A stretch of 64,000 nucleotides of DNA, taken from NCBI GenBank assembly GCA_043800725.1, contig JAZDMR010000011.1, positions 21,369 to 85,368 of the forward strand. The letters are read 5' to 3'. Within the stretch, counting starts at the first letter, position 1; every line of letters begins with the position of its first letter. A program made the position numbers and the translations under genes. Under the pieces are notes generated by a model, which had not been told where the DNA came from, ran no database searches, and was given only the letters and a program-made list of their open reading frames with translations. The stretch is from a bacterium (GTDB lineage Bacteria; Patescibacteriota; Patescibacteriia; HK-STAS-PATE-3). Positions 1-64,000 of the stretch are shown here, one piece after another.

Positions 1-28
1 GTAGGTGATTCTACGATAACTAGGTGTT

Positions 29-274
29 TTGGCATTAAACTTTTTGTTAGCACTGACTGGTTATGTACCAGGGTTTGCCTATATTCGTCAAGTCCCCAAA
101 TTAATTGACCAAGTCAATGTGGGTGTATTTATTAATGTTTTTATATTATTTGAGGTGATCCTTATAGAAGGGATATTTGCTTTCTTGACAAAGTTTTTCA
201 AAGTTTTGCCAATCTTTTTTGGTAGCTTTATTTCTCCACCATTTGGATTTTTCGAAAGAAAATCCTTGCATTAA
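29..274 (+). CDS. hypothetical small hydrophobic protein (window edge; weak)
   Basis: 81-aa ORF, hydrophobic composition; no recognizable motif. Confidence 0.2.
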   Translation: MALNFLLALTGYVPGFAYIRQVPKLIDQVNVGVFINVFILFEVILIEGIFAFLTKFFKVLPIFFGSFISPPFGFFERKSLH

Positions 275-342
275 GATCTCTCCGAGCTGGGGGCTAATCC
301 TTTTTTTATTTATTAGATAGGCAACTAGTTCCGAGTGATTTA

Positions 343-885
343 TTAAAGAATGTATGGTAATTTTTGTTCGCTGATAATAGGGATCCAGGGCATTTCGGCG
401 CTGAATAAATTAATTACGTTATTACAGACCAAACCTTCTTTTCGAATATTTTGAATCATTTGTTTTTTAGTTTGGCCGTGGCCCGAAGCATCATCAATTA
501 ATGCAATACGCCAATTAGGCTGGTAAGATCCTTCAATTACATTACGTTCACCTTTTATACCCCTCTTATCGCGTAGACAAAGAAATGGAAGGCCAGTTTG
601 TTGTGAAACAGAGACTGCTAGTGGTGTGCCCGCAGTAGGTGCTCCGCAGACCGCATCGATAGGCAGACGTTTAGCAATCTGACCCAGCGTTTTTCCAAAC
701 AAGTTTAAAATCTTGGGATCCGAATACATCCTACGTGAAGCAATATACATGCAGTAAAATCTATCCTGAGCACCATAAAATTTCCCCGGCATTAGGAAAG
801 GGAAATCGGAAAATAACTTCAGAAGCTGCTTCTTATATTTGGGGCTAGCGGTCATATTAGTTGAGAATATATTTTGAATTACCAA
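343..885 (-). CDS. type I phosphoribosyltransferase (orotate PRTase-like)
   Basis: PRPP-binding motif 'RIALIDDASGHGQT' and 'VCGAPTAGTPLA' typical of type I PRTases. Confidence 0.6.
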   Translation of the reverse strand: MVIQNIFSTNMTASPKYKKQLLKLFSDFPFLMPGKFYGAQDRFYCMYIASRRMYSDPKILNLFGKTLGQIAKRLPIDAVCGAPTAGTPLAVSVSQQTGLPFLCLRDKRGIKGERNVIEGSYQPNWRIALIDDASGHGQTKKQMIQNIRKEGLVCNNVINLFSAEMPWIPIISEQKLPYIL

Positions 886-1966
886 TGTTCCGAAGATAAC
901 CTTTGACCTCCAAATGCGTACACATGGCGATTATTTGGTTACTATTAATTTTACTCTTCTCGATGACTTGGTCAACATGAATAGGATCGCTGCTAAATAG
1001 TTGAAGTATTTGTCGCTCCCGATCTGTTAATGCTTGGCGTGAAAACGATGAGTTTGGTTTATGAACTGTGATTTGTAGAGCATTTAGAACATCTTGAGGA
1101 TCGGTAATCACAGCTGCACCTTCCTTGATCAGATAATTAGTACCCATAGCTTGAGGATTAGTAATCGAACCTGGCACGGCCATAACTTCGCGGTTAGCCT
1201 CTAGGGCATAGCGGGCGGTTATTAAGGCGCCTGATTTTTGACCGGCCTCGATAACCAGGGTACCAGCTGATAGTCCAGCGATAATCCTGTTTCTGAGTGG
1301 AAATTGGTAGCTTAAGGGTTGAGTCTGGGGCGGGTATTCAGATAGCCAGCCGCCGCCTTGTTCAATAATCGATTCAGCCAAGTATTGATTCGTGCTGGGA
1401 TAGATATGATCCACCCCGGAAGCGAATACGGCAATAGTCCTTCCAGAAGCATCCAAAGTAGCTTGATGGGCTGCGGCATCAATACCCAGAGCCAGACCGG
1501 AAATAATTATTATTCCCTGGCTGGCTAGGGGTTTAATTAGCCGGTCGGTTATAGTAGCGCCAAGATTGGAAGGGATGCGCGTGCCAACTACTGAAAGACA
1601 GGGGCCGGCAGGCAGCTGGCCTTTTAAATAGAGTACGGACGGCGGGGCCGGGCTTTGCCTGAGCAGCTCAGGATAGTCATTATCTGGCAGGAGCAAGGTT
1701 TTGATTTGAAGCTGAGCTAATCGTTCTAAAAAGTCATCAGGATTAAATGTTGGCCTGATAAGGTTGATTTGTTTTAAGGTTGGTTTATTTAATCCCAATC
1801 GCGACAGCTGGTCGATTGAGCAATGCCAAGCCTTAGCCATCAGCTGAAAATAATCATTAAGCAGCTTAAAAGTTCCCGGTCCTATTCCGGGTATGGCGGA
1901 CCAGGCAATCCAGTACTTGCGCTCGTCTGGTGCTAGGTTTGAGGGTTGTTTTATGCGATTAAACAA
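857..1966 (-). CDS. dprA: DNA processing protein DprA (Smf)
   Basis: Rossmann-like motif 'ISGLALGIDAAAHQATL', 369 aa, C-terminal winged-helix-like region. Confidence 0.85.
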   Translation of the reverse strand: MFNRIKQPSNLAPDERKYWIAWSAIPGIGPGTFKLLNDYFQLMAKAWHCSIDQLSRLGLNKPTLKQINLIRPTFNPDDFLERLAQLQIKTLLLPDNDYPELLRQSPAPPSVLYLKGQLPAGPCLSVVGTRIPSNLGATITDRLIKPLASQGIIIISGLALGIDAAAHQATLDASGRTIAVFASGVDHIYPSTNQYLAESIIEQGGGWLSEYPPQTQPLSYQFPLRNRIIAGLSAGTLVIEAGQKSGALITARYALEANREVMAVPGSITNPQAMGTNYLIKEGAAVITDPQDVLNALQITVHKPNSSFSRQALTDRERQILQLFSSDPIHVDQVIEKSKINSNQIIAMCTHLEVKGYLRNIGNSKYILN

Positions 1967-2145
1967 AAATGGCCTTTCTAAGTCGCCACCTGTTTAACAA
2001 GTTATCAATAAATTATTAGTTGGTCAATCTGTTGAAGAAAAAAATTTCGCACAGGCAAAGATTTTCACCGCCGTACGGGATCCCGCTTCCTCATATTATT
2101 TTAATTTGTAGCGGGGGATCTTTGCTTAAAAAACCACCCAGGATC

Positions 2146-2164
2146 ACCCCCGATCAAGTCGGGG
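2146..2164 (-). terminator. hairpin CCCCCGA-tcaagt-TCGGGGG downstream of the Nramp-like gene
   Basis: perfect 7-bp GC-rich stem immediately 3' of the minus-strand CDS end (2217); the T-tract is not adjacent. Confidence 0.3.
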
Positions 2165-2216
2165 GCCGGACTATGCGGTTTAAGAGATGGGAATAGCTAT
2201 GCGTATAAGGATTGAT

Positions 2217-3617
2217 TTAGCTGAACTGATTAATAATTACTCGAATCGCGAAGTAGATGAAGAATATGGAAATGCCGGACATAATGATATTGGTCAGCCA
2301 GTTTGGCCTCAAGGGTTTGGGCAGGCGAGTATTGTTTAAATAAATCAGGAAAGGCGTATAAATAGCCATGGTTAAGCCGCCCAAGACCGCGGAAATAACC
2401 AGCAGCGTTAATGGTTGCTCCAAAGGCAATAATGCGGCTCCGATTATCACTACCGCGACAATGATTGTGTAATATAGCCGGCTAAGAGAGATGTTTTTTA
2501 ACCAAGATAGTTTACTGGAAAACGGACCGACTCGCGAGTTGGTATACAAAATATTGCTGACGATTCTTGTTAGTGCATCGATCACGGTCCACATGACCGA
2601 GAAGAGCATCAAGAAAGCCATGATCAGGAAAAGATAATAGCCGACCTGTCCCCAATTATCACTAAATATTTTAGCCTGGGTCACAGCCACATCCAGACCT
2701 TCTGGCACCAGGCCCTGAGGCGTCAAGACCACATAAGCGTTAACGCTGAGCAATATCAAAGTAATCAAACCTAACAGCCAGAAAATAATGCCCTGGTCGA
2801 CCCGGACGTATCTCATCCAGCCTTTCCAGCGGCGCAAATTTTTTTCATTAGGCTCAAAGGTAAAGCCGGTCGGTTCGACAGCTTCGGATTTGCCAGTGAT
2901 TGGGTTTTCAATCCTGCCAACATACTTAGCCATACCCAGCTGCTTATCCCGATACCATAGCGATACGGCCAGATTAAGCATGCCGCCAGCCCCGGCAAAC
3001 ACCACGGCGCTTAATAGCAAATTAATGTCTATGCCCTCGGGGATATGCCCGAAATTTACCAAGCCCTTGAATGTTTCTACCAGATCAGATCCGGATAAGT
3101 TGAAAAAGCTGATGGTTAGCAACATCACAAAAAAAACAGGGACAGTTATTTTTAAAGATTTTTCCAGCATGGCGTAGGCGGCCCGTCCGCTAAAAGTCAG
3201 CACCAAAACCAGGGCCAGAGTAATCCAGGACCACATCAAATGACTGCCAAAACCAAACAGCTCGCGTAGCAGAGTGCCGATTGAGCTGGCCCAGCCCGGC
3301 CAGATATACAGCAAAATAGCGGAAAAAAACCAAAAAACGGTTGACCATTTTAATACCCGTGCCGAAGTAGCAAAAAAGCCTTCACCAGTAGCTAGGGCAT
3401 GGCGAGCTACTTCCTGGTTGATGAAATATTGAAAACTAATTCCTAAAAGAGCCAGCCAAAGCAGACCCAAGCCGAATTTGGTAATTAAATGCGGCCAGAT
3501 TATTAGCTCGCCAGTGCCGATAGCCAAGCCCATAACCACCACCCCGACACCCAAAGCCTTGGTCCAGTTTGGCGGTGCGGGAAGTTCTCGTTTTTCTAAT
3601 GGAGGATAGCGACCCAT
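2217..3617 (-). CDS. Nramp-family (MntH-like) divalent metal transporter homolog, divergent
   Basis: 466-aa polytopic membrane protein; TM1/TM2 region resembles Nramp (LLW...L...Q...A..ATG) but the DPGN motif is replaced by GTGE. Confidence 0.45.
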   Translation of the reverse strand: MGRYPPLEKRELPAPPNWTKALGVGVVVMGLAIGTGELIIWPHLITKFGLGLLWLALLGISFQYFINQEVARHALATGEGFFATSARVLKWSTVFWFFSAILLYIWPGWASSIGTLLRELFGFGSHLMWSWITLALVLVLTFSGRAAYAMLEKSLKITVPVFFVMLLTISFFNLSGSDLVETFKGLVNFGHIPEGIDINLLLSAVVFAGAGGMLNLAVSLWYRDKQLGMAKYVGRIENPITGKSEAVEPTGFTFEPNEKNLRRWKGWMRYVRVDQGIIFWLLGLITLILLSVNAYVVLTPQGLVPEGLDVAVTQAKIFSDNWGQVGYYLFLIMAFLMLFSVMWTVIDALTRIVSNILYTNSRVGPFSSKLSWLKNISLSRLYYTIIVAVVIIGAALLPLEQPLTLLVISAVLGGLTMAIYTPFLIYLNNTRLPKPLRPNWLTNIIMSGISIFFIYFAIRVIINQFS

Positions 3618-3682
3618 TTATTTTTACAGTATAGCTAAACTGGCTAATTCTTAATTAGTATACACTGGAAATTGGCTGGAGG

Positions 3683-6600
3683 CTAATTGTCTTTGGGTAG
3701 CTGAAGCTTGGCAACTATTTTTTGCAGGGTTTTTAGCCAGTCAACATCCAAGGCGTTCTTATCGATCTTCGCTTGGTCGCCCATAAAGGACCACTCGGTG
3801 GCGAATTTCTTCAGGATTTTCATGGTGTCAACAGAGACCTTGCTGGCGAATTTCAATAAAATTCTTTCTTTAGGCAAGCCATCTACAGAAATTTTTGAGG
3901 CGGTTAAATGGGTCAGGTCGGTATGCTGGGACAAAATTTTAATTTTTAAAACTTCAAATAAATTGCTTAGGCTTTTTGGCAAGTCAACGCCGCGGAACTC
4001 TTTGTTGATAAAAGCGGTCAAATCTTGTTCAGTAGTTAGACCCGCCAGCTGCTGATAAATCTTTAAACGTCTCGGCTCGCTAGGCACCAAAGTTTGCGGA
4101 ATACCGATTTCAACGGGCAGATCAATTTGTACGTCTCGCAGCGGTCTAGGGATTGCTCCGGTTTTGTATTCATCAATAGCTTGGGCCAGCAGCCTGGTAT
4201 ACAGGGCCAGACCAATAGCCGCAACCTTGCCGTGCTGTTCGCGGCCCAACAAGTTGCCGGTGCCCCTGATTTCCAGATCCCGGAGAGCGATTTGAAAACC
4301 AGAGCCGAGCTCTTTGGCTTCCAAAAGCGCTTGCAGGCGTTTACGGGCTGAATCATTCAGCTTGTTTGCGTGGTATAAGAAATAGGCATAAGCCTGGCGC
4401 TTACTGCGTCCGACCCGGCCCCTGAGCTGATATAATTGCGCCAGGCCGAACTTAGGCGAGTTATCAACGATTAGGGTATTTACATTAGGCAGGTCCAGTC
4501 CGCTTTCAATAATTGTCGAGCAAACCAGGAGGTTAGTTTTTTTATTGTCAAAATCGGACATTGAACGAGCCAAGGTTTCCTCGGCCATTTGCCCGTGAGC
4601 AATGCCGATTTTGGCTTGGGGCACCAGCTTTTGTAATCTTTGGGCGGCTAACTCGATTGTTTCCACATTATTATAGAGATAATAGATCTGGCCCTTGCGC
4701 TTAAGTTCCCGCTCAATTGCTTTAATGACAATTGCGTCTTCATAGGGCTTGATAATTGTTTCAATCGGTAAGCGCCCCTCGGGAGGCGTTTCGATAACGC
4801 TGATGTCTCTTAAGCCAGACAGAGCGAAATTCAGAGTGCGAGGAATAGGCGTGGCTGTCAGGGTCAAAATGTGGGCCTGGGTGCGCAAGCGCTTAAGTTG
4901 TTCCTTATGTCGCACGCCGAATCTCTGCTCCTCGTCGATAATAATCAGGCCTAAGTCGCGAAAGATGATATCCGGTGAAAGCAAGCGATGCGTGCCGATA
5001 ATAATATCAACATCGCGAGTGCGCAGTTTGCGGACCACCTCACCCTGTTCTTTATCGGAGCGAAAACGCGAAAGTATTTCTATTTTTACATTAATACCTT
5101 TAAGTCTTTGCTGAAAAGTATCATAGTGCTGCTGAGTTAAAATAGTAGTGGGCGAGAGCAAAGCGACTTGTTTGCCGTTCAGCACCGCTTTTAGGGCCGC
5201 CCGGATAGCCACTTCAGTTTTACCAAAACCTACGTCTCCGCAAACCAAGCGATCCATAGGCTTGCTCTTGGACAGATCTTCCATTACCTCATCGATCACG
5301 TGAGACTGGTCAGTAGTTAGCTCATAAGCAAATGAGTCAGCTAACTCACGCTCTTCCGGGAAAGTCTGGCTAAATGCCGCCGCTTTTGACGTATCGCGCT
5401 GAGCATAAAGCTGAAGCAGCTCCTGGGCGATTTTTGAGGCTTCTTCGCGTATTTTGTGGGTTATCTGATACCAATTGCTGCCGGACAAGCGATGGAGCTT
5501 CGGCTGGGCCAGGCCAAAATATTTAGTAATTTTTTCCGCAGATTCGACCGGCACAAAAAGCTTATCGCTCTCAGCATATTCAATCACAAAGTATTCTTTG
5601 GTGATGTCATCGATTTTATTTGAGGTCATGCCAGTAAACTGTCCAATGCCGTGATCTAAGTGAACAACGAAGTCGCCCATCCTGAGTTCAGCAATAAAAA
5701 CCGAAGCACTGACTCGCGGACCTTGTTTTTCCGGCTTAGCCTCAACTTTTTCGCCGAAGATGTCCGTGTCCGCAAACACACTTATTTTTTCCTGATCGTT
5801 GCGCCAACCGTAAATTATCTGTCCGGGCGCGGGTTTTAAAAAGGTGAGCAGATCAAGCTTTTTACTTTGAAACAGCTTGGCTAGAGAGTGCTTATGTTCA
5901 GTAATGATTTGGATTTCAAAACCGGTCTTTTGCAGTTTTTTAATATCATCAGTAAATTGGTTCAGGTGATTATGATAAAGTTTTTGAGATTGGAAATCAT
6001 AAGCCAGCGATTTCTGAGTGCCAAAGGTATAAAAAGTGATTTGTTTGAAGTGACTGAGCTGCTGAGAATATTTAGGCCAGTCTTGATCAAGCTCCTGAAA
6101 GCTCTCAGGATCAGAACTGATAACAATTGTTTTTTCTGAAGGCAGATAATCAAAAACTGAAGCGCTCATAGCGGTATTATTAAGCTTGATAGGCAGGATT
6201 GTAATAGTATTTTGAGCAGTTCCCGTACGTCGGGTAGTAATAGTAACTGGTTTGATTGAATCAATCTTAGAACCAACAAATTCCAGCCGTAATGGCTTAT
6301 TAAGCTGAGGTGAATATATATCCACAATACCCCCTCGCCGAGAATAGGTGCCTGGGCTGTCAGCTTGAGTTTCCTGTGCGTAGCCTATTTTTATGAGATG
6401 CTCTGCTAATCGGATTAAATCGTATTCTTGACCAGCATTAAGTTTCAAAGTAGCTTGCTGCAAAACGGTAGGCGAAGGAAAAGGATAATGCATAATTGGC
6501 AAAGACAGAATAGTAACTCCCGACCGGCCCTTGGCTAAGTTGGATAAAGCCTGAACATTGGAAGGCTCAAGATCAGTTATCGGTACTGGCTTCTTTAATA

Positions 6601-6814
6601 TCTCCCCCCAGAATTTAAGCTGATGAAAAAGCTCTTCTCCTTCGCGGATGTTTCGGACCAACCATAAAACCACCCAGTCTTTGGCCATTAACGGCAAAGC
6701 CTGAGACATCAACCAAGCTTTAGCAGAGCTATTAGTAAGTCCGGAAAGCTCGGTTTGGCTTTCCTTTTTGATAAGTTCGGCAATAGCCGAACCAGGTGTT
6801 TTGGTACGGTTCAC
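3683..6814 (-). CDS. mfd: transcription-repair coupling factor Mfd
   Basis: 1043 aa; Walker A 'GDVGFGKTEVA', DEEQ helicase motif, 'LTATPIPRTL', TRG-like motif. Confidence 0.9.
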   Translation of the reverse strand: MNRTKTPGSAIAELIKKESQTELSGLTNSSAKAWLMSQALPLMAKDWVVLWLVRNIREGEELFHQLKFWGEILKKPVPITDLEPSNVQALSNLAKGRSGVTILSLPIMHYPFPSPTVLQQATLKLNAGQEYDLIRLAEHLIKIGYAQETQADSPGTYSRRGGIVDIYSPQLNKPLRLEFVGSKIDSIKPVTITTRRTGTAQNTITILPIKLNNTAMSASVFDYLPSEKTIVISSDPESFQELDQDWPKYSQQLSHFKQITFYTFGTQKSLAYDFQSQKLYHNHLNQFTDDIKKLQKTGFEIQIITEHKHSLAKLFQSKKLDLLTFLKPAPGQIIYGWRNDQEKISVFADTDIFGEKVEAKPEKQGPRVSASVFIAELRMGDFVVHLDHGIGQFTGMTSNKIDDITKEYFVIEYAESDKLFVPVESAEKITKYFGLAQPKLHRLSGSNWYQITHKIREEASKIAQELLQLYAQRDTSKAAAFSQTFPEERELADSFAYELTTDQSHVIDEVMEDLSKSKPMDRLVCGDVGFGKTEVAIRAALKAVLNGKQVALLSPTTILTQQHYDTFQQRLKGINVKIEILSRFRSDKEQGEVVRKLRTRDVDIIIGTHRLLSPDIIFRDLGLIIIDEEQRFGVRHKEQLKRLRTQAHILTLTATPIPRTLNFALSGLRDISVIETPPEGRLPIETIIKPYEDAIVIKAIERELKRKGQIYYLYNNVETIELAAQRLQKLVPQAKIGIAHGQMAEETLARSMSDFDNKKTNLLVCSTIIESGLDLPNVNTLIVDNSPKFGLAQLYQLRGRVGRSKRQAYAYFLYHANKLNDSARKRLQALLEAKELGSGFQIALRDLEIRGTGNLLGREQHGKVAAIGLALYTRLLAQAIDEYKTGAIPRPLRDVQIDLPVEIGIPQTLVPSEPRRLKIYQQLAGLTTEQDLTAFINKEFRGVDLPKSLSNLFEVLKIKILSQHTDLTHLTASKISVDGLPKERILLKFASKVSVDTMKILKKFATEWSFMGDQAKIDKNALDVDWLKTLQKIVAKLQLPKDN

Positions 6815-7115
6815 TTAAGATAGATAATTGATACTCAAACAAACAAAGTCATTCGCATCTCATGCGTTCATATACAAGTATAGCGCAGATAGGCGATTTT
6901 GGCAATATCTGCCTAAAAAGGGCTTGACATAGCAGAAAACATGTGTTATCGTTGCCAGTTACTTTAAAAATCTCATGCTTAGCACGCTATTGATAAGTTG
7001 CGAACTAACTGCGACCCCTCCTTAGCAGTTATAGTAGCTTAAAGTTAAGGTCTAAACTGTTTTCAGCTTAAATCTTACGCTTATCAGTAGCGTAGTGGGT
7101 GTGAGATTTTGTGTC

Positions 7116-7144
7116 TTGACTCTCTAGCAATAATCAGATAAATT
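7116..7144 (+). promoter_or_regulatory. sigma70-like promoter TTGACT-17-TAAATT upstream of the tRNA cluster
   Basis: hexamers read directly from the sequence, 17-nt spacer, about 60 nt upstream of the first tRNA. Confidence 0.35.
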
Positions 7145-7206
7145 CAGTCAGCGTGGTTTTGTTACCATGCCAAGTTCGTTTGATTATAGTAGCGCAATCG
7201 TCTGGT

Positions 7207-7337
7207 GAGGGGTGTAGCTCAGTTCGGTAGAGTGCAAGACTGTGGATCTTGAAGTCGGTGGTTCTCTCGCATTGCCGCGGGATCCCGCAATCGTTGTTTA
7301 AATAATGGGGTGCGGGAAAATCCGTTCACCCTTCCCA
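7207..7337 (+). tRNA. tRNA-His(GTG) carrying a roughly 58-nt insertion in the T-arm (possible intron, inserted element or pseudogene)
   Basis: G-1, acceptor AGGGGTG/CACCCTT, C73 and encoded CCA; D-arm and anticodon arm (loop CTGTGGA) canonical; after GGTGGTTC a hairpin-containing insert (ATTGCCGCGGGATCCCGCAAT) precedes the 3' acceptor. Confidence 0.5.
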
Positions 7338-7355
7338 AGTTCTTTGTAAATTTAT

Positions 7356-7431
7356 GCGCCGGTAGCTCAATGTTTGGTAGAGCGGCCGATTCTTAATCGG
7401 CAGGTTGTGGGATCGAGCCCCACCTGGCGCA
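7356..7431 (+). tRNA. tRNA-Lys(CTT)
   Basis: acceptor GCGCCGG/CTGGCGC, D-arm GCTC..GAGC, anticodon loop TTCTTAA, T-arm GTGGG-ATCGAGC-CCCAC, discriminator A, no encoded CCA. Confidence 0.85.
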
Positions 7432-7454
7432 CAGTTTATCATTACAGATCGGTT

Positions 7455-7533
7455 TCGGGGGGTGGAGTTGCGACTGGTACAACGTCAAGGCAGTCTGTCC
7501 TGACGACACTTGCCGAGCTCGAGGGCCCCCCGA
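7455..7533 (+). repeat. tRNA-like structured spacer element, copy 1 (TCGGGGGG...CCCCCCGA closing stem)
   Basis: about 75% identical to the element at 7674-7751; contains a D-arm-like GTTG-CGACTGGTA-CAAC hairpin. Confidence 0.6.
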
Positions 7534-7582
7534 TCTATCTTCTCCGAAGTTTCTACATGGAGTGGCGCTACAGTTTTAGAGG

Positions 7583-7668
7583 GCTGACGTAGCTCAGATG
7601 GTAGAGCATCGGCAAGTACTGGAAGGGAAAGCCGAGGGTCACGAGTTCGAGTCTCGTCGTCAGCTCCA
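7583..7668 (+). tRNA. tRNA of undetermined identity with a 17-nt anticodon loop (10-nt insertion)
   Basis: perfect acceptor (GCTGACG/CGTCAGC), D, anticodon-stem (TCGGC/GCCGA) and T arms plus encoded CCA, but the loop between the anticodon stem halves is AAGTACTGGAAGGGAAA. Confidence 0.55.
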
Positions 7669-7673
7669 GTTTG

Positions 7674-7751
7674 TCGGGGGCTAAAGTTACGACAGGTATA
7701 CCGTTGGGGCAATCTGCCCTGACGCCACTTGCCGAACTCGATGCCCCCCGA
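7674..7751 (+). repeat. tRNA-like structured spacer element, copy 2
   Basis: homologous to 7455-7533; TCGGGGG...CCCCCCGA closing stem. Confidence 0.6.
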
Positions 7752-7771
7752 CCAGATCTTTCAAAGTATTC

Positions 7772-7890
7772 GCGGGAATAGCTCAGTGGCTAGAGCGGCT
7801 GACTTTTAATCAGTAGGTTGGGGGTTCTCCGCCACCGAAAGTAGGAATAGTTGGCGGATCAGCCTCAAGCCGAGAGTCCCATTTCCCGTA
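7772..7890 (+). tRNA. tRNA-Lys(TTT) carrying a roughly 43-nt insertion in the T-arm region
   Basis: acceptor GCGGGAA paired with TTCCCGT (G1-U72), canonical D-arm and anticodon loop CTTTTAA; after GGGGGTTC a hairpin (TCCGCCA..TGGCGGA) insert precedes GAGTCCCA and the acceptor 3' strand. Confidence 0.45.
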
Positions 7891-8158
7891 CAAGTTTCCA
7901 TCCTCCTCAAGGTGGATCCCGAGTGCCGTTGCTTAAACTTTTCCTTGGTTGATTCCTCGGACCAGTTGAAGCACGGCGCTTTTTCTTTTATCTCAATATA
8001 GCTAGATATTTTGATATGTTAAATAAATAACAAGAAACAATATCAAAATACAAACAATATTCAATAACTAATTACCAAGTCCCCCAACTGTTTGATCTAT
8101 CGGAGCTTGAATATTGTGGCTTGCTTGTTATTTGATTATTAGATTTTGTTAATTATTT

Positions 8159-8692
8159 TTACTGCGTCCACTTAAGCAGGAAATCGACAATCGGTTGAAC
8201 AGTTTGCTCTATCTGCTTTTGTTGCTCCTCAGTAAATTTTTGCAGAACATAATCTTCGGCCGGGATGCCCAGTTCTCGGTTGGAGCCGATACCGATGCGC
8301 AAGCGATAAAAGTCCTGAGTGCCAAGCTTGGCGACAATTGACTCAACGCCATTATGCCCGGCCGTACCTCGGTCTTGAGCTGGTCTTAATTCGCCCGGCG
8401 GTAGATCCAGATCGTCATGGATGATCAGGAGGTCTTTTAAAGCCAATCGATAGAAACGGACCATCTCACCGACTGCCTCGCCGGATCTATTCATAAATGT
8501 TTGAGGTTTCATGAAAAACCAGTGATGGGCCGGGTCGTCATTGCGGGTGATCTCTGCTTCGAATTTTTTATTGAAAGAAAAAGGCGCCAGGGATAAATAT
8601 TCTACCAGCTGATCAACCGCCCAAAAGCCGACGTTGTGGCGCGTGTCATCATATTGTTTCCCGGGATTGCCCAGGCCGACGATAAGTTTCAT
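8159..8692 (-). CDS. pth: peptidyl-tRNA hydrolase
   Basis: N-terminal 'MKLIVGLGNPGKQYDDTRHNVGF' signature. Confidence 0.9.
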   Translation of the reverse strand: MKLIVGLGNPGKQYDDTRHNVGFWAVDQLVEYLSLAPFSFNKKFEAEITRNDDPAHHWFFMKPQTFMNRSGEAVGEMVRFYRLALKDLLIIHDDLDLPPGELRPAQDRGTAGHNGVESIVAKLGTQDFYRLRIGIGSNRELGIPAEDYVLQKFTEEQQKQIEQTVQPIVDFLLKWTQ

Positions 8693-10029
8693 TAGTTAAT
8701 TTTTACTTTTCGGATTGATGTTCTGATGGCGCAACCCACGAAATCATAGCGCTCGCGTAGCATTTTTTCAACAAAAGACAAATAGGATATATTTAAGTCT
8801 TCTTTGGGTCCGATGGTTATCAGAAACCTTGGCGGGGCAGTGCCGATTTGCTCCAACTTTCTGATTCGGGGGTATTTGGTACCTTTCCCGCGAGTCGGAG
8901 GATGGCGCTGGATAATGTCTTTTAGCAAGCGATTTAAGTCTGTTTGCTCGATCTGCCGTTGGTAATTAATCCAAGCAAAGCTGGCTTGAGTCAGTAGGTC
9001 GTGTACTCTGGTTTTATTGGTAGCAGAAGTAAAGACGATCGGTGCCCAGTTTAAAAAATTGAAAGTACTGATCAGGGCCAGCTGGTATTGTCTCAAGCTC
9101 TGAGCGTCTTTATTCGGGATCAGATCCCATTTATTAGCGGCGATAATGACACACTTATTTGCTTCCAGTATTTGATTAACAATTTCTCGGTCTTGAGCAG
9201 AAAGATTTTCACTCAGGTCCAATACCAAAATAACAACCTGGGCCAGACTAATAGCTAGCTGTGACATGCGGCTGCCTTCATATTCCAGCGAGCTGCGGAG
9301 GATTTTGGTTCTGCGCCGAAGGCCGGCGGTGTCGATCAAGATGTAGTCTTTATCTTTCCATTTAAAAGGAATTTCCAGGGCATCCCGGGTAGTGAAAGGT
9401 TCCGGGCTGACCAAAACTCTTTGGTCATTAAGAATACCATTTATCAGGGACGATTTGCCCACGTTTGGCTTCCCCACAAAAGCGATTTTTAGTCCGGTCG
9501 GCGGTTCAAATTTCTTTGATGATTTTTTAGCCAATTGCCCAACAATCACGTCCAGCAGATCGCCGCTGCTTCGGCCATTCATAGCAGAGACATAATTCGG
9601 TTCGCCAAATCCCAAACGCCCAACTTCTGGAGGCACTTGCCGCTGGGCATTAATATTTTCAATTTTATTAGCAACCAAGATAGCCGGGATTTTATTCTTG
9701 CGAAGCCAGCGGACGAATTCTTGATCTTCCTGGGTTAATTCCTGACGGCCATCAACCAGTAAAAGTACCAGGTCAGCCTGTTTAACGGTTTTTTCCGTTC
9801 GATCTCGGACAGCCCTTTCCATAACGTCGGATTTATTTACAGTCCAGCCGCCAGTGTCGATCAGGCCAAATGATTTGTCGCGCCATTCAATATAAGCTTG
9901 GTTACTGTCACGGGTAGTGCCGGCAATATTCGTAACAATGGCTTTTTGCGATTCAGTCAGACGATTAAACAAGCGTGATTTTCCCACGTTGGTTCTCCCG
10001 ACAATGGCTACTTGGGGGATCTTGGTCAT
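8692..10029 (-). CDS. der: ribosome-associated GTPase Der (EngA)
   Basis: two tandem GTPase domains with Walker A motifs GRTNVGKS and GKPNVGKS, plus a C-terminal KH-like domain. Confidence 0.9.
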   Translation of the reverse strand: MTKIPQVAIVGRTNVGKSRLFNRLTESQKAIVTNIAGTTRDSNQAYIEWRDKSFGLIDTGGWTVNKSDVMERAVRDRTEKTVKQADLVLLLVDGRQELTQEDQEFVRWLRKNKIPAILVANKIENINAQRQVPPEVGRLGFGEPNYVSAMNGRSSGDLLDVIVGQLAKKSSKKFEPPTGLKIAFVGKPNVGKSSLINGILNDQRVLVSPEPFTTRDALEIPFKWKDKDYILIDTAGLRRRTKILRSSLEYEGSRMSQLAISLAQVVILVLDLSENLSAQDREIVNQILEANKCVIIAANKWDLIPNKDAQSLRQYQLALISTFNFLNWAPIVFTSATNKTRVHDLLTQASFAWINYQRQIEQTDLNRLLKDIIQRHPPTRGKGTKYPRIRKLEQIGTAPPRFLITIGPKEDLNISYLSFVEKMLRERYDFVGCAIRTSIRKVKIN

Positions 10030-10038
10030 TATTTTACT

Positions 10039-11532
10039 TTAACCTGAAGAAATCTGATTTTGGAGAAGGCTGAGCTGGCTTTCATTGCCCAGGATCAATA
10101 AAAAGTCCGGCATAGAACCGCTTATAGAATCTACGTCCAAGCCCAGTGATTGGACAGTAAAGTCAGAGCTAGGCAGCGAATCTGGGGCAAGATAAAGCGG
10201 AACCGTGGCAGGTATTTGAGCGTCTGGATAAGCTCTTTTGAGAATATTAAGCATTTCCGGCCTAGTGCCGTTTGTGAAATCATAGATCAGTGTTGTCTGG
10301 TGGTCCCGCGCGGAAGCATTCTCATATCTAATCACTTCAAAACCAAGGTGTTCTAGCAATTGCGAAGTTTGACTGGCCAGACCGACTCGATTGGTTCCAT
10401 TTTGGACAATAATGCTGGCTGTCTCAGTTTTACTTTGGTTGACTTTAAAAATATTATTAGCGATTTCCTGAACTTCAGACCAATCATCCCAGCCAGCTTT
10501 AGGTCGCAGGATGTAGGCTCCATCAGGGGTTGAGTCGGCCATAAAGGGGCTTTCAATACCGCTATCCAAAACCACATTGTTTATTGTTTTGGTGTTAAAA
10601 TCTTCTATCAAAGAAGCCAACCGAAGAATTTCCCAAAGCTCTAAGTTGGTTCTGGTGTGAGCGCCTAAGTCATCCAGCACATCAGAAATTTTTACAGGAT
10701 TTAGCAGCGTGCCAAAGCTCATGGCCTTTTCCCTGATGCCCAAGAGCACTTGCTGCTGTCTTTTTGAGCGGTCGAAGTCAGAAGTGCTTTTTCGGGAGCG
10801 GACATATTTTAGAGCTTGGTCGCCGTCCATTTCTTGGACACCAGCCTGAAAGCCGATAGTTTGGTAGCCGTAATTTTCAGTGGGATAGAGGCTGTCGACA
10901 AATGATTTTTCTACATCAATGGTAATGCCTCCCAGGTCGTCAACAGTTTTTTCAAAACCGGAAAAATCAATCCTGGCGTAATATGAAATCGGCATATCAA
11001 GAATCTCACTGACAACTTCAGCAGTGAGCGATTCTCCTCCGCCTGGGTAGTCGTCAATTAAACCGAAGGCATTCGCATTGTTGATTTTGCGATAGTTGTA
11101 GCCCGGGATGGGTACGTATAAGTCACGAGGAATAGACAGCATAGCCAGCTGACCAGTGGACGGTTTGATGCTTACTAGAATAATTGTATCAGCTAAATAA
11201 GCGCCGTCGTGACCCTCGCCTCCGATGCCTAATAGTAATATGTTGATGCGGTCGCTAGACTCGCCCAATAGCGGTTGATCACGATTGGCAACCAGCTCGC
11301 TTAAATGTTGGAACAGGCTTAATGATTCTTCACCAATGGCTGGCTGGTTATTATTAGGGTCTATCACCCGGGAAAAAGTGGCAAAGCTTACTGAGAGGCC
11401 GACTAGGACCGTTAAACCGATAAAAAAGCTCTTATCAAAAAAGTGAGACTCCTTTACTGGGGCAGAAGGAGCTGTTTTACCTTGGGTTTTTTTAGGCGGT
11501 ATTTTTTTTGCCTTGGAAATCGTTTTAGTCAT
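10039..11532 (-). CDS. LytR-CpsA-Psr (LCP) family cell-envelope protein
   Basis: N-terminal TM; LCP core 'ILLLGIGGEGHDGAYLADTIILVSI...LSIPRDLYVPIPGY'. Confidence 0.8.
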   Translation of the reverse strand: MTKTISKAKKIPPKKTQGKTAPSAPVKESHFFDKSFFIGLTVLVGLSVSFATFSRVIDPNNNQPAIGEESLSLFQHLSELVANRDQPLLGESSDRINILLLGIGGEGHDGAYLADTIILVSIKPSTGQLAMLSIPRDLYVPIPGYNYRKINNANAFGLIDDYPGGGESLTAEVVSEILDMPISYYARIDFSGFEKTVDDLGGITIDVEKSFVDSLYPTENYGYQTIGFQAGVQEMDGDQALKYVRSRKSTSDFDRSKRQQQVLLGIREKAMSFGTLLNPVKISDVLDDLGAHTRTNLELWEILRLASLIEDFNTKTINNVVLDSGIESPFMADSTPDGAYILRPKAGWDDWSEVQEIANNIFKVNQSKTETASIIVQNGTNRVGLASQTSQLLEHLGFEVIRYENASARDHQTTLIYDFTNGTRPEMLNILKRAYPDAQIPATVPLYLAPDSLPSSDFTVQSLGLDVDSISGSMPDFLLILGNESQLSLLQNQISSG

Positions 11533-11900
11533 GGATAATATTGCGTCTTAAGCTATCGTACGATGATAATACTTCCTCGTCAACGATGATTAGTTCAAGC
11601 GATGGATATTATTAATGGCGCAAAAAAGGAAATATATGACAATACGGCGTAATTATTGGTCGATATTATGAATATTAACCATGCTTAGGATGTTTTTAAA
11701 ATTACCAAAAAATCACTAAATATCAAAGAGAAAAGCAGAATATTATCAAAAAATAAGTAAAAACTTAGTATTTATCAAGAGTGATTTATTCTGAAATTAT
11801 CCATGATAAGCAAGGGATTGCCGCATAATCGATTGGTTGCTAGGGCCTGGTTTAGGATCCCCTAGAGCGGAGCGGCGGGCCGATTAGTGCTACAATACAA

Positions 11901-12611
11901 TTGATGGAAAAAGTTAATGTTTCAATAATAGTGCCTTGTCGTAATGAGGCGTCAACAATTGAGCGGGAAGCAGAAAAGTGTTTCCAGGCTGTAAAGCCTT
12001 TAACCGAGCGTTTTGAATTTCTGGTTATAAATGATGCCAGCCAAGACGGTAGCGGGGAAATACTGGATCGGTTGGCCCGGAAACACACGGAGATGTCTGT
12101 TATTCATCATGAGAGAAGCAAAGGCATTGCCAGCACTTTGACTGAGCTTTATGATTGGGCATCTCAGGACTATGTTTTGAATTTCAGTTTTAACGGCGAA
12201 TGGGAGACTGATGATTTAGCCAAGATTATAAAAACCAGAGATCAGGCGGATATTATTGTGGGCAAGAGGCAGACCAGGCACTATTCTTTTTATCGGGCCA
12301 TTGTTTCCCAGATTTATAATGATTTTTCCAAAGCGATTTTCGGAGTAGCCACTTATGATGCGGGCAGTATCAAGTTATTTCCCCAGAAGGCACTAAAGTC
12401 TGCCCGGCCCAGGTCAAAAAGCAGATTTGCTGATGCTGAACGGATGATCTTAGCCGGCAAAATAGGCTATACTATCAAACCGATCCCGATCCAGAACTAT
12501 CCAGGCGGCAAACAGAATCGCTTCGGCAGTGGGCCCGGCGCGGTTCTCAAATCATTTATTGATATGATACGAATGTGGGCCAGGTTTTATATCCCCAGCC
12601 GCCCTCGCTAG
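11901..12611 (+). CDS. family 2 glycosyltransferase
   Basis: 'VSIIVPCRNEASTIE' and 'VINDASQDGSGEIL' GT-A fold motifs. Confidence 0.75.
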   Translation: MMEKVNVSIIVPCRNEASTIEREAEKCFQAVKPLTERFEFLVINDASQDGSGEILDRLARKHTEMSVIHHERSKGIASTLTELYDWASQDYVLNFSFNGEWETDDLAKIIKTRDQADIIVGKRQTRHYSFYRAIVSQIYNDFSKAIFGVATYDAGSIKLFPQKALKSARPRSKSRFADAERMILAGKIGYTIKPIPIQNYPGGKQNRFGSGPGAVLKSFIDMIRMWARFYIPSRPR

Positions 12612-12614
12612 CAT

Positions 12615-13109
12615 ATGAAAAATATTTATCTTACCCCCAAAGACATTAGCCAGTTTTCTGATCTGGTGGCCAAGCTGCGCCAGCAAAATTATTGGCTGCC
12701 GGAGCGGGCCTTTGAGCTGATGCATCGGGCCATGTCCTGGTGGGCGGCTGAGATCGTTATTATGCGGAAAGGCGGCAAAGAGGTGCTGTTGACTCTTTAC
12801 ACTGGCAAATATTTCAAGGGCCAATGGCACATCCCGGGCGGCTTCAGTATCCGCGATGAGTCGCTGGAACAGCATGTCGACAGAATTTCCCGGCGCGAGA
12901 TCGGCCAGAGTGTTAAGTTCAAGAAAGTATTGAGTACTTATAAATGGAAAGCAAATGAACACCCGATCGGCCGGCCCTTGTCCGTGTTTTGCCTGTGCCA
13001 GCCCGCCAAAAAGATTATAGAAACAGACGAGATGAAGTGGTTCCCGATCAAAAAGCTGCCCTCGACCATGATTGGGTGTCAGAAGCGGTTTTTGCAAACC
13101 CTGAAATAA
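12615..13109 (+). CDS. hypothetical protein with a partial NUDIX-like box; GC-rich
   Basis: 'GGFSIRDESLEQHVDRISRREIGQ' loosely fits G-x5-E-x7-RE..E.G; starts 4 nt after the GT2 stop. Confidence 0.4.
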   Translation: MKNIYLTPKDISQFSDLVAKLRQQNYWLPERAFELMHRAMSWWAAEIVIMRKGGKEVLLTLYTGKYFKGQWHIPGGFSIRDESLEQHVDRISRREIGQSVKFKKVLSTYKWKANEHPIGRPLSVFCLCQPAKKIIETDEMKWFPIKKLPSTMIGCQKRFLQTLK

Positions 13110-13286
13110 AAACAAGACGGCGATTCTAGCTAATATCGAAAATGTCGTTAAGGTTAAGTGTTCACTTCTATCTTAACCCTTGTTCCATGGTAGTTAGAAT
13201 CGCCTTCTACATATGGGCGTTATATTCTCATTACAAATGCGACATAGGTTAGAATATTAGTAAACCTAATTACTAATCTAAGCCAT

Positions 13287-13868
13287 ATGTCGCATATAAA
13301 TGATTCTATCACCAAAATTAAGATTTGTTGGAGCCTGTATCAGAATGGAGTATCCCTGGAAAGGGTTCCAGATCAATTGGGCATTCATCGGGCGACTGTC
13401 TATCGGTGGATCTATGGGATTAAATTAAAAGGTATTAATAAGTTCATACAAGACTATCGGAACGCCAAGAAAGGCAGACGTCAGCCTCGAAAAACAGATC
13501 CTGTGATTAAGGCTCGTATTTATGCCATTCGTGACGAGTACAAGAGATGTTGTGGTGAAAAGATCCGTTTCATTCTCAAGCGTGATTACGATACTGCTAT
13601 TGGCACAGCAACCATCTACCGTATCTTAGGAGAAAAGTACCAATTACGAGGTAAATGGAAGAAATACAGCAAAAGAGGCTTTGTTAGAAAAGGCCTAAAA
13701 CCAAGGGAAGTTATTCAAACGGATACTGTTGATCTGGGTAGTCTCTATGCTTTCACCGCTATTGATACATTCACAAAAGAAGCCAGCTTTATGTTTTGCG
13801 TTCATTATGCATATGGTGATAAATGCGCCACATGGATATGTCGATGGGACTGTTCTGTTCTTTGTTAA
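13287..13868 (+). pseudogene. truncated IS481/IS3-like DDE transposase fragment (HTH + start of the integrase core)
   Basis: 'HRATVYRW' HTH and 'VIQTDTVDLGSLYAFTAIDTFTKEA' at the start of the DDE core, then the frame ends with most of the integrase (rve) core missing. Confidence 0.55.
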
Positions 13869-14044
13869 TCTGGGTTTTGGTGCAATTGGCTTGATTTTGG
13901 GGGCTGGGATTCGTTGGTTTATTTGGAGCGCTCCCTTTGCTCTCCTTGCTGAAATTAAACAGAGACGAAAAGTCAAGTAGCTTGTTAGCATGAACCTAGA
14001 GCAACACAGCCGTATGTTTTCCTGACTGGAGAATGTGCGGCTTT

Positions 14045-14581
14045 TTATTTTAATAGCTGCCAATTCATATACACATACGGCGGCTGGCCATATTTTTCCG
14101 GTAGGCCGTGTTTGCGATAATTAAATTGGATGTAGCGAAGGGTGTTGTAATAACGTTCTGGTGTATCAACAATGCGGAAGTTATATCTGGGTTGCCAGAT
14201 CCGGCCTTGGTGAATGGAACGGGAAAAGGTGCCTTTGATGGATTGCATTAAACCGGATATGTAGCGGTCATCACAGCGCGGCATACAGCGCACCTTAGAA
14301 AAAGTGCGCTGTGGGGATGGGGAAGATTGTGGGGGCGGGGAACACCATTCATTGTCACAGCGCAGTCTTTCCAGGCTGCGCTGGGGTTTTACCAGCAGGT
14401 GTAAATGATCCGGAAGAATGCAAAAAGCCAGCAAATCGAATTTCTTAAGATCGCAAGCGTTGAATATTATCTTATTCAACCGTCCTGCCATCTCCACATT
14501 TTCAAACACCCGCTGACGATACGTAGTCACTGCCGTAATAAAATACGGGTATTCGTTTTGGTAGATCAGACGCTGTGTCAC
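14045..14581 (-). mobile_element. REP-associated tyrosine transposase (RAYT) / IS200-like TnpA
   Basis: HuH motif 'ILPDHLHLLV', N-terminal 'YFITAVTTYRQRVF', C-terminal 'YIQFNYRKHGL' (RAYT Y-x-x-N-x-x-K-x-G-L). Confidence 0.7.
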
Positions 14582-14711
14582 AAAAAGGCGGCCTCCCTGG
14601 CCACCTCATGTCGATTGAATGTTATTCTATTGGTTTGGTTGCGTCAAGAAAAGACCGCTCCTTGCAAGAAGAAGCGGTCAGGGTGATGTACAGTAGATAA
14701 CCATAAGGCGC

Positions 14712-15050
14712 TTAGAAGACACGTGGCCGCATAACATGACCGCACTTATCGCACTTTTTAATAACCCGCTTACCTTCCCGGAAAGTTCTCTCAAGTATCA
14801 AAGGAAAGTAAGCATTGCAACGATTGCACGCATGACCGAGTCTTTGTATAGGCAGATCAAAAAAATTTGGTAGCTGTGGCTGTGGTTTCGGGATGACAAT
14901 GACTTCTTTTGAACCGAATGGCAGCCAGGTACGGTGTTCCTCAATCCAGTAACCAGTTCGTTTACCAGTTCCGCCTCCGCCTATTCCTCCATTTGGCATC
15001 TTGGGTGAAGCTGGCTTGTCTCCATTATGAGTTACGGGTTGTAATGGCAT
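14712..15050 (-). CDS. hypothetical protein with a C-terminal CxxC...CxxC zinc-ribbon
   Basis: 'CNRCN...CDKCGH'; lies upstream of the RAYT gene on the same strand. Confidence 0.4.
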   Translation of the reverse strand: MPLQPVTHNGDKPASPKMPNGGIGGGGTGKRTGYWIEEHRTWLPFGSKEVIVIPKPQPQLPNFFDLPIQRLGHACNRCNAYFPLILERTFREGKRVIKKCDKCGHVMRPRVF

Positions 15051-15173
15051 GTGACCCCCTTAGGTTTATGGCCAATTTTATCAAGAACAAATTTCGCGCT
15101 TACCTTAGTCTTTCAAAGCCGGATTGTCAATTCTGAAAGAAATATGCTTAGTTTGGTGTAATATAATAAGAGT

Positions 15174-15746
15174 ATGACTGATTACTCAAGTTTTCGCGAT
15201 GAGGAGCTGGTAGTCGTGATTCGCGATTCGAACCAAGAGCTCTACCGCCTGATCGTGGAGCGGTATGAAACAAAACTTCGCCGTTATGCGATGACTTTCT
15301 TGCGCGATTCTGACCGGGCTGAAGATGTTTTACAAAACGCGTTTATCAAGGCTTACATAAATTTGAAGGGCTTCAATACCAAGAAAAAGTTTTCCTCCTG
15401 GATTTACCGGATTGTTCACAACGAAGCCGTTAACGAGCTGAAAAAACACAAACAGGAAACATCCATGGAAGATGTGCCTGAGATAAAAAATATTCGTGAT
15501 AATGGTGAAGACATTCACAGCCAGGTGGAAAAGCAGGAGATGGCGGACATGCTTAAGAAAAATTTAAATCAGCTATCAATTAAATATCGCGAGCCCCTGG
15601 TGCTTTATTATTTAGAAGAGCGGGCCTATGAAGAAATCAGCGATATTCTGCGCCTGCCTATCGGCACGGTCGGCACCAGAATCAATCGGGGTAAAAAATT
15701 ATTAAGAGCTATTTATGAACGACAAACCCAAGCCAACCCTAGCTGA
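15174..15746 (+). CDS. ECF-type RNA polymerase sigma-70 factor
   Basis: region 2 'FIKAYINLKGF..WIYRIVHNEAV' and region 4 'AYEEISDILRLPIGTVGTRINRGKKLL'. Confidence 0.85.
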   Translation: MTDYSSFRDEELVVVIRDSNQELYRLIVERYETKLRRYAMTFLRDSDRAEDVLQNAFIKAYINLKGFNTKKKFSSWIYRIVHNEAVNELKKHKQETSMEDVPEIKNIRDNGEDIHSQVEKQEMADMLKKNLNQLSIKYREPLVLYYLEERAYEEISDILRLPIGTVGTRINRGKKLLRAIYERQTQANPS

Positions 15747-16458
15747 CAAGATCAGCCAAGAGATAACCGAGCAAAAAATTCACATGCGCTCAAAAACTTA
15801 TTTTGTGCTGGGCTCTTTGGCTTTAGGCGCTGGCTTGGCTGGCGTGTTTCTAATTACTATGTTTTTCATTGGAATTATCTTTTTCCGGCTAAGGGTTCAT
15901 GCGCCGCATGTTTATTTACGGCCGGATTTGGGGAGTCTTGGGCCTTTTATCCAGAACATGCCTTGGCTGCCTTTAATCGTTGCCGTGGTGGGATTGGGTT
16001 TAGGTATTTGGCTGCTTCATAAATATGAATTCAGTTATAAAAAAGCCTGGAAAGGAATAATGATTGGTTTTGTGGGAGCAGGGTTGGTGACTGGTTTTGT
16101 ACTAGACGCAACTGGCTTGCCTGACCAAGCCAGGGAGCTGGAGATTTTCCGGCCGCTGATCGAGCAAGATTTTTCCGGTGACCAATGGGTGCTTGGCAAG
16201 GTTAGTGAATTGGATGATGAGCAGATTACCATTGTTCAGCCCAATGGACAAACGGTGATCGTGCTCTATGATGACCAAACGGTTTTTCGGCCTCCGATTC
16301 AAGTTCAGCTAAATGAATTCGTTCGGGTAATCGGCGATTTGGAAGACGGAAAGTATCTGGCTGAAGATATTATCCATGGACAACCGCCGCGGGGAATACG
16401 CATCCGGGCGATTAATATCAACAGCTATAATTTAAGGCCGAGTAATTTCAATAAATGA
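15715..16458 (+). CDS. membrane protein, putative anti-sigma factor
   Basis: overlaps the sigma-factor stop; several TM helices; no enzymatic motif. Confidence 0.45.
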   Translation: MNDKPKPTLADKISQEITEQKIHMRSKTYFVLGSLALGAGLAGVFLITMFFIGIIFFRLRVHAPHVYLRPDLGSLGPFIQNMPWLPLIVAVVGLGLGIWLLHKYEFSYKKAWKGIMIGFVGAGLVTGFVLDATGLPDQARELEIFRPLIEQDFSGDQWVLGKVSELDDEQITIVQPNGQTVIVLYDDQTVFRPPIQVQLNEFVRVIGDLEDGKYLAEDIIHGQPPRGIRIRAININSYNLRPSNFNK

Positions 16459-16498
16459 AATAAAACGGCACATATTATTGTAGTGTTAGTATAAACAC

Positions 16499-17164
16499 AT
16501 GAATATCATAGAAACGAAAGAAATCAGCCGAGTATTTGAAGATCAGGGCAAACAAGTGGTCGCTTTAAACAAAGTGTCATTTAAACTCCCCCAAGGCGAG
16601 AGCTTGAGCGTGATCGGACCATCTGGTTCAGGTAAATCAACTTTGTTGCATATTTTAGGCGGATTGGACACTCCTTCCTCAGGTAAGATTTTAATTAATG
16701 GTAAAAATCCCAAGGAGTTGAATGATACGGAGCTATCAGGCTTTCGCAATTCCACAATTGGTTTTGTGTTTCAGTTTTTTTATTTGCAAGATTTTCTATC
16801 GGCTGAGGAAAATATCGCTTTACCTTTGCTGATTAAAGGCGTGTCAACTAAGGAAGCTAAGGAACGGGCCAAGGAATTGGTTATTCAAGTAGGTTTGGCA
16901 GAGCGCAGAGATCATACGCCTAATAAGTTATCTGGCGGTGAACAGCAAAGAGTGGCGATTGCTCGTGCCTTGGTTAACGATCCCAAGGTTATTTTGGCTG
17001 ATGAGCCAACCGGTAATCTGGACCAGGAAAACGCCGGCAGGATTTTTTCATTGTTAAAAGAAATTTCTGAAACAGGTGTCAGCGTAGTGGTGATTACTCA
17101 TGATCGTAATGTAACAAAGTATTTTCCAAAGACTTTTGAATTAACCAAGGGCCGGGCGAACTAA
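16499..17164 (+). CDS. ABC transporter ATP-binding protein (MacB/LolD-like)
   Basis: Walker A 'GPSGSGKST', signature '[15 protein letters not shown]', Walker B '[11 protein letters not shown]'. Confidence 0.9.
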
Positions 17165-17165
17165 T

Positions 17166-19007
17166 ATGAAATTCGGCCAAGTATTTTCGTTAAATATTAA
17201 AAAGCTGAATAAACGCAAAGCCAAAGCGTCCTGGTTAATAATCCCGATCGCCGCTCTGGTTATGCTAAGCCTGCTGGTTTCGAGCCAAATAAAAAATATC
17301 CGGACCGCGGTTGATGAAAGCGTTTTCGGGACGGTAGATGAGCAGAATACTTTGATTAAACTTTCTAATAACCCCTTTACTCAAATTGGTCGAGGCCAGG
17401 GCTTTGGCGCTTTTAATATGGAGCAGCAAAATTATTCCGAGGCAGATATTGCGAATATTTCCGAGATAGCCAATGTTTCGCAGGCGGCTTTAGCTGTTGA
17501 GCTGCCGGTCAACCAAATAACTGCCGGCGGTTTGTTTGCTGGGACGGGTATCAACGTTCCTTTTGTGATCGGGTTAGACTCTGAATTCGCCAATTTGTAT
17601 ACCGATCAGAATTTTGCTTATATCCCAGGCCAGCCCGTGCCGATAATTCTCAATTCCCAGACTTTTACTCGGCTGACGGAAAATTGGGATGGACAAACCG
17701 AAATTACCATAGACTTCGATCCCGGAGATTTTCAGCGCGGAGGCGACCGTCAGGTAAGGGGGCGGATGTCCAGCGGACCGATTCAGTCGGAAATTATTGA
17801 TTATCAAAAAGATCAGCTGATCGGCAAAGAGATCACTCTTAGTTTTGGCGGCTTGGCAGACTTGCCAACCTATACGATTGAGCCGAATATCGGGGGAATG
17901 AAGTTTATTAAATATTCAGACGAGGAAATTGAGGCCAGCGCCAGCAGTCGTCGCGAAGCCATAGAGTCGTATTGGAATTACCAGGCGATTTCAGAGCCCT
18001 TAATCTATGATTTTCAAGTAGTGGGCGTAATTGAAGATCAGGGGGTACTCAATACTTATCTGCCGACTGAATTTGTTGCCACGGCAATGTCCGATTTGAC
18101 CGAACATCAACTGGCTGCCAGGACCGAAACGGAGATTCCCAGCGATGAATTAAACAATACTTTTACCGGTTTGCTGTTCGACGGTACAGAGCTGACTACT
18201 CAGGATGAATCCTTTGTTGGTCGGATACGGGGAGCGGCCGGAGCGGTCGCGCCAGGAGCCCGGATTGATTTTGGACAGGAGTCTGACAGTCAAACCAGCT
18301 ATGAAATTCCCGGACTGATTATTGAGACTGAACGGGTAAGCGATGAAGACAATTCTGTCAGCACGGGCGACGTGATTGGGTTATATACGTCAGCTGATGC
18401 GTATAATTTGGCGGCTCAGACCAGCGACACAGTATATATCAAAGTCGATTCGATCTTCAATCGGTCACAGGTGATTGATGACCTGAATGCGGCCGGCTAC
18501 ACTTATCAAGACTTAAGCGACCTGGACGTGTTTGATGAGCTGCAATCGACTTTGCAATGGGTGTCCAATATTACGATCATTGCTTTCATTTTCTTAAGCG
18601 TTATTATTATTATCTTTACCATGACCAAGTTTGTGTCTGAGTCGAAAAAGGAGATTGGTATTTATCGGGCCTTGGGCATGACCAAAGGGGGCATTAAGGC
18701 TTTATTCTCAGTCCAGGGATTGCTTTATACGGTAATTGGTTACCTAGTTGGCGGAGTATTGGGGTTATTGATTATGCCTCTGCTGGCTTCGCCGATTTAC
18801 AATTGGTTTGACGGCTTTCTTGAAAAAACAGTCCAAGAGTCGTTTAACGTGGTTAATACTGTTGACGTTGTTTTGTTCCGCACTGTCGACTGGTCCACCT
18901 TTGGTATTTATAGTGGTGTTCTGATTGTTATTGCTGTAATTACTGCCTTGATTCCTTCGAATCATGCGGCGAATATCGATCCAGTGGATGCGATCCGTAA
19001 TGAGTAA
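17166..19007 (+). CDS. ABC transporter permease, FtsX/MacB family
   Basis: N-terminal TM, large periplasmic domain, C-terminal FtsX-like 4-TM bundle. Confidence 0.75.
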   Translation: MKFGQVFSLNIKKLNKRKAKASWLIIPIAALVMLSLLVSSQIKNIRTAVDESVFGTVDEQNTLIKLSNNPFTQIGRGQGFGAFNMEQQNYSEADIANISEIANVSQAALAVELPVNQITAGGLFAGTGINVPFVIGLDSEFANLYTDQNFAYIPGQPVPIILNSQTFTRLTENWDGQTEITIDFDPGDFQRGGDRQVRGRMSSGPIQSEIIDYQKDQLIGKEITLSFGGLADLPTYTIEPNIGGMKFIKYSDEEIEASASSRREAIESYWNYQAISEPLIYDFQVVGVIEDQGVLNTYLPTEFVATAMSDLTEHQLAARTETEIPSDELNNTFTGLLFDGTELTTQDESFVGRIRGAAGAVAPGARIDFGQESDSQTSYEIPGLIIETERVSDEDNSVSTGDVIGLYTSADAYNLAAQTSDTVYIKVDSIFNRSQVIDDLNAAGYTYQDLSDLDVFDELQSTLQWVSNITIIAFIFLSVIIIIFTMTKFVSESKKEIGIYRALGMTKGGIKALFSVQGLLYTVIGYLVGGVLGLLIMPLLASPIYNWFDGFLEKTVQESFNVVNTVDVVLFRTVDWSTFGIYSGVLIVIAVITALIPSNHAANIDPVDAIRNE

Positions 19008-19020
19008 TTATTTATAAGGC

Positions 19021-20562
19021 CTATTCCGTGGTTATGCGGCTGGTCGCGTCTTGGAATTGGAAGGGGTGGTCGCTATCAGCAAAGATATAGATTGATTCAG
19101 AGATAGGGGGCAAGTCGGCGTTAAACAGAATTGAAAAAAGAGTGCGAAAAGTATTAATCGGCGTGCTGGGCGCTGTCATTTGATCCGCCAGTTCAGGAGG
19201 AAGATATAAAGCGCTCAAGATGCCAGTTTTTATTTGGATCTCTTCATCGGTTGCCTCGGGCCATTTGATTTTAGTTTTTTCTTGGTAATTTTGATTCAGA
19301 AAATTCTCAGGATAAGGCCCTTCATCAGATTGTAAAATGATAATTGGGGGTGAACTGGAGTTGCTGATTACCTGGTCAACCAGGCTGATAATTTGCTGGT
19401 TGGTATAGAGAAGCTGATTAATATAATTTTCACTATTACTCCGAGTGTCCGTAATCTCTTGGGGTAGAAATTCGCCCGTAGGAGAAAAAACATATGGAGG
19501 ATGGGGTAACAGAAAGTGGGCTAGAGTAAATGTTGGTTCTGGTTTTTTGGGGATCTCCAGTAGTTGTTCAAACTGATATTGGGCATGCTGGTAGTGGGCC
19601 GGATTAGTCATTAGTAAAAGAAACCCGCCTTCATTAAAGTTGAGTTGTTCGCCAATGGCGGAAAAAAGTGAGATTCTAAAGAGCAGCATGGTAAAGTCCG
19701 AAGGCGTAAGTAGGCTGTAATTAAAATCAGCGTTGTTGTTTTGCTTAGTGCCTCCCCACCATGAACCAATATGCACATACTGGTAGTTTTGTCCTTGGAG
19801 GTAACGGCCGACTGCATGGTTTTCCAAAAGATGATAAAGCGGTCTTTTATTAGTCGCATTGATCCCGTATTTGTCTGTCAGATTTGTTAAATAACTCATA
19901 TTTAATGTTGAGCTGAGAGAATAGAGCGTAGTCGGATAATTTGAATGAGCATTTGAAGAAACAGAAAAGCCCCGGTTCTTTAGATCATCAACAAATGATT
20001 GATTATCGAAATTATAAAAACGAGTCAGATTGGCAGGACTGGCATAGCGATCAAAAACAATAAAATAAATATCCGGATTATTTACTTGCGTGGCGCTCCA
20101 ATCCGGCAAGTTGCCTAGCAAATCACTTTCTAGAGAGCGCAACTGCCAGGAACCAAACACTAAATTGATAATATTAATGCTGATTAGGATTACTGCAATA
20201 TAATTAAAAATTTTTGTAGTCTGTGTGAATTGTCGATGGGAAGAGGCAAGGTAAAAAAGTAAGAACAAGATCGCAAGCACCCAAACAACCCAGCCTATCG
20301 TTTTGGCGGCTGGCTCTGAATTGGTCGGAATAATATGCCCAAAGCTGAACGATAATAACATGAATAAAGAAACAAACAAGGCTGCTGCTTTCCATTTTCG
20401 AATGATTATGCCCAAAAACAACCAAAGCAGCAATCCTATGCCAACAAGCGCCAGCATTGGCCAAAGAGCGGTCATTAGTGATGCCTCGCCTTGGTTATTG
20501 GCCCACAAAAAAATAGCCGGGTAGCTACTTAACAGTATGACATGCAGATAAGGCTTAGTCAT
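19021..20562 (-). CDS. polytopic membrane protein with an extracytoplasmic alkaline-phosphatase-superfamily (sulfatase/LTA-synthase-like) domain
   Basis: about 5 N-terminal TM helices, then a soluble domain containing 'YFIVFDRYA'. Confidence 0.35.
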   Translation of the reverse strand: MTKPYLHVILLSSYPAIFLWANNQGEASLMTALWPMLALVGIGLLLWLFLGIIIRKWKAAALFVSLFMLLSFSFGHIIPTNSEPAAKTIGWVVWVLAILFLLFYLASSHRQFTQTTKIFNYIAVILISINIINLVFGSWQLRSLESDLLGNLPDWSATQVNNPDIYFIVFDRYASPANLTRFYNFDNQSFVDDLKNRGFSVSSNAHSNYPTTLYSLSSTLNMSYLTNLTDKYGINATNKRPLYHLLENHAVGRYLQGQNYQYVHIGSWWGGTKQNNNADFNYSLLTPSDFTMLLFRISLFSAIGEQLNFNEGGFLLLMTNPAHYQHAQYQFEQLLEIPKKPEPTFTLAHFLLPHPPYVFSPTGEFLPQEITDTRSNSENYINQLLYTNQQIISLVDQVISNSSSPPIIILQSDEGPYPENFLNQNYQEKTKIKWPEATDEEIQIKTGILSALYLPPELADQMTAPSTPINTFRTLFSILFNADLPPISESIYIFADSDHPFQFQDATSRITTE

Positions 20563-21949
20563 GCTTCTTTTTAAGGAGATAGATAAAACGTTCGCTATCG
20601 GCCACTTGACTCTGTTTTTGGATCAACCAGCGGCTAGCAATTGCTTTTTCAAAAGAAGCTAGATGATAGTCTTTAAAAATATCCTCTCGGGCTCGGAGCA
20701 GCCTTTGGACCTGAGAATCAGACTTAGGGACAAATTCGACGATTGCCCAGTGGCCAAGCTGGCTGAGCAACTGTGAGAACATTTCCAGGGAGATGTTTTT
20801 TCCAATGCAAAGATGATGAATTAAGGCTAGAGCCAAGACAACATCTGATCGGGCGCGGTCAATAAACGATTCACGCTCAGTGTTTGCCCAGCCCAATCCA
20901 GGGCTGGGATTGGTTAGATTGATAACTAAGGGCAGTAGATTTGTCCGATTGTTATCCCGTACCCGTCGATATAATCGTTCGACCGAGTCGGAGTCGTTGT
21001 CCAGGGCGATGGTTTCCATTCCCAAGTCAGCCGCTAACTCACTAAAGACGCCGGTGTTGGAGCCCAGGTCCAGGACGGTTTGTCCTTTGGTTTTTTTCAA
21101 ATAGTCGCGGACAATTTCCTGTTTGGCTTGAAACGCCAAATCAGAATAATTAGTCATCTGATAATAGTCGCTCCAAAACGATTTATCTGAGTCCAGCTTT
21201 AATTTCTCAACAACTGTTTTTAGGTTGGCAATTAAAGCAATCAGCCTATCTTTGGTAAGTTGTTTATTCGTGGTTGAAGCTCCTTTATCAGCGTGGGTTT
21301 TTTGATTTCGAGCGTGAAGGTAAAGGTGCAGGTTCAGGCCCAAAGACAGCCTGGCCTTAGCGGGCAGCAGTTTGGTCGCTAAATCGAGGGGTAATCCGTC
21401 AGGGTAGAGGCGCAGCAGTTGCCCTAGCCGGGTACCGCGATAACTCATGAGCGCCAAGGGCGCCAGGAATTGCTCGCAGAACTGGCGATAGGCGATCCAG
21501 GGCCGCCCGGATCGATATTTGGTAAATGACAAATGGTCAATTAAAACAGGTCTGCCTGATTGAAATTGGATATTAAAAGCGCTGGCATCCTTGAGCGAAA
21601 AATCATGGTCAAGAGCTAGCAGTTGAATTTTTAAAGTTGTCAGGGCCGCATCACGAAGCATGCCCCAGGACCATTCATAAGGATAAGAGATAAATTTAAT
21701 CTGTTGAGGTTTGATTACGCAATAGGCCAGATCTGAGTCGGCTGGCGGACCATTAACTACTTGGTAGGGCAGCATCAATTCTTGTTCTATCAATAACCTT
21801 GACAAGGGATTTTCTTGAAATGCCTGAAAATCTTCTTGGCCTGCTCGGTTTATTTGTCTGAAGAATTGTCCATCCCTTTGAAACATAAAACCATTAGGAT
21901 CTCGATAAGAACCGGGGTGAGGTTGGTTGTTTTCGTTGGAGCGCTGCAC
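20555..21949 (-). CDS. class I SAM-dependent methyltransferase domain protein
   Basis: 'VLDLGSNTGVFSELAADLG...IALDNDSDSV' Rossmann SAM-binding motif. Confidence 0.6.
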   Translation of the reverse strand: MQRSNENNQPHPGSYRDPNGFMFQRDGQFFRQINRAGQEDFQAFQENPLSRLLIEQELMLPYQVVNGPPADSDLAYCVIKPQQIKFISYPYEWSWGMLRDAALTTLKIQLLALDHDFSLKDASAFNIQFQSGRPVLIDHLSFTKYRSGRPWIAYRQFCEQFLAPLALMSYRGTRLGQLLRLYPDGLPLDLATKLLPAKARLSLGLNLHLYLHARNQKTHADKGASTTNKQLTKDRLIALIANLKTVVEKLKLDSDKSFWSDYYQMTNYSDLAFQAKQEIVRDYLKKTKGQTVLDLGSNTGVFSELAADLGMETIALDNDSDSVERLYRRVRDNNRTNLLPLVINLTNPSPGLGWANTERESFIDRARSDVVLALALIHHLCIGKNISLEMFSQLLSQLGHWAIVEFVPKSDSQVQRLLRAREDIFKDYHLASFEKAIASRWLIQKQSQVADSERFIYLLKKKHD

Positions 21950-21953
21950 TAGT

Positions 21954-22169
21954 TTACCGTTTTATTCGAGAAAAAAGCCTACTGAAGAAATTTTTAATCC
22001 GGTGAAAAAAGACCTTGAGGGCCACCAGGCTGCCCAAAATGGTCGCCACGACAACCTGGGTGATAAAACTGCCGCTCCCCGGGTCTAAATAAGCCTGAGC
22101 CGGCCAGGCCAGCAACAAGCCGGCTAAACTGAGCAAGGCAATGCTTTTAATGTTTAGATACTGATTCAT
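21954..22169 (-). CDS. small membrane protein
   Basis: 71 aa with two predicted TM segments, directly upstream of the methyltransferase. Confidence 0.3.
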   Translation of the reverse strand: MNQYLNIKSIALLSLAGLLLAWPAQAYLDPGSGSFITQVVVATILGSLVALKVFFHRIKNFFSRLFSRIKR

Positions 22170-22500
22170 ATGTTACTCACAATATCATAGTCTGGGAAAG
22201 CAATCCAAGTTTATAAATAATGAAAACCCGCTGCATAGGAGTGGCGGCAACGGGATTTTTTTTGGGGTGTTTTTAGGGAAGGAGCATTTTTTTTGGAGCA
22301 TACCAGGTTACCTTAGTAATTAAAGATTGTCAAACGGAGCGAGGCTTTGGACAGGAGTGAAATTTTTTATGTGTCGGATATGTAGTACAGATAGTTGGAA
22401 TTAATAACCAAACTTCAATGACCAATAATCAAATTCCAAGATACAAATAACGCCCACTGAATATTAATAATTGGTAATTGGAATTTTAAATTGATAGGAG

Positions 22501-23055
22501 GTGATATCAATTATGAAAAACAAACCGCTTTTCTTATTCATCGCTCTGGTAGGTATTTTTGGCGCAACACTCCTAGTCGCAAATGCCACCTCAGCCGCCG
22601 GGCTATTGGGCTTTGGTCACGGCGGAGAGCAAAAGCTCCAAACCACAGCTGAGATTTTGGGTACTGATGCGGAGACGCTTAAGCAAGAACTTGAGACCAA
22701 AGACTTACCTAAGATACTGGAGGACAATGGAGTAACTCAGGACGAGTTTCAAGCTCAAATGCAAGAAAAAAAACGCGCTATGCTTAAAGCGGAAGGTTTG
22801 ACTGACGAAAAAATTGGCGAGATGTTTGCTCAGCATGAAGAGCGACATCAGGCTATGCTCGAGAACAAAGCGGAGATCTTAGGCATGAGCACAGAAGAAT
22901 TAGAAAAAGCTTTAGAGGATCAGTCATGGCCAGAACTCCCGGATGAGGCAGGCGTCACTCATGTTGAGCTTCACGAAAAGATGAGTAAGCTAAAAGATGA
23001 GTTTGGCGGCAAAGGCTTTGGTCACGGTCCACCGGGCGGCTTCGATAAAACATAA
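22501..23055 (+). CDS. secreted hypothetical protein (GFGHG-flanked, charged helical repeats)
   Basis: strong SD (GGAGGTG), signal peptide, E/K-rich repeats. Confidence 0.5.
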   Translation: MISIMKNKPLFLFIALVGIFGATLLVANATSAAGLLGFGHGGEQKLQTTAEILGTDAETLKQELETKDLPKILEDNGVTQDEFQAQMQEKKRAMLKAEGLTDEKIGEMFAQHEERHQAMLENKAEILGMSTEELEKALEDQSWPELPDEAGVTHVELHEKMSKLKDEFGGKGFGHGPPGGFDKT

Positions 23056-23137
23056 ACTACCAGCTAACCATTAATCCCCCCAAGAACCGCCTAGCTCACC
23101 CCCCCTAGCGGTTTTTGGTTTGGTTTTCCCTACACAG

Positions 23138-24109
23138 CTATTTAAGTAAAGTATTAAACTCATTCTTTCCAAATGTTGTGAATTTTTGTAGGAAAGAATT
23201 ATAATCTTTAATATCATCTGTGCGATGCTTGTCGATGCCATGTGACTTATTCCAGTAGTTCATCTCAATAATAAATAATACATAACGAACCCTGGTTAGG
23301 TCATAAAGTAAATCCAATTCTTCCGGAGAAATCTGGTGAAAATTACGATAGCCGTCGATAAAAAGTTTCGCTTGGTGGGGTTTCCAATTATATGTGAAAA
23401 TTAGCTGGCTCATTGATACAGCAATATTTTGGATATAAGGACTAAAGGCGATATCGCTAAAGTCAATAATACCACTCAGTTTATTATTACTAATAATAAT
23501 ATTATGAAGTGCGATATCATTGTGAATTAATCCTGCTGCTAATGTATCAAATAATGGTTTGATTTGACGGAAGTCATCAAAAACTTGGTTGATCATTTTG
23601 CGGTCAATATATTCAGGGAGGAAACGTACTTTATTTTCAAGTTGTAAGAACGTTTTTTCATCGAATTCGTAGTTTTGTCGTGTTTTTAAACCATCTTTGC
23701 ATATCATGAGTGCTTAATCTATTTTTCCTGCTTGCTGGCCAATTTCATACGCAATTGTATTGCTAACTTTTTGTTTGTAAGCGTTCTTGCCAGGAATATA
23801 ATCCATGGTGATTGTGATTTTATTTTTAAAAAGACAAGTTAGCTTGTTTGTTTTTGTTTTATGTACATGCGAAGTTTTACATCCGGCCTGGTAGCAGATA
23901 TTCATAACAGCAACTTCAAAGAGAATAATGTCAATATTCAGACCCTTGCCTTCAAATATTTTAATAACGTATTCGCCAGTGTCAGTTTTTATATAATAAT
24001 TAGTATTCTCGTAACCCGAAACAAACAGTTTTACTTCTAAAAGTTTGCCCAAACCGCTATATTGATTGATAATTTCCTCAAGCACTGTTTCTGAGTATTG
24101 TTGTCTCAT
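23138..24109 (-). pseudogene. aminoglycoside-phosphotransferase (APH)/choline-kinase-fold protein interrupted by an in-frame TAA
   Basis: N-terminal piece (23714-24109) and C-terminal piece (23138-23707) are in the same frame, separated by TAA-GCA-CTC-ATG; the C-terminal piece carries catalytic 'LIHNDIALHNIII' and 'IIDFSDIAF' motifs. Confidence 0.5.
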
Positions 24110-24225
24110 GCCAGTAGTGTAGCGTTATTTCAACGAATCTTATGAAAAAAACATTATTTGGAAAAGTGAAGGAATCGGGGCTATTCAGGCTTAACACTAA
24201 ATTTATGATATTCTAAATAACGGAT

Positions 24226-25767
24226 ATGAAGATGAAAGATTTATACTCCATAAAAAATATTCAAAAGATCAAGTGGGGCATCTTGGAAGAGAACCGCCCG
24301 ATTAGCCTGTATCCGGTTATATATCCGGGCTGGTCAGATATTATAAAGAATACCGGTAAAATCCTAGGCAAACCTCAAAAAAATATTGCCTGCCTGCATC
24401 ATAAAGATCTTGGGTACATTTTTGTTGATCATAAGGAATGGACCGCTTTAGGTAGGTATGTTTTGAAAAAAATTATTATCCGGCCGGCCTGGGGCTTATC
24501 GCTGGAAAAAAACATTCTTGGTTATTCAGACAGACTGGTGAATTTTACTGCTAAGAAAATATTTTGCGTTAACCTAAAAAAGAAAACAAACACCCAGCTT
24601 TACCGGCTATACGAAGAATATATCAGGCGGCATAGCGAACTTTATAACCAGGCGATTATCCACGTGTATCTTGATTTATACAAACCCCACCTGACAACCT
24701 ATTTAATTGAATACCTGAATAGACAAATAAAAAAGACTGCTTATAAAAGCACTGCCAAAGAAGTGTTTACTCAAATAACAGTCCCCAAAAGATTATCCAA
24801 AGTACAGCATGAAGAAATAGCCCTCTTAAAAATCGCCAGTCGCATTCGGGCTGGTAGGCGATCTCAAAAGTTCGAACGGGAAAAGCTATCAAGCAGTATC
24901 ATTCGTTCCGTTGGACAGCATATCTCGAAATACAAATACTTAGGCTTCAATTTTGAGGGTCCGCCCTTTCCTGACCAATATTTTTGGAAACGGTTAAAAG
25001 AGTTGGCGCTTGATTCAGTAAGTCCTGAGGAAAAATATGCTGCGGTTATAAATAAAAAAAAGCAAGACCGGAAAATCCAAGAATATTTCAATAACGAATT
25101 AAAAGTTGATTATAAGCATCAGCAGCTTTTTTCCATTACACGGGGCATAATTTTTACCAAAGACTATCGGAAAATGAGCCTGGTTCAATCGTATTATGAA
25201 ACTGAAAAACTTTTAATTGAAATTGGGCGGCGGGTGAATCTGAACATTCACGAAGTTCGAGAGTGCCTTTTGCATGAACTAAAGAACATGCTGATAAATT
25301 CTCAGGCCAGGCCATCTGATATAAAAAAACGAATGAGGGGTTGTTTATTTGTAATTATTGATCGCCGATTCCCGGGCAAGATTTATACAGATCAAAGATA
25401 TAGAACGATGAAAAAGTATTTGTTAAAAAAAGAAGACCTGACTGAAGTGAATTATTTTCATGGCCAAGCCGCATATTTTGGAAAAACCGAGGGGGTTATA
25501 CGAGTTATTAATACTGTGAAAGATTTAAGCAAGATGAAAATGGGGGACATTCTGGTCTCACAAATGACCAATCCAGATCTGGTGCCGGCTATTAAAAAAG
25601 CTGCGGCTATTATCACAGATATAGGCGGAGTGACTTGCCACGCCGCCATTATCAGCCGAGAGTTAAAAATTCCCTGCGTGATCGGCACCAAGATAGCCAC
25701 CAAAGTATTGAAAGATGGTGATCGGGTTATTGTTGACGCTAATCAAGGAGATGTCAGGAGGATTTAG
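24226..25767 (+). CDS. PEP-utilizing-enzyme mobile (swivel His) domain protein
   Basis: C-terminal 'ITDIGGVTCHAAIISRELKIPCVIG' swivel motif; N-terminal roughly 400 aa unassigned; AT-rich. Confidence 0.6.
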   Translation: MKMKDLYSIKNIQKIKWGILEENRPISLYPVIYPGWSDIIKNTGKILGKPQKNIACLHHKDLGYIFVDHKEWTALGRYVLKKIIIRPAWGLSLEKNILGYSDRLVNFTAKKIFCVNLKKKTNTQLYRLYEEYIRRHSELYNQAIIHVYLDLYKPHLTTYLIEYLNRQIKKTAYKSTAKEVFTQITVPKRLSKVQHEEIALLKIASRIRAGRRSQKFEREKLSSSIIRSVGQHISKYKYLGFNFEGPPFPDQYFWKRLKELALDSVSPEEKYAAVINKKKQDRKIQEYFNNELKVDYKHQQLFSITRGIIFTKDYRKMSLVQSYYETEKLLIEIGRRVNLNIHEVRECLLHELKNMLINSQARPSDIKKRMRGCLFVIIDRRFPGKIYTDQRYRTMKKYLLKKEDLTEVNYFHGQAAYFGKTEGVIRVINTVKDLSKMKMGDILVSQMTNPDLVPAIKKAAAIITDIGGVTCHAAIISRELKIPCVIGTKIATKVLKDGDRVIVDANQGDVRRI

Positions 25768-25907
25768 GGAAAGTTTATAAAATATCGTGAAGATTTTATC
25801 ACCCTAGTAGCTATTAAAGGGGCTATTTAGTCTTGCTTTGGGTCGCAAAACCTGCTATGCTTGTACCGATTTTGTTTTATATTAGTGCTTTTTAATACCT
25901 TAAGAGG

Positions 25908-25984
25908 GGACGATTAGCTCAGTTGGTTAGAGCGCACGATTCACATTCGTGAGGTCGGAGGTTCGACTCCTCCATCGTCCACCA
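25908..25984 (+). tRNA. tRNA-Val(CAC)
   Basis: acceptor GGACGAT/ATCGTCC, D-arm GCTC-AGTTGGTTA-GAGC, anticodon loop TTCACAT, T-arm GGAGG-TTCGACT-CCTCC, encoded CCA. Confidence 0.8.
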
Positions 25985-25998
25985 GATAAAAAAACTAT

Positions 25999-26676
25999 AT
26001 GGAAAAAGAAAAAAACGTATCAAATCCCAAGACCGAAAAAGATGGTCCCGTAGGTGCGAAAAAAATGACCCGCCAGACTCGCAAGGACGAGTCGATCTTA
26101 CCATCTTTTGCTTCATCGGCAGGATCATTCATTATCGAGGTGGTGAAAGTAATTGTTATCGCCCTGGCCATCATCGTACCAGTGCGCTACTTTTTAATGC
26201 AGCCATTCTACGTCAAAGGCGCCTCGATGGAGCCGAATTTTCATGATAATGAGTATTTAATAATAGATGAGTTGACTTATCGATTAACAGAGCCGAGACG
26301 CGGAGAAGTGATTGTTTTTCGCAACCCGCGCAGACCATCGGAGTTTTATATCAAAAGAATAATCGGCCTGCCTTCCGAAAAGATAGAAATCAACCATGGC
26401 GAAATTACCATCACTAATAATGATTTTCCCAGCGGCTTTGTCTTATCTGAAGAAAAATATCTTCCTGAAGGGATTTACACATCCGGGAGCGAGGGCATTC
26501 AGCTTGGCGAAGGCGAATTTTATGTAATGGGGGATAATCGCGCCTCTAGCTTGGATTCGCGCAGTTTCGGAGCAATTAAAGAAGAAGAAATTATTGGCCG
26601 TATTTGGATACGAGCCTGGCCATTTCATAAAGTTCAGCATTATAGTAGACCAGAATTAACATCCGTAACCCCTTAA
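25999..26676 (+). CDS. lepB: signal peptidase I
   Basis: 'GASMEPNF' (catalytic Ser box), 'YIKRIIGLPSEKI' (Lys box), 'YVMGDNRASSLDSR'. Confidence 0.85.
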   Translation: MEKEKNVSNPKTEKDGPVGAKKMTRQTRKDESILPSFASSAGSFIIEVVKVIVIALAIIVPVRYFLMQPFYVKGASMEPNFHDNEYLIIDELTYRLTEPRRGEVIVFRNPRRPSEFYIKRIIGLPSEKIEINHGEITITNNDFPSGFVLSEEKYLPEGIYTSGSEGIQLGEGEFYVMGDNRASSLDSRSFGAIKEEEIIGRIWIRAWPFHKVQHYSRPELTSVTP

Positions 26677-26682
26677 AACGCC

Positions 26683-28068
26683 ATGAAAAAAACGCAAGCC
26701 CAAGAAGCAGAACTTGAACCGAGGCCGACAATCAAAGGCCCTAATCTACTCAGGGGCATGAAGGATATTCTGCCCTCAGATCAGCCATATTGGAACAAGG
26801 TGCGCGACGTTGTCCGAGAAATTTCTAATCAGTATCGGTATGAAAGGATTGATACTCCCATTCTGGAAGATACTAGATTATTCATCAGAACCATTGGGAA
26901 AGACACTGATGTAGTTGAAAAGGAAATGTATGAATTTGTTGATCGGAGCGGACAGAATATTGTATTAAGACCGGAAATGTCTGCCCCGGTAGTCCGAGCA
27001 TACATTGAGCACGGACTTTTAAGCTTACCCCAGCCTGTAAAGCTTTATTATTTCGGGCCGATGTTTCGCTATGATCGGCCCCAGGCCGGACGCTATCGCC
27101 AGCACTATCAGTTTGGCTTTGAGGTTTTGGGCGCCGTCCATCCAGTCATCGACGCTCAATTAATTACTATTGCTAATCATCTATATACTCGCTTAGGTAT
27201 TCCAATCAATGTACATATCAACAGCATCGGAGATAAAGAAAGCCGGGGAGTTTATGAGAAAGCGCTAACTGATTACTATAAAAGCCGCAAGAATTCGCTG
27301 TGCGATGACTGTAAAAGGCGTTTGCAAAAAAATCCTCTGCGCTTGCTTGACTGCAAGCAGCCGGATTGCAAGGAATTATCAGTGGACGCCCCCCAAACAG
27401 TGGATTATTTAAATGAAGAAAGCCGCCAGCATTTTGTTTCTGTGCTCGAGTATCTGGATGAGCAGGAAATTGCCTATACCTTAAACCCCAAGATTGTTCG
27501 GGGGCTTGATTATTATACTCGGACTACCTTTGAAATATTTCCCGACCAGGAATCAGATGGACAGTCTTGTCAGGCTTTGGGCGGCGGCGGACGCTATGAC
27601 GATCTGATTGAGGAGCTATGCGGCCGCCCTACTCCAGGAGTTGGCTTTGCCTGCGGAGTGGAAAGGCTGGTTGCTAAATTAAAAGAACAAGAAGCCGATT
27701 TGCCAGGATTACCCGCGCCCGATGTATTTTTAGGGCAATTGGGTGATCCGGCCAGAAAGCTATGTTTAAAGCTTTTTGATGAATTGCAAGCCCAAGGAAT
27801 CGGAGTAGCTGAGAGTTTAAGTAAGGACGGCATAAAAGCCCAGCTGGAAGTGGCTGATCGTTTAGGTGCGAAGTTTGCTTTGATTATCGGCCAGAAAGAA
27901 ATGATGGACGGCACAATCTTGGTTCGCGATATGGAAAATGGAATTCAAGAGGTGGTTGATTTTAAAAGGGCAGTTCCAGAAATTCTCAAGAGGCTAACCA
28001 GAGGTAAACCAAGCGGAATTAACAAGCCTGCCGAGCAACCGGATAAAGAAGAAGATGTCTCAGGCTGA
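26683..28068 (+). CDS. hisS: histidyl-tRNA synthetase
   Basis: class II motifs incl. 'LRPEMSAPVVRAY', 'GGGRYDDL', C-terminal anticodon-binding domain. Confidence 0.9.
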   Translation: MKKTQAQEAELEPRPTIKGPNLLRGMKDILPSDQPYWNKVRDVVREISNQYRYERIDTPILEDTRLFIRTIGKDTDVVEKEMYEFVDRSGQNIVLRPEMSAPVVRAYIEHGLLSLPQPVKLYYFGPMFRYDRPQAGRYRQHYQFGFEVLGAVHPVIDAQLITIANHLYTRLGIPINVHINSIGDKESRGVYEKALTDYYKSRKNSLCDDCKRRLQKNPLRLLDCKQPDCKELSVDAPQTVDYLNEESRQHFVSVLEYLDEQEIAYTLNPKIVRGLDYYTRTTFEIFPDQESDGQSCQALGGGGRYDDLIEELCGRPTPGVGFACGVERLVAKLKEQEADLPGLPAPDVFLGQLGDPARKLCLKLFDELQAQGIGVAESLSKDGIKAQLEVADRLGAKFALIIGQKEMMDGTILVRDMENGIQEVVDFKRAVPEILKRLTRGKPSGINKPAEQPDKEEDVSG

Positions 28069-28402
28069 ATGTATTTTTTGTAAAATTATTGATGGCTCAT
28101 TGCCCTCAACCAAGGTATATGAAGATGACCAATCATTGGCTTTTTTAGATGCAAATCCCAAAGCACCAGTTCATTTTTTAGTAATACCCAAACAGCACAT
28201 AGAAAGCTTGCCCTCAACCACCTCAGAGTCTGAAGTGCTGCTGGGTCATTTATTGGGTGTGGCGCGAGAAGTCGCAAAGAAGAAGGGGATTTCTGAGACT
28301 GGGTATAAAATCATCCAAAACGTCGGCCAAGATGGCGGCCAGGTCGTGCCCCACCTTCACTTTCATATTTTAGGCGGCCGCCAGGTTACTGGGGCAGTTT
28401 AA
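28055..28402 (+). CDS. HIT-family (histidine triad) nucleotide hydrolase
   Basis: 'HLHFHILGG' histidine triad. Confidence 0.85.
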   Translation: MSQAECIFCKIIDGSLPSTKVYEDDQSLAFLDANPKAPVHFLVIPKQHIESLPSTTSESEVLLGHLLGVAREVAKKKGISETGYKIIQNVGQDGGQVVPHLHFHILGGRQVTGAV

Positions 28403-28408
28403 TATTGT

Positions 28409-28438
28409 TTGACAGAACAGGGATGAAAGTGGTATATT
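28409..28438 (+). promoter_or_regulatory. sigma70-like promoter TTGACA-18-TATATT upstream of rpsU
   Basis: near-consensus hexamers read from the sequence, about 95 nt upstream of the rpsU start. Confidence 0.45.
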
Positions 28439-28532
28439 GAAAACCGATAAATATAATTTATTAATACATTTTCAAATGAAAAATCCGCCCCCCACGGGTC
28501 TGGATTTAGCAAGGAGGTGAGACACTCTGAAT

Positions 28533-28808
28533 ATGGTAGAAGTCAAGAAAAAAGATGGTGAGTCTCTTGAGGGAATGCTCAGACGATTTACCAAAAAAGT
28601 ACAACAGAGTGGAGTACTCATTAGAGCGAAAAAAAGCAGATACTACGAACCACCAAAAAGCAAGAGAGCAATAAAAGAGAGTGCTATTCGTCGTCGGTCA
28701 ATCAAGGATCGCAACGAATTATTAAGGAAAATGGGAAAATTGCCTGAAATCGATGCACGGCATCATAGAGGACGACCAACAGGCAGTAAATTACCGTCTA
28801 CGAATTAG
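28533..28808 (+). CDS. rpsU: 30S ribosomal protein S21
   Basis: 'VEVKKKDGESLEGMLRRFTKKVQQSGVL..AKKSRYYEPP'. Confidence 0.85.
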   Translation: MVEVKKKDGESLEGMLRRFTKKVQQSGVLIRAKKSRYYEPPKSKRAIKESAIRRRSIKDRNELLRKMGKLPEIDARHHRGRPTGSKLPSTN

Positions 28809-28817
28809 TAATTAAAT

Positions 28818-29273
28818 ATGGGGCTCCAGCAGACAATTGAAGATAACTACAAAGCAGCCTTTAAAGCTGGCCAAAAGGCTGAGGTTATCGTATTGCGTTC
28901 ACTTAAATCAGCCATGAAGAATGAAGAGATTGCGCTGAAAAAGACTGTGCTGGACGATGAAGATGTTATCAAAGTGCTTAATCGTGAAGTTAAGCGCCGT
29001 AAAGACGCTCTGGTTATGTTTCAAAAAGGCAATCGTTTAGAGCTGGCGGAAATCGAACAAATAGAAATCAATTTTCTGAAAAAGTATCTTCCCGAAGAGC
29101 TTTCAGCCGGCCAGCTTAATGAGATTATTAGTCAGGTTATTAAACAGTCAGGCGCTACGGAATTAAGCGACCTGGGAAAGGTTATGTCCCGGGTGATGCT
29201 CAAAGTGCAAGGTCGAGCTGATGGTTCGGCCATAAGCGCCGAGGTAAAAAAACAACTCAGCGGATATAAATAA
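28818..29273 (+). CDS. GatB/YqeY-domain protein
   Basis: 151 aa; YqeY-like repeats; conserved rpsU-yqeY arrangement. Confidence 0.75.
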   Translation: MGLQQTIEDNYKAAFKAGQKAEVIVLRSLKSAMKNEEIALKKTVLDDEDVIKVLNREVKRRKDALVMFQKGNRLELAEIEQIEINFLKKYLPEELSAGQLNEIISQVIKQSGATELSDLGKVMSRVMLKVQGRADGSAISAEVKKQLSGYK

Positions 29274-29294
29274 ATCCAGCGAGCCGTTTCTTCC

Positions 29295-32200
29295 ATGCTT
29301 GTGAAACGATTTTATCTAGGAATTATTACGGGAATTTTATTAACCAGTGTTCTGACACTGGCTTTGGCGTATTTTGGGTCTCCTGCTCCGGTAGAAGCTC
29401 AAACCTCCTTTTCAATCGAGGATATTGGCGGTCAGGTGGGCCTAGGCACCGCTGATCTTAAGGGGGTGGTTATCAATGTCATCAAATGGGCGCTGGGCAT
29501 CATGGCTCTGGTCGCCGTGTCTTTTATCATTTACGGCGGCATAATCTGGATGACTTCGCACGGCAATAAGGATAAGATTGATAAAGCCAAGCAGATTATC
29601 ATCAGCGCCGTGATCGGACTGATCATCGTGCTGATTTCCTGGGCCATCGTTACCTACGTCATCAATACCTTTATTGACGTTACCGGCGAACCTGGGCCCG
29701 AATGTACTATTGAAGGAGAGAGCTGCGGCTGGTGTCTGGTCTGTAATGCTAGTTTAAATTGCGTTCCTGATTTAATTAGTCCTCAGTGTCAGCTGCCAGC
29801 CAATAGCTTCCGAGTGATTGATATTGAAACATCTCATGAGGCCGGTCTTGGCAATAACCAGGAAGTTAATCGCTGCAGCAAGGTCAAGCCGGAGTTTAAC
29901 CACCTTGTTGACGTTGTAACCTTTGATGCGGTCGTAGCTGACGGTTCGTTAAAAGTAGCTCGAGCTGATGATGACAATGCTATTGTTAACGGCACTTGGT
30001 CGAGAACAGACAAGGTTATCACCTTTGAGCACGAAGACGAGCTGTATGAAGAATTTACAGACTATAAAGCCCATATCCCCATAGATCTGAAAGATACCGG
30101 AGGCTTGGGATTAACCGGCTGTCAGGCAGATGGTGGCTGTACTCTCGTAGGAGATCATTATGAGTGGATTTTCACTACCAATGATCAGCTAGATGAGATT
30201 GCGCCGTTTGTTGAGCATGCTTATCCAGTGATCAGCACAGAGGTTGGCTATCCGGACACTGATGTGAATCGCGATCCGATCATCAGTATTTGGTTTAATG
30301 AGGGGATTGATGAGACGACCATGGCGGACGGCAATAACAACCCGATTCCGACAGTGTTTAAGATTGAGCCGCTTGACGGACCTGGCGGCGTTGCCGGTCC
30401 GATGATTGATCCTACTACTTTGATAGTCAGCAGCGGTTCTGGTAATCGGGTTGATATTTCAATGGATGGCGGAAATATTTTGGAATCGTTTACTCGGTAT
30501 CGAATCACCGTTCAGAATGTTGAAGACCTATGCGGCAACCTGTTATGGCCGCCCGAAGTTTGGGAATTTGAAACCAATGATACGGTGGCCGGTATTGCGG
30601 GCTGGGATCCGACCGGCGATCAGGTTTGCCCGGATACCAATGTCACGGTGGTCTTTACAACCTCAATGTGGAACAACCAAGTAGAAATCCAGATTGATAA
30701 TCCAGCTACTCCGGGCCTTGATATGCAAGCAGTTATGCCGCCACCGAGTGAATTTCCTGGCCCGCCTTATGAAGCGCCGGGAGTTGGCGGATTATTTGAA
30801 GTTATAGATCCTGGTGATCCAATAAATTCGCATTTCAAAGTGTATCGGTTTAACCCCACCGATGATCTGGCATCGAGCTTCGATTTCAATGTCACCATAT
30901 TGACCAACAAACAAATAAATCAGGACGGTGATCTGTTGACTGGTGGCTGGTCATTTGCCACCGCTACTCCGGAAACTTGCGTTTGTAAACCTTTTGTTAC
31001 GAGTATTTTTCCAGCAACCGGTTCACCTGGCCAGTGCGTGACTGTTCGCGGCAGCTGTTTTTTAGGCACCAATGACAACGCCGCTGTTCACTTGGACCCG
31101 GAATTCGATACTGATTTCACGGTTAATCCGCCCAACCCGGTTTCCGCGCCGACCTTAAACGACCCACAAGCAGATAATTTTATTGTCACCACTATTCCGG
31201 ACTCATTTGCTTTATATGATGAAGCTCATACACGGGTGACAACAGACTATGATGAAGACAGCTATGGTAATCAGGAATCCAATACTAATGTATCTTTTCG
31301 AATAACTGATCCAAATCCGGCCCAAGGCCCGTGTTTATTCGGCATATCGCCGGATGAAGGCTATCCTGATGTTACCGAGCCCACTGTCATGGGTATCCGG
31401 TTTAAAGAGCAAGGTGTTGGCAGCGCTGTTACTTATTTCAACAACCAAGAGGCGTCAATAGTGAGTTGGGATGATATTTCAAATCCAAACAAAGTAAAAA
31501 CCACAGTACCAACAAACGCTCTTACCGGAGGTGTTTACCTGACAGATAAAGACGGCAATGACTCAAATCCGGTTCCGTTTACGGTTCTTGAGTATCCGCC
31601 GGGTGAATTGTTCGTGACCAATCCCTGGCCCACCTGTACAGAGGCTTGTCCGAATTTGGTATTGCATAACAAATTTGCGCCGGACAACATTGACGTTAAT
31701 CCGACTACTATTTTACCCAACAACACCCTTGTTATGAAAAGATGCTCAGACCAGACCTGCACGGTATTTGATCCGGAGAATGTGGTTGTTGATAACGATA
31801 TCAGCTATGATTCTGACACTGACCGTTTGGAATTCCGCCCCAATGGAATACTTGATCCTGATCGCTGGTACGCGGCCATTTTAATTGGTGGAGATGGCGG
31901 CATTAAGGGGACAGAGGGCCAGATACTGGGTAATACCAATACCACGTATCTTACTTTTCCGGCCTATCAATGGAAGTTTAAAGTTAAAGATGATCCAACG
32001 CTTTGCCAGATTGACAGCGTTCAAGTCACTCCGGCCACTCGTTTTCTCGCTAATGAAGGCCAGACTGCTACATTTCATTCGGCTGCTTATGGTTCCCCGG
32101 ATTCATGCGATCCGGGCGGGCAGCAAATAGACGGCCGGCCCTGGGAGTGGACCATTACTCCGGCGGATGCGAACTTTAGTGATGATTCGGATACAGATGA

Positions 32201-34928
32201 TAATAATGCCGTCGTGACAGCTCTTCAGGAAACATTGAATCCGCCCCCACCGAACTGGGCCGATGTCAGAGCCGAACCGACCGATTCCAATGGCAACTTT
32301 GATACCGGCCAGTTAACTATTGATTATCTGTACTGCGATGAAACAACCGACTGCACCCAAGACGGCCTATGCGCTGGCAGTACCTGTAATAATGAAGCCC
32401 ATCGCTGCACCCCGGTAATTACCGAGTATACGCCGGCCGGAGGCGATATCGGCACTTGGCTGACTATTAAGGGCTGCTATTTCGGCAGTTACAAGAGAGG
32501 TGTTTGTAATGGTGGTAGCAATCACGGTGCATTATGCGATAGCCGGTGGCAGGATTGTCCAGGAGGGACCTGTGAAGGTGGTAGCCAAGTAATTTACTCG
32601 ACCGACAAGCAGGGTAACTGGGCTGATGATTCGATTTGTCCCAATCCCAGTCGCCTTTGGAGCAACTATGCCATTGTGGCTAATGAATTGCCCAATCGTT
32701 TGACGCCGGGAGACGGCAGCGACGATGCCGTAGACGGACCGATTTCAATAGTCCGGGGGATTGACGGTGAGATTGAGAGCACTAATGATGTATTTCCAGG
32801 CGAATTAATATTGGATGATTTTGACGTAAATGATGATGAAACTCCGGGCATTTGCGCCATAGTGCCTGATGAGGGCCGTGAAGGAGAAAATGTGGACGTA
32901 ATTGGACAGTATTTTGAAGATACTCAAGGAACAAACGACTCAGTTACTTTTGACGGGATTATCAGCGCAATTGAAAACTGGGCTGATAGCCTGATTGACG
33001 TATATGTTCCCTTGGGCGTTCCCTTCGGTTTAATTGATACTGTGGCCCATAAGGACGCAATTGACAGTAATGCTTATCCCTTCGAAGTGACGGTACCCTC
33101 TTGCTTGGTATGTATAAATGACGCTGATTGCAATGTGGGTTTTGGCTGCACTAATAACGGCTGCTGTGAGTCCTCGCCAAATGTAGTTGACACTATTCCG
33201 ATAAATGATGCCGCAGATGTGTGTCTAAATACTTTGGTTGGTGTCAATTTTGACAAGAATATGGACACCAGTACCATGAATGAAAATACCGTTGTAATGA
33301 CCTTGGCTGATGCAACTCTGGGAGATGGGGAGGTTTGCGGCAATAACAACGAATGCTACTCTGGCGTATGCCAGGCAGGTGCTTGCGTAGATGATTCAGT
33401 GAGTCTGACTTTTACCGAGAGATCAGGCCAGAGGTTAAGATTTTCTCCCGGGCTGCTGCTGCGCAATACTAAGTATCGAGTATTATTGACCGGACTTGAG
33501 AGTAGTCAAGGCGTGCGCATGCTTGATTACCTCTGGTTCTTCACCACGGTCGATAGTGATTCTGTCTGTGCTATTGATCGGATAGATGTTACCCCAAGTC
33601 TCTGGACCCCAGATATGGTAGGACAGACCCAAATCTTCACAGCCACCCCCGAGAGCGATTCCGGTCCGATCGGTGAAATCCCGGGTGTTTATGAGTGGGA
33701 TTGGAGCTGGAGCTCTTCAAATGATCTGGTGGCTACTTTGGGCGGTATTCAGGATAATGGCGATACCTCTGAAGCAACCGCAACCACCCAAAACGAAAAC
33801 GGCCAGTCAACTGTCACAGCCACAGCTTCGATATTTGAAAGCGGTTTGTCCACGGGCAGCAAGTCAGGCACAGCCCTGATTGACTATCTCAAGTGTGATA
33901 ATCCTTGGAGTTTTGATGATGCATCTTTGAATTGCGATCTGCCCGGCGAGGGTTGCGCAGATTATAATTTTCATATTGGCTATTGCCGCGATGGCAGCAA
34001 TTTATTGCCCGATTATAATTTACAGGTTGTCAAAGGCAAGACTGGAGATGTTCTCAAGCAGTACTTATTCAAAGAAAACGACCCTGACCAGGTTGATGCC
34101 ATTGGTTTGAGGATCTATAACAATACCGAGGGCTCATCTCCTGAGCAGTGGTTTATTAAGCAGTTTCCATATGAGTCAACCACGCCTTCGGGCTTGATTG
34201 TCGATGGGTATCAGGCAGTACGCAGCGGACGAACAGTCTATATGGCTGCTACGAATTTTGACGACGGAGCCAACACCTTGATACCTCATATGTATATATT
34301 TTCTTACAATGACGGAGCTTCTTCGGGCACTTTAAATATTTTCCAGCAGATGCTTGGCCGATTAAAGGTAAATACCAACCGTAATCCGGTGGAAAAAGAG
34401 GAGATTACCAGAGATACCAAACGGCTAGCGGATTTGCAAGACGTAAGTATGTCCCTGGAAGCCTACGGCAATACTAATGATCATTATCCTTCGATGGAAG
34501 CCGGCACCTACCTGATATCTATGAGCACTTCCAAGTGGCCTTCCTGGCAAAGTGCCTTAGGTAATGCCCTGGGCAAGACTTTGGATGTTGATCCGCTCAA
34601 TACCCTTAATACAGATTTTTGTCCCAACCCCCTTTATGATACGGACACCTGCTGGTCAGAGCCGACCAAAACCTTTATGTGCGTACCTGACTCATTTATT
34701 TATGCTTACAAAGCCATCCGGCATTGTCAGGGAGGAGGCGAAATTTGCATTTCAGACTCTGATTGCTCGGGAGTTTCTTGCGAGGAAGCTGATTCTTACT
34801 CAGTCTTTTCTCATATGGAGTATGGCGGAATTGGTAGTTGGATAATGGGCGGAATAGGCGACCCTTGCAGTTTTGACGTGGGTCAAGGCAACTCAGTATG
34901 TAATTGCTTTAATTACCAAAGACCCTAA
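29295..34928 (+). CDS. giant (1877 aa) Cys-rich cell-surface protein with an N-terminal signal/TM hairpin (pilin-like VirB2/TrbC-type segment) and repeated beta-rich domains
   Basis: uninterrupted 5.6-kb ORF; N-terminal 'IIYGGIIWMTSHGN...IISAVIGLIIVLISWAIV' double TM; numerous CxxC and D/N/T-rich repeats. Confidence 0.7.
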   Translation: MLVKRFYLGIITGILLTSVLTLALAYFGSPAPVEAQTSFSIEDIGGQVGLGTADLKGVVINVIKWALGIMALVAVSFIIYGGIIWMTSHGNKDKIDKAKQIIISAVIGLIIVLISWAIVTYVINTFIDVTGEPGPECTIEGESCGWCLVCNASLNCVPDLISPQCQLPANSFRVIDIETSHEAGLGNNQEVNRCSKVKPEFNHLVDVVTFDAVVADGSLKVARADDDNAIVNGTWSRTDKVITFEHEDELYEEFTDYKAHIPIDLKDTGGLGLTGCQADGGCTLVGDHYEWIFTTNDQLDEIAPFVEHAYPVISTEVGYPDTDVNRDPIISIWFNEGIDETTMADGNNNPIPTVFKIEPLDGPGGVAGPMIDPTTLIVSSGSGNRVDISMDGGNILESFTRYRITVQNVEDLCGNLLWPPEVWEFETNDTVAGIAGWDPTGDQVCPDTNVTVVFTTSMWNNQVEIQIDNPATPGLDMQAVMPPPSEFPGPPYEAPGVGGLFEVIDPGDPINSHFKVYRFNPTDDLASSFDFNVTILTNKQINQDGDLLTGGWSFATATPETCVCKPFVTSIFPATGSPGQCVTVRGSCFLGTNDNAAVHLDPEFDTDFTVNPPNPVSAPTLNDPQADNFIVTTIPDSFALYDEAHTRVTTDYDEDSYGNQESNTNVSFRITDPNPAQGPCLFGISPDEGYPDVTEPTVMGIRFKEQGVGSAVTYFNNQEASIVSWDDISNPNKVKTTVPTNALTGGVYLTDKDGNDSNPVPFTVLEYPPGELFVTNPWPTCTEACPNLVLHNKFAPDNIDVNPTTILPNNTLVMKRCSDQTCTVFDPENVVVDNDISYDSDTDRLEFRPNGILDPDRWYAAILIGGDGGIKGTEGQILGNTNTTYLTFPAYQWKFKVKDDPTLCQIDSVQVTPATRFLANEGQTATFHSAAYGSPDSCDPGGQQIDGRPWEWTITPADANFSDDSDTDDNNAVVTALQETLNPPPPNWADVRAEPTDSNGNFDTGQLTIDYLYCDETTDCTQDGLCAGSTCNNEAHRCTPVITEYTPAGGDIGTWLTIKGCYFGSYKRGVCNGGSNHGALCDSRWQDCPGGTCEGGSQVIYSTDKQGNWADDSICPNPSRLWSNYAIVANELPNRLTPGDGSDDAVDGPISIVRGIDGEIESTNDVFPGELILDDFDVNDDETPGICAIVPDEGREGENVDVIGQYFEDTQGTNDSVTFDGIISAIENWADSLIDVYVPLGVPFGLIDTVAHKDAIDSNAYPFEVTVPSCLVCINDADCNVGFGCTNNGCCESSPNVVDTIPINDAADVCLNTLVGVNFDKNMDTSTMNENTVVMTLADATLGDGEVCGNNNECYSGVCQAGACVDDSVSLTFTERSGQRLRFSPGLLLRNTKYRVLLTGLESSQGVRMLDYLWFFTTVDSDSVCAIDRIDVTPSLWTPDMVGQTQIFTATPESDSGPIGEIPGVYEWDWSWSSSNDLVATLGGIQDNGDTSEATATTQNENGQSTVTATASIFESGLSTGSKSGTALIDYLKCDNPWSFDDASLNCDLPGEGCADYNFHIGYCRDGSNLLPDYNLQVVKGKTGDVLKQYLFKENDPDQVDAIGLRIYNNTEGSSPEQWFIKQFPYESTTPSGLIVDGYQAVRSGRTVYMAATNFDDGANTLIPHMYIFSYNDGASSGTLNIFQQMLGRLKVNTNRNPVEKEEITRDTKRLADLQDVSMSLEAYGNTNDHYPSMEAGTYLISMSTSKWPSWQSALGNALGKTLDVDPLNTLNTDFCPNPLYDTDTCWSEPTKTFMCVPDSFIYAYKAIRHCQGGGEICISDSDCSGVSCEEADSYSVFSHMEYGGIGSWIMGGIGDPCSFDVGQGNSVCNCFNYQRP

Positions 34929-34942
34929 AGGAGAATACAAAT

Positions 34943-35425
34943 ATGGCCGATCCCTTACCTGAACAAAATTATAGTTCAACCCCAAATCCTTCAACGTTGT
35001 CAAAGTTGTCTAGAATTCGTATAATCCTTATGAGCGTTGCAGCGGTTGTCGTGGTGCTAGTAGTAATTAGATATTGGCCATTTGGCGATAATGCGGACAA
35101 TAATGTAAATCAGACGAATCAGACAGCCATAAGTCCGAATTTATCGCTAAAAATCTCTGATCAAGTAGCAGGAGAAACCAATGATCAGGACGGTGACGGA
35201 CTGACAGACGAAGAAGAACAGGCCCTAGGCACGGATATTACCAAAGTTGATAGCGACGATGATCTCTTGTTCGACAGTGAGGAATTGAACATCTATCAGA
35301 CAGACCCCTTAAATCCGGACACTGATTCAGATGGTTTGACAGATGGAGAGGAAGTAAAAAAAAGGCTTAACCCCAAAGGACCAGGACCCTTAGTTGATCT
35401 AAGTCAAGCAATCTCAGATAGTTAA
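34943..35425 (+). CDS. membrane-anchored protein with thrombospondin type-3-like Ca-binding repeats (DQDGDGLTDEEE)
   Basis: N-terminal TM; repeats D-x-D-G-D-G-L-T-D-x-E-E and 'DTDSDGLTDGEE'. Confidence 0.5.
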   Translation: MADPLPEQNYSSTPNPSTLSKLSRIRIILMSVAAVVVVLVVIRYWPFGDNADNNVNQTNQTAISPNLSLKISDQVAGETNDQDGDGLTDEEEQALGTDITKVDSDDDLLFDSEELNIYQTDPLNPDTDSDGLTDGEEVKKRLNPKGPGPLVDLSQAISDS

Positions 35426-35443
35426 TTTCTACTCTTAATAAGT

Positions 35444-36601
35444 ATGTTTGGACAAAAATCTAAAAATAAACAGGATCAAAAATCCTCATCCCAGCAATCC
35501 AGCCCAGAATCCATTCCTGTGCCGGTCAAATTCGAAGATATTCACACTATGCCTGAGAAATTTTTGAGCCAGGAAGCCAAACACGACCAGTCTGGCAAGA
35601 AACGCAGTTCAATCCTTTTAATCGTGATTATTATTACCTTGCTCATAGGCGGCGGATCAGCTGCAGCGGTATATTTTTTACTCCAGACAGACGATACAAA
35701 TGTAAATAATGAAGATAATATCACAAATTTCCAACTAAACGTAAATCTGGATATCAATACCAACGCGAATTTGAATACTAATCTGAATTCTAATAGTAAT
35801 TCAAGCAATGGTAATCTTAATCAAAACACCAACACCGGCAGCAATACTAATATTCCCACCAATCTTAATATCACTGGTAATACCAATACCGGAACCAATT
35901 TAAACCTTAATATTAATTCCAATACTAATACTTCTACCAACACAAACACGAGCACCACGCGAACAGACCCCCTGCCCATGGCCACCGACTCTGACGGAGA
36001 CGGTTTAACTGATCTGGAAGAGACTTTATACGGCACTAATGAGTTTCAGCCGGATTCTGACGGTGACAGCTTTATTGATGGAAAAAGCGTCAATACCAAT
36101 GGTCAGATAATCGGCGAGGTATACATGGGCTATAATCCAAATGGCATTGGCCGGCTGGATACTTCGGGTCTGGTAAGGTCATATGATAATTCGAATTTTT
36201 CATACTCCGTGCTTTATCCTTCCCGCTGGCTAGCCCAAGCAGCGACTACTGACGGCCGGATTGTGTTGTTTACCCCAAGCAATCCCACTGGCGAGTTTAT
36301 CCAGCTGATAGTGGAAGATAATCCCACCCGCCTTTCCGCCAGAAGCTATTATCTCAGCCTGAATCCGGGAGTAGAAGCAGCCGCCCTGGAAAATATTGTC
36401 GTCAATGGCCTAGAGGGGGTAGTCAGTCCCGAGGATGAATATGTATATTTTTCGAAAAATGATAAATTATACATTATCCATTATGCAGTTGGCCAAATCA
36501 GCGCGGTAAATTTCAGAACAACGTTTGAAATGATGTATCAGAATTTTCGGCTGACCAGTTTGACCAATACCAACACCAATCAAACCAATAGTAATCAGTA
36601 G
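35444..36601 (+). CDS. membrane-anchored protein with an N/T-rich low-complexity spacer and TSP3-like motifs
   Basis: TM, then (N-[LTS]-N)n tract, then 'DSDGDGLTDLEE' and 'DSDGDSFIDG'; globular C-terminus. Confidence 0.5.
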   Translation: MFGQKSKNKQDQKSSSQQSSPESIPVPVKFEDIHTMPEKFLSQEAKHDQSGKKRSSILLIVIIITLLIGGGSAAAVYFLLQTDDTNVNNEDNITNFQLNVNLDINTNANLNTNLNSNSNSSNGNLNQNTNTGSNTNIPTNLNITGNTNTGTNLNLNINSNTNTSTNTNTSTTRTDPLPMATDSDGDGLTDLEETLYGTNEFQPDSDGDSFIDGKSVNTNGQIIGEVYMGYNPNGIGRLDTSGLVRSYDNSNFSYSVLYPSRWLAQAATTDGRIVLFTPSNPTGEFIQLIVEDNPTRLSARSYYLSLNPGVEAAALENIVVNGLEGVVSPEDEYVYFSKNDKLYIIHYAVGQISAVNFRTTFEMMYQNFRLTSLTNTNTNQTNSNQ

Positions 36602-36617
36602 TTTAGCATTCAAGGGC

Positions 36618-37088
36618 ATGCGCCTTACCCTGGCCAATACCACATCATCGCACCTTCCCAAAACATTGGTAACTCGTGCTCTTCAGACAGCAGCCAGAAT
36701 AACCAGTAGCCGGAAACAGGTTTATGAGATAACAGTCAGTTTTGTCGGCGATCAACAGATCAAAAAAATAAACCGGCGCTATCGCAAGGCAGATCGAGTA
36801 ACAGACATTCTCTCGTTTACCTATCAGAGAGCAGAATCAAAAATTAATTATCGTAAGAATGCACCAAATTCACTCAAAGGTCCATATGGAGAATTGGTTC
36901 TGGCTCTTGATCAGATTACCCGTCAGGCGAAGCTGCACAATAAGACGATTAAAGCTGAACTGAGAGATGTATTGATTCATGGCTATCTGCATTTATTAGG
37001 ACACGATCATCACAAGGTAAGAGAGCGGAGAATAATGAGACAATGGGAGGACAGAATTAAAAGGGATTTTCAGCGAAAATTTTTTTAA
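36618..37088 (+). CDS. ybeY: rRNA maturation endoribonuclease YbeY
   Basis: 'HGYLHLLGHDH' metal-binding motif. Confidence 0.85.
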   Translation: MRLTLANTTSSHLPKTLVTRALQTAARITSSRKQVYEITVSFVGDQQIKKINRRYRKADRVTDILSFTYQRAESKINYRKNAPNSLKGPYGELVLALDQITRQAKLHNKTIKAELRDVLIHGYLHLLGHDHHKVRERRIMRQWEDRIKRDFQRKFF

Positions 37089-37093
37089 AGAGT

Positions 37094-37474
37094 ATGGGTT
37101 TTTTCAACATCCGCATATTAGCTAAAAGTTTCCGGTTTGCTTGGCGAGGCCTATCGACTGCTTTTAAAAACGAACAAAACTTCAGAGTCCAGTTAATTGC
37201 CGCAATAATTATCCTGGCGCTGATAGTCATTCTCCCCCTAGCCACCTGGGAGATAGTCGCCCTAATAATGATTACCACCTTGGTGCTGATTCTGGAGCTG
37301 ATCAATAGTATTTTTGAAAAACTAGCTGATATCCTAGAGCCGCGGATTCATTCATACGTCAGGGTGATAAAAGATTTAATGGCAGCTACGGTACTGATTG
37401 CTTCGATCGTATCGGTGATTATCGGACTGATTATCTTATTACCTCACTTCTATATTTTAAATATTTTTAAATAA
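37094..37474 (+). CDS. dgkA: diacylglycerol / undecaprenol kinase (DgkA family)
   Basis: 126 aa, 3 TM, 'LELINSIFE' matches the DgkA 'EILNSAIE' catalytic helix. Confidence 0.7.
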   Translation: MGFFNIRILAKSFRFAWRGLSTAFKNEQNFRVQLIAAIIILALIVILPLATWEIVALIMITTLVLILELINSIFEKLADILEPRIHSYVRVIKDLMAATVLIASIVSVIIGLIILLPHFYILNIFK

Positions 37475-37492
37475 TTCAACCGAGATTGTCGT

Positions 37493-38734
37493 ATGGCAAA
37501 AGATGAAATAATTTCAGGCTTAGACATTGGATCAGATATGATCCGGGTCGTAGTCGGACAAAAAAACCCAAATGATAATTCGCTCCAGGTTTTGGGAGCA
37601 GCTGAAAGCCCGTCTGAGGGAATAAGCAAGGGATCCGTAACGAGTATTGAAGATGCGGTATCTTCAATTTCTACCGCGCTTGAGCGGGCTGAGAGAATGT
37701 CAGGCCTGCCGATTGAATCTGCTTTTGTCGGCATGACCGGTACTCATATTACATCTCAGGATAGCCACGGAGTAATAGCGGTGGCCAAAGCGGATGGCGA
37801 AATCAAGGAAGACGATATTGAGAGAGTGATTGAAGCAGCTCAAGCCGTAGCAACGCCGCCGAATTTTGAGACCTTACACGTAATTCCCAGAATTTTCACG
37901 GTTGATAATCAGGAAGGCATCAAAGATCCGGTGGGGATGACCGGTATGCGTTTGGAGGTAGATGTTCAAATCATTCAGGGATTGTCTTCCCAAATAAAGA
38001 ATCTGACCAAGAGCATTTATCGTACCGGAATTCAGATTGATGATTTAGTTCTGGGCATTTTAGCTTGTGCTGAAGCGACTGTTACCAAGCGCCAAAGAGA
38101 GCTGGGCGTAGCGTTGGTTAATATCGGCGCCAGCACAACCTCGATTGTAGTTTTTGAGGAAGGCGATGTATTGCATACCAAGATATTGCCTATCGGCGCC
38201 AATCACGTAACCAGCGATATAGCAATCGGCCTAAGAACCTCGATTGATATAGCCGAAAAGATTAAACTTGAATACGGCTCAGCCTTGCCCGCAGAGATAA
38301 ATAAAAGAGAAGAGATTGATTTATCTGAGTTTGAAGGCGGAGAGAACACCGCAGTATCGCGCAAGCACGTGGCTGAAATAATTGAAGCTCGCACGGAAGA
38401 GATGTTCTCTATGATTGATAAAGAATTTCAACAAGTTGACCGGTCCGGAAGATTGCCTGCCGGAGTTGTTCTTACCGGCGGAGGAGCTAAGCTTCAAGGT
38501 ATTATCGAAGTGGCGAAAAATGAATTTCGATTACCAGCCAGCATTGGAATACCATTAAATATTATTAGCGCCATCGATAAAATTCAGGAGCCGACTTTTA
38601 CCTCCGCGGTAGGCTTGTTAGCCTGGGGTGCTGGCCTGGATAATCAATCTTCAGGCTTATCTTTAAAGCGTTTAGGCTCAGTTCGAGACGTTTCGGGCAA
38701 GCTGAAAGAATGGTTTAAATCATTTATTCCCTAA
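37493..38734 (+). CDS. ftsA: cell division protein FtsA
   Basis: actin-like ATPase fold, 413 aa, directly upstream of ftsZ. Confidence 0.85.
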   Translation: MAKDEIISGLDIGSDMIRVVVGQKNPNDNSLQVLGAAESPSEGISKGSVTSIEDAVSSISTALERAERMSGLPIESAFVGMTGTHITSQDSHGVIAVAKADGEIKEDDIERVIEAAQAVATPPNFETLHVIPRIFTVDNQEGIKDPVGMTGMRLEVDVQIIQGLSSQIKNLTKSIYRTGIQIDDLVLGILACAEATVTKRQRELGVALVNIGASTTSIVVFEEGDVLHTKILPIGANHVTSDIAIGLRTSIDIAEKIKLEYGSALPAEINKREEIDLSEFEGGENTAVSRKHVAEIIEARTEEMFSMIDKEFQQVDRSGRLPAGVVLTGGGAKLQGIIEVAKNEFRLPASIGIPLNIISAIDKIQEPTFTSAVGLLAWGAGLDNQSSGLSLKRLGSVRDVSGKLKEWFKSFIP

Positions 38735-38748
38735 TATCTTAGTTCTTG

Positions 38749-38778
38749 ATCATTCACGTTGACAAAGACGGTCTCGGA
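38749..38778 (+). promoter_or_regulatory. candidate internal ftsZ promoter TTGACA-17/18-TACACT with an embedded ACGGTC/GACCGT hairpin
   Basis: consensus -35 read from the sequence in the ftsA-ftsZ spacer. Confidence 0.3.
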
Positions 38779-38822
38779 CCGTTACACTAAGTAAGCGTGA
38801 AGGATTATCTACTTTAAGAAAC

Positions 38823-40022
38823 ATGTCAAAAAATCAACCAACAGAAGTTAAACCAGCCATAGAGACGTTTGCTAAAATTAAGGTGGTAGGCGTAGGTGGT
38901 TCTGGCGGAGCCGCGGTCAATCGAATGATTGATTCCCATATTCGCGGGATTGAATTCGTGGCGGTGAATACCGACGCCCAAGATTTGCATCATAATTCAG
39001 CCACTACCAAGATTCATATTGGCAAGACTACTACCCGAGGCTTGGGCGCGGGCATGGATCCAGACGTTGGCCGGAAAGCAGCAGAAGAAAACCAAGACGA
39101 AATCCACGATCTGCTCAAAGGTTCTGACATGGTTTTTATAACTTGCGGATTAGGCGGCGGCACAGGCACCGGGGCCGCCCCAGTGATTGCTGAGATTGCC
39201 AAGGACGTGGGCGCTTTAACAGTAGCCGTGGTGACCAAGCCTTTCAGTTTTGAAGGAGCGCAAAGACTGTCTATTGCTGAGGCCGGCCATGGTGAATTAT
39301 CTGAACGAGTTGATACGATTATTACAATTCCTAATGATCGACTGCTTCAGATAATTGATAAAAAAACTTCGCTTTTAGAATCATTTGCTATTGTTGATGA
39401 TGTGCTACGTCAGGGCGTTCAGGGCATTGCCGAGTTGATCACTGTGCCCGGTTTAATTAACGTAGACTTTGCTGATGTTAAAGCAATTATGGAAAACGCG
39501 GGTACGGCCCTAATGGGTATTGGCAGGGCTACCGGAGAAAATCGGGCTGTTGAGTCAGCCAAAGCAGCTATTGATTCGCCTTTGCTAGAATTGTCTATTG
39601 ATGGCGCACAGGGAATATTATTTACCGTGACTGGCGGCGATAAATTGTCTATGTTTGAGGTTAATGAAGCGGCAAAAATCATCACCAGCTCAGCAGATCC
39701 AAACGCAAAGGTTATTTTTGGTTCAGTTATTGATGAATCCTTAGGAGATGAGGTTAAAATTACGGTAATTGCTACTGGTTTTGGAAAGGGCAGCAACCGG
39801 CCAGTCATGAAAAAGATTGCTCATACCTCACCAATGGCTAAAAATGAAGATGAGCCAATGTCATCTTTTAGATCAGCGGCAACTCGCTCAATGGATGAAT
39901 CTCCAGATAAGCCAAAAAAGAAGATTGAATCCAATTTTACACCTCCACCAACTGTTGACGATAAGACTAAAGAAGAAGAGGAGCTTGAAATCCCGGCCTT
40001 CATCCGTAAGAAAATGCTCTAG
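38823..40022 (+). CDS. ftsZ: cell division GTPase FtsZ
   Basis: tubulin signature 'GGGTGTGAAPVIAEIAK', T7 loop 'NVDFADV'. Confidence 0.95.
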   Translation: MSKNQPTEVKPAIETFAKIKVVGVGGSGGAAVNRMIDSHIRGIEFVAVNTDAQDLHHNSATTKIHIGKTTTRGLGAGMDPDVGRKAAEENQDEIHDLLKGSDMVFITCGLGGGTGTGAAPVIAEIAKDVGALTVAVVTKPFSFEGAQRLSIAEAGHGELSERVDTIITIPNDRLLQIIDKKTSLLESFAIVDDVLRQGVQGIAELITVPGLINVDFADVKAIMENAGTALMGIGRATGENRAVESAKAAIDSPLLELSIDGAQGILFTVTGGDKLSMFEVNEAAKIITSSADPNAKVIFGSVIDESLGDEVKITVIATGFGKGSNRPVMKKIAHTSPMAKNEDEPMSSFRSAATRSMDESPDKPKKKIESNFTPPPTVDDKTKEEEELEIPAFIRKKML

Positions 40023-40129
40023 CTGTTGGATTACAGGAAGTAAACAGGAGCGAAAGTTAAATATCTAAAATAAAACGACTCTTTAGCAGAAAAACACTTG
40101 ATTTTACGGTGGATATGCCTTTAGCTATC

Positions 40130-40185
40130 TTGACAGTCCCATATATTGTGGTAAGCTTATAGGTGAACACACTAGATATGGGGGT
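40130..40185 (+). promoter_or_regulatory. tandem NrdR boxes overlapping a TTGACA -35 element upstream of nrdR-nrdJ
   Basis: 'CCCATATATTGTGG' and 'CACACTAGATATGGGG', each fitting the NrdR-box core (acaCwAtATaTwGtgt), centres about 32 bp apart. Confidence 0.55.
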
Positions 40186-40332
40186 TAAGGGGTGAACAGG
40201 CTAGGCCGGAAGTAAGTGAAACAGGCCATTGCCTGTTTTCGAACCCAAAAATAAAGCAATTTTACTAAATATATTCTAAACTACCCTGCCTCCGAAAAGG
40301 CAGCGCAGGTGATATGTCTTAATTGACTAAAA

Positions 40333-40842
40333 ATGAAGTGTCCGGTTTGCCATTATAAAGACAGTAAGGTAATTGATTCGCGCTTAGCAACAGATGGATT
40401 TGCCATAAGAAGGCGCAGAGAGTGCCATAAATGCACTTTTCGCTTCTCTACCTACGAAGAGGTAGAATTACTCAACCTGACTGTGCTAAAAAGAGATGGT
40501 CGCAGGGAGTCCTATATCAGATCTAAGCTGGAAAGCGGCCTAAAAAAGGCATTTGAGAAGCGCCCAATCACAACCGAGGAGCTAACCAGGCTAATTAACA
40601 GAATAGAGAGGGATATTCAGAAAAAGGGCGGCAAAAAAAGCAGTCAGGAAGTAAAAACTAGCGAAATTGGTGAGATCATTATGCGTCATTTAAAGCGGGT
40701 TGATCCTGTTGCTTACATTCGTTTTGCGTCTGTTTATCGGTCATTCAAGGATGCTGAAACTTTCCAAAAAGAGCTGAAAGTACTGGTTAAAACCCCGAAA
40801 ACTAATAAAGACCGGCACCAAAAAATCCGGAAGAAGAAATAA
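40333..40842 (+). CDS. nrdR: transcriptional repressor NrdR
   Basis: 'MKCPVCHYKDSKVIDSR...CHKCTFRF' zinc ribbon plus ATP-cone. Confidence 0.9.
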   Translation: MKCPVCHYKDSKVIDSRLATDGFAIRRRRECHKCTFRFSTYEEVELLNLTVLKRDGRRESYIRSKLESGLKKAFEKRPITTEELTRLINRIERDIQKKGGKKSSQEVKTSEIGEIIMRHLKRVDPVAYIRFASVYRSFKDAETFQKELKVLVKTPKTNKDRHQKIRKKK

Positions 40843-40874
40843 TAATTAAAACAATCATCGAAAGGACTATAAAC

Positions 40875-43814
40875 ATGCGGTCGTCCGAGCCAGAAATTCA
40901 GCCAAAATCTCTCCCCTCAAAATCAAACCAGAGCACCAATGACGCTTTGTTGGAAAAGTTATTGGAGCAATCGCCCAAACGTAATGGAGAGAATAAAGGC
41001 TTATCCTGGCAAAGGTTTTTTTCGCGCGGCAATGTCCATCCTTTTGACGAGATTCAGTGGGAAAAAAGAACCGCAGTAATCACTGATGCCAATGGCAAGG
41101 TGGTTTTTGAGCAGAAAGACATCGAAGTGCCTAATTTTTGGTCGCAGAACGCTACCAATATTGTGGCGTCCAAGTATTTTTATGGCGATTCGGAAAAAGG
41201 CCAAAGAGAGCAATCGGTCCGCTCCCTGATTGACCGAGTTACCCAGACGATAACCGACTGGGGCAAAGAAGATAATTATTTTATAAGCGAGTCAGATGCC
41301 AAGATATTTTATGACGAACTGACTTGGCTGATTACCCATCAATATTTGACATTCAATAGTCCGGTCTGGTTTAACTGCGGCGTACACCGTTATGATCGCG
41401 GTTCTGGCGCCGGACGCTGGTATTGGAATAAAAACAAAGGCATTGTAGAGCTGGCTGAAGATGATTACATTCATCCTCAATGTTCAGCCTGCTTTATTTT
41501 ATCGGTTGAAGATTCAATGGATTCGATTCTGAATCTGTCTAAGACCGAAGGCATGATTTTTAAATTCGGATCAGGCGCAGGTTCCAATTTATCGCCGATT
41601 CGCTCCTCTCGGGAAAGGCTATCTGGCGGCGGAACTGCTTCCGGTCCGGTTTCTTTTATGAAAGGCTATGATGCGTTTGCCGGAGTAATTAAATCAGGCG
41701 GTAAAACGCGCCGGGCTGCCAAGATGACCATACTTAATATTGAACATCCGGATATAACTGATTTTATATTATCAAAATCAAAAGAAGAGGAAAAAGCCTG
41801 GGCATTGATTGATGCGGGTTATGACGGAGCGATTGATGGAGAGGCTTATGGTTCAATATTCTACCAAAATGCTAACCACAGTGTCCGAGTTACCGATGAA
41901 TTCATGAAGGCAGTTGAAAACGATGCTCACTGGCAGACTCGATCTGTTCAGGGTGGTGAAGTGGTTGATACTTATAAGGCCCCAGAACTGCTGCGTATGA
42001 TGGCAGAAGCCACTCACAAGTGCGGAGATCCAGGACTTCAATTTGATAGCATTATTAATGACTGGCATACTTGCATTAATACCGACCGCATTCATGCTTC
42101 CAATCCGTGTTCAGAGTATATGTTTCTAAATAATACTGCCTGCAATTTAGCTTCCATTAATTTGCTCAAGTACCGGACCAAGGATGGCGAATTTGATTAT
42201 GAGAAGTTCCGACAGTCAACCAAGGTGCTGATTACAGCTATGGAAATAATAGTTGATAATGCCAGCTATCCTACCAAGGAAATTGCTCAGAGCAGCCACA
42301 TCTTTCGTGCTCTGGGTATTGGTTATGCTAATTTGGGAGCATTACTCATGTCTTTGGGTTTGCCTTATGACAGCAATGAAGGTCGTGCTTACGCCGCAGT
42401 AATTACGGCTTTATTGACTGGCCAAGCCTATTCTCAGTCAGCCCTGATTTCTGAGCAGACCGGTCCATTTCCAGGCTATGCGGAAAATAAAGAACCAACC
42501 CTAAGAGTTATACAGAAGCATCGGGATGCGGTTAAAGGGATCAATCAGAAGCTGATTCCTAGCGGAATGTGGGAATCGGCTAGAGATGTTTGGGATGAAG
42601 CAGTTGAGTTAAGCGCCAAACATGGCTTACGCAATGCTCAAACATCATTATTAGCCCCTACTGGCACGATTGCTTTCATGATGGATTGTGATACGACCGG
42701 CGTTGAGCCAGACATTGCCTTGGTTAAGTATAAGAAGTTGGTCGGCGGCGGCTACATGAAAATGGTTAATATGACCGTGCCTTTGGCTCTTAATCGGTTA
42801 GGCTACACTGATACTCAGATCGAGGAAATCAAGACTTTTATTGATTCCAACGACACCATTGAGGGAGCGCCTCATTTGAAGGATGAGGATTTAGCGGTTT
42901 TTGATTGCGCTTTCACGGCAAAAAACGGCAAACGCACCATTCATCATATGGGACACATCAAAATGATGGGCGCAGTCCAGCCATTTTTATCCGGAGCAAT
43001 TTCCAAGACCGTAAACATGCCTACTGAATCGACAGTCGAGGATATTATGGATGCCTATATTCAGGGCTGGAAGTTGGGCTTGAAAGCTTTGGCTATATAC
43101 CGCGATGGGTCGAAGAGAACCCAGCCCCTAAATACCGCCGTATCTGACGATAGTAAAAAAATAAGTGATAAAAAAGGAACTGCTGAACCGAAACCCTACC
43201 GGCATCGCCTGCCTGATGAGCGTCAATCAATCACTCATAAATTTGAAATAGCCGGACACGAGGGCTATATCACTGTCGGCTTGTATCCCGAAGGACAGCC
43301 CGGTGAATTGTTTATCACTATGAGCAAAGAAGGCAGCACCTTATCGGGCATTATGGATTCATTTGCCACCTCTATCTCCCTGAATCTGCAATACGGAGTG
43401 CCCTTGAAAATATTAGTAAAGAAGTTCACGCATCAAAGATATGAACCAGCCGGCTTTACCCGAAACCCAGACATACCAATAGTCAAATCGATTACGGATT
43501 ATATTTTTCGATGGCTGGCAATAAAATTCCTAGACCCCAATGAGGCGGCTGAAGTGCACAATAGAACTTTGGTTGATCAAAGCAATGGCTTATCGTTGTC
43601 AGCTAATCAGGATGCCAAAACAGCTGAAGCAACTACCAAGACGGCCAGACCGCTAACCGAAGAAGGCACTGATATTCAGGGTATTCAGCTGGAACTAGCC
43701 ACTATCCAGAATCAGACAGACGCTCCGCCTTGCGATTTTTGCGGGGCTATCATGGTTCGTGGCGGTTCATGCTACAAGTGTTTGGAGTGCGGCAATACCA
43801 GCGGCTGTTCTTAA
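40875..43814 (+). CDS. nrdJ: adenosylcobalamin-dependent (class II) ribonucleotide reductase
   Basis: 979 aa; active-site 'ASNPCSEY', 'LLAPTGTI'; C-terminal CxxC..CxxC tail. Confidence 0.85.
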   Translation: MRSSEPEIQPKSLPSKSNQSTNDALLEKLLEQSPKRNGENKGLSWQRFFSRGNVHPFDEIQWEKRTAVITDANGKVVFEQKDIEVPNFWSQNATNIVASKYFYGDSEKGQREQSVRSLIDRVTQTITDWGKEDNYFISESDAKIFYDELTWLITHQYLTFNSPVWFNCGVHRYDRGSGAGRWYWNKNKGIVELAEDDYIHPQCSACFILSVEDSMDSILNLSKTEGMIFKFGSGAGSNLSPIRSSRERLSGGGTASGPVSFMKGYDAFAGVIKSGGKTRRAAKMTILNIEHPDITDFILSKSKEEEKAWALIDAGYDGAIDGEAYGSIFYQNANHSVRVTDEFMKAVENDAHWQTRSVQGGEVVDTYKAPELLRMMAEATHKCGDPGLQFDSIINDWHTCINTDRIHASNPCSEYMFLNNTACNLASINLLKYRTKDGEFDYEKFRQSTKVLITAMEIIVDNASYPTKEIAQSSHIFRALGIGYANLGALLMSLGLPYDSNEGRAYAAVITALLTGQAYSQSALISEQTGPFPGYAENKEPTLRVIQKHRDAVKGINQKLIPSGMWESARDVWDEAVELSAKHGLRNAQTSLLAPTGTIAFMMDCDTTGVEPDIALVKYKKLVGGGYMKMVNMTVPLALNRLGYTDTQIEEIKTFIDSNDTIEGAPHLKDEDLAVFDCAFTAKNGKRTIHHMGHIKMMGAVQPFLSGAISKTVNMPTESTVEDIMDAYIQGWKLGLKALAIYRDGSKRTQPLNTAVSDDSKKISDKKGTAEPKPYRHRLPDERQSITHKFEIAGHEGYITVGLYPEGQPGELFITMSKEGSTLSGIMDSFATSISLNLQYGVPLKILVKKFTHQRYEPAGFTRNPDIPIVKSITDYIFRWLAIKFLDPNEAAEVHNRTLVDQSNGLSLSANQDAKTAEATTKTARPLTEEGTDIQGIQLELATIQNQTDAPPCDFCGAIMVRGGSCYKCLECGNTSGCS

Positions 43815-43850
43815 ACCACTCCCAGCCTCTCATTTCATAAGGAGGGGAGC

Positions 43851-44423
43851 TTGGTTGTTTCGCAACGCTATTTAATCTCAACGATTTTGAAAAAAAGTCT
43901 AAAAGGATTAACAATTGTATATGTTGGCCAAGGCAAAGGTAAGACCACGGCCGCGGTTGGTTTGGCTGTTCGAGCCCGAGGCTGGGGCCAGCGAGTTCTG
44001 TTTTTACAGTTTATCAAAGAAGCCAAGTGGCCCTCGGGCGAACGAGCTATGCTCAAGAAGCTGGGCGTTCATGTTTGGGTAATGGGCCAAGGCTTTGTCA
44101 GGATTTTAAACGACCAGAAGCCTTTTACTGTTCATAAACAAGCTGCTCGTCAGGCGCTTAAGAAAGCCCAAGAAGCCATTCGTGGAAAATATTATGATGT
44201 TGTGATTTTGGATGAAGCAATATCTGCAATTGAAGAAAGGCTGATTACACAAACTGATATCGTCCGATTAATAACCAAAAAGCGGCCCAAGATCACCCTG
44301 GTATTAACCGGCCATACTGTCTATCCCATGATTATGAAAAAAGCCGACCTGATCACGAACATGAAAAAGATTAAACATCCGTTTGATAATGGTATAATGG
44401 CTAAGAAAGGGATTGATTTTTAA
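43851..44423 (+). CDS. cob(I)alamin/corrinoid adenosyltransferase (CobA/CobO/BtuR family)
   Basis: P-loop 'GQGKGKTTAAVGLAVRA', 'VVILDE' Walker B; adjacent to the B12-dependent RNR. Confidence 0.8.
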   Translation: MVVSQRYLISTILKKSLKGLTIVYVGQGKGKTTAAVGLAVRARGWGQRVLFLQFIKEAKWPSGERAMLKKLGVHVWVMGQGFVRILNDQKPFTVHKQAARQALKKAQEAIRGKYYDVVILDEAISAIEERLITQTDIVRLITKKRPKITLVLTGHTVYPMIMKKADLITNMKKIKHPFDNGIMAKKGIDF

Positions 44424-44434
44424 AGGTCATTTTT

Positions 44435-44845
44435 ATGCCCCAAGAGCAATTTATTTCAATTCGCGCAATTATCACATACGGCAACAAGATCCTGCTGGTC
44501 CGAGAATCCAAGGATTATACCGATGGAACCAATCCTGGAAAATGGGATGTACCGGGCGGCCGGGTGTCTTTGGGTGAAAAGCCCTATGATGCACTGCAGC
44601 GGGAGGTTAAAGAAGAAGTAGGATTGGATATTGAAGTAGGGCGGCCCGTTTGGGTGGATGATTTTCGGCCTACTATTGAGGGTTTTACCAGACACATTGT
44701 GGTGGTTTATGTGGCGTGCAGCAGCAAATCAGACAAGGTAGTTTTAAGCGAGGTGCATGATGGATTCAAATGGCTGACCAAGGCCGAAGCTGTAAAACTA
44801 CCTTTGATGGACTCAGTAGCTCGGGCTTTGGCAGCCTTGGATTAA
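44435..44845 (+). CDS. NUDIX hydrolase
   Basis: Nudix box 'GGRVSLGEKPYDALQREVKEEVGL'. Confidence 0.8.
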   Translation: MPQEQFISIRAIITYGNKILLVRESKDYTDGTNPGKWDVPGGRVSLGEKPYDALQREVKEEVGLDIEVGRPVWVDDFRPTIEGFTRHIVVVYVACSSKSDKVVLSEVHDGFKWLTKAEAVKLPLMDSVARALAALD

Positions 44846-44900
44846 AAAAGTAAAGGGCATTAAAAAGGGAATTGATTATTAATTTAAAAAGGATTTTCAT

Positions 44901-45317
44901 ATGCCAGGCGAAATATCTACCCCACCTGAGGCAAGACTCTCACAAGAAACAAATAACGAAAAAGGACCTGAACAATATGCCAACTTTTGGGCGTCATTAA
45001 CTATCCAAGAGCAGCAATTAGCTGAAGCGCTGTTAAACAGACAAGTCCCAAATAGTGATACTGCGTATATGGAAAAGGATCTGGACCCGGAAAAAGTAAA
45101 ACATTTGACCTTAGTTGATCTTGGGAGCGAATTTAATGCCGTTGCCACGACAATTACTCGCGGCATTGGAACAAGCGTACGGGTAGAAGGCAGTGATGAG
45201 CCAGTCTTGGTTGATAAAGAAAATTGGCGTGAATACGGCCCTAGGGGCAAGTGGGCGTCAGACTGGATGCCACATCTTGAATCATTGAAGCAAAAAATAG
45301 AAGCTTTTTTAGTGTGA
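44901..45317 (+). CDS. hypothetical protein
   Basis: balanced composition; preferred over the overlapping S/P/C-rich antisense ORF. Confidence 0.4.
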   Translation: MPGEISTPPEARLSQETNNEKGPEQYANFWASLTIQEQQLAEALLNRQVPNSDTAYMEKDLDPEKVKHLTLVDLGSEFNAVATTITRGIGTSVRVEGSDEPVLVDKENWREYGPRGKWASDWMPHLESLKQKIEAFLV

Positions 45318-45374
45318 ATACTTGGATTTGACGAATACAGCTGACTTGAGTTAAGATGCAAACCTGACAATTTA

Positions 45375-45500
45375 TTAAATGGGAAAGGAGTGCAATTCTC
45401 CTGCGGTCCCGCCGCCGTACAGCCGGCCCCCAGTCCCGACGTAAAGTCGGGACAAAGATAAATCCTTCGTGGAGAGGTTGGCCGTATGATTAAGGGCCGA
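45375..45500 (+). ncRNA. cobalamin (B12) riboswitch candidate
   Basis: 'GGGAAAGGAGTGCAATTCTCCTGCGGTCCCGCCGCCGTA' matches the cobalamin-riboswitch core (GGGAA..GGTG.AA..CC..GCGGTCCCGCC[ACTG]); downstream hairpins CAGTCCCGAC/GTCGGGAC; precedes the DUF4430 and ECF-S genes. Confidence 0.6.
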
Positions 45501-45541
45501 TTTCCTCCATGTTGATTGGGGGGATGTTTATTATTTAAGTA

Positions 45542-46027
45542 ATGACTAATCATATGTCTGACAAAAAATTCACCCGACTTCATGGCTGGCTAGCCGCCGT
45601 AATGGTGGTTGCCGCAATTATTACCGGCAGCTTTGTTCGCATGTCGAACTCGGTCGGCGATAATATTAATAACGACCTGCTAATAAAAAGACCGGCGGTA
45701 TTAGGCGCCGCGGCGATTGAGGGGCCGGCTGCCCACCTGGTAGTTGCTTTAGAAGAAAGGCCATTTATTGATAATGATTATGCTTTGGAAGATGATGATA
45801 CCATCTATAGCTTTTTGGATCGCGTGATACAGGAAAGAGAGGGCTTAACTTTTCAGACTAAACAGTATGATTTTGGTAAGCTTATTACCAATGTGGCTGA
45901 TTTTGAAAACGGCAATGAAGGCTACTACTGGCTTTACTCTGTCAATGGAGAAGACGCCAATGTCAGCATTGATAATTATATTTTGGAGGGTGGCGAGTTG
46001 ATTGAGCTGCGCTATGCGCCAAGCTGA
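45542..46027 (+). CDS. DUF4430-family extracytoplasmic protein (B12-uptake associated)
   Basis: TM anchor; C-terminal 'YWLYSVNGEDANVSIDNYILEGGELIELRY' matches the DUF4430 'W.Y.VNG.....Y.LKDGD.V.W.Y' signature. Confidence 0.65.
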   Translation: MTNHMSDKKFTRLHGWLAAVMVVAAIITGSFVRMSNSVGDNINNDLLIKRPAVLGAAAIEGPAAHLVVALEERPFIDNDYALEDDDTIYSFLDRVIQEREGLTFQTKQYDFGKLITNVADFENGNEGYYWLYSVNGEDANVSIDNYILEGGELIELRYAPS

Positions 46028-46605
46028 TGCTTAAAAAGAATAAAACAATTATTGCTGTTGTTTTTGTAGTGTTTGGCGTTTTATTGCGGCTAGTTCCACA
46101 TCCGGCTAACATGACCCCGATAGCTGCGGTTGCTTTATTTGCCGGTGTCTACCTTAGCCGGCGTTGGTCAATGATTATCCCCATGGCCATTATGATGATA
46201 AGCGACCTGCTAATGAGCTTTGCTTTTTTTCGTAACCTGATTCCCTGGGGCGCGAATGGTGCAGGCTGGCATAATTTGGCTCCGATAGTTTGGCTGTGCT
46301 TTGCCTTGGTTGGCTTGATCGGCTGGTGGGTGGCCAAGCATAAGTCAGCCAAGAATATTCTTCTGGGAAGCTTAGCAGGCTCAGTGGTATTTTACCTGGT
46401 TACTAATTGGGCGGTCTGGGCCTTTGGGACAATGTATCCGGCCAATTTTGCCGGCTTGCTGGAATCCTATACCATGGCTCTGCCCTTTTTCCGCAACAGC
46501 CTGGTGGGCAATATTGCTTATACTACAGTGCTTTTTGGTCTCTATGAATCCGTCCCAGTATTTGGTAAAATGAGGAAGCGTAAAGAAATCACCGTTAGCA
46601 ATTAG
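46027..46605 (+). CDS. putative ECF-transporter S component (CbrT-like, cobalamin)
   Basis: 192 aa, about 5 TM helices, translationally coupled (ATGA overlap) to the DUF4430 gene, downstream of the riboswitch. Confidence 0.45.
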   Translation: MLKKNKTIIAVVFVVFGVLLRLVPHPANMTPIAAVALFAGVYLSRRWSMIIPMAIMMISDLLMSFAFFRNLIPWGANGAGWHNLAPIVWLCFALVGLIGWWVAKHKSAKNILLGSLAGSVVFYLVTNWAVWAFGTMYPANFAGLLESYTMALPFFRNSLVGNIAYTTVLFGLYESVPVFGKMRKRKEITVSN

Positions 46606-46607
46606 TA

Positions 46608-47489
46608 ATGCCTGAATACCAGCGATACTATCGCTATCAAGACAAAGGCTCGGTTACCAATTCCAAACTCGTCCGTTGGCTGGTTTATATAATTGTTTTA
46701 TTTGTGATAATTTTATTGATCCGCGCTTGTTTGGGCGGTGGCGGAAAGCAGACAGAGGGCGAGCTAACCAATGAATCAACAGAGGCTGAACAGGTAACGG
46801 ATGAAAATAGTAATACTAACAGCAGCGATCAGGAAACAGATACTAAAGCCAGTATTGCCACAGTAGAATCGTTTGATGTGGCCAGTCAGTGCGACGGTAT
46901 TATTTCGCTTTATGGCAGCGAGCCAAAAATTGCTTTGACTTTTGGCGGACGCGGCTCCGGCGCCAATGTTGATGAAATACTTAAAATTTTAAGCGATTCA
47001 GGCGTGCCAGGCAGCTTTTTCTTTACCGGGGTATTTGCCAGAAATAATCCTGAGGTGGTGACCAAGATCAATCAAGCCGGTTTTCGGGTTTATAACCAAA
47101 GCGATTCTCATCCTGACTTTGAAGATTTGACAGAAGATGAGATGTTGCAGGAGCTTGAGCTGGCCGATGAAGAAATCAGTAAATTAACGGGCTTGACCAC
47201 CAAACCTTTCTTCCGCCCACCCTACGGCTCGGTAACTGAAGCGATCGCTGATGTGGTTATTTCAGCCGGGTATTGTTCAGTCACCTGGACAGTCGACGCG
47301 TTAGATTGGAGTTCGGGCGTGGCCAGTAGCGAAGTATATGACCGGGTCATGGAACGCGCCCAGGACGGAGCGATTGTTTTGATGCATATCGGCAGTGATC
47401 CATTGCCCAGCGCATTGCCCGACATTATCACTGACTTAAGAACAGAGGGGTACGAACTAGTCAGCCTGGCTGATTTAGTCGGTTCATAA
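46608..47489 (+). CDS. polysaccharide deacetylase (NodB-homology) family protein
   Basis: 'TFGGRGSGAN', 'IVLMHIGS', NodB motifs; N-terminal TM. Confidence 0.75.
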   Translation: MPEYQRYYRYQDKGSVTNSKLVRWLVYIIVLFVIILLIRACLGGGGKQTEGELTNESTEAEQVTDENSNTNSSDQETDTKASIATVESFDVASQCDGIISLYGSEPKIALTFGGRGSGANVDEILKILSDSGVPGSFFFTGVFARNNPEVVTKINQAGFRVYNQSDSHPDFEDLTEDEMLQELELADEEISKLTGLTTKPFFRPPYGSVTEAIADVVISAGYCSVTWTVDALDWSSGVASSEVYDRVMERAQDGAIVLMHIGSDPLPSALPDIITDLRTEGYELVSLADLVGS

Positions 47490-47515
47490 AGAGTTATTGT
47501 GCGCCCAACCACAAA

Positions 47516-47537
47516 GGCGAAGATGACCATCTTCGCC
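47516..47537. terminator. bidirectional hairpin GGCGAAGAT-gacc-ATCTTCGCC between convergent genes
   Basis: perfect 9-bp stem between the stops of 46608-47489(+) and 47634-47888(-). Confidence 0.5.
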
Positions 47538-47633
47538 TGCGTTAAGTTATACTTGCCCAAAACATCCCTCGCAGGAGAAAAAAGGGACGCCTAGCAAGAG
47601 TGTCCCTTGAGTTTATCGATCTATGAAGGATCG

Positions 47634-47888
47634 TTATGGTTGAGCTATTTCTTTTTTCGATTTTACCACCGTGCCCTGAGGAAAATTGTTTAGGCACGAT
47701 GCTCGGATAAACCAATTTGAGCTGTCAGTAGGCCTGAAAGGGCTCGAGGATACAGTTACATCAGTTCTCTTACCAACTCGAATTATATCTCCAAGACAAA
47801 CTTGTACATTCGAGTCGAGTTTAACTGTGACTTCGCGACCGTTTGAACTTGTCACTGTCCCGATCCGACTATACACATATTCTGCCAT
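47634..47888 (-). CDS. hypothetical protein
   Basis: 84-aa ORF; no motif. Confidence 0.3.
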   Translation of the reverse strand: MAEYVYSRIGTVTSSNGREVTVKLDSNVQVCLGDIIRVGKRTDVTVSSSPFRPTDSSNWFIRASCLNNFPQGTVVKSKKEIAQP

Positions 47889-48083
47889 ACAGCCTCCTTG
47901 GGTTAAAAAAGTGCAAACTATTATTACTTCTAGGCTAGATTTAACTCAGATGAATAATCTTGTCAATAATATTGGCAGAAAATGTAAGAAAAGCGCTGGC
48001 CGGGTTGTAGTATTATTATGGCTATCAGGCGATTATCAGTTGTCTTGACATTAAGTGTTTTTTAAAATATCCTTTTTAAATGT

Positions 48084-49328
48084 ATGGAGGAAAATAAATC
48101 AATGCCTAATCCAGAAAAAACCACTATCCATCCCGGTTCGATTTCGACAGGGTTCATTTCAGTGGTTATTATTATTAGTCTTTTAATTGGTGCGATATCC
48201 GGGGCGGTGTTTGGCGTTTTTGCAGCCAATGGCGATCTAGACAGCTATTTACCCGGCTCATTGGTAAAATCCAGCAATTCATCAAAAGCGGTAAGCGAAC
48301 AAACAGTTCAATTGGCAGAAGAGTCGGCTACGGTAGACGTGGTTGATTTGGTAGGCCCTTCGGTAGTCAGCATAATAGGCACCCAGGATTTAAGTAAGAT
48401 TTCCCAGCAAAATGATTTCTTTGGCGATTTTTTCGGATTTTCAGTTCCTCAGGGGGGCGAACGGCAGGTTAGCGGAGGAAGCGGTTTTATTGTTTCCAGC
48501 GATGGCTTGATTCTGACCAACAAGCACGTGGTTGATCAGGATAATATTGATTATTCAGTAGTGCTTAATGACGGGACCAGCGTTGAAGCCCAAGTGCTGG
48601 CCAAGGATCCCAGTCTGGATTTGGCTCTCATTAAAGTAGATAAAACCGGCTTGCCAGTTGTTAAGTTAGGCGATTCAGACAATATTCAAGTGGGACAGAC
48701 TGTTATCGCCATTGGCAACGCCTTGGGCCGTTATCAAAACACAGTTACCAAAGGAGTCGTTTCAGGATTATCACGGACGATTGAAGCAGGCGATGGTATG
48801 GGCCAAAGCGAACTAATCGAAAATACCATTCAAACAGACGCGGCTATTAATTCAGGAAATTCAGGCGGACCTTTACTTAATATTTCAGGTGAAGTAATCG
48901 GAGTTAACACAGCCGTATCCACCCAGGGCCAATTAATCGGCTTTGCCCTGCCGATCAACGCGGCTAAGAATGATATTGAGAGCGTTCAGGAAACTGGCAA
49001 AATTATACGGCCGTTTATGGGAATTCGTTATACCATAATTACGGATGAAGTGCAGGAAGCTAATGATTTGTCGGTAGATCATGGCGCCATTTTAGTCCGC
49101 GGAGATTCAGTTAGTGAGCTAGCCGTAATCCCTGGTAGTCCGGCTGATAAAGCTGGTCTGGAAGAAAACGATATTTTATTAGAAATTGATGGAGTGCAAA
49201 TTTCCGAGGACAACAGTATTACTAGTATTTTATCTGAGTATCGGCCAAACGACGTGGTTAGCCTGAAGGTTTTACATGACGGTGAGGAAAAAACAGTAGA
49301 GCTGACTTTGGGGGAACGGGAAGGGTAG
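48084..49328 (+). CDS. HtrA/DegP-family serine protease with a PDZ domain
   Basis: 'GNSGGPLLNISGEVIGVNTAV' (catalytic Ser), His/Asp motifs, C-terminal PDZ. Confidence 0.85.
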   Translation: MEENKSMPNPEKTTIHPGSISTGFISVVIIISLLIGAISGAVFGVFAANGDLDSYLPGSLVKSSNSSKAVSEQTVQLAEESATVDVVDLVGPSVVSIIGTQDLSKISQQNDFFGDFFGFSVPQGGERQVSGGSGFIVSSDGLILTNKHVVDQDNIDYSVVLNDGTSVEAQVLAKDPSLDLALIKVDKTGLPVVKLGDSDNIQVGQTVIAIGNALGRYQNTVTKGVVSGLSRTIEAGDGMGQSELIENTIQTDAAINSGNSGGPLLNISGEVIGVNTAVSTQGQLIGFALPINAAKNDIESVQETGKIIRPFMGIRYTIITDEVQEANDLSVDHGAILVRGDSVSELAVIPGSPADKAGLEENDILLEIDGVQISEDNSITSILSEYRPNDVVSLKVLHDGEEKTVELTLGEREG

Positions 49329-49338
49329 TTTATTGGCC

Positions 49339-49456
49339 CGCACCGTTGCAGTCACTGCGAGCTTCGCGAAGCAGTCTCGTTACTATTCGGTAACTGGATT
49401 GCTACACCCCGATGTAAGTCGGGGCTCGCAATGACTGCATGTAGATTACGGTGCGA
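49339..49456 (+). repeat. structured repeat element, family member A (long imperfect stem CGCACCGTTGCAGTCACTGCGAGC / GCTCGCAATGACTGCA..ACGGTGCG)
   Basis: shares 'GCACCG..GAGC-TT-CGCGAAG-C-AGTCTC' with the elements at 50578 and 55118. Confidence 0.55.
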
Positions 49457-49504
49457 AGTTATTTAAATTGCCTTGGATAATTAATTGTGTTACTGTCGTT
49501 GTGT

Positions 49505-50577
49505 TATGACAGATATTGAAAGTCGACTTGAGGAATTAAGGAAGCGAGTGGCCTCCAGCCGGGGGTTTCTTTGACCTGGAGGTAAAGCGCAACAAGCTAG
49601 CCGGCCTGGAGACTGATATGAACAGAGAGGATTTTTGGTTTGATCAGGAATCGGCTAAACAAAAAAGCCAAGAATTTACCGAGCTGAAAAACGAATTAGC
49701 TGATTGGGACACGATTTCCGATGAAGTCACCGCTTTATTGGAATTGGCGCTGGAGTCTGAAGATGACAATGAACTGGAAGACCAGACGGATGATTTGGAA
49801 AAAAGGTTTGCTAAGCTGGAATTCACCCTGATGCTGAGCAAGCCCTATGACGAGAACAGCGCCACCTTGGCAATACATGCCGGGGCGGGAGGCACTGATG
49901 CCCAAGATTGGGCTGAAATGCTTAAGCGCATGTATTTGCGATACTTTGAATCCAAAGGCTGGACCGCCAAGATTTTGGATGAATCGCGAGGCGGGGAAGC
50001 CGGTATTAAAAGCGTGACTATCGAAGTTGTTGGGCGATACGCTTACGGCTACTTAAAAGCCGAAGCGGGAGTGCATCGCTTGGTGCGCATCTCGCCCTTT
50101 GACGCGGAAAAAATGCGCCATACTTCTTTCGCCCTAGTGGAAGTAATCCCCGACTTTGGCGAATTGCCGGAAATCAAGCTGGATGAAAAAGATTTGAAAA
50201 TAGAAACGTCCACTGCTTCCGGCCATGGCGGGCAAAGCGTCAATACCACCTATTCAGCCATACGGATTGTTCATTTGCCCACCAAGATTACCGTTTCCTG
50301 TCAAAATGAGCGTTCGCAAAAGCAGAACATGGAAACGGCCTTTAAAATACTTAAGCATAAGCTCCAGGTACGGCGTTTGATTGAGCAAGAAGCCAAGAAA
50401 AAAGAGTTGCGCGGAGAGTTTCATTCAGCCGAGTGGGGCAGTCAGATCCGGTCCTATGTGCTCCATCCTTATAAAATGGTCAAGGACCATCGAACCAAGT
50501 TTGAAAATGATAATCCGCAGGATGTTTTGGATGGCAATATTGAGCCGTTTATTGAAGCGTATTTGAAGAAGAAATAG
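49505..50577 (+). CDS. prfB: peptide chain release factor 2 with a programmed +1 frameshift site
   Basis: N-terminal leader 'MTDIESRLEELRKRVASSRG'; canonical site GGGGGG-TTT-CTT-TGA-C at 49560-49575; body (49618-50577) has 'SGGQSVNTT' (GGQ) and an SPF-like motif. As given, the G-run length puts the leader in a frame needing a -1 rather than +1 shift. Confidence 0.8.
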
Positions 50578-50734
50578 GCACCGCACTGTACCCGTATCTC
50601 TGAGCAACGCGAAGAGTCTCCATTTAACATGTTTGCCAATTGGCCACCGCAAGGCGGGGTCCCGCTTCAAAATATTGAAAACTGATGACGCGGGAAGATC
50701 CCGAATCAAGCCTGAGGATGACAGTGCGGGGGGG
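50578..50734 (+). repeat. structured repeat element, family member B
   Basis: 28-nt identity with member C (CGTATCTCTGAGCAACGCGAAGAGTCTC); closing stem CACCGCACTGT/ACAGTGCGG; contains GCGGGGTCCCGC and CGCGGGAAGATCCCG palindromes. Confidence 0.6.
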
Positions 50735-50808
50735 TAATTGACAAAGCAAACCAGGTTGTCTAAAGTTGGGACGAATCTGTTGATTTTGGTGATAACCCAG
50801 GAGGATAG

Positions 50809-51309
50809 ATGCACATAAAAAACATGACGGAAATTCAGGATTTATGGAGAAAAATCCCGCCAGATGGGCATTCGCTGATATTTTTGCGGACGCCATTAAT
50901 GACCGATGACCAAGCACTTCAACCAGATGATTTTGAAAGAATGAGGCTATATCTAAATGCTTGTTGTCAGCTGGTCTCAAACTTGGTGCGGACTGGACGT
51001 TTATCCATCATGGTATATCCACTCAGTGCTAAGCACTGCCAGATTGCCAGCATGTTCGCGATGAATAGGATTCCGGTCCTATCCCCGGCTCTACCTGGAT
51101 ACAATGAGACGCAAACCGAGCTTCGCCTCAAACAGGCCTTGGCAGTCGAGGGAGAACCTCGAGTCATACTTTTCTGTGGCGCTCTGCCAATACCAGGAGA
51201 TGTGGTTCAGGTAGACGCAACATTTGAGCAAGACCTGGCTACTGTTCTGTGTGTAGCCGAGGAAGGTAAGTATCGAAAGACTTCCGTTGTCGTTCCTCAG
51301 TTCGCTTAA
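50809..51309 (+). CDS. hypothetical protein (about 50% GC)
   Basis: 166-aa ORF with an RBS (AGGAGGATAGATG); no motif. Confidence 0.4.
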   Translation: MHIKNMTEIQDLWRKIPPDGHSLIFLRTPLMTDDQALQPDDFERMRLYLNACCQLVSNLVRTGRLSIMVYPLSAKHCQIASMFAMNRIPVLSPALPGYNETQTELRLKQALAVEGEPRVILFCGALPIPGDVVQVDATFEQDLATVLCVAEEGKYRKTSVVVPQFA

Positions 51310-51360
51310 AAAAACGCCTCTGATTAATTTCAGAGGCGTTCCTATTTTATATAGCAAATA

Positions 51361-52770
51361 TTACTGTTTTAAATACTGAGCCCGAATATGCTTTTGTACT
51401 TGTCTATCCAAGCTTTTTAATCTGGCGCTGTATTCAACCTTGTAAGGAAAGGTTTTATCTATTCGTAAATATTTGGGCGGTAGTTTTTTAATTTGCTCAA
51501 AGACTAGTTTACGTATTGATTGTACTGAAGGCAGTTTCTTGATTATTTTACCCTGCTTCATGTAGCGCTGGAGCAAGGGGTTTTTGAAATTTTCGGTTTC
51601 CAGGCCGATAATATCTTTTAGGTATTTGCCCTTTTTAATAATGCGAAAGACTTGCTTTTTTCCGGGCCAGCTTTTTTTGCCGCTGGATAACTTGGCCGTG
51701 TATTGCACTCCTGATTGAGTGTCCACTTGGACCAGCTTGTAAACAGCCTCAAGTTTTGGATCATCCGCAGAAGTGACCGCTTCCGTATTAACTATAAACG
51801 TATCAGCTGGAACTTTGGCTTTTACTAATTTATCTATCTTATATTCGTCCAGGTTGCTGGATAGAGTGATTGTGACATTTTTTAAACCAGCTTTATCCAG
51901 CTCTTTACGCACATAACGACACTGTTTAGCTAAGTCACCGCTATCAATCACAACCTTGGTTCTTAGTCCTCGTTTATTTCGTTCTTGACAAACCGGGATG
52001 GCATTTATTAAACCTTGCTTCAGGTCGTAGGTGTCGATCATAAGTGATAAAGCAAACTTGGCAAACTTACCAGCTGTTTCCATGGCTTCGCGTTCGGATG
52101 GATAAGAGGCGATAAAGGCATGATAGGCAATAGTAGCTGGATAGATCCAGCCTGCCTTTGTTTTATCTCTACCGATTGGAGTGGGATGATTATCACTGCC
52201 GGTGATTACGCCAGATCGCATAGCCTTGAAGCCTGTTTCAAAACCCGGGGCCCTTTGCGGTGCAGGTCCGACAACGCTGACTTTACCACCAGCTAAGACA
52301 GAGCGGATAAATTTAGTTGCGTAGGTTGTGTTAGAGCTTAGCGAGGTCATCAAAAAGGCTGAAAACAAATTTGCATCAATTAACGGAGCGGTTATCCTGA
52401 CAACTGTTTCACCTGGGAAGAAAAGCGTTCCCTCTGGCATGGCCCAAACATCACCCTTGAAGCGGAAGCTTTTTAAATATTTACCAAAACTAGGACTGAT
52501 TAGTTGTTCTTTTAGCAATATGCGAATGATTGAATCCGAATAGCGCCACTCATTAATTCCCAAGAGCATTTCCTCTAATCCAGTAAAAACCATGAAGTTT
52601 CTGTTTTTTGGCATGTCACGTACCACCAGATCAAATGTGCCTATTGATTCACGCATAGGACTGTCATACCATAGAGAGCTGACCATATAGATCTGGTCAA
52701 GGTCATTGACTGGTAAATCAGCCTGAGTGAAATGTTTATCAGAGTATTTAATATTAGATGAACTTGCCAT
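51361..52770 (-). CDS. nicotinate phosphoribosyltransferase family protein (PncB/NAPRTase-like)
   Basis: 469 aa; NAPRT-like segments 'PATIAYHAFI' (GT.AH.W analog), 'VIDSGDL', 'TLSSNLDE'. Confidence 0.6.
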   Translation of the reverse strand: MASSSNIKYSDKHFTQADLPVNDLDQIYMVSSLWYDSPMRESIGTFDLVVRDMPKNRNFMVFTGLEEMLLGINEWRYSDSIIRILLKEQLISPSFGKYLKSFRFKGDVWAMPEGTLFFPGETVVRITAPLIDANLFSAFLMTSLSSNTTYATKFIRSVLAGGKVSVVGPAPQRAPGFETGFKAMRSGVITGSDNHPTPIGRDKTKAGWIYPATIAYHAFIASYPSEREAMETAGKFAKFALSLMIDTYDLKQGLINAIPVCQERNKRGLRTKVVIDSGDLAKQCRYVRKELDKAGLKNVTITLSSNLDEYKIDKLVKAKVPADTFIVNTEAVTSADDPKLEAVYKLVQVDTQSGVQYTAKLSSGKKSWPGKKQVFRIIKKGKYLKDIIGLETENFKNPLLQRYMKQGKIIKKLPSVQSIRKLVFEQIKKLPPKYLRIDKTFPYKVEYSARLKSLDRQVQKHIRAQYLKQ

Positions 52771-53461
52771 TTTGTTTTTTTATTAGCTGGTGGAATTTAT
52801 CCCATTTGCTAGGATCCTCATCCCATTCCCGCAGATGAGTGATATTATCTTTCACTATGTCGCACAATTCTTTGGAAATATGGCCGGCCTCTTGCATAGC
52901 CTTGAACCAGCCAAGCCAGGTTAAAAAATAATGGATTGGAATATTTGAATCCTCAATTGATTTTCTTCCTCTATCAATATTGGATTGCTGCACTTCCTTA
53001 GCGTCTGTTATGACGACAATTGCATTGACCTTGCCCCGCACTTCTTCAAGAAAATCAATAGCCTTTCGCTTGCTATTGCCAGCAGACATACCATCATCAA
53101 TAATCACATAGGTCCAGCCCGGCTGAGTATGGCCCTCGACGCTAAAGCGCGCACCAGTCTTTTTTTCTTTGCGAGTAACCACCAGAGGCTTGTTCAGCTG
53201 CTGCGAAATGAAAGTGGCCCAAGGGATGCCAGATGTCTCGATGCCGGCTACTGCATCAGGATTTATTTCCCGAACTACCTGGCCCATTTCATTGGCAATT
53301 ACTCGTAGCGAATCAGGGAAGGAAAACAACCGACGCAAAGAAAGATGAGCTGGTACTTTCATTTTTACAGAGTTAGCTTCGACCGGCCCCATGATTAAGC
53401 ACTCGGGCCGGCAAATGGCTCGGACAAATTCTGGGCTGGGCTGGTGGTGGATTGGTTTCAT
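52754..53461 (-). CDS. type I phosphoribosyltransferase, paralog 1
   Basis: PRPP motif 'TYVIIDDGMSAGNS'. Confidence 0.7.
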   Translation of the reverse strand: MKPIHHQPSPEFVRAICRPECLIMGPVEANSVKMKVPAHLSLRRLFSFPDSLRVIANEMGQVVREINPDAVAGIETSGIPWATFISQQLNKPLVVTRKEKKTGARFSVEGHTQPGWTYVIIDDGMSAGNSKRKAIDFLEEVRGKVNAIVVITDAKEVQQSNIDRGRKSIEDSNIPIHYFLTWLGWFKAMQEAGHISKELCDIVKDNITHLREWDEDPSKWDKFHQLIKKQNGKFI

Positions 53462-54165
53462 AGCTTACCGGTTTTTTGGTAGTGTTTTTTAACCTTTTGA
53501 TAAAGTTTCCAGTTGTCAGGATTATCTTGCCAATGATCGCGGTCTGCACCATAAGCCTGTTCAAGCTTATAAGTATTGTCATTAAAAAAGCCCACTTGGT
53601 GCAGATATTTATCTCGATCTTTTTTCATGAACATTTCATAAACTCTGATTTTACGTTTTTTTATCCAGGCAGGATAGTCTCCATTGTTGTCACCCAGAAT
53701 TACGATGATGTCTTTGATAACTAGTTTATTCTTGGCATTCATGATAAATAATTCTTTTGAGCTACCAGTAGCAATTACATCGTCAACCAAAACAGCGCGG
53801 TCACCTTTTTGATAATCTCCTTCTACTAAAACATTTGTAGAGTATCCCTTGGCTTTTTTGCGAATATACACCCAAGGCAGATTTAATTCCAAAGCAGTAA
53901 CGGCTGCCAAACTAATGCCTCCTGATTCGCCGCCGGCAATCACTTTTATCTTGGGTCTGATCTTTTTGATAACTTTAGCGTATTCTTGGGCAACCACTTT
54001 TAGTATTTTTGGATCCGACAGACAGAGTTTGGGGTTTGCATAAACAGGAATAAGACGACCGACCTGGATTTTCACACCAAAATCGTAATATTTGTAATTC
54101 AGCATAGCCTTGGCAACTCGGAGGTTCATAGGCAATTTTTCAGTTAATATAGTGAATATTAGCAT
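53458..54165 (-). CDS. type I phosphoribosyltransferase, paralog 2
   Basis: PRPP motif 'AVLVDDVIATGSS'. Confidence 0.7.
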   Translation of the reverse strand: MLIFTILTEKLPMNLRVAKAMLNYKYYDFGVKIQVGRLIPVYANPKLCLSDPKILKVVAQEYAKVIKKIRPKIKVIAGGESGGISLAAVTALELNLPWVYIRKKAKGYSTNVLVEGDYQKGDRAVLVDDVIATGSSKELFIMNAKNKLVIKDIIVILGDNNGDYPAWIKKRKIRVYEMFMKKDRDKYLHQVGFFNDNTYKLEQAYGADRDHWQDNPDNWKLYQKVKKHYQKTGKL

Positions 54166-54440
54166 ATATAAGGGGCTGGAACATAATAGGGCATACCTAG
54201 TCGAATGGAACAGGCTTTAAGGTTTTAACCCCATAATTAAAGGGGGAATCGAATATTTCAGGTGAGGAAAATTCATAGCAAAATTCACTCACGTATCCAG
54301 GTAGATATTTAAAAGGTTGACAAAATATACGATTTGATGTATAATTATGCGTTATTTGGTGAAAGTGTGTTTACACGCCTAGCACCGAGAACAACTCGCA
54401 AATTGAAAACAAGGGACTTCAATCATAAGGAGAGTATCTG

Positions 54441-55040
54441 ATGAGTATCAGGGGAAAGTACCAGGATCGCAATATTGCCATCCAAGGTGATCGTGATCCG
54501 TCCGAGGCTGTTGGAAGTCTGGCCGTTTTACTGGGCCAGAAGCTTCATCGCGCAGGGTTCGGTGCGATCGTGGGTGATGCGGGCGGCTTAGTCAAACTGA
54601 TCGAGCAGTCTGGTATCCCTACGGTCCGGCACGCTTTCAAGGGCGAGCCGATCGTCAGTTCTGAGCCTGGTCGCGCGCCTATGGTCAGTTGCGTTGCGGC
54701 TGGCCTGGAAGCTGCCAACAGCTTCGGCCTGGGTGATGATGCGGGAATCGTCCGCTTCAACGCCCATGGCATTCGCATGAGCATCATGCGTAGCATGAGC
54801 TGCGGCGCGGTGTTTTTCGCAGGTAGCGAAGGCACTAAGTACCAGCTTCTGCATTTCTTGGTCCGCAACCTCAAAGGCAAGGGTCAGCCCATTCCGATCG
54901 CGCTGATCGGTTGGATGCCGGCCGAGGTTAGCGGGTTACTGCAGTTTCTCTGCATGACCCAACCATCCTGGCTTCAGTGTTTCGAAGCCAACGAGGCTGG
55001 TGTCGACGCTGCAGTCAAGTTCCTTCAGGGCGAAAAATAA
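54441..55040 (+). CDS. LOG/TIGR00730-family (SLOG) Rossmann protein; GC-rich (about 58%) relative to its neighbours
   Basis: 'VGDAGGLVKLIEQSG' and 'FFAGSEGTKYQLLHFL' fit the LOG 'GGxxG...PGG.GT..E' pattern; RBS AAGGAGAG. Confidence 0.55.
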   Translation: MSIRGKYQDRNIAIQGDRDPSEAVGSLAVLLGQKLHRAGFGAIVGDAGGLVKLIEQSGIPTVRHAFKGEPIVSSEPGRAPMVSCVAAGLEAANSFGLGDDAGIVRFNAHGIRMSIMRSMSCGAVFFAGSEGTKYQLLHFLVRNLKGKGQPIPIALIGWMPAEVSGLLQFLCMTQPSWLQCFEANEAGVDAAVKFLQGEK

Positions 55041-55060
55041 TTCGCTCACAAACGTTCATT

Positions 55061-55096
55061 CCCCCGGGTTTGCTATATGCAGACTCGGGGGTTTTT
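55061..55096 (+). terminator. intrinsic terminator CCCCCGGGT..ACTCGGGGG + TTTTT after the LOG-like gene
   Basis: GC-rich hairpin followed by a T5 tract, 20 nt past the stop. Confidence 0.5.
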
Positions 55097-55117
55097 ATAA
55101 CTATTTTATCTAACATC

Positions 55118-55198
55118 GCACCGTGCTCGTATCTCTGAGCAACGCGAAGAGTCTCTGTTTAGCACCTTGCCAGTTGGAGATCCTTCGCTACGCTCAGG
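55118..55198 (+). repeat. structured repeat element, family member C
   Basis: 28-nt identity with member B; followed by 200 nt with GGGATCCCCG and GCGGGATCCCGC palindromes. Confidence 0.6.
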
Positions 55199-55420
55199 AA
55201 TACGGTACTGGACAGGTATTTCGACATGTCATTTTGATTTAAAAATAGGGATCCCCGTCTTCGCGATATTAAACTAGATCAGCAGGCTCCTCCCGCTTCC
55301 AACAAAAGAGACATCAGTAGCGGGATCCCGCTCTATGCGGGGACATGCCTGGTGATGTTAACCGTAATCCAGACTAGGCATGGAAGCCTAGTCTATCTGG
55401 AATTAAAAACGAGTCAACCA

Positions 55421-56446
55421 TTAATTGTTTGTAAATAGGTCTATACCAGTTTGCCTAATCCGCTTTTCCCAGGCGGGCCACTTTTTAAAGTATGAACCAG
55501 CCGGGTTGTCTACTCTAGAAATCAAGTAAATTCCCATCCATTTATAAGCCCGTAGCCACAAAGCAGTTAGTTCGCTATCTGAAATATACTTTGACATAGT
55601 TGACTGATATTTATCAGTAAACTGCTCAAGAAACTTATGACTATCTAGTTGCAGTTTTTTTGAATTATGCAAAGACATCCAGATCCAATGAGAAAGAAGG
55701 AAGCCCAAGTCATAGGCCGGGTCGCCCATCCGGGCCATGTCAAAGTCTATTAAACTGACCCGGCCCTTGGGATGAACAAAAATATTACGAAAAACAGCAT
55801 CACCCCAAATTATACTGGTAGAGTGTTTTTGGCTTGTTTTAATAAATAAGCTAACTGACTTTGGCGAAGCGTGCTTTTTCATGCCGCCAGCAAGATGACT
55901 GTTGACAAAATCTTTTAATACTATTGTGAATCCAGGATTAAGCTTAACTTTATTTTTTGATTTCCAGGTTCGGCCATGCATGGTGGCCAAGTATTTAGCT
56001 AGCATAGTAGCAATCTCGGGATGAACTCGATTCTCAGTAAATTCACTGGCCAATAATTTACTTGAACCAACATCACTAAGCACGCTAACAAAATTGGCCC
56101 TATCAAAGTACAAGACTTTGGCAATAACATTCCTTGGTAACAAGGAAGAAAATATTTTCGTAACCTGTACTTCGGTAGTCATCCTCACAGGAGTCATATA
56201 AATTGGCTTACCCCTGGCCACGCTGCGCTTATTATATTTTTGGGCTTGTTTTAAAAAGATTAATTTTTGTCCCTGGGACGTTGTTAGTCTAAGTTTGAAA
56301 ATGTAATTTACATTTGAAAAACTGATTATTTCGGTGGCATTAATCAGGCGTATTTTATTCCAGGGTAAGTGCTTAATTACTCGTACGTTAAAATAATCAG
56401 TAACGTTTTTAATGGTCAGATCAATATTTGGCAGATACTTGGACAT
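55421..56446 (-). CDS. phosphotransferase-family kinase (APH / methylthioribose-kinase-like fold)
   Basis: 'IIWGDAVFRNIFVH' (HGD..N catalytic loop analog) and 'LIDFDMARMGDPAYDLGF' (DFE..G.P.FDLG). Confidence 0.65.
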   Translation of the reverse strand: MSKYLPNIDLTIKNVTDYFNVRVIKHLPWNKIRLINATEIISFSNVNYIFKLRLTTSQGQKLIFLKQAQKYNKRSVARGKPIYMTPVRMTTEVQVTKIFSSLLPRNVIAKVLYFDRANFVSVLSDVGSSKLLASEFTENRVHPEIATMLAKYLATMHGRTWKSKNKVKLNPGFTIVLKDFVNSHLAGGMKKHASPKSVSLFIKTSQKHSTSIIWGDAVFRNIFVHPKGRVSLIDFDMARMGDPAYDLGFLLSHWIWMSLHNSKKLQLDSHKFLEQFTDKYQSTMSKYISDSELTALWLRAYKWMGIYLISRVDNPAGSYFKKWPAWEKRIRQTGIDLFTNN

Positions 56447-56542
56447 AAGCTAAGTATAGCAGATTTAAGTCAGAAGTATTGACAATTATCGCTTTTTGAA
56501 GTATTTTATTATTTACTTGCGGTAGTTTGAGATTAGGAGAAA

Positions 56543-56788
56543 GTGACGGAGGAGACAGCAATGAGCAGATTGTTCCGTATGGAACGAGGCAGTCGGGTTT
56601 TCGTTTCAGATCCCCCCAAAGAAGCTGGACTTTTTCTCACACCTGGTGACCAGGGTTGCCAGGTGAAGAACCTGGGAACGCAAGCCGTCAAAATTGAGGG
56701 AGGGGACGCAATAGCGTCCACGGAAGTAAGGACGATCCCCACCGAAACGAAGATGTGGGTTGGGGAAAGGCAATTCGTCCTCCAGTAG
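56543..56788 (+). CDS. hypothetical small protein
   Basis: 81-aa ORF; about 52% GC; RBS-like GGAGAAAG upstream. Confidence 0.3.
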   Translation: MTEETAMSRLFRMERGSRVFVSDPPKEAGLFLTPGDQGCQVKNLGTQAVKIEGGDAIASTEVRTIPTETKMWVGERQFVLQ

Positions 56789-56912
56789 CAACCAGGCATG
56801 TTCATAACCGCAAGTATTTAGAGGGCCCTGACTTTTTATGTCGAGCCCTCTTTTCTTTTTTGAAGAGTTTTGCTAATGTATTAATAACAAATCTTGGTGG
56901 CGCCAGAAAATC

Positions 56913-58367
56913 GTGCCGAAATCCAAGGTTTTTTTAATAGTATTGGTATCAGTATTATTGGGCGTGGCCGGACAGCGCTGGCTTGGTTTAGAATACTGGC
57001 ATTGTTTATTGGTGATTGGAGCTGGTATTGTCATTCTCTTGGCAGAAAAAAGAGTGCTGGTTGTGGGTCTAGCACTAGCTGGTTTTGGCGTGGGCTTGCT
57101 TCGAGTAGCTATTGATCCGCCGTTACAAATAATTCCAGAAGGCAAAGGCGAGTTTGTGGGACGCGTTGTCCAGCCACCTGACATTCGGCGCGACCATATC
57201 AAATACACAATTCAAATAACAAATAACAAATCACAAAATACAAAAAATATTATTGAAGCTAGGGTTTTAGTTAAATCAAGTTTATACCCTGTCTATGACT
57301 TGGGCGATGTAATATCTTTTAATTGCTTTATCAGGCACCCAGGAGATATCGAGGGTTTTGCTTATGATAAGTATTTGGCTTTGAATGGCATAACCGCGAG
57401 TTGCTCCAGCTATTATCTGACCCTTGAGAAGTCAGGCAGCTGGTCCTGGGCGGGGATGCTTTTTCAGGGCAGGCAGTGGGTGAATGATCAGTTGAACAAA
57501 GTGTTACCTGAGCCTGAATCGTCGTTCACGTCAGGCTTATTAATAGGTGCCAGGCGCGGGCTTCCAGAATGGCTGATGGAGTCTTTTAATCGTACCGGCA
57601 CGACGCACTTGATCGCCTTGTCTGGTTTTAACATCACCATCATCACCAATATTATTATGCTGGTAGCTATTCAAGTGATTGGCAGGAAACGGGCTTTTTG
57701 GCTGGTGCTTGTTGCCGTATCTTTGTTTGTGATGTTTGTCGGCGGACAAGCTTCGATTGTCAGAGCCGGCATCATGGGCATGATCGCGTCTTTGGGTTTA
57801 CATATTGGTAGGCCCAGTCGAGGCTTAAACGCCTTGATTTTAAGCGGTGTTTTAATGGTTATAGCCAGCCCCAGGATTTTGTTGGATGATGTGGGATTCC
57901 AATTGTCATTTGCCGCTACCTTAGGATTGATTTCTTTATCCGGGCATGCAGAAAGTTTGTTTAGCTTTGTGCCGGAAAAGCTTGAGCTTAGGCAAACTCT
58001 ATCGGCCACGACGGCGGCCACTGTTTTTACTTTACCGATTATCTTAAGCACCTTTGGCAGGATTTCCCTGGTCAGCTTGCCCGTGAATTTATTGGTCCTG
58101 CCATTTATTCCCATTGCTATGGCTTTGGGCGTGTTAGGGGTGGTTGGCAGCTTATTCGGGGCCTCGGTTGGAATAGTGTTTGCCTTGCCTGCTTGGCTGG
58201 TATTAAGGCTGATTATAATGGTGGTGCAGTTTTTCAGCGTGCCGGATTGGGCGTTAATCAATTTTGGTAATGGTGTCGGATACTGGTCAATGGTTTTGTA
58301 TGTACCGATTTTCTTTTTTGTTGTTTGGTTAAACAAGCGATCAAGATTAATTTCCAAACCATTATGA
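56913..58367 (+). CDS. comEC: ComEC/Rec2 competence membrane channel, N-terminal (DUF4131 + Competence) part
   Basis: polytopic; 'HLIALSGFNITII' matches the ComEC competence-domain SG(L/F)H/N motif. Confidence 0.8.
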   Translation: MPKSKVFLIVLVSVLLGVAGQRWLGLEYWHCLLVIGAGIVILLAEKRVLVVGLALAGFGVGLLRVAIDPPLQIIPEGKGEFVGRVVQPPDIRRDHIKYTIQITNNKSQNTKNIIEARVLVKSSLYPVYDLGDVISFNCFIRHPGDIEGFAYDKYLALNGITASCSSYYLTLEKSGSWSWAGMLFQGRQWVNDQLNKVLPEPESSFTSGLLIGARRGLPEWLMESFNRTGTTHLIALSGFNITIITNIIMLVAIQVIGRKRAFWLVLVAVSLFVMFVGGQASIVRAGIMGMIASLGLHIGRPSRGLNALILSGVLMVIASPRILLDDVGFQLSFAATLGLISLSGHAESLFSFVPEKLELRQTLSATTAATVFTLPIILSTFGRISLVSLPVNLLVLPFIPIAMALGVLGVVGSLFGASVGIVFALPAWLVLRLIIMVVQFFSVPDWALINFGNGVGYWSMVLYVPIFFFVVWLNKRSRLISKPL

Positions 58368-59197
58368 AGTTGATTAAAATGTTCATGGCTGTTGTTTTAT
58401 TGGGAGCCGGGTTTTGGTTTTCCAGTACGTTTAGAACAATTGACAAGGTGCAGGTGACAACACTGGACGTGGGTCAAGGAGATGCAATTTTAATCAAGGC
58501 GCCGAACAATTTTGAAGTACTGATTGACAGCGGGCCGGACAATAAAGTAGTCGAGAAAGTCGGGGAGTATTTACCTTTTTTTGATCGTGAAATAGAGCTG
58601 GCAATATTGACTCATCCGGACGCCGACCATGTAAATGGTTTTGCTCAGCTTGGTAGTCGTTATCGCTTGAAAAATGTGGTTATTACAGGAGTGGCTCATT
58701 CCTTGCCTTCTTATATCGAATTTCTCAAGGTGATCAAAGAACAAGGAAGTCAAGTTTTTTATAATAACCCCGGACAGAAATTCGAGATTCCCGGAGGTGT
58801 TTTAACAATCCTGGCGCCGGAAGGAAATTATCTTGACAAAGAGGTTGACGACCAAAATGCCACGTCAATAGTGGCCAGACTAGACGTTGGAAGCAACTCG
58901 TTTCTTTTTACGGGAGACGCTGATATTGGCGAAGAAAAATGGCTGATTAATTCAGGACAAAATATTCAAGTAAATGTATTAAAAGTAGGGCATCATGGCT
59001 CCAAAAGCTCGACAAGCCCAGAGTTTGTCAAGGCAGTTAATCCGGATATTGGCTTGATTTCAGCAGGGCAAGATAATAAGTTTGGTCACCCTCACCAAGA
59101 GTTACTGGGTAGATTGGATAAGGCACTAATTCTCTCAACCGCTATTGACGGAGACATTTGTATTGAGGTGGACGAGGAAGGGCTGGGGAGGTGTTGA
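58325..59197 (+). CDS. ComEC-type metallo-beta-lactamase domain protein (ComEC C-terminal module as a separate ORF)
   Basis: 'LDVGQGDAILIK', 'ILTHPDADHVNGF', 'LKVGHHGSKSST'; overlaps the upstream ORF by 43 nt in a different frame. Confidence 0.8.
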   Translation: MVKQAIKINFQTIMKLIKMFMAVVLLGAGFWFSSTFRTIDKVQVTTLDVGQGDAILIKAPNNFEVLIDSGPDNKVVEKVGEYLPFFDREIELAILTHPDADHVNGFAQLGSRYRLKNVVITGVAHSLPSYIEFLKVIKEQGSQVFYNNPGQKFEIPGGVLTILAPEGNYLDKEVDDQNATSIVARLDVGSNSFLFTGDADIGEEKWLINSGQNIQVNVLKVGHHGSKSSTSPEFVKAVNPDIGLISAGQDNKFGHPHQELLGRLDKALILSTAIDGDICIEVDEEGLGRC

Positions 59198-59217
59198 ACA
59201 GCCCCTACCACCCCCGG

Positions 59218-59238
59218 CCCCTCCTTTGAAAGGAGGGG
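59218..59238 (+). terminator. hairpin CCCCTCC-TTTGAAA-GGAGGGG after the ComEC MBL ORF
   Basis: perfect 7-bp stem 21 nt past the stop; no U-tract. Confidence 0.35.
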
Positions 59239-59700
59239 AGGAGAATGCGAATGTTAGCCAAAATGGCTAAGAAAAGCGATTATTGGTCTTGACAGCCTTT
59301 AAATACTATGTTATTATGTGCTGTTACGCTAATAAAGTGCGAACCTTACAAACCATTGAGGAGAGAGCATTTACCACGGAAACCAAAGCCAGGTGTGGTA
59401 AATGTAGTTGGCTAATTTTTATTTAAGGTAGTGTTTTACTGCCTGCTCTCTGTTTTCATGAATTCTCGTGAATACCTCAAACATATAGAGCAGACAATAA
59501 CTCACTACCTTTTTATTTTCCGTAAAAATATGTAATGGAAAATAAATCTACGAAGCTTAAGCGAAGGAGGTTGTTTCCTTAAAAATCGGATTGAGATTAT
59601 CGATGGCCACAGCAATTAATTTTTAATGGGCCACTCATCACTCGATCCGACTTTTAGGGAAACAAGCCAGTCCTGAATTTAATTCAGGGACGGTACTGAC

Positions 59701-59832
59701 ATGGAGGGGGGAATCAAGCTGGCGGATATGATTGTCCAGGGTTGCGAACTCAGAGTTTTCATAAGAAGCCAATGGAGCAAGTGAACTTCGGTTCAAAACT
59801 TGCTCACCATCTCACCTCCATATCAGTGCTGA
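59701..59832 (+). repeat. roughly 110-130-nt structured noncoding element, copy 1
   Basis: closing helix TGGAGG/CCTCCA; internal GAGCAAG-TGAACTTCGGTTCA-AAACTTGCTC hairpin; anti-SD-like CACCTCC at the 3' end. Confidence 0.55.
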
Positions 59833-60092
59833 AACAAGAAAGGCTCAGACTTGAGGTATCCCACGGCGTCAGACTTTTGCCGGACGTTGTGGAAATAATT
59901 GATACCTCAAATCTGAACCGTTCTTCAAAACAACCCACCCCCAATCCTCACATGAAAGGCTCAAGCAAGATCATAGATCAAACTTGGGCCTCCTTCCCAA
60001 GCGCGACAGCATTGTTGCTCTTAGGAAGGAAGCTCGTTATACCTCGACCGAAATAAAATATCGGGTTACGCGAAAGATTCCTCTGTACTAAT

Positions 60093-60256
60093 ATGGAGGG
60101 GGTCCCCCTACGCCAAGGCTTCGGGGGACTAAGGAGAGTTAAGTTGGTGGATATGATTATTTCGGGTGCAAACTTGAAATTTTCATAAGAAGCCAGCGGA
60201 GCAAGTGAACTTCGGTTCAAAATTTGCTCACCATCTCACCTCCAGATTAGTGCTGA
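60093..60256 (+). repeat. roughly 110-130-nt structured noncoding element, copy 2
   Basis: about 85% identical core (60147-60256) to 59721-59832; same ATGGAGGGGG start and CACCTCCA end. Confidence 0.55.
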
Positions 60257-60394
60257 GAATTACGGAACTTTGACAATTATCTCCTTAAGTCGTTCTCATT
60301 AAATCATTGTAAACTCTCTTGATTCTTGTCGAATAAGTATAGAGTCGGAGAACGATTTTAGGAGGGCCCTGATTAAAGAATCGGGGCTATCAAT

Positions 60395-60652
60395 TTGCTT
60401 GTTAGTGGATATAAAAACAAATTTAACATTGAGGAGGGGCTTATGTCTTGGAAAAATGTTGGTATTTGGTTGGTAAAAGTCATCGCAGCCTTATGGATTG
60501 GGGCACTTATAATGTTTCTTTTCATCTTTCCGGATCTGCCGGATGATTGTTATCCGGTGTACCTATCCTTTTACTGGCCTTGGTTGGCGATATTCGCTGT
60601 GGTAACTGCATTCTTGCCCTGGCGGCGAATAGCACGGTTAGTATTGAGATAG
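60395..60652 (+). CDS. small membrane protein
   Basis: 85 aa, two TM; RBS GAGGAGGGG. Confidence 0.35.
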   Translation: MLVSGYKNKFNIEEGLMSWKNVGIWLVKVIAALWIGALIMFLFIFPDLPDDCYPVYLSFYWPWLAIFAVVTAFLPWRRIARLVLR

Positions 60653-60732
60653 TTGTACATCAATGGCGAATGAGGCGCCATAAGTTACTTCGGTAACACT
60701 TCTCACTTGCCATGAACCTCTATAGTTCGTGG

Positions 60733-60777
60733 CTTCCCCCGAGTTTCCCTTTAATCAAGAAGGGGTGCTCAGGGGAG
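60733..60777 (+). repeat. bracket-hairpin repeat, copy A (CTTCCCCCGAG..CCCTT-TAATCAAG-AAGGG..CTCAGGGGA)
   Basis: near-identical to copy B. Confidence 0.6.
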
Positions 60778-60882
60778 GATCAAGTACTGTTCTTTGCATT
60801 TTCCTCCACCTCCTTATGAAAGGCCGCTTAGGCATTATTATCTCAAAAAGTTTGAGATTCCAAAAAAAGTAAGGAGGAGAAA

Positions 60883-61419
60883 ATGTCTACATTTGTGTAT
60901 TGTCCGACTACTGGAGACCGTGTCTTCGCACAAAAGGACACGGAAGGAATAGTTGTTGTAAAATGGCAAAATGAATGCCGCCATGTGGTTGGTGGGGTCC
61001 ATTTTTACTTTAGTGCGGCTGAGCCAAAGAAACATTGGCGGAGTCGCGCGAAAGTTCTCGCCACGGCAATTATCAAAAACGCCTGTGGCATTGCTTGGGA
61101 TGAGTGTGGAGAAGTACACCTGATCGTTCCTCACTCGAAAGCCTGGGCAACCTTCGAAATTATGGGTGCCGCATCCCCTGACGGCAACCCTGACCATAAC
61201 AAGGTCGCCATGATTCATAATGGGGTGGCCTGGCCATTGTTCGGCGATGCTGGACAGTGGGAGGTCATCAGGGAACTCCGACCTTCTGAGGATGGAGTTG
61301 CTCTTTGGAAAAGGGAGGGCAATAGGGTAGAAGTTACCCTATCCGATTCTGAGGAGGCCGTGTACGCGGCAAATTGGCACATCGCTGAAGTTAGCGGTGG
61401 TGCGGAGGAAATAGCATAG
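60883..61419 (+). CDS. hypothetical protein (about 50% GC)
   Basis: strong RBS AAGGAGGAG; 178 aa; no motif. Confidence 0.45.
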   Translation: MSTFVYCPTTGDRVFAQKDTEGIVVVKWQNECRHVVGGVHFYFSAAEPKKHWRSRAKVLATAIIKNACGIAWDECGEVHLIVPHSKAWATFEIMGAASPDGNPDHNKVAMIHNGVAWPLFGDAGQWEVIRELRPSEDGVALWKREGNRVEVTLSDSEEAVYAANWHIAEVSGGAEEIA

Positions 61420-61464
61420 TAACTCGGGGAGCGTGAAATATTTAAATCAGTATTCACGTTCCCC

Positions 61465-61512
61465 ACTTCCCCCGAGTTTCCCTTTAATCAAGAAGGGGTG
61501 CTCAGGGGAAGT
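61465..61512 (+). repeat. bracket-hairpin repeat, copy B (ACTTCCCCCGAG...CTCAGGGGAAGT), preceded by the GGGGAGCGTGAA/TTCACGTTCCCC hairpin
   Basis: perfect outer stem; 46 nt after the upstream ORF stop. Confidence 0.6.
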
Positions 61513-61569
61513 GCGCACCTTTAAACTTTACGGCGACTGGCTGTCGATGAAGCCAAATGAGGAGGTGGT

Positions 61570-61785
61570 ATGATGTTTCCCTTTGATATGAGTGGGGTTT
61601 TTTTGATGATAGCAGCATTCGCCATGGTAATGGTAGGAGTTGTTCCTAATAAGGGCAGACCCACTGTGAGTCTTAAGGGAACGGTAATAATTATTATTGC
61701 CTGTCTGCTCTGCGCTCTCATTATGTTGGAGATGTTTGGGGTGATTGACTTACTTCCAAAGGGCTTCTCGTCAGACCCTTGGTAA
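61570..61785 (+). CDS. small membrane protein
   Basis: RBS GAGGAGGTGG; 71 aa, 2 TM. Confidence 0.4.
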   Translation: MMFPFDMSGVFLMIAAFAMVMVGVVPNKGRPTVSLKGTVIIIIACLLCALIMLEMFGVIDLLPKGFSSDPW

Positions 61786-61856
61786 ATAAAAAACCTAAAC
61801 AAGTCAGCACCATCGCTCTTTATTTAAAGATCCTTATAGTCGCGTGACTATAGGAT

Positions 61857-61902
61857 CTTCCCCTAAGTACCCCTTTGAATAAGAACGAGTGTTTGGGGGA
61901 AG
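61857..61902 (+). repeat. bracket-hairpin repeat, copy C (CTTCCCCTAAG...TTTGGGGGAAG), preceded by the GATCCTTATAGTC/GACTATAGGATC palindrome
   Basis: same bracket ends with a divergent interior. Confidence 0.5.
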
Positions 61903-62339
61903 TTCATTCAACAGTTCGGGGCAGGGATGCTTAAACGGAAGGGATTTCCGGCCTTTAACGAGGTAAGCGTTAAGTCCTAGTGACTGCAGGGGTTCTCCGC
62001 CTCCATATTTCTCAGAAATATTTCGGCGGATCCACCGTAGCAATACTGAGTTTTGCGGAGGCGGAGACTCCTCGCCGTCCTTGCCCTCGATTTCCCAGCA
62101 CCTGGACGCGATTGAAGGGTGCTGGAAGGGCCGCTATCGTAGGGATAGTTGGTTATAAGCCCTGAACTTTCTCGTTTTAAAATGCGAGATTGATTCAGGG
62201 CTTGTCCGTTACTCGTTTAGTATTATAACTATCGAGTAACGGACCTTTTCCCGAGTTCCGAATTCTAATTTCGGGATTCAGAAGAAGGAATGCCCTTTTA
62301 AACCAGGTGTAAAAAAACCGCTCAAGAGAAGGAGACGTC

Positions 62340-62618
62340 ATGACTTTGGAGGATGATTATATGAGGAATAAACTCATACAGTGGAAAAAAGAGTTCATCC
62401 AAGCTGGGGCCATGTGTTTTGGCGGGATGTCTATTTTTCCTGCCATTATTGCAGACTTAATTGCTGTAGTCATAGCAGTTTTGGTCTGGACTTGTTCTTC
62501 GGATAGGATCTTTCCTGTATGGGGTAAGTTTTCCCTGTGCAAGTTGGTGACCAATGCGATGGACCAATACGGGCCTCAATCGCAACCAATCACTATTGAT
62601 AAAGGGGGTGGATTATGA
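62340..62618 (+). CDS. hypothetical small protein
   Basis: RBS AGAAGGAGA; 92 aa with a hydrophobic core. Confidence 0.4.
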   Translation: MTLEDDYMRNKLIQWKKEFIQAGAMCFGGMSIFPAIIADLIAVVIAVLVWTCSSDRIFPVWGKFSLCKLVTNAMDQYGPQSQPITIDKGGGL

Positions 62619-62836
62619 AATCGAAAGAGCAGCCCGCCCCACTCACGGAGAGACACATCCCGTGGCTAATAGCACTGGTGACCCTTGGATTGGTCGAAAG
62701 TGTGATAGCTTTTTTTGGGGTTTTTGTCTACGTATTTTGGGGTTCGTTTCCTCGATGGAGCCAGTGGCCCGCTACGTTCCGAATCCTCAAAAAAGGTTTT
62801 GGGATAAGTCGTGAGAATGAGGAGGAGGTTTCATGA
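62615..62836 (+). CDS. small membrane protein
   Basis: ATGA overlap with the upstream ORF; 2 TM. Confidence 0.4.
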   Translation: MKSKEQPAPLTERHIPWLIALVTLGLVESVIAFFGVFVYVFWGSFPRWSQWPATFRILKKGFGISRENEEEVS

Positions 62837-63114
62837 GCAAGCTAAATCTGGTTTGTGTGGCAGTGGTACTTTTCTTGATTGTCGGCTCAACAAATGCCAA
62901 CGCTGGCATTCACATCCAGCGGAATGTGTCGGATATTGTCGAAGCAGGCGCGTTGTGGCTTCCGATTGATTCCTGTCGCGAAGGAATGGTCACGACTGTG
63001 ACCATTATAAACGACACCGACGAGATGTTCGAAGTCGTAGCCCTGGAGAGCAACACACATCAATCCGAGGTGATGAGCAACCAGGGCGAGACAGCCAAAA
63101 AATTACCATTTTAA
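62833..63114 (+). CDS. small secreted protein
   Basis: RBS GAGGAGGAGG; signal peptide; ATGA overlap with the upstream ORF. Confidence 0.45.
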   Translation: MSKLNLVCVAVVLFLIVGSTNANAGIHIQRNVSDIVEAGALWLPIDSCREGMVTTVTIINDTDEMFEVVALESNTHQSEVMSNQGETAKKLPF

Positions 63115-63405
63115 TTAGATGGTTCAATGCTCAGCGCCGGTACGAGGTTTGCGTTGGCTCCGAGCAATGGCCCTGTGTTGTAGGGTCGTTTGAGTATGCC
63201 AGACCGTAGTATTTTTTGGGAAACGAGAGAAGGATAGGATGTGGAACGGAGGTTCAATGTGAGGCAGCTGAACTAGGCCCGCAAGAAAAAAAGCGCATGG
63301 TTGGCGTAACCATGGACGCACAGGGGCCCATAATAAAAATACTGTGTTTTAAAAAATACGCACCCCGGGAGGAGACTCGAGCTTAAGGCTCATATTGTCT
63401 CCTCC

Positions 63406-63488
63406 CTTCCCCCGAGCTAATTAGCTTCTCAAGTCTCCACGGATCTGAGTCCGAGGATTCCTTCGAAGACTAATTAATTCAGGGGAAG
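63406..63488 (+). repeat. bracket-hairpin repeat, copy D (CTTCCCCCGAG ... CAGGGGAAG, 83 nt), preceded by the GGGAGGAGAC/GTCTCCTCCC hairpin
   Basis: same bracket ends with a longer variable interior. Confidence 0.5.
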
Positions 63489-63523
63489 TATGTTCTTTAA
63501 GTTATGAATCGCAAAAAGTCGGT

Positions 63524-63982
63524 GTGCTTTTAAAAAGAAACGAGAGAGGAGGAAAGGATATGGAAGCCGCACTTTTTATCCTAGCAATGATGGTGATGGT
63601 GCTGAAGGTTCTTGGTGGGATCGTTATCCCTGCTATTCTGATCTGTTGCTTGGGTGCATTACTTGGTCGGCTGATTCGGGTCCATAACAGCTTCTGGTTG
63701 AAACTATGGTTCATACCAGTTTTGGCGTTCAGTGCATTCATGTGTTGTTCGCACAGCCTGGGACTCATCTCCGACGGAAAGCAGATCGTGAGCTTGACCC
63801 TATTTGGATCGACCGCGTTGCTTTGGACCAGCTTCTTGTCAGTCTGGTTCAATTTACGTCTATTTCGCTGGATACCGGATACAGTCAGTTTCCAAGCACT
63901 GTTTTTAGGGAGTAGGATTCTGTCCCGGATGCCGGTTTCTGCGCAGCGGAAAGTGCTCCAGATCGCTGGAATACGTGGATGA
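63524..63982 (+). CDS. hypothetical membrane protein
   Basis: RBS GAGGAGGAAAGG; 152 aa, 4 TM. Confidence 0.45.
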   Translation: MLLKRNERGGKDMEAALFILAMMVMVLKVLGGIVIPAILICCLGALLGRLIRVHNSFWLKLWFIPVLAFSAFMCCSHSLGLISDGKQIVSLTLFGSTALLWTSFLSVWFNLRLFRWIPDTVSFQALFLGSRILSRMPVSAQRKVLQIAGIRG

Positions 63983-64000
63983 TCTTGTTTTCGCGGATAT

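Follow-up and report, generated by a model that had tools for sequence, protein, structure and literature searches.

T-loop insertions and enlarged anticodon loops in a tRNA-like gene array of a rare Patescibacteria clade

Introduction

Few known genes are as uniform as those for bacterial tRNAs, and an insertion anywhere but in the anticodon loop is considered peculiar to archaea. A stretch of Patescibacteria DNA of 64,000 nt (hereafter the window) contains at 7207-7890 four tRNA-derived genes, three of which are interrupted or enlarged. This raises the question of what such genes encode: decoding tRNAs with introns of a new type, tRNA genes hit by a mobile element, decaying spare copies or tRNA-shaped RNAs with another role. 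All four elements were found at the positions given in the original prediction, which had named introns, mini-element insertions and pseudogenes as explanations. Each of these seems to fit poorly.

Results

Two genes are interrupted at the same T-loop site

The genes follow each other in the order His(GUG) scaffold, Lys(CUU), Gly-type scaffold and Lys(UUU) scaffold, a density of four genes in 0.7 kb. The tRNA-like gene on the His(GUG) scaffold (7207..7337, + strand) has, as originally described, a G-1:C73 pair, a fully paired acceptor (8/8, one G-U) and an encoded CCA. A D arm is present, and the anticodon arm (7235-7251) is normal, with the loop CUGUGGA. The 5' side of the T arm, consisting of the T-stem 5' strand and TTC, lies at 7257-7264 (T54, T55 and C56 at 7262-7264); the 3' side resumes with AAAT and the T-stem 3' strand at 7318-7326, followed by the acceptor 3' strand, C73 and CCA at 7327-7337. 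Between C56 and position 57 sits an insert of 53 nt (7265..7317, + strand), which brings the T-loop to a total of 60 nt. The insertion itself had been recognised before, at a length of about 58 nt in which the remainder of the T arm was included. The T stem is weak, with two G-C and three G-U pairs. Folding of the insert alone gave two abutting hairpins with the first and last nucleotides paired in (-24.3 kcal/mol, z -3.45), and none of 200 shuffled sequences was as stable; in this folding model the insert, which contains GGATCC, is a self-contained folded module.

The gene on the Lys(UUU) scaffold (7772..7890, + strand) has a normal CUUUUAA anticodon loop, A73 and a G1-U72 pair, and encodes no CCA. 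Its T stem is weakened by one G-A mismatch and one G-U pair. The insert, estimated before at about 43 nt, measures 46 nt (7828..7873, + strand) and lies, like that of the His-like gene, between C56 and position 57, so that the T-loop totals 53 nt. From its first nucleotide it forms a 7-bp hairpin (TCCGCCA/TGGCGGA), followed by a 15-nt tail; the stability of this fold is not significant (z -1.28). BLAST similarity of the gene to phage tRNA-Lys genes ends exactly at 7827, and searches against phage genomes detected generic tRNA-Lys and tRNA-Thr similarity only.

In the native state neither gene is called by ARAGORN, and Rfam RF00005 (threshold 29 bits) matches the 5' part alone in both, with 27.2 bits for the His-like gene, which is below the threshold, and 37.2 bits for the Lys(UUU)-like gene. 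Deletion of 7265-7317 in silico led to a default ARAGORN call of tRNA-His(gtg) with the T-loop TTCAAAT, and deletion of 7828-7873 to a call of tRNA-Lys(ttt) with the T-loop TTCGAGT. Both restored T-loops occur in other genes of the clade. This confirms that the genes are interrupted at defined positions, and the two inserts share exactly one site, C56/57 of the T-loop. The claim that the 3' halves do not lie there by chance holds for the His-like gene, in which T-stem and acceptor 3' strands, C73 and CCA are the sole match in 128 kb with G-U pairs allowed (chance expectation 0.0008 per 100 nt); the Lys 3' half taken alone is marginal (0.037 per 100 nt, G-U allowed). No other, uninterrupted His or Lys(UUU) gene was found within the 64-kb window.

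A canonical tRNA-Lys(CUU) and a Gly-type gene with a 17-nt anticodon loop

tRNA-Lys(CUU) (7356..7431, + strand; CCA not encoded) is called by ARAGORN and matches the Rfam tRNA model with 62 bits. It is essentially canonical, as predicted, with the small oddities of A54 in its T-loop (ATCGAGC) and a D-loop of 11 nt.

The gene at 7583..7668 (+ strand) ends in U73 and CCA. Its arms are as flawless as had been reported, with Watson-Crick pairs at 21/21 stem positions, and its anticodon loop comprises 17 nt (7614-7630). ARAGORN labels it Thr(agt); the scaffold is actually of Gly type, and the gene is the positional orthologue of a Gly(GCC) gene in the related genome L085. Rfam matches 7583-7665 with 56.6 bits and handles the loop as an insertion. 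All excisions of 10 nt from the loop were tried; they gave no U33, and Ser or Tyr anticodons on a scaffold with a short variable arm.

Locus layout and genomic setting

Judged from its sequence, the cluster appears to form a single operon comprising a promoter, two hairpin spacers of 76 nt and a terminator. It is positioned between pth and mfd, and this arrangement is syntenic across the clade. Consensus scanning yielded, as pattern matches only, a sigma-70-like promoter TTACCA-17-TATAGT (7162..7190, + strand), 17 nt upstream of the first tRNA-like gene, and a second candidate promoter at 7116-7144. Downstream of the last gene a long hairpin followed by UUUUUCUUUU (7921..7989, + strand; fold z -4.97) is likely the intrinsic terminator of the operon. 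This hairpin and the 3' end of pth stand back-to-back, a layout shared by the relatives. Comparison of repeats and shared folds revealed the two spacer hairpins: copy 1, a rod closed by CGGGGGG/CCCCCCG (7455..7535, + strand), and copy 2 (7673..7752, + strand; fold z -4.78). They form a 76-nt repeat of 79% identity with a common fold of 28 pairs, and within the window only these two copies exist. The conserved spacer motif had no exact-pattern match in JGI metagenomes.

The array is neighboured by a conserved structured sRNA (6958..7114, + strand) with a CCUCC hairpin loop at 7009-7028 and, by consensus scan, a putative promoter of its own at 6924-6952. Its structure comprises 48 pairs, 27 of them with compensatory changes. 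This sRNA travels with the array in the clade and is also present in a relative lacking the array; a scan with its motif detected one contig (L091), identical to L090.

Elsewhere in the window, the tRNA-Val(CAC) gene at 25908 is canonical (71.8 bits), and the related genome L002 likewise has a canonical one. It is therefore this locus, rather than the tRNAs of the lineage in general, that is marked by aberrant structure. An alternative genetic code was set aside because the ORFs of the window read through normally in table 11.

No sign of misassembly at the locus

The genome was assembled from a metagenome, and repeats such as tRNA genes can be mis-joined, which would favour misassembly. An independent Logan assembly (L001) contradicts it, being 100% identical over 6534 nt, and for each relative the array recurs unchanged in 2-4 independent samples. 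These comparisons revealed no assembly problem at the locus. The insert boundaries are also clean and the locus reads coherently, so an artefact or chimera is very improbable.

The relatives carry a fast-changing array of remodelled genes

The host belongs to a clade of Patescibacteria with about 7 known genomes. When species-representative genomes were scanned for Pth, the best match was only 65% identical (L002), which shows that the clade is rare. Comparison of the orthologous cluster, as proposed earlier, revealed an operon that is found across the clade, changes fast and consists of remodelled tRNA-like genes and structured spacers. The arrays on the pth side are different in L082, L085, L089, L090, L095 together with L002, and L096, and hold 2-7 genes each. 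By hand parse, 14 of 28 tRNA-like genes are remodelled in that they have loops of the wrong size. Anticodon loops span 3 to 22 nt across the clade, and one gene has an insert in the D arm.

T-loop inserts are present in five genes from four genomes, two in the window and three in relatives, and range from 20 to 53 nt. Four of the five begin directly after TTC, and in each of these four a helix starts at the first inserted base; GATC is the only 4-mer common to all five. A generic scanner for tRNA-like genes with T-loop inserts was too permissive to serve as a control (190 matches in 636 kb of unrelated loci). Homologous T-loop hairpins occur in two different scaffolds, the Cys-type of L085 and the Thr-type of L095, and differ from each other by two compensatory pairs. 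L082 and L089 (86% Pth identity) have nearly identical spacers; the anticodon arms of both tRNA-like genes flanking them have been rewritten, and a block of 5 genes in L082 is absent from L089. Many members violate near-universal tRNA features by single bases: a His scaffold with AUG, Cys-type scaffolds with ACA or UCA, a Glu-like gene with U56 and an Asp-like gene with G33. The arrays of the relatives contain no His(GUG) and Lys(UUU) genes, and no orthologues of the two interrupted genes were found among the clade arrays; the working His(GUG) and Lys(UUU) tRNAs of the relatives presumably sit elsewhere in their genomes.

Stems of remodelled genes are maintained by compensatory change

The Gly-type family comprises 9 genes with anticodon loops of 3-22 nt, one of which has a normal GCC loop. 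With family assignment and removal of variable arms before the count being our own curation, 99.3% of the cells in acceptor, D and T stems are paired and 10/16 pairs have changed on both sides. The observed value was reached in 0/500 shuffles, and slid controls were paired to 39-51%. A Thr-like gene of L095 with three insertions has its orthologue in Thr(CGU) of L085 (76% Pth identity between the two genomes); 8 of 24 acceptor and T-stem nucleotides differ between them without the loss of a single pair. Compensatory change thus maintains the stems of remodelled genes in relatives. As the two interrupted window genes have no orthologues, it was in other genes of the clade that evidence of selection was obtained. 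Should remodelled copies have arisen from working tRNAs again and again, intact stems would be no proof of selection.

Search for introns, mobile elements and other known mechanisms

Inspection of the T-loop inserts in the window and in the relatives revealed no bulge-helix-bulge motif at the junctions, a motif in which a 4-bp helix lies between two 3-nt bulges on opposite strands. The insert helix starts right after TTC, and on its 3' side it abuts the T stem or precedes AAAT or GAGT; a 3-nt strand (TTC) is present on a single side, and there is no second bulge across a 4-bp helix. No splicing endonuclease or RNA ligase was found among the 25 ORFs of the 64-kb window scanned against Pfam. The extra sequences of 10, 46 and 53 nt fall well below the size of group I or II introns, and no Rfam intron family matched at E values up to 10 across 6500-8500. 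Group I introns of bacterial tRNA genes sit in the anticodon loop, measure about 200 nt or more and have a conserved catalytic core. Lowering the threshold of intron-permitting ARAGORN produced many implausible calls, which were discarded. Excision yields functional-looking tRNAs for the His-like and Lys(UUU)-like genes, not for the gene with the 17-nt loop. Intervening sequences excised by RNase III-type enzymes, as in bacterial rRNA, replace a loop, are removed without ligation and need a long helix of roughly two turns, for which the insert helices of 6-7 bp are too short.

A mini-element fits poorly too. Searches with blastn-short in the window and about 90 fetched loci matched each insert at its own position alone, and neither terminal repeats nor target duplications were found at the inserts; the fixed target after TTC is the sole fitting feature. 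Among the 25 ORFs no integrase or transposase exceeded the Pfam threshold; the ORF at 13287-13868 has a sub-threshold match to HTH_32, the helix-turn-helix domain of some transposases. Integron-like cassettes (no integrase, no attC-type boxes) and a diversity-generating retroelement (changes not adenine-specific) were rejected. So was a switch or inverted duplication in which the inserts are complementary to the D and anticodon region, since 251/500 and 151/500 shuffles equalled the duplex energies.

Discussion

The genes may, as our tentative first choice, be expressed and structurally constrained tRNA-scaffold RNAs that do not decode and retain the inserts in the mature RNA. In this model an operon of tRNA-derived RNAs, specific to a small Patescibacteria clade, would run from promoter to terminator and give a precursor that folds as tRNA-shaped modules between stable spacer hairpins. 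Individual RNAs would be released from this precursor by the enzymes that mature tRNA ends, with RNase P acting at the 5' end and trimming and CCA addition at the 3' end. A module whose loops are normal, as in Lys(CUU), could act as an ordinary tRNA. In the remodelled modules the acceptor/T minihelix and the D stem would be kept, as would, for the most part, the elbow contacts of T54-T55-C56 with G18-G19. These modules would undergo lineage-specific expansion by a helix-closed module at C56/57 or by an anticodon loop of arbitrary size. Such expansions would remain in the mature RNA like expansion segments. G-1:C73 and CCA are present in the His-like gene, U73 and CCA in the Gly-type gene. Unable to decode on the ribosome, the remodelled RNAs might serve as tRNA-shaped carriers, decoys or acceptor-end substrates. 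We infer that these RNAs are transcribed and processed, adopt an L-shaped fold, are not spliced and have some function; we can name no protein or function associated with them.

The weak T stems of the His-like and Lys(UUU)-like genes, and the G1-U72 pair and missing CCA of the latter, would also be expected of early decay. The array could be a fast-turnover accessory array in which recently inactivated paralogues are co-transcribed with a few working tRNAs. Its content differs from genome to genome, as in the 5-gene block of L082, many members show the single-base violations described above, and the relatives have no His(GUG) and Lys(UUU) in their arrays. The accessory trn operon of Anabaena contains pseudogenes too (3/26 genes; PMC8421152). 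Simple pseudogenes nevertheless seem a poor description of the remodelled genes in relatives, whose acceptor, D and T stems are kept across genomes by compensatory double changes that neutral decay does not predict. The changes are concentrated in loops and the inserts recur at one phosphodiester bond, and in all genomes the Gly-type gene with its non-decoding arm is found in the same position and with the spacer behind it, in L082 and L089 also with its promoter. Decay is on this evidence rather unlikely. It is still a stronger candidate than the view that the two interrupted genes are true tRNAs supplying His and Lys(UUU), with the inserts being bacterial introns of a new type or hairpins that are cut out or tolerated, which we regard as improbable. 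In silico excision does restore canonical tRNAs with intact anticodon loops and, in the His gene, G-1, C73 and CCA; both insertions lie at one defined site, the window has no other His or Lys(UUU) gene, HisRS is encoded at 26683-28068, and the T-loop is among the sites of non-canonical introns in archaea. The junctions lack a bulge-helix-bulge, however, inserts of 20-53 nt are too small for self-splicing, their helices are too short for RNase III-type excision, and the companion loops of 3-22 nt are beyond repair, with no 10-nt deletion giving both U33 and a class-consistent anticodon. The relatives, moreover, must have His and Lys(UUU) genes elsewhere.

Equally improbable is that a recombinase or transposase targeting GGTTC^ in the T-loop left the hairpin modules as footprints, their recurrence reflecting enzyme specificity. 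T-loops of tRNA genes are known integrase targets, and four inserts right after TTC, GATC in all five and homologous hairpins in a Cys-type and a Thr-type scaffold are compatible with this. The inserts are single-copy and, except for the L085/L095 pair, mutually unrelated; they lack the duplications and repeats of such elements, and the 25 ORFs scanned gave no more than the sub-threshold HTH_32 match. The two compensatory pairs between the L085 and L095 hairpins point to constraint at the RNA level, and remodelling of anticodon loops and D arms would be left unexplained.

Non-decoding scaffold RNAs resemble several known systems in part. Short insertions at defined non-anticodon positions whose removal restores a canonical tRNA are shared with the non-canonical introns of archaea. 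Those are bulge-helix-bulge structures cut by a splicing endonuclease, whereas here the motif is absent, the host is bacterial and the companion loops cannot be repaired. A non-decoding tRNA shape joined to structured hairpins is found in the tRNA-miRNA units of MHV68, in MALAT1 mascRNA and in engineered tRNA scaffolds, in which tRNA enzymes define the ends or the tRNA fold stabilises the embedded hairpin. These are eukaryotic, viral or artificial, whereas the array is bacterial and its processing presumed. We know of no bacterial chromosomal operon of tRNA-like processing modules with hairpins. Like the Y-RNA-like YrlA RNAs and the cell-wall tRNA-Gly of Staphylococcus, the remodelled genes keep the acceptor and T region with little or no expected use on the ribosome. 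In YrlA, unlike here, a Ro-binding helix replaces the anticodon arm, and the staphylococcal tRNA-Gly keeps a normal anticodon loop; neither has a hairpin insert in the T-loop. No YrlA match was obtained in the searched loci, the best score being 36.9 bits in L085 against a threshold of 69 bits. tRNA-Sec, tRNA-Pyl, allo-tRNAs and armless mitochondrial tRNAs deviate from the canonical cloverleaf as well and are functional.

Accessory tRNA arrays such as the Anabaena trn operon are similar in being dense, co-transcribed sets of apparently supernumerary genes with variable content and some non-functional members (PMC8421152; PMC4758250). They consist of 20-43 mostly canonical tRNAs on horizontally spreading mobile DNA, whereas 2-7 genes occupy a fixed chromosomal site between housekeeping genes here, about half of them with altered loops but maintained stems and with conserved structured spacers in between. 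A tRNA array unit or L-array is defined by at least 20 tRNA genes, at least 2 per kb, on horizontally transferred DNA (PMC4758250); the present arrays agree with it in density alone and were not assigned to this class. A 2020 review of non-canonical tRNAs describes altered stem lengths and missing arms, and the passages considered from it (12 of 20 matches) contain neither T-loop hairpin inserts nor anticodon loops of 3-22 nt (PMC7609411). No papers on tRNA-like RNAs or T-loop introns of Patescibacteria/CPR were found in a literature search.

The array might, if still more tentatively, represent an undescribed bacterial class of RNAs: selected L-fold scaffolds with rebuilt loops (a module at T-loop position 56/57 that can be shared between scaffolds, anticodon loops of 3 to 22 nt, D-arm inserts), co-transcribed with structured spacers beside the CCUCC sRNA and having a non-translational role. 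It provides a reproducible bacterial case in which T-loop, anticodon loop and D arm have been rebuilt repeatedly, with compensatory changes preserving the helices. Should the interrupted His gene prove to be the only one of the genome, this would imply T-loop splicing, or ribosomal tolerance of a hairpin at the tRNA elbow, in bacteria. If expressed, the remodelled RNAs would represent a natural equivalent to engineered tRNA scaffolds and an additional non-coding RNA system in poorly known bacteria with reduced genomes.

Anatomy of the tRNA-like genes

ARAGORN called two tRNAs within 7207-7890, Lys(ctt) (7356-7432) and 'Thr(agt)' (7583-7668), and a sole further one in the window, Val(cac) at 25908. 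The Rfam tRNA model revealed four tRNA-like stretches in the cluster: 7356-7431 (62 bits), 7583-7665 (56.6 bits), 7772-7833 (37.2 bits, 5' three-quarters only) and 7208-7277 (27.2 bits, slightly under threshold). In agreement with the original prediction of a 17-nt anticodon loop at 7583-7668, the Rfam alignment of the second places a 17-nt insertion where a 7-nt loop is expected; its 'Thr' label is misleading, since the orthologous scaffolds in relatives are of Gly-type. The tRNA-Lys(CUU) gene (7356-7431) had been regarded as canonical, which the ARAGORN call and the 62 bits support, but A54 replaces T54 (T-loop ATCGAGC) and the D-loop has 11 nt. In contrast to the array members, the tRNA-Val(CAC) is canonical (71.8 bits, Rfam); L002, a contig of a relative, likewise has a tRNA-Val(CAC).

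The His-like gene (7207-7337) displays G-1:C73, a fully paired acceptor, a D arm and a normal anticodon loop (CUGUGGA). Its T-stem 5' strand and TTC (7257-7264) are followed by 53 nt of extra sequence (7265-7317) and then by AAAT, the T-stem 3' strand, the acceptor 3' strand, C73 and CCA (7318-7337); three of the five T-stem pairs are G-U. The Lys(UUU)-like gene (7772-7890) has the same layout, with 46 nt (7828-7873) between TTC and GAGU; it lacks CCA, has G1-U72 and contains a single G-A mismatch in its T stem. Sequence reading and folding with the cloverleaf enforced bore out the predicted interruption of both genes in the T-loop. At default settings ARAGORN called neither native gene; exact deletion of the inserts yielded tRNA-His(gtg) and tRNA-Lys(ttt). 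Similarity of the Lys-like gene to phage tRNA-Lys breaks off precisely after the C of TTC (7827). TCTCCGC at 7826-7832 (TC plus the first insert bases) is a second, proximal sequence, able to form pairs at 6 of 7 positions with the acceptor 5' strand, and the Rfam alignment of this gene results from its use as acceptor partner; chance could account for the match, or it could be a relic of the insert's origin.

Both strands of the window were searched for the 3' halves with G-U pairs permitted. The His 3' half (T-stem 3' strand, acceptor 3' strand, C73, CCA) has a single match at a chance expectation of 0.0008 per 100 nt, so that the His case is solid. The Lys 3' half is weaker (0.037 per 100 nt), and with its mismatch and lack of CCA the Lys case draws on all features taken together; the claim that these matches are not due to chance therefore stands firmly for His and less so for Lys. 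Against misassembly, which had been named as a refutation, a Logan assembly of a separate run showed 100% identity across 6534 nt, and an artefact is highly improbable.

Folded by itself, the His insert forms two adjoining hairpins in which its terminal bases take part (-24.3 kcal/mol, z -3.45), and the fold of the Lys insert is not significant (z -1.28).

Layout and neighbourhood of the putative operon

A predicted sigma-70-like promoter (7162-7190) lies 5' of the first gene; 3' of the last is a long hairpin (7921-7989, z -4.97) accompanied by a U tract. Between the genes are two copies of a 76-nt rod-like hairpin spacer (7455-7530 and 7674-7749; 79% identity, common fold of 28 pairs), with no further copy anywhere in the window. 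Housekeeping genes flank the cluster: mfd at one end; pth, der and a LytR-family gene at the other.

Immediately 5' of the array, a structured conserved sRNA of ~150 nt (6924-7114, + strand) has its own predicted promoter (6924-6952) and a hairpin loop GACCCCUCCUUA (7009-7028) whose sense matches that of the 16S anti-Shine-Dalgarno. It is found in contigs of relatives at L082 ~6108-6262(-), L089 ~2950-3110(-), L090 ~2335-2490(-), L095 ~3018-3160(-), L096 ~1222-1352(-) and L101 ~3655-3790(-), the last though without a tRNA-like array. RNAalifold of the seven sequences gave 48 pairs with compensatory changes in 27; no Rfam family matched.

Remodelled arrays in related genomes

The source organism is uncultured, and among 5.8 billion proteins Pth and Mfd have just five or six relatives above 60% identity; the next tier (<=56% for Pth, <=51% for Mfd) is mostly Patescibacteria, several labelled Kerfeldbacteria. 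The comparison covered this locus in six further genomes: L082, L089, L090 (identical to L091), L085 (identical to L086-L088), L002 plus L095 (overlapping contigs of one MAG) and L096/L097. All six loci carry tRNA-like arrays with remodelled genes, on the strand opposite pth and mfd and with different content in every genome; by hand parse, 14 of 28 tRNA-like genes have wrong-size loops. The more distant L101 (Mfd 51% identical) keeps the gene order and has no tRNA-like genes.

A Gly-type scaffold (U73, often CCA) followed by a hairpin spacer is present in every genome. Its anticodon loop measures 17 nt in the window, 22 nt in L089, 4-11 nt in the two L090 copies, 12 nt in L096, and 3-5 nt in L082, L095 and a second L096 gene, which has A73 instead of U73 and an arm (CCGCC-UCU-GGCGG) identical to that of L082; L085 has a normal GCC loop. 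The first L096 gene (~1005-865(-); U73, CCA), missed by both ARAGORN and Rfam, also contains by our reading a helix-closed 64-nt D-stem insert between G10 and C11. The spacer directly after the Gly-type gene has a 7-9 bp closing stem (window: 7455-7535, 7673-7752); equivalents were located in L082/L089, L085/L002, L090 and L096, and a second spacer element in L085 and L002. Spacer sequence is conserved between close relatives only (nearly identical in L082 and L089), and the spacers may be functional products of the operon.

Three genes beyond the window have T-loop inserts: a Cys-type scaffold with anticodon UCA (L085 ~4170-4190(-); TTC then CCCCGGATCUCAGUCCGGGG), a Thr-type scaffold (L095 ~165-185(-); TTC then CCCUCGAUCUUGUCGAGGG) and an L096 gene (~590-630(-)) in which 40 nt replace the T-loop. 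Insert lengths are 20-53 nt, and in all four TTC-retaining inserts a helix begins at the first inserted base. GATC is the sole 4-mer common to all five inserts (joint probability 2.3e-5 for a given 4-mer, post hoc among 256 possible 4-mers and with two inserts homologous); its density is 10 per kb in the window array versus 4.3 per kb in the whole window.

Well-folded genes of relatives also carry stop-codon or unused anticodons that each lie one base from the normal one (ACA or UCA in Cys-type genes, CUA in a Lys-type gene, AUG in a His gene), at L082 4820-4892(-) and 4914-4987(-), L085 4151-4238(-), and L090 1778-1851(-) and 1866-1940(-). Between array and mfd, L085 (4666-6307) and L095 (324-2947) contain a two-component module (two response regulators and a PAS histidine kinase), the window counterpart being 6815-7206; L082 contains, unlike its close relative L089, a TonB_C gene and five additional tRNA-like genes. 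Judged from these sequences, the intergenic region is a hotspot of gene gain and loss.

Signs of constraint on the remodelled genes

In an alignment of nine Gly-type genes, with the anticodon arm and the L096 D-stem insert cut out, acceptor, D and T stems formed standard pairs in 99.3% of cells, and both sides had changed in 10 of 16 pairs. None of 500 shuffles reached the observed values, and slid registers paired at 39-51%. The L095 Thr-type gene aligns as an orthologue to the canonical L085 Thr(CGU) and has three insertions, the T-loop one exactly 3' of TTC; 8 of 24 acceptor and T-stem nucleotides differ with all pairs retained, at 76% Pth identity between the two genomes. Homologous T-loop hairpins sit on different scaffolds in L085 and L095 and differ in two compensatory pairs. 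Between L082 and L089 (Pth 86% identical) the spacers are near-identical, and the genes on either side have rewritten anticodon arms. These comparisons point to a clade-wide pattern with signs of selection, drawn from few genomes, with family membership and trimming curated by the author, and from genes other than orthologues of the window's two interrupted genes; repeated re-derivation from working tRNAs would mimic such constraint.

Interpretation of the interrupted genes

The observation was confirmed and its interpretation supported in part. Introns, the explanation offered first, matched no Rfam family, and the junctions lack the second bulge across a 4-bp helix of a bulge-helix-bulge. 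RNase III-type excision was rejected because the insert helices (6-7 bp) are too short, and no 10-nt excision from the 17-nt loop gives U33 or an anticodon fitting its short-variable-arm scaffold. That the genes encode genuine decoding tRNAs, with inserts either removed or tolerated, we consider improbable, although the exactly excised genes read as tRNAs. Mobile mini-elements also fit badly, each insert being unique in the window and all fetched loci and target duplication being absent. Complementarity between inserts and tRNA bodies is not beyond chance. Footprints of a T-loop-specific DNA insertion activity are similarly doubtful; the recurrence of insertion between C56 and position 57 speaks for them. 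The 25 window ORFs scanned include no recombinase, endonuclease or ligase. The ordinary explanation, decay of spare copies in a fast-turnover array, is rather unlikely but carries more weight; the weak T stems of the window's genes (G-U pairs in His-like, the mismatch in Lys-like) speak for it in both, whereas compensatory stem retention in the Gly-type family and the L095/L085 pair conflicts with plain pseudogenes at the level of the clade.

We tentatively favour an operon of tRNA-scaffold RNAs working outside decoding, with inserts retained in the mature RNA; transcription, processing, folding and function of these RNAs we infer. The usual tRNA end-processing enzymes would free the tRNA-shaped modules, and members with normal loops could serve as tRNAs. 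In remodelled members the acceptor/T minihelix and, for the most part, the elbow contacts would persist, with the additional hairpins staying as expansion segments, and such RNAs would act outside decoding. The recurrent 56/57 site, which leaves T54, T55, C56 and the A58 partner in place, fits the scaffold-RNA reading because it is the solvent-exposed elbow tip sparing these residues. The sole TTC-destroying insert occurs in the sole gene whose D-loop lacks GG (L096).

A herpesvirus and MALAT1 provide examples of tRNA-like processing modules joined to hairpins, and engineered tRNA scaffolds resemble the proposed logic; none of these is bacterial. Among described systems, accessory tRNA arrays come closest; they are long, mainly canonical and horizontally mobile, an example being the Anabaena trn operon with 26 genes, 23 aminoacylated and three pseudogenes (PMC8421152). 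Archaeal non-canonical introns share the T-loop interruption, but the window inserts lack their defining motif. The 12 listed of 20 matching passages in a review of non-canonical tRNAs (PMC7609411) contain no description of T-loop hairpin insertion. The finding belongs with tRNA-derived genes and arrays, a known kind, as a variant. The clade is tiny. The interruptions are genuine, reproduced and out of the ordinary, and they led on to a pattern seen across the clade that bears signs of selection.

Follow-up and report, generated by a model that had tools for sequence, protein, structure and literature searches.

A probable riboswitch-controlled cobalamin salvage unit beside a class II ribonucleotide reductase gene in a Patescibacteria-type genome

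The locus lies within a 64-kb stretch of a bacterial contig that is at least 177 kb long; this whole stretch was analysed and is referred to here as the window. A gene for NrdR (40333–40842) is located just upstream of that for NrdJ, the class II (adenosylcobalamin-dependent) ribonucleotide reductase (40875–43814; this and all features described below are on the + strand), which was identified by its Pfam domains (Ribonuc_red_lgC, 458 bits; Ribonuc_red_2_N, the class II N-terminal domain, 83.5 bits; TSCPD, 35.7 bits) and by its position, which is syntenic in relatives. NrdJ is the B12 consumer of the module. Downstream of nrdJ, where the first-pass annotation had placed a corrinoid adenosyltransferase, there is indeed a CobA/BtuR-type ATP:corrinoid adenosyltransferase gene (43851–44423; PF02572, 190.1 bits versus a cut-off of 25.7), with a Shine–Dalgarno sequence (AAGGAGG) 6 nt 5' of it. 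The NCBIfam cobA models score below their equivalog cut-offs on this ORF (159.6 versus 185 and 146.5 versus 167.75). From its sequence, the enzyme is predicted to convert imported cobalamin to adenosylcobalamin (AdoCbl).

A NUDIX hydrolase gene follows (44435–44845; PF00293, 70.2 bits), and its position between cobA and the uptake genes is kept in relatives (L081–L085, L207, L208, and L211). The next ORF (44901–45317; 138 aa) has no Pfam or NCBIfam match, finds only itself in a collection of 5.8 billion proteins, has no counterpart in any of the relatives, and probably does not belong to the B12 system. Beyond it are a riboswitch leader and the genes for a DUF4430 protein, a DUF6580 membrane protein, and a polysaccharide deacetylase. 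The closest relatives share the order NrdR-NrdJ-CobA-NUDIX-(DUF4430)-DUF6580-deacetylase. The features described in the first-pass annotation are present at or very near the positions it gave, as judged by ORFs, Pfam matches, and sequence matches; the NUDIX hydrolase, the orphan ORF, and the deacetylase fall within the same interval and had gone unmentioned.

The DUF4430 gene (45554–46027, with an alternative start at 45542) encodes a protein of 157 aa, or 161 aa from the alternative start. The shorter form is that of the NCBI annotation, its start agrees with that of the L086 ortholog, and no Shine–Dalgarno sequence is present at the start codon. The earlier family assignment holds: PF14478 matches with 37.4 bits (cut-off 23.8), and the signatures WLYSVNGE and YILEGGELIELRY are both found. 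The protein is predicted to have a membrane anchor at its N-terminus, followed by an extracytoplasmic domain. DUF4430 occurs at the C-terminus of transcobalamin-family proteins (PMC4350170), and a 23-sequence profile of the bacterial family matches the β-domains of haptocorrin, intrinsic factor, and transcobalamin with E-values from 1.8e-8 to 1e-4 (haptocorrin 4KKI, 1.8e-8; intrinsic factor, 2.7e-6; transcobalamin β-domain 5NO0, 5.4e-6). By profile comparison, then, the domain is homologous to the C-terminal B12-binding β-domain (Pfam DUF4430, PF14478) of these carriers, the homology being significant across that domain. The bacterial protein differs from them in that it lacks the α/α-toroid domain and consists of a lone β-domain attached to a membrane anchor, and we predict that it is a B12 capture protein. 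At other loci in CPR genomes, the DUF4430 and DUF6580 genes flank a gene for a distinct protein that weakly matches α/α-toroid Pfam families.

The DUF6580 gene (46027–46605; 192 aa; PF20221, 167 bits) shares one base with the DUF4430 stop codon (TGATG). We found no experimental work in the literature on any member of this family. The AlphaFold model (mean pLDDT 92.7) shows about six helices, not the five transmembrane helices counted in the first-pass annotation, and as modelled the protein has an S-component-like six-helix fold. Its best Foldseek matches in the PDB are RibU, a generic S-component, BtuM, PanT, and ThiT, all with weak E-values (0.24 to 6); BtuM of Thiobacillus denitrificans (PDB 6FFV/8OVV; Rempel et al. 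2018, PMC6072759), which is similar to the DUF6580 protein in size and fold, has the highest TM-score among them (8OVV; 0.58/0.62). CbrT is not among the top structural matches. The DUF6580 family profile, in turn, does not detect BtuM and has CbrT (6FNP_A) as a remote match (E = 1.4e-4). The suggestion that the gene encodes a CbrT-like S-component of an energy-coupling factor (ECF) transporter therefore stands with respect to fold and remote homology, but not with respect to family: membership of the CbrT family is ruled out, as the protein belongs to PF20221 and a CbrT fragment is matched by PF12822 (ECF_trnsprt).

The genomic context of the family points to B12. Within 6 kb on either side of 80 DUF6580 genes, DUF4430 was encoded at 44 loci or more, NrdJ at 18, and CobA at 13, and a same-strand riboswitch of the cobalamin clan was Rfam-significant at 21 of the 40 loci scanned. 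At two diderm loci (L015 and L073), a riboswitch is followed by genes for a TonB-dependent receptor and DUF6580, and at another (L060), the order is riboswitch, DUF5074, TonB-dependent receptor, Uma2, DUF6580, and MetH. The family is thus linked to cobalamin riboswitches, NrdJ, CobA, TonB-dependent receptors, and MetH, and we predict that the DUF6580 protein is a cobalamin transporter.

How such transport would be energised is the least certain step. The protein most probably functions with no ECF module dedicated to it; BtuM, an S-component-like B12 transporter that acts alone, is the precedent (PMC6072759). A possible but less probable alternative is that DUF6580 is a true ECF S-component which, like the group II protein CbrT, docks on a shared EcfA-EcfA'-EcfT module encoded elsewhere and imports B12 at the expense of ATP. 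The fold agrees with that of S-components, and among solved structures, the family profile finds only CbrT, from the ECF-CbrT complex. Group II S-components are normally encoded apart from their ECF module, so the absence of such a module from the window, where the only ABC system is of the FtsX type, and from the 6-kb flanks of the DUF6580 genes is not counter-evidence. In line with solitary operation, the window has only that FtsX-type system, and an ABC ATPase-like ORF occurs within 6 kb at just 2 of the 80 loci and is adjacent to DUF6580 at none. Against this alternative, the protein lies outside the CbrT Pfam family, none of the fetched DNA showed an ECF gene, and in diderm metagenome-assembled genomes (MAGs), DUF6580 fills the BtuM/BtuCDF slot beside a TonB-dependent receptor without ABC parts in the operon, the same setting as that reported for solitary BtuM. 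The likeness to BtuM has limits: BtuM ligates cobalt via a cysteine (PMC6072759), whereas no cysteine is invariant or nearly so in DUF6580, and the two differ in distribution, BtuM occurring mostly in Proteobacteria and DUF6580 mostly in Patescibacteria.

The leader preceding the DUF4430 gene carries a compact cobalamin riboswitch (whole element, 45376–45535), with an aptamer core at 45380–45432. The sequence quoted in the first-pass annotation, GGGAAAGGAGTGCAATTCTCCTGCGGTCCCGCCGCCGTA, is located at 45381–45419, and the 33-nt core pattern GGGAA-N4-GTG-N2-ATTC-N4-GCGGTCCCGCC occurs once in the window even with two mismatches allowed and never in 100 dinucleotide-preserving shuffles. RF00174 matches at 45337–45452 with 30.9 bits (E = 2.9e-6 in a 371-nt search; ~5e-4 when rescaled to the whole window). 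This is 0.6 bits short of the gathering score of 31.5, the yardstick proposed in the first-pass annotation, and for that reason a whole-window scan at the gathering threshold omitted the element; the shortfall is outweighed by covarying homologous leaders, of which two (L086 and L001) score above the threshold (36.2 bits each).

Seven leaders could be aligned, that of the window and six from related genomes (L001, L002, L086, L208, L210, and L211), and all share a promoter, P4, P5, P6, a 3' hairpin, an AAGAYAAA linker, P13, and a terminator. P4 has compensatory changes at four of its five pairs and no mismatches (six leaders); P6 and P13 have one covarying pair each, the third pair of P6 being C-G, U-A, or G-C. 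Because six homologous leaders have the same promoter and terminator and show covariation in P4, P6, and P13, the leader is, on comparative sequence grounds, a genuine cobalamin riboswitch.

The promoter-like element (45328–45357; −35 TTGACG, 18-nt spacer, −10 TAAGAT; 9 of 12 matches in the scanner) is predicted to provide a separate transcription start for the genes under riboswitch control; ATTTGACG followed at 17–18 nt by a TAnnnT hexamer is kept in L086, L208, L210, and L211. In the aptamer, the 5' strand of P3 (UGG, 45380–82) and J3/4 (GAA) lead into P4 (AGGAG/CUCCU, 45386–90/45398–402; L4 UGCAAUU), P5 (GG/CC; L5 UCCCG at 45407–11), P6 (GCCG/CGGC, 45414–17/45424–27), capped only by the 6-nt loop UACAGC, and J6/3 with the 3' strand of P3 (45428–32). 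The GCCGCCG that had been read as a variant B12 box is actually the 5' strand of P6, aligned with GCCACUG of L001, rather than a separate B12 box. A hairpin, GUCCCGAC-GUAAA-GUCGGGAC (45433–45453), directly follows P3 and is found at the same position in all seven leaders with entirely different sequence. It is separated by the linker AAGAUAAA (45455–45462), invariant across leaders as AAGAYAAA, from the P13 hairpin CCUU-CGUGGA-GAGG (45464–45477), which is kept in 7/7 leaders with U-G, C-G, or U-A as its closing pair. No convincing P1 or P2 was found in the leader: where Rfam aligns these helices, a large number of the pairs are non-canonical, and the alignment runs into the predicted promoter.

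This architecture resembles that of Cbl-II riboswitches (Rfam clan CL00101; PMC7367189) in its P3–P6 four-way-junction core, L4 of T-loop length, C-rich L5, P13 with a G-rich loop, lack of a P2 module, small-capped P6, and terminator-type expression platform. It differs in that P6 is cut to 4 bp and a 6-nt loop, P1 was not found, and the conserved hairpin directly past P3 and the invariant AAGAYAAA linker before P13 are added. Orthologous leaders of close relatives have a short P6 hairpin instead, a feature that looks Cbl-IIb-like.

Downstream, CGUGGAG (45468–74) can pair with CUCCAUG (45505–11), enclosing a small hairpin, to form an antiterminator (45468–45511) that excludes both P13 and the terminator. 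The antiterminator is the minimum-free-energy fold of the platform (−28.0 kcal/mol), and its duplex energies are −8 to −14 kcal/mol in the five close leaders (the window, L086, L208, L210, and L211). When P13 is forced and L13 left unpaired, the intrinsic terminator (45502–45535) folds instead (−23.2 kcal/mol). It comprises the hairpin UUCCUCCA-UGUUGAU-UGGGGGGA (45502–45524) and the U-rich tract UGUUUAUUAUU, was independently picked up by a terminator scan, and has a hairpin and U-tract at the corresponding position in 7/7 leaders. These modelled alternative folds fit a predicted transcriptional OFF switch. Cobalamin riboswitches of every class have an L5–L13 kissing loop (PMC7367189), and the G-rich L13 is a candidate partner of L5 (UCC with GGA), with only ~3 contiguous pairs available to CGUGGA.

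It is improbable that the leader is instead a decaying remnant that binds no ligand, leaving the uptake genes under constitutive expression, driven by the local promoter or by read-through. Such decay would account for the score below the gathering threshold, the loss of the distal P6 present in the closer relatives L086, L211, and L208, and an L13 that is mismatched to L5 in comparison with L001 and L002. Several close relatives have no riboswitch (L081–L085, L207, and L209), and regulation is therefore dispensable. Yet the promoter, P4, P5, P6, 3' hairpin, invariant linker, P13, and antiterminator/terminator pair are all intact. L210 retains this minimal P6 in a leader that has changed at other positions, and the short form has therefore outlasted that divergence; in Cbl-IIa riboswitches, moreover, P6 normally ends in a plain loop (PMC7367189). 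The more complete aptamers of L086, L208, and L211 have exactly the same L13 sequence, CGUGGA.

The locus reads, with a probability of about 0.75, as a B12 salvage unit of two transcription units, with riboswitch-controlled uptake, in a B12-auxotrophic Patescibacteria-type (CPR) genome. The first unit, nrdR-nrdJ-cobA-nudix, would supply the AdoCbl-dependent reductase and the adenosyltransferase that turns imported corrinoid into AdoCbl; the second would consist of its own promoter, the riboswitch, and the DUF4430, DUF6580, and deacetylase genes. We infer that at low cobalamin the antiterminator forms and the uptake genes are transcribed, whereas cobalamin bound at the P3–P6 junction would stabilise P13 via the L5–L13 kissing contact, releasing CUCCAUG to form the terminator and halt transcription. 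The membrane-anchored DUF4430 protein, its transcobalamin-β-like domain facing outward, would capture cobalamin and pass it to DUF6580, which would carry it over the membrane.

The first-pass annotation's proposal of a system that salvages, takes up, and activates B12 to feed the class II reductase is supported by comparative genomics, namely synteny, DUF4430 homology, and the riboswitch-linked DUF6580 loci, and the module is coherent but largely expected. Its precedent is the nrdJ-cbrS-cbrT-pduO cluster of L. delbrueckii (ECF-CbrT, PDB 6FNP; Santos et al. 2018, PMC5997447), where an S-component-type gene likewise lies beside genes for a class II reductase and an adenosyltransferase and is likewise accompanied by a second small gene. 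The window differs in that its adenosyltransferase is of the CobA/BtuR type rather than the PduO type, its uptake genes are riboswitch-controlled, and no ECF module is in evidence in its 64 kb. That the DUF4430/DUF6580 pair imports a substrate that is not complete cobalamin, for example cobinamide, another corrinoid, or a metal, is very unlikely: 3U7Z, the one bacterial DUF4430 structure that has been solved, carries the label of a putative metal-binding protein, and cobinamide was among the compounds used in the study that reported ECF-CbrT as a cobalamin transporter (PMC5997447), but the window and syntenic relatives have no cobinamide-salvage or lower-ligand genes, the only neighbours are NrdJ and the adenosyltransferase, both of which need a complete corrinoid, and riboswitch control and β-domain homology favour cobalamin or close analogues.

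The polysaccharide deacetylase gene (46608–47489; PF01522, 79 bits) starts 2 nt past the DUF6580 stop codon and is probably co-transcribed with DUF6580. No role in B12 metabolism is known for it. The gene is followed by a terminator-like hairpin (47515–47538), and its position is identical in relatives with and without the riboswitch.

The cobalamin-related genes lie in a run on the forward strand that opens with nrdR (40333–40842) and the gene for NrdJ, a class II ribonucleotide reductase (40875–43814). It continues with a CobA/BtuR-type corrinoid adenosyltransferase (43851–44423), a NUDIX hydrolase (44435–44845), a 138-aa open reading frame (ORF) without family assignment (44901–45317), a 224-nt intergenic region (45318–45541; hereafter, the leader), a DUF4430 protein (45542 or 45554–46027), a DUF6580 membrane protein (46027–46605), and a polysaccharide deacetylase (46608–47489). 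One base is shared between the stop codon of the DUF4430 gene and the start codon of the DUF6580 gene. The likeliest DUF4430 start is 45554, because NCBI annotates the 157-aa form, which aligns with the ortholog start in L086, one of the loci that we fetched around DUF6580 homologs in other genomes. The adenosyltransferase is a divergent member of the CobA/BtuR family (PF02572; TIGR00708), since its Pfam match is full length (190.1 bits) yet it misses the NCBIfam equivalog cut-offs (146.5 vs 167.75 and 159.6 vs 185).

Three features of this run are recorded as side observations. The C-terminal tail of NrdJ (43725–43814) is rich in cysteine (CDFCGAIMVRGGSCYKCLECGNTSGCS) and has the look of a zinc ribbon. 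The NUDIX hydrolase, situated between cobA and the uptake genes, is kept in most close relatives (L081–L085, L207, L208, and L211); its best NCBIfam resemblance, below the cut-off, is to pyrimidine (d)NTP diphosphatase, and it may serve nucleotide metabolism around NrdJ rather than B12 handling. The 138-aa ORF has a plausible ribosome-binding site and ends just upstream of the riboswitch promoter; its sole match among 5.8 billion proteins is itself, and no counterpart was found in any syntenic relative.

CPR bacteria (Patescibacteria) have very small genomes without the capacity for B12 synthesis, although many of them rely on a B12-requiring ribonucleotide reductase for making DNA. Their acquisition of B12 from hosts or communities is thus a real question of physiology. 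Our literature search found no published work on DUF6580, nor any paper that connects ECF or B12 transport with CPR or Patescibacteria. The boldest joint reading of the data is tentative, with a probability of about 0.35. DUF6580 would be a third family of small S-component-like B12 importers beside CbrT (the S-component of Lactobacillus delbrueckii ECF-CbrT) and BtuM (a solitary S-component-like B12 transporter), and would need no ECF module. Its partner in CPR bacteria with a cell wall would be a B12-capture protein, a stand-alone transcobalamin β-domain homolog on a membrane anchor, and in some lineages a separate α/α-toroid protein would complete a split transcobalamin. In diderms, DUF6580 would replace BtuFCD behind BtuB. 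Among closely related genomes, the orthologous leaders would switch between a IIb-like P6 hairpin and a IIa-like bare loop. The results as a whole extend known designs and do not overturn current understanding. The riboswitch RNA and the protein signatures quoted in the first-pass annotation were all found in the window sequence, and its overall interpretation of the locus as a B12 salvage and uptake system is supported with three corrections, which concern the compact, sub-threshold form of the riboswitch, the assignment of the membrane protein to DUF6580 instead of CbrT, and the dependence on ECF.

The membrane protein had been described as a CbrT-like ECF S-component. Its fold bears out the S-component part of that description, whereas membership in the family of CbrT (PF12822) does not hold. 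The protein matches PF20221 (DUF6580) with 167.3 bits against a Pfam cut-off of 27 and no other Pfam family at E ≤ 0.01, and all 634 DUF6580 homologs that we found match PF20221. Single-sequence searches of the PDB with either the DUF4430 or the DUF6580 protein gave nothing useful, and profiles were needed. A 48-sequence DUF6580 profile had a sole PDB match at E ≤ 10, chain A of 6FNP (E = 1.4e-4), an entry for the L. delbrueckii vitamin B12 transporter ECF-CbrT (PMC5997447). A CbrT fragment (residues 11–132) falls in PF12822 (43.7 bits) and has no DUF6580 match, whereas the window protein fails PF12822 and shares with CbrT only a remote profile likeness. BtuM differs from DUF6580 both in sequence and in having a conserved cobalt-ligating cysteine: the same profile search (E ≤ 10) returned no BtuM entries, and the 48-sequence alignment has no conserved cysteine in its invariant or nearly invariant columns. 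R21, H25, N28, and D60 are among the invariant residues of DUF6580. DUF6580 is therefore a separate S-component-like family outside the CbrT and BtuM families. The AlphaFold model of the window protein (mean pLDDT 92.7, pTM 0.87) has a six-helix S-component fold, and its top Foldseek matches in the PDB are RibU, a generic S-component, BtuM (hydroxocobalamin-bound), PanT, and ThiT (TM-scores of 0.46–0.62, with weak E-values). Judged from sequence and model, the protein may work like CbrT or BtuM.

The main alternative to solitary operation is that DUF6580 depends on an ECF module, as its first description implied. The 64-kb window contains no EcfA/EcfA'/EcfT module, and the one ABC ATPase encoded there has a permease of the FtsX type as its partner; across 80 DUF6580 loci, an ABC ATPase-like ORF is found within 6 kb of the DUF6580 gene in two and adjacent to it in none. 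Group II S-components are normally encoded apart from their ECF module, so the absence of nearby ABC parts is not evidence against ECF dependence. BtuM is found in organisms without ECF modules (PMC6072759), and the BtuB-adjacent context of DUF6580 resembles that of BtuM. We lean modestly toward solitary operation, and the ECF dependence of the earlier assignment is unproven from the window.

The link between DUF6580 and B12 does not depend on the window locus alone. In single-sequence searches of the 80 loci, 44 proved to have DUF4430 nearby, 18 NrdJ, and 13 CobA. Of the 40 loci scanned for riboswitches, which were partly chosen and not random, 21 have a same-strand member of the cobalamin clan (RF00174, RF01482, or RF01689) that passes the Rfam gathering thresholds (6 of 14 in the least selected batch). 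Two diderm metagenome-assembled genomes (L015 and L073) have a riboswitch followed by a TonB-dependent receptor and DUF6580, and an Ignavibacteria operon (L060, 1941–10249) runs from a cobalamin riboswitch (111.8 bits) through DUF5074, a TonB-dependent receptor, Uma2, and DUF6580 to MetH, the B12-dependent methionine synthase. The DUF5074 protein of this operon is possibly a BtuG-like surface B12 binder. DUF6580 is the sole inner-membrane transporter candidate in these three diderm operons. Cobalamin import is thus the predicted function of DUF6580, on the basis of remote homology to CbrT, the S-component fold, the three Rfam cobalamin classes, and the NrdJ, CobA, MetH, and TonB-dependent receptor neighbors. 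This prediction would give a specific import function to a widespread, uncharacterized Pfam family that occupies at least 580 genomic loci. In L004 (2463–2536) and L012 (7055–7131), an RF01689 (AdoCbl-II) riboswitch follows the DUF6580 gene on its own strand and presumably controls a further gene.

The proposed identity of the DUF4430 protein was confirmed by PF14478 (37.4 bits against a Pfam cut-off of 23.8). We built a profile from 23 DUF4430 domains of the fetched loci and searched it against the PDB, which returned haptocorrin (4KKI; E = 1.8e-8), intrinsic factor (E = 2.7e-6), the isolated transcobalamin β-domain (5NO0; E = 5.4e-6), and transcobalamin (E of approximately 1e-4). The matches (4KKI, 2PMV, 3KQ4, 5NO0, and 2BB5) always fall in the C-terminal B12-binding β-domain. 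DUF4430 is known at the C-terminus of transcobalamin-family proteins (PMC4350170). The N-terminus of the window protein, KKFTR followed by an 18-residue hydrophobic stretch without a lipobox, suggests under the positive-inside rule that the protein is anchored in the membrane and exposes its domain (approximately residues 45–157) on the outer side. Bacterial proteins related to the transcobalamin β-domain, but without its other parts, are probable B12-capture proteins. Loci of the Magasanikbacteria type encode a 530–570-aa protein between the DUF4430 and DUF6580 genes (L014, 3809–5996; L018, 3571–5918), with weak matches to the squalene-hopene-cyclase and prenyltransferase α/α-toroid families. 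Some other loci (L005, L027, L029, L061, and L065) encode proteins of approximately 900 aa with an N-terminal DUF4430-like domain. Because transcobalamin consists of an α/α-toroid domain and a DUF4430 β-domain, these arrangements resemble a bacterial version of it that has been split or rearranged.

A scan of the whole window at the Rfam gathering thresholds listed no cobalamin riboswitch. A permissive scan of the intergenic region (371 nt searched) matched RF00174 (clan CL00101) at 45337–45452 with 30.9 bits (E = 2.9e-6), short of the gathering score of 31.5 bits; the first-pass annotation had named a score under the gathering threshold as refuting its riboswitch call. Scaled to the whole window, the E-value is approximately 5e-4, and the match is therefore statistically significant though under the curated threshold. 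All core elements are present at 45380–45432 (P3–J3/4 with GGGAA, P4 with a 7-nt L4, P5 with a C-rich L5, and P6, arranged as a four-way junction), and the 33-nt core pattern occurs once in the window and in 0 of 100 shuffles. A strict regular expression for the core matched in only 4 of the 80 loci, which badly under-counts relative to Rfam, and it was not used for frequencies.

Within the DNA fetched around the closest DUF6580 homologs, six leaders could be aligned with that of the window. Four come from loci whose DUF6580 proteins are approximately 55–61 per cent identical to the window's (L086, L208, L210, and L211) and two from loci with approximately 47–49 per cent identity (L001 and L002); the leaders of L086 and L001 score 36.2 bits each with RF00174, above the gathering score. 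The window and the four closer loci share a conserved ATTTGACG, followed 17–18 nt on by a TAnnnT hexamer, and a promoter scan of the window also marks this element (45328–45357). Common to all seven leaders are the GGGAA junction, a hairpin directly 3' of P3 whose sequence is unrelated between leaders, the P5 hairpin with the loop UCCCG, helix P6, an invariant AAGAYAAA linker, a P13 hairpin of the form CCUY-CGNGGA-RAGG, and a last hairpin followed by a U-rich tract. A 5-bp P4 is present in six of the seven; it is missing from L002, and in L210 a 35-nt insertion stands in place of the 7-nt L4. The P4 variants (AGGAG/CUCCU, GACGG/CCGUC, and GCCAG/CUGGC) differ on both sides at four of five pairs and contain no mismatch; C-G, U-A, and G-C all occur at the third P6 pair, and U-G, C-G, and U-A at the closing P13 pair, a covariation that rests on seven related sequences, too few for strong statistics. 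Pairs were tallied by explicit segmentation of the leaders; MAFFT lost register at the L210 P4 insertion and at an optional hairpin before P13. Covariation of this kind is the pattern that a conserved RNA structure predicts, and chance or decaying sequence would not be expected to give it. We regard the comparative evidence as decisive for a genuine riboswitch, a compact variant that is apparently validated by its homologs, and the earlier claim is in this respect borne out. A functional-looking cobalamin riboswitch that escapes curated thresholds is of consequence for the automated annotation of regulons in CPR genomes.

The P3–P6 junction and the L5–L13 kissing loop are common to every class of cobalamin riboswitch. 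In Cbl-I, P6 has a long extension and there is a P2 module; in Cbl-IIa, the P6 cap is small, usually just a loop, and the ligand is hydroxo- or methylcobalamin; in Cbl-IIb, P6 ends in a short hairpin and the ligand is AdoCbl (PMC7367189). The window leader has the Cbl-II traits (no P2 module and a small P6 cap) and lacks those of Cbl-I (P1/P2 closing helices and a peripheral P6 extension). The Rfam alignment places the P1/P2 5' strand at 45345–45357, with many non-canonical pairs; this stretch is probably not transcribed, since within the conserved promoter it corresponds to the spacer plus the −10 hexamer. No P1 between the 5' leader and the region 3' of P3 was found to be common to the seven leaders, and a candidate in the window (AUUUAU/AUAAAU) was rejected because the other leaders do not share the pairing. 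The window P6 is a 4-bp stem (GCCG/CGGC) with a 6-nt loop (UACAGC), and its P6 region is the shortest among 123 sequences with the same core. A further hairpin of 24–40 nt occupies the P6 cap position in L086, L211, and L208. The minimal P6 of the window recurs in L210 (loop UGCAGC), despite a 28-nt insertion in the P4 of that leader, so the short P6 has outlasted sequence divergence and is no defect peculiar to the window. In architecture, the window and L210 resemble Cbl-IIa and their relatives Cbl-IIb, and such a switch among orthologous leaders may shift the cobalamin form that is sensed. The P13 hairpin, with the loop CGUGGA in the window, is conserved in position, and its GGA can pair with UCC of L5; L001 and L002 have four possible L5–L13 pairs (GGGA with UCCC).

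The terminator scan identified a hairpin at 45502–45524 followed by UGUUUAUUAU. Folded alone, the expression platform (45453–45540) has as its minimum free energy structure a long hairpin (−28.0 kcal/mol) in which CUCCAUG (45505–45511), the 5' arm of the terminator, is paired to CGUGGAG (45468–45474), a segment made up of L13 and the base that begins the P13 3' strand. Forcing P13 and leaving L13 without a partner, to mimic the kissing complex, yields the terminator instead (−23.2 kcal/mol), and comparable complementarity between P13 and the terminator arm is present in five close leaders. The predicted folds follow the standard logic of a transcriptional OFF switch, for which ligand and kissing loop would have to supply approximately 5 kcal/mol to tip the fold toward the terminator. 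A translational layer of control, acting via the SD-like GGAGAGG in P13 and two short upstream ORFs (45486–45515 and 45524–45538), is possible because the DUF4430 start has no Shine-Dalgarno sequence, but control by the terminator is better supported, since its hairpin and U-tract recur in all seven leaders. The first upstream ORF encodes MIKGRFPPC and lies 8 nt after GGAGAGG; the second encodes MFII, with 3 nt between its end and the first DUF4430 ATG.

Not all relatives carry this terminator-bearing leader. Only approximately 20 nt separate the DUF4430 gene from the preceding gene in L083, L084, and L209, and no cobalamin match at E ≤ 1 was found in these loci where scanned, which points to the promoter and riboswitch cassette as an optional insert within a gene order that is otherwise constant. 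DUF4430 is absent from L081 and L207. The uptake genes could also be expressed as a continuation of the nrdJ–cobA unit.

Elsewhere in the window, a tRNA gene cluster is located at 7356–7833. Its fourth Rfam tRNA match (7772–7833; 62 nt, 37.2 bits) has no ARAGORN call. The tRNA at 7583–7668 is unusually long, with 17 nt aligned by Rfam in place of the 7-nt anticodon loop, and ARAGORN calls it an 86-nt tRNA-Thr(AGT).

Follow-up and report, generated by a model that had tools for sequence, protein, structure and literature searches.

A Patescibacteria-type gene cluster of phosphoribosyltransferases, a LOG-like SLOG protein and a kinase, with a candidate role in nucleotide salvage

Gene organization and expression signals

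The window studied here is a stretch of 64,000 nucleotides from a member of the Patescibacteriota. Five open reading frames are found at the places where a preliminary description of this DNA had predicted them. The first, hyp166, encodes 166 aa on the forward strand (50809-51309). It is followed by three reverse-strand genes that form an operon, with PRT_A (53458-54165) first, PRT_B (52754-53461) in the middle and NAPRT, of the PncB type, last (51361-52770). PRT_A and PRT_B overlap by 4 nt, and PRT_B and NAPRT by 17 nt. The fifth gene, SLOG199, encodes 199 aa on the forward strand (54441-55040). Convergent with it, and beyond the region first described, is a reverse-strand gene for an MtnK/APH-like kinase (55421-56446). 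Other neighbors in the window are housekeeping genes (RNR, NrdR, FtsZ, HtrA and prfB).

SLOG199 had been credited with its own ribosome binding site (RBS) and intrinsic terminator, and both are present: the RBS reads AAGGAG, and the terminator (55061-55091, forward strand) has a 13-bp stem, in which 9 of the pairs are GC, and then a T-run. Upstream is a sigma-70 promoter, TTGACA-17-TATAAT (54317-54345, forward strand), that agrees with the consensus at 12 of 12 positions and is the best site in the region. The hyp166 gene is preceded by a promoter matching at 10 of 12 positions (50738-50766), has AGGAGG as its RBS and is followed by a terminator hairpin (51313-51340). Its product belongs to no family in Pfam, NCBIfam, PADLOC or PHROG and does not match the SLOG family in a profile comparison. 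A word-indexed search of 5.8 billion proteins returned only hyp166 itself, marking it as an ORFan, and no counterpart occurs in any of the related loci examined (designated below by L numbers). This gene is a lineage-specific addition that lies outside the conserved module.

Phosphoribosyltransferases

NAPRT scores 302 bits against TIGR01513 (cutoff 297.4) and matches both the N-terminal (PF17767, NAPRTase_N) and C-terminal (PF17956, NAPRTase_C) domains. Its closest solved structure is PDB 2f7f (3e-42). These matches identify the protein as a predicted bona fide nicotinate phosphoribosyltransferase and bear out its earlier assignment to this family. Homologues within the module occur at L003 (84% identical in the first 32 residues), L008 (50%) and L016 (two copies, 45% and 37%).

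PRT_A and PRT_B are, as first proposed, type-I phosphoribosyltransferases (PRTases) with distinct PRPP loops (VLVDDVIATGSSK versus VIIDDGMSAGNSK), and are 26% identical to each other. Both match PF00156 (PRT_A at 1.9e-8, PRT_B at 8.9e-15). The orotate PRTase (OPRT) PyrE is the top HMM and PDB match for each, with PRT_A matching PDB 3qw4 (1e-21) and PRT_B lying closest to OPRT and UMP synthase structures. They also share two loops with PyrE: the catalytic one, which is flexible and reads RK..K...EG, and the PRPP loop, (V/I)DD..(T/A)G. However, their scores against the pyrE model TIGR00336 (77 bits for PRT_A and 72 for PRT_B) fall below the equivalog cutoff of 106.8. In their subfamily, the orotate-contacting Arg of OPRT's 'DR' motif is not conserved; in PRT_A, an Asn aligns to the Arg of 'VDRD'. 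The subfamily also differs from PyrE in having an extra C-terminal extension of ~50 aa with conserved Trp residues, which in PRT_B carries W..(D/N)P..W, and in occurring as two to six paralogues per locus. PRT_A and PRT_B represent a previously undescribed branch of orotate-PRTase-like enzymes.

Orthologues of PRT_A are found at L003 (79%), L007 (47%), L012 (56%) and L013 (58%), and those of PRT_B at L002 (46%), L003 (77%) and L008 (38%). The subfamily divides into at least ten deep clades (about 14), a sequence divergence consistent with differing substrates.

The SLOG199 family

No Pfam model, NCBIfam model or PDB sequence matches SLOG199 itself. An exhaustive HMMER search of 1.84 billion representatives recovered 24 remote homologues, the nearest at 34-39% identity. 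Twelve of the 24 weakly match PF03641, and none matches the YpsA Pfam model. An AF2 model built on the homologue alignment (pLDDT 92.9) has its best Foldseek matches in the PDB to type-II LOG (5wq3), YgdH (9us2) and TT1465 (1wek), with E 4e-7, TM 0.65 and rmsd 4.2. Other fold matches include ShosA (8zva; TM 0.53, rmsd 9.7) and the cofactor carrier MCP. The original label 'LOG-family' therefore stands at the level of profile and fold, but not as a direct sequence match in Pfam, NCBIfam or the PDB. SLOG199 is predicted to adopt a LOG-like SLOG fold, and it is the founding member here of a rare, previously unannotated family.

LOG/PpnN enzymes (YgdH; PF03641, TIGR00730) are nucleotide 5'-monophosphate phosphoribohydrolases. 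SLOG199 resembles them in its Rossmann-like SLOG fold, its similar size (about 190 aa) and a profile-level match that spans the Arg helix and the P-G-x-x-G-T loop; the Arg is conserved in the family. It differs in reading QGDR in place of the N-terminal GG(S) loop, in reading NVGAYGxLV for the GGGxxGxMG motif, and in its setting among PRTase arrays and an MtnK-like kinase. In the PGGxGTxxE motif, SLOG199 has Gln at the Glu position, and 20 of the 24 family members have His. Because this catalytic Glu of LOG is absent, N-glycosidase activity, that is, cleavage of N-glycosidic bonds by SLOG199, is doubtful judging from its residues.

Conservation of the cluster in relatives

At each of the 11 other distinct loci that are informative (L006, L007/L010, L008, L009, L011, L012, L013, L014, L016/L017, L018/L019 and L020), SLOG homologues directly adjoin subfamily PRTases, NAPRT or both, with one to six paralogous PRTases and/or NAPRT beside them. 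L008, one of these loci, is part of a single-cell genome from a named member of the Patescibacteria. The kinase matches PF01636 at 1.1e-10 and the MTR kinase model TIGR01767 at 2.7e-15, far under the cutoff of the latter. Its presence was scored in the seven related loci whose sequence extends 2 kb or more on both sides of the SLOG gene. A homologue with 31-42% identity lies in the module in all seven (L008, L011, L012, L013, L016, L018 and L020), in addition to the window. The functional unit reaches past the coordinates first proposed to include this kinase.

Several loci carry further genes. At L011, a ribokinase-like PfkB gene that matches ribose-1-phosphate kinase models sits beside the kinase, and the locus is flanked by housekeeping genes (Suf, RecJ and IscS). 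L006, L007 and L011 have a second LOG-like gene, and L020 adds genes for hydrolases of the NUDIX and MBL-fold types. L008 and L018 encode four to five PEP-utilizer-domain phosphotransferases, which are similar to RPH/PigC-type phosphotransferases of small molecules. SbnI/SerK-like and Mmp4-like genes are also present at L008.

L012 and L013 are closely related, and their module orthologues are 70-95% identical while their flanking genes are 70-92% identical. By this comparison the module genes appear to evolve at ordinary rates. One PRT paralogue differs between the two loci, so some gene turnover occurs.

Base composition and repeat elements

The region had been described as a horizontally assembled cassette with mosaic GC content. 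Genes in the window average 44.3% GC (sd 4.1). SLOG199 is indeed a GC-rich outlier, the strongest in the window (57.2%, z 3.1; GC3 64%, z 3.0), but the other four genes of the proposed island lie within 1.6 sd of the mean (hyp166 47.5%, NAPRT 41.4%, PRT_B 45.6%, PRT_A 37.7%). An excess of GC3 in the SLOG gene recurs in lineages whose proteins are merely 26-38% identical, and it persists at both L012 and L013. This recurrence indicates a property of the gene in this slot rather than a recent import.

Repeats had been reported to flank the region, and copies do occur at both ends. Member B (50583-50727) begins directly after the prfB stop codon, and its termini, GCACTGT...ACAGTGC, can pair. Member C (55118-55208) lies 3' of the SLOG199 terminator. 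The copies at 50579-50643 (B) and 55114-55177 (C) share an identical 28-nt core, a match reached in 0 of 100 shuffles. These sequences are not island borders, however, but members of a palindromic family. Member A (49340-49454) follows the HtrA stop codon one gene upstream, outside the proposed island. All three are read on the forward strand and have in common their termini and a central GAGC..CGCGAAG motif. Members A and C fold into hairpins with energies of -63.7 kcal/mol (z -7.6) and -42.8 kcal/mol (z -4.9), respectively, and that of member C is long. Two Logan contigs end inside member B with a 30-nt overlap. The palindromic repeats are lineage-specific additions with no functional part in the cluster.

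It is very unlikely that the five genes form a recent genomic island, bounded by att-like direct repeats, whose SLOG gene came from a GC-richer donor. The repeats with the 28-nt core do enclose exactly these five genes, one of them a GC outlier and another an ORFan. The gene order is unlike that of L008, where NAPRT adjoins the kinase, and the Logan contigs break within member B. However, no integrase, transposase or tRNA gene is found at the borders. No donor is visible, the nearest SLOG homologue having just 34-39% identity. SLOG, PRT_A, PRT_B and NAPRT, together with the kinase past member C, are syntenic in distant relatives. Because this SLOG-PRTase(-NAPRT)-kinase arrangement is preserved among proteins 26-58% identical to those of the window, the genes were not joined in this genome. 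The synteny in 11 other loci contradicts the assembly of a cassette by horizontal transfer.

Comparison with conflict systems

PRTase and SLOG genes also occur together in defense. In ShosTA, the PRTase and pyrophosphatase activity of ShosT disrupts purine metabolism, and ShosA is a DprA-like protein (PMC11961720). By analogy, the cluster could be a nucleotide-centered conflict system in which PRTase toxins corrupt nucleotide pools, the SLOG protein senses or neutralizes the effect, and the paralogues record an arms race. The architecture of a PRTase-domain protein paired with a SLOG-superfamily protein is common to both (PMC11961720), and ShosA is among the fold matches of SLOG199. Like sensor SLOGs, SLOG199 is without the LOG catalytic Glu. 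The numerous deep PRTase paralogues, the paralogue swap between L012 and L013 and the rve transposase fragment that replaces SLOG at L003 fit the same idea. So does the YpsA-type SLOG group, in which, according to PMC6459960, one clade is gene-paired with PRTases and another is associated with NAD salvage genes.

Even so, such a system is unlikely, and the locus yields no positive evidence for it. PADLOC finds no meaningful match to a defense system, ShosT and ShosA included (best E about 2e-3). Even the best PHROG matches are weak and generic, with NAPRT at 3.8e-6 to a family of phage nicotinamide-PRTases and PRT_A at 4e-5 to one of phosphoribosyl-transferases. Among 2.9 million viral contigs there is no relative of the SLOG family. 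The neighborhood encodes no effector of the nuclease, pore-forming or NADase type, and the rates of evolution are ordinary. In structure, SLOG199 is much nearer to LOG than to DprA-like ShosA. Whereas ShosTA is a mobile system of two genes, the window holds a multigene chromosomal cluster that is deeply syntenic amid housekeeping genes and keeps company with NAPRT, kinase, ribokinase-like and NUDIX genes. The YpsA-clade pairs (Burroughs et al. 2015, via PMC6459960) are similar in combining a small SLOG protein with PRTases and a NAD salvage context. In contrast, the SLOG199 family matches the LOG clade in fold and profile, and MtnK-like kinases and PRTase arrays do not figure in the YpsA passages of PMC6459960.

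A model for nucleotide salvage

The nucleotide and NAD salvage theme first proposed, along with the identities of the NAPRTase, the two PRTases and the SLOG/LOG-like protein, is upheld. We consider it somewhat better than an even chance (probability roughly 0.55) that the locus is the local form of a chromosomal cluster for salvage of nucleobases, nicotinate and ribose phosphate, conserved in Patescibacteria-type bacteria, whose capacity for biosynthesis is limited. Its core would consist of paralogous PRPP-dependent transferases (PRT_A, PRT_B and NAPRT), the MtnK/APH-like kinase and the LOG-like SLOG protein. The PRTases would convert scavenged nucleobases and PRPP to mononucleotides, each with a separate base specificity, and the translationally coupled paralogues possibly work as heterodimers. 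NAPRT would similarly make a mononucleotide from nicotinate and PRPP. When mononucleotides are in surplus, the SLOG protein may act on the N-glycosidic bond or bind the ribose phosphate, freeing base and ribose phosphate. Its chemistry is probably altered because His or Gln stands for the usual Glu, and it might instead serve as a nucleotide-sensing partner. The kinase would re-phosphorylate the ribose moiety for return to the PRPP pool, a step that the PfkB ribokinase-like enzyme and the PpsA/RPH-like swivel-His phosphotransferases of relatives may supplement.

Several observations sit poorly with this model, among them the missing LOG Glu of the SLOG protein and the gene turnover seen between L012 and L013. 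The roughly 14 clades of PRTases exceed the number needed for the canonical nucleobases, which counts against plain salvage, and a simple metabolic role gives no account of the strong, recurrent GC3 excess and opposite-strand placement of the SLOG gene. The surplus of clades over standard bases also speaks for a possible, though less probable, alternative in which PRTases ribosylate unusual acceptors, kinases and swivel-His phosphotransferases decorate the products, and the SLOG protein binds or trims them. The cluster would then make a non-canonical ribosylated small molecule, such as a modified nucleotide, cofactor or signaling compound. The unconserved orotate-contact Arg, the RPH/PigC-like PEP-utilizer proteins, the SbnI/SerK-like and Mmp4-like genes of L008, and the existence of cofactor carriers such as MCP in the SLOG superfamily all lean this way. 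However, NAPRT and the ribokinase-like gene point to mainstream salvage, no genes for biosynthesis of an acceptor scaffold are seen, and the genomes are small with reduced metabolism.

The salvage model has a background in candidate phyla radiation (CPR) bacteria, whose capacity for biosynthesis is, by the accounts given in PMC5113843 and PMC7304191, limited and variable, and which make use of routes for nucleoside salvage. The enzymes of the CPR/archaeal AMP phosphorylase-R15P isomerase-RuBisCO pathway are entirely unlike those of the window cluster, and neither the window nor the related loci examined show genes for AMP phosphorylase, e2b2 isomerase or RuBisCO. A point of resemblance is the PfkB gene of L011, with its matches to ribose-1-phosphate kinase models. 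What the two would share, on the description in PMC5113843, is the recycling of nucleotides via ribose phosphates where biosynthesis is limited.

Conserved gene context of the SLOG family

Five neighbouring genes, encoding the LOG-like protein SLOG199, the type-I phosphoribosyltransferases (PRTases) PRT_A and PRT_B, a nicotinate phosphoribosyltransferase (NAPRT) and an MtnK/APH-like kinase, make up a chromosomal module that is conserved among Patescibacteria-like bacteria. They were not assembled in this genome. The decisive evidence is the context of SLOG homologues in other loci, which were reached by look-up or by scanning; the profile scan used a 10-sequence subset of the 24-sequence family alignment. 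Eleven further distinct loci are informative (L006, L007/L010, L008, L009, L011, L012, L013, L014, L016/L017, L018/L019 and L020), one of which, L008, belongs to a named Patescibacteria single-cell genome. A SLOG homologue is also present in L005, a locus too short for neighbours to be read and therefore left out of the eleven.

In every one of the eleven, the SLOG gene directly adjoins between one and six PRT_A/PRT_B-type PRTases, NAPRT, or both. Homologues of the kinase (55421-56446, minus strand), with 31-42% identity, occur in all seven loci with at least 2 kb on both sides of SLOG (L008, L011, L012, L013, L016, L018 and L020), as well as in the window. NAPRT recurs in three related loci, L003, L008 and L016. 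The first of these, at 78% amino-acid identity the nearest relative of the window's PRTase-NAPRT operon, has the order PRT_A, PRT_B, NAPRT, and in L008 NAPRT shares an operon with the kinase. Locus L016 (7470-12904, in a 31%-GC genome) is a variant of the cluster with no OPRT-like PRTases, and its order is NAPRT, kinase, SLOG and a second NAPRT. Other genes join the set in some genomes: a second LOG-like gene in L006, L007 and L011, a PfkB gene of ribokinase-like type that neighbours the kinase in L011, and genes for NUDIX and MBL-fold hydrolases in L020. The PRTase arrays of L008, L012, L013 and L018 carry between one and five proteins with a PEP-utilizer domain and a C-terminal half similar to PEP synthase and rifampicin phosphotransferase.

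The flanks are housekeeping genes, with Suf, RecJ and IscS in L011 and RNR, NrdR, FtsZ, HtrA and prfB in the window. Between L012 and L013, orthologues have 70-95% identity inside the module compared to 70-92% in the flanks, and one PRTase paralogue has been exchanged.

Several details of individual loci may be recorded here. An rve-type integrase-core fragment (3-191) lies upstream of PRT_A in L003, at the place where the SLOG gene would be, and PRT_B of that locus is split by a frameshift. The SLOG homologue of L016 is co-directional with its neighbours and is followed by a second, different SLOG gene (PF18306, LDcluster4); AAA_28 (NadR-kinase-like), transporter-like and UDG genes lie upstream. 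The window has a homologous PEP-utilizer gene of its own (24226-25767, 513 amino acids), divergent from an APH-type kinase that is split into two minus-strand open reading frames (23714-24109 and 23138-23707). This patch, 23138-25767, is AT-rich (32-39% GC).

All five open reading frames of the preliminary description are present as reported, and its observation is largely real. One of them, hyp166 (50809-51309, plus strand), is a local addition, as are the palindromic elements described below. It has a promoter-like site, an AGGAGG ribosome binding site (RBS) and a terminator hairpin. No family match for this 166-amino acid protein appears in Pfam, NCBIfam, PADLOC or PHROG, and a word-indexed search of 5.8 billion proteins returns no homologue but itself. 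The idea that hyp166 is a hidden SLOG paralogue was rejected (hhalign probability 0.1%).

Base composition of the SLOG gene

The preliminary description suggested that its five genes are a horizontally assembled island of mosaic GC content. Across the 60 open reading frames of the window, GC content averages 44.3% (sd 4.1), and four of the five genes of the proposed island fall within 1.6 sd of this mean. The mosaic therefore comes down to one anomalous gene: that of SLOG199 is the GC-richest of the window, with 57.2% GC (z 3.1) and 64% GC at third codon positions (GC3; z 3.0).

The same anomaly recurs in the same syntenic slot elsewhere, although between these lineages the identity of the SLOG proteins is below 40%. 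In the window and in L008, L012, L013, L018 and L020, the GC or GC3 of the SLOG gene exceeds that of its neighbours by 12-20 percentage points. The values are 54.5% GC with neighbours at 38% (z 4.1) in L008 (9953-10561), 59% GC and 72% GC3 (GC3 z 6.7) in L012 (10001-10603), 60% GC and 70% GC3 (GC3 z 7.2) in L013 (10001-10588), 53% GC in a 41% locus in L018 (10001-10555), and 56% GC in a 41% locus in L020 (2385-2996). The SLOG gene of L005 has 45% GC and the remainder of that locus 30%. In L006, L011 and L016 the gene is no GC outlier. Because GC-rich copies from different lineages share only 26-38% identity (pairwise among the window, L005, L008, L012 and L013, where the closely related L012 and L013 copies have 79%), a single recent transfer cannot account for the pattern.

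The GC excess has been maintained since L012 and L013 split, and the synonymous third positions of their SLOG genes are the most conserved among 12 genes (0.70 compared to 0.44-0.66). Predicted folding of the mRNAs of the GC-richest SLOG copies is much stronger than that of dinucleotide shuffles, with z scores of -6.2 in the window, -5.8 in L012 and -5.4 in L013; control genes of the window have a mean z of -0.7 (sd 1.6), yet three of them reach -4 to -5. In most loci, SLOG is the sole opposite-strand gene between two co-directional runs. Selection at the level of the RNA or of expression is a possible cause of this composition.

Palindromic intergenic elements

Repeats B and C, which had been taken as the flanks of an island, belong to a family of three palindromic elements. 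Element A (49340-49454, plus strand; -63.7 kcal/mol, z -7.6) follows the HtrA stop codon one gene upstream. Element B (50583-50727, plus strand) follows prfB, carries insertions and has a weak fold (z -1.1). Element C (55118-55208, plus strand; -42.8 kcal/mol, z -4.9) follows the SLOG terminator. B and C have in common an identical 28-nt core that is part of longer palindromes. All three elements start within about 30 nt of the 3' end or terminator of a plus-strand gene and have termini of the form GCAC(C/T)GT...AC(G/A)GT(G/A)C. Between A and C, arm sequences differ, yet within each element the two arms are still complementary. Significant structure appears only with the full elements and not when the 65-nt repeat cores are folded alone.

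In its behaviour the A-C family resembles intergenic elements of the REP or MITE kind and not the att sites of an island. Two Logan contigs from the same sample break inside B with a 30-nt overlap, which suggests a further copy or variant in that sample. The elements have no Rfam match, and Rfam yields nothing relevant in the whole window at the gathering threshold or in 50.4-57 kb at E values up to 5; a PyrR-site match (E 0.53, 29 bits compared to 54) was judged to be chance. The repeat core was not found in the viral scan. No integrase, transposase or recombinase gene lies within 49.3-56.9 kb. An integrated island or mobile element is expected to bring an integrase or transposase and att-like borders and to be missing from its site in relatives. 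This locus has no such gene and no such borders. The comparison covered distant relatives, in which the module is present, and the notion of a foreign mosaic island is unsupported as worded.

A divergent LOG-like protein family

SLOG199 (54441-55040, plus strand) has a perfect TTGACA-17-TATAAT promoter and an AAGGAG RBS, and no other terminator of the region is as strong as its own. It has zero matches in Pfam and NCBIfam even at E 0.1, none in PADLOC, PHROG or PDB sequences, and only a self-match in the word-indexed protein search. Exhaustive HMMER searching of 1.84 billion cluster representatives recovers 24 homologues of similar length with 28-39% identity, and all ten that were checked are singleton clusters. 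Their alignment defines the conserved motifs vFvQGDR, NVGAYGxLV, aWGxRL, FFPGReGTLAHL and vALvGW. AF2 models SLOG199 with a pLDDT of 92.9 from this alignment, compared to an unusable 43 from the single sequence.

Foldseek places the model closest to the type-II LOG 5wq3, YgdH (9us2), TT1465 (1wek) and type-I LOGs, with E values of 4e-7 to 1e-5 and TM scores near 0.65; for 5wq3, 9us2, 1wek and 5zbj the E values are 4e-7 to 3e-6 and the TM scores 0.63-0.67. Moco-carrier protein, DprA and ShosA are among the lower matches, and a BFVD fold search finds generic LOG and DprA folds and nothing else. PF03641 is weakly matched by 12 of the 24 relatives (best 3.5e-5) and SLOG cluster 4 by two of 24 family members. 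The family profile aligns with LOG structures over the Arg helix and the PGGxGT loop, and R112 of SLOG199, invariant in 24 sequences, aligns to the Arg of 5wq3 and 9us2.

These fold and profile matches to LOG make the original SLOG/LOG assignment right at the level of the fold. The Rossmann-like fold of SLOG proteins and the conserved Arg before the motif are both present in SLOG199; however, its sequence does not reach the curated HMM threshold of the LOG family (PF03641/TIGR00730). The Glu of the LOG motif PGGxGTxxE is catalytic. At this position SLOG199 has AGSEGTKYQ and the family consensus is PGREGTLAH, so that the Glu occurs in none of 24 members; His takes its place in 20 of 24 and Gln in SLOG199. 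The glycine loops of the two families also differ. The call of a LOG enzyme is thus unsupported as worded, and, judging from sequence, canonical phosphoribohydrolase chemistry cannot be assumed for this family.

NAPRT and an OPRT-like PRTase subfamily

The 469-amino acid NAPRT (51361-52770, minus strand) scores 302 bits with TIGR01513 (cutoff 297.4), carries both terminal domains (PF17767, 6e-18; PF17956, 2e-13) and matches PDB 2f7f at 3e-42. PRT_A (53458-54165) and PRT_B (52754-53461) are minus-strand type-I PRTases of 235 amino acids each. PRT_A and PRT_B overlap by 4 nt and PRT_B and NAPRT by 17 nt; therefore, the three genes form one operon. In another contig, L002, the gene downstream of the PRT_B orthologue does not encode NAPRT.

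The closest solved structures to PRT_A and PRT_B are orotate PRTases (PDB 3qw4, 3m3h and 4ohc). Identity between the two proteins is only 26%. PRT_B has three matches in the word-indexed search. Both proteins and all paralogues contain an RK(K/E)xK...VEG catalytic loop and a V(L/I)(V/I)DD..(T/A)G..K PRPP loop. These loops are shared with PyrE; however, PRT_A and PRT_B score 77.3 and 72.0 bits with the pyrE equivalog model TIGR00336, below its cutoff of 106.8, and they lack the Arg of the OPRT 'DR' motif. This residue follows the PRPP loop and contacts orotate. It is replaced by Asn in PRT_A aligned with 3qw4 (VLVDRD) and is missing from 29 of 29 aligned paralogues. The PRTases of all loci have a unique C-terminal extension with conserved Trp residues and fall into at least ten deep clades.

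A third member of the subfamily lies at window 155-885 (minus strand), adjoining dprA (857-1966), and is 55% identical to the SLOG-adjacent PRTase of L018. It is frameshifted near 358-379, with the N-terminal part in frame -2 and the C-terminal part in frame -1; either it is a pseudogene, or the assembly has an error here.

Conflict systems and viral pathways

Pairs of PRTase and SLOG genes are tempting to read as defence systems, and a conflict function had been put forward as a speculation for this locus on such grounds. ShosTA combines a PRTase with a SLOG protein (PMC11961720), and YpsA-clade SLOGs are described as paired with PRTases or NAD-salvage genes (PMC6459960). However, ShosTA is a two-gene toxin-antitoxin architecture, whereas the locus here is a multi-gene operon set. 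The fold of SLOG199 is far nearer to LOG than to ShosA, which ranks 20th among its structural matches with an rmsd of 9.7. PADLOC-DB v2 returns nothing above noise (PRTase_III-A, Specificity_I and PD-T4-6, E about 2e-3) and no match to its ShosT and ShosA models. PHROG matches to PRTase, NAMPT-like and kinase families are weak and generic, the best being NAPRT to a phage nicotinamide-PRTase family (3.8e-6), with PRT_A matching a phosphoribosyl-transferase family at 4e-5. There are no SLOG relatives in 2.9 million viral contigs. The cluster itself has deep synteny and housekeeping neighbours, and its rates of evolution are ordinary. We consider a conflict system unlikely, and synteny in place of a foreign island corrects this reading of the gene pair.

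The phage NAD-reconstitution pathway consists of NAMPT-like plus Prs-like enzymes. It was rejected as a description of this locus because HMM scores assign the large enzyme to the nicotinate type, and the small PRTases resemble OPRT and not Prs.

Proposed function

Patescibacteria (CPR) are a huge, largely uncultured share of bacterial diversity and rely on scavenged nucleotides and cofactors. To our knowledge, little is understood of how they balance their pools of nucleotides and NAD. The locus described here points to a conserved, unannotated set in which two components are new, a SLOG family related to LOG and an OPRT-like subfamily that reaches six paralogues in a locus; the third is an MtnK-like kinase. 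We found no description of the cluster in the literature. The set is a concrete candidate for balancing these pools, and it gives context to two families of 'hypothetical proteins'. Its value lies in a conserved Patescibacterial module, two new protein families or subfamilies, and a curious composition anomaly specific to one gene.

The mix of NAPRT, OPRT-like PRTases, LOG-like protein and kinase backs the earlier salvage theme in general terms. Such organisms are known to have minimal biosynthesis and to salvage nucleosides (PMC5113843, PMC7304191). Taken with such hosts, the NAPRT, OPRT-like, LOG-like, MtnK-like, ribokinase-like and NUDIX genes point to salvage of nucleobases or nicotinate and of ribose phosphate. 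The PRTases would join different bases to PRPP, SLOG would either split surplus mononucleotides into base and ribose phosphate or act as their sensor, and kinases would feed ribose phosphate back into the PRPP pool.

A more specific version of salvage, to which we assign a probability of about 15%, is an undescribed, Patescibacteria-specific 'base-swapping' cycle that regenerates PRPP without dependence on the classical route. The Glu-less LOG-like enzyme, possibly phosphorolytic and not hydrolytic, would strip surplus mononucleotides of their bases. The MtnK-like kinase, acting as an anomeric kinase, and swivel-His phosphotransferases resembling PpsA and RPH would turn ribose phosphate into PRPP by way of ribose-1,5-bisphosphate. 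Whichever bases are scarce would be re-attached by NAPRT and by an enlarged range of specialised OPRT-like PRTases that form heterodimers. In such a cycle, dedicated post-transcriptional control would lie behind the conserved antisense position of SLOG, its excess of GC3 and the strong structure of its mRNA. Synthesis of an unusual ribosylated metabolite is a less probable alternative to salvage, suggested by PRTase clades that outnumber the standard bases.

Other features of the region

The prfB gene (RF2, 49507-50577) shows the programmed +1 frameshift that is classical for this gene. From 49507 onwards there is a short open reading frame, which ends in GGGGG TTT CTT TGA C at about 49560-49575; thus, the listed 319-amino acid reading frame is the downstream frame only.

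The gap between the kinase gene and comEC (56450-56912, 466 nt) is relatively rich in GC, at about 50%, and holds overlapping small open reading frames on both strands, among them 56543-56788 (plus strand, 81 amino acids; 75 in the Logan gene call). It has a promoter-like TTGACA-17-TATTTT site at 56479, a hairpin with a T-run near 56826-56860 and no Rfam match, and could be a small protein gene or an RNA.

Further repeats lie downstream. One family is a 93-nt direct repeat with 88% identity and 424 nt spacing (59740-60256). Another, a 44-nt element (60733-61900), has two identical copies and one 73% copy, and the Logan contig L001 ends inside it.
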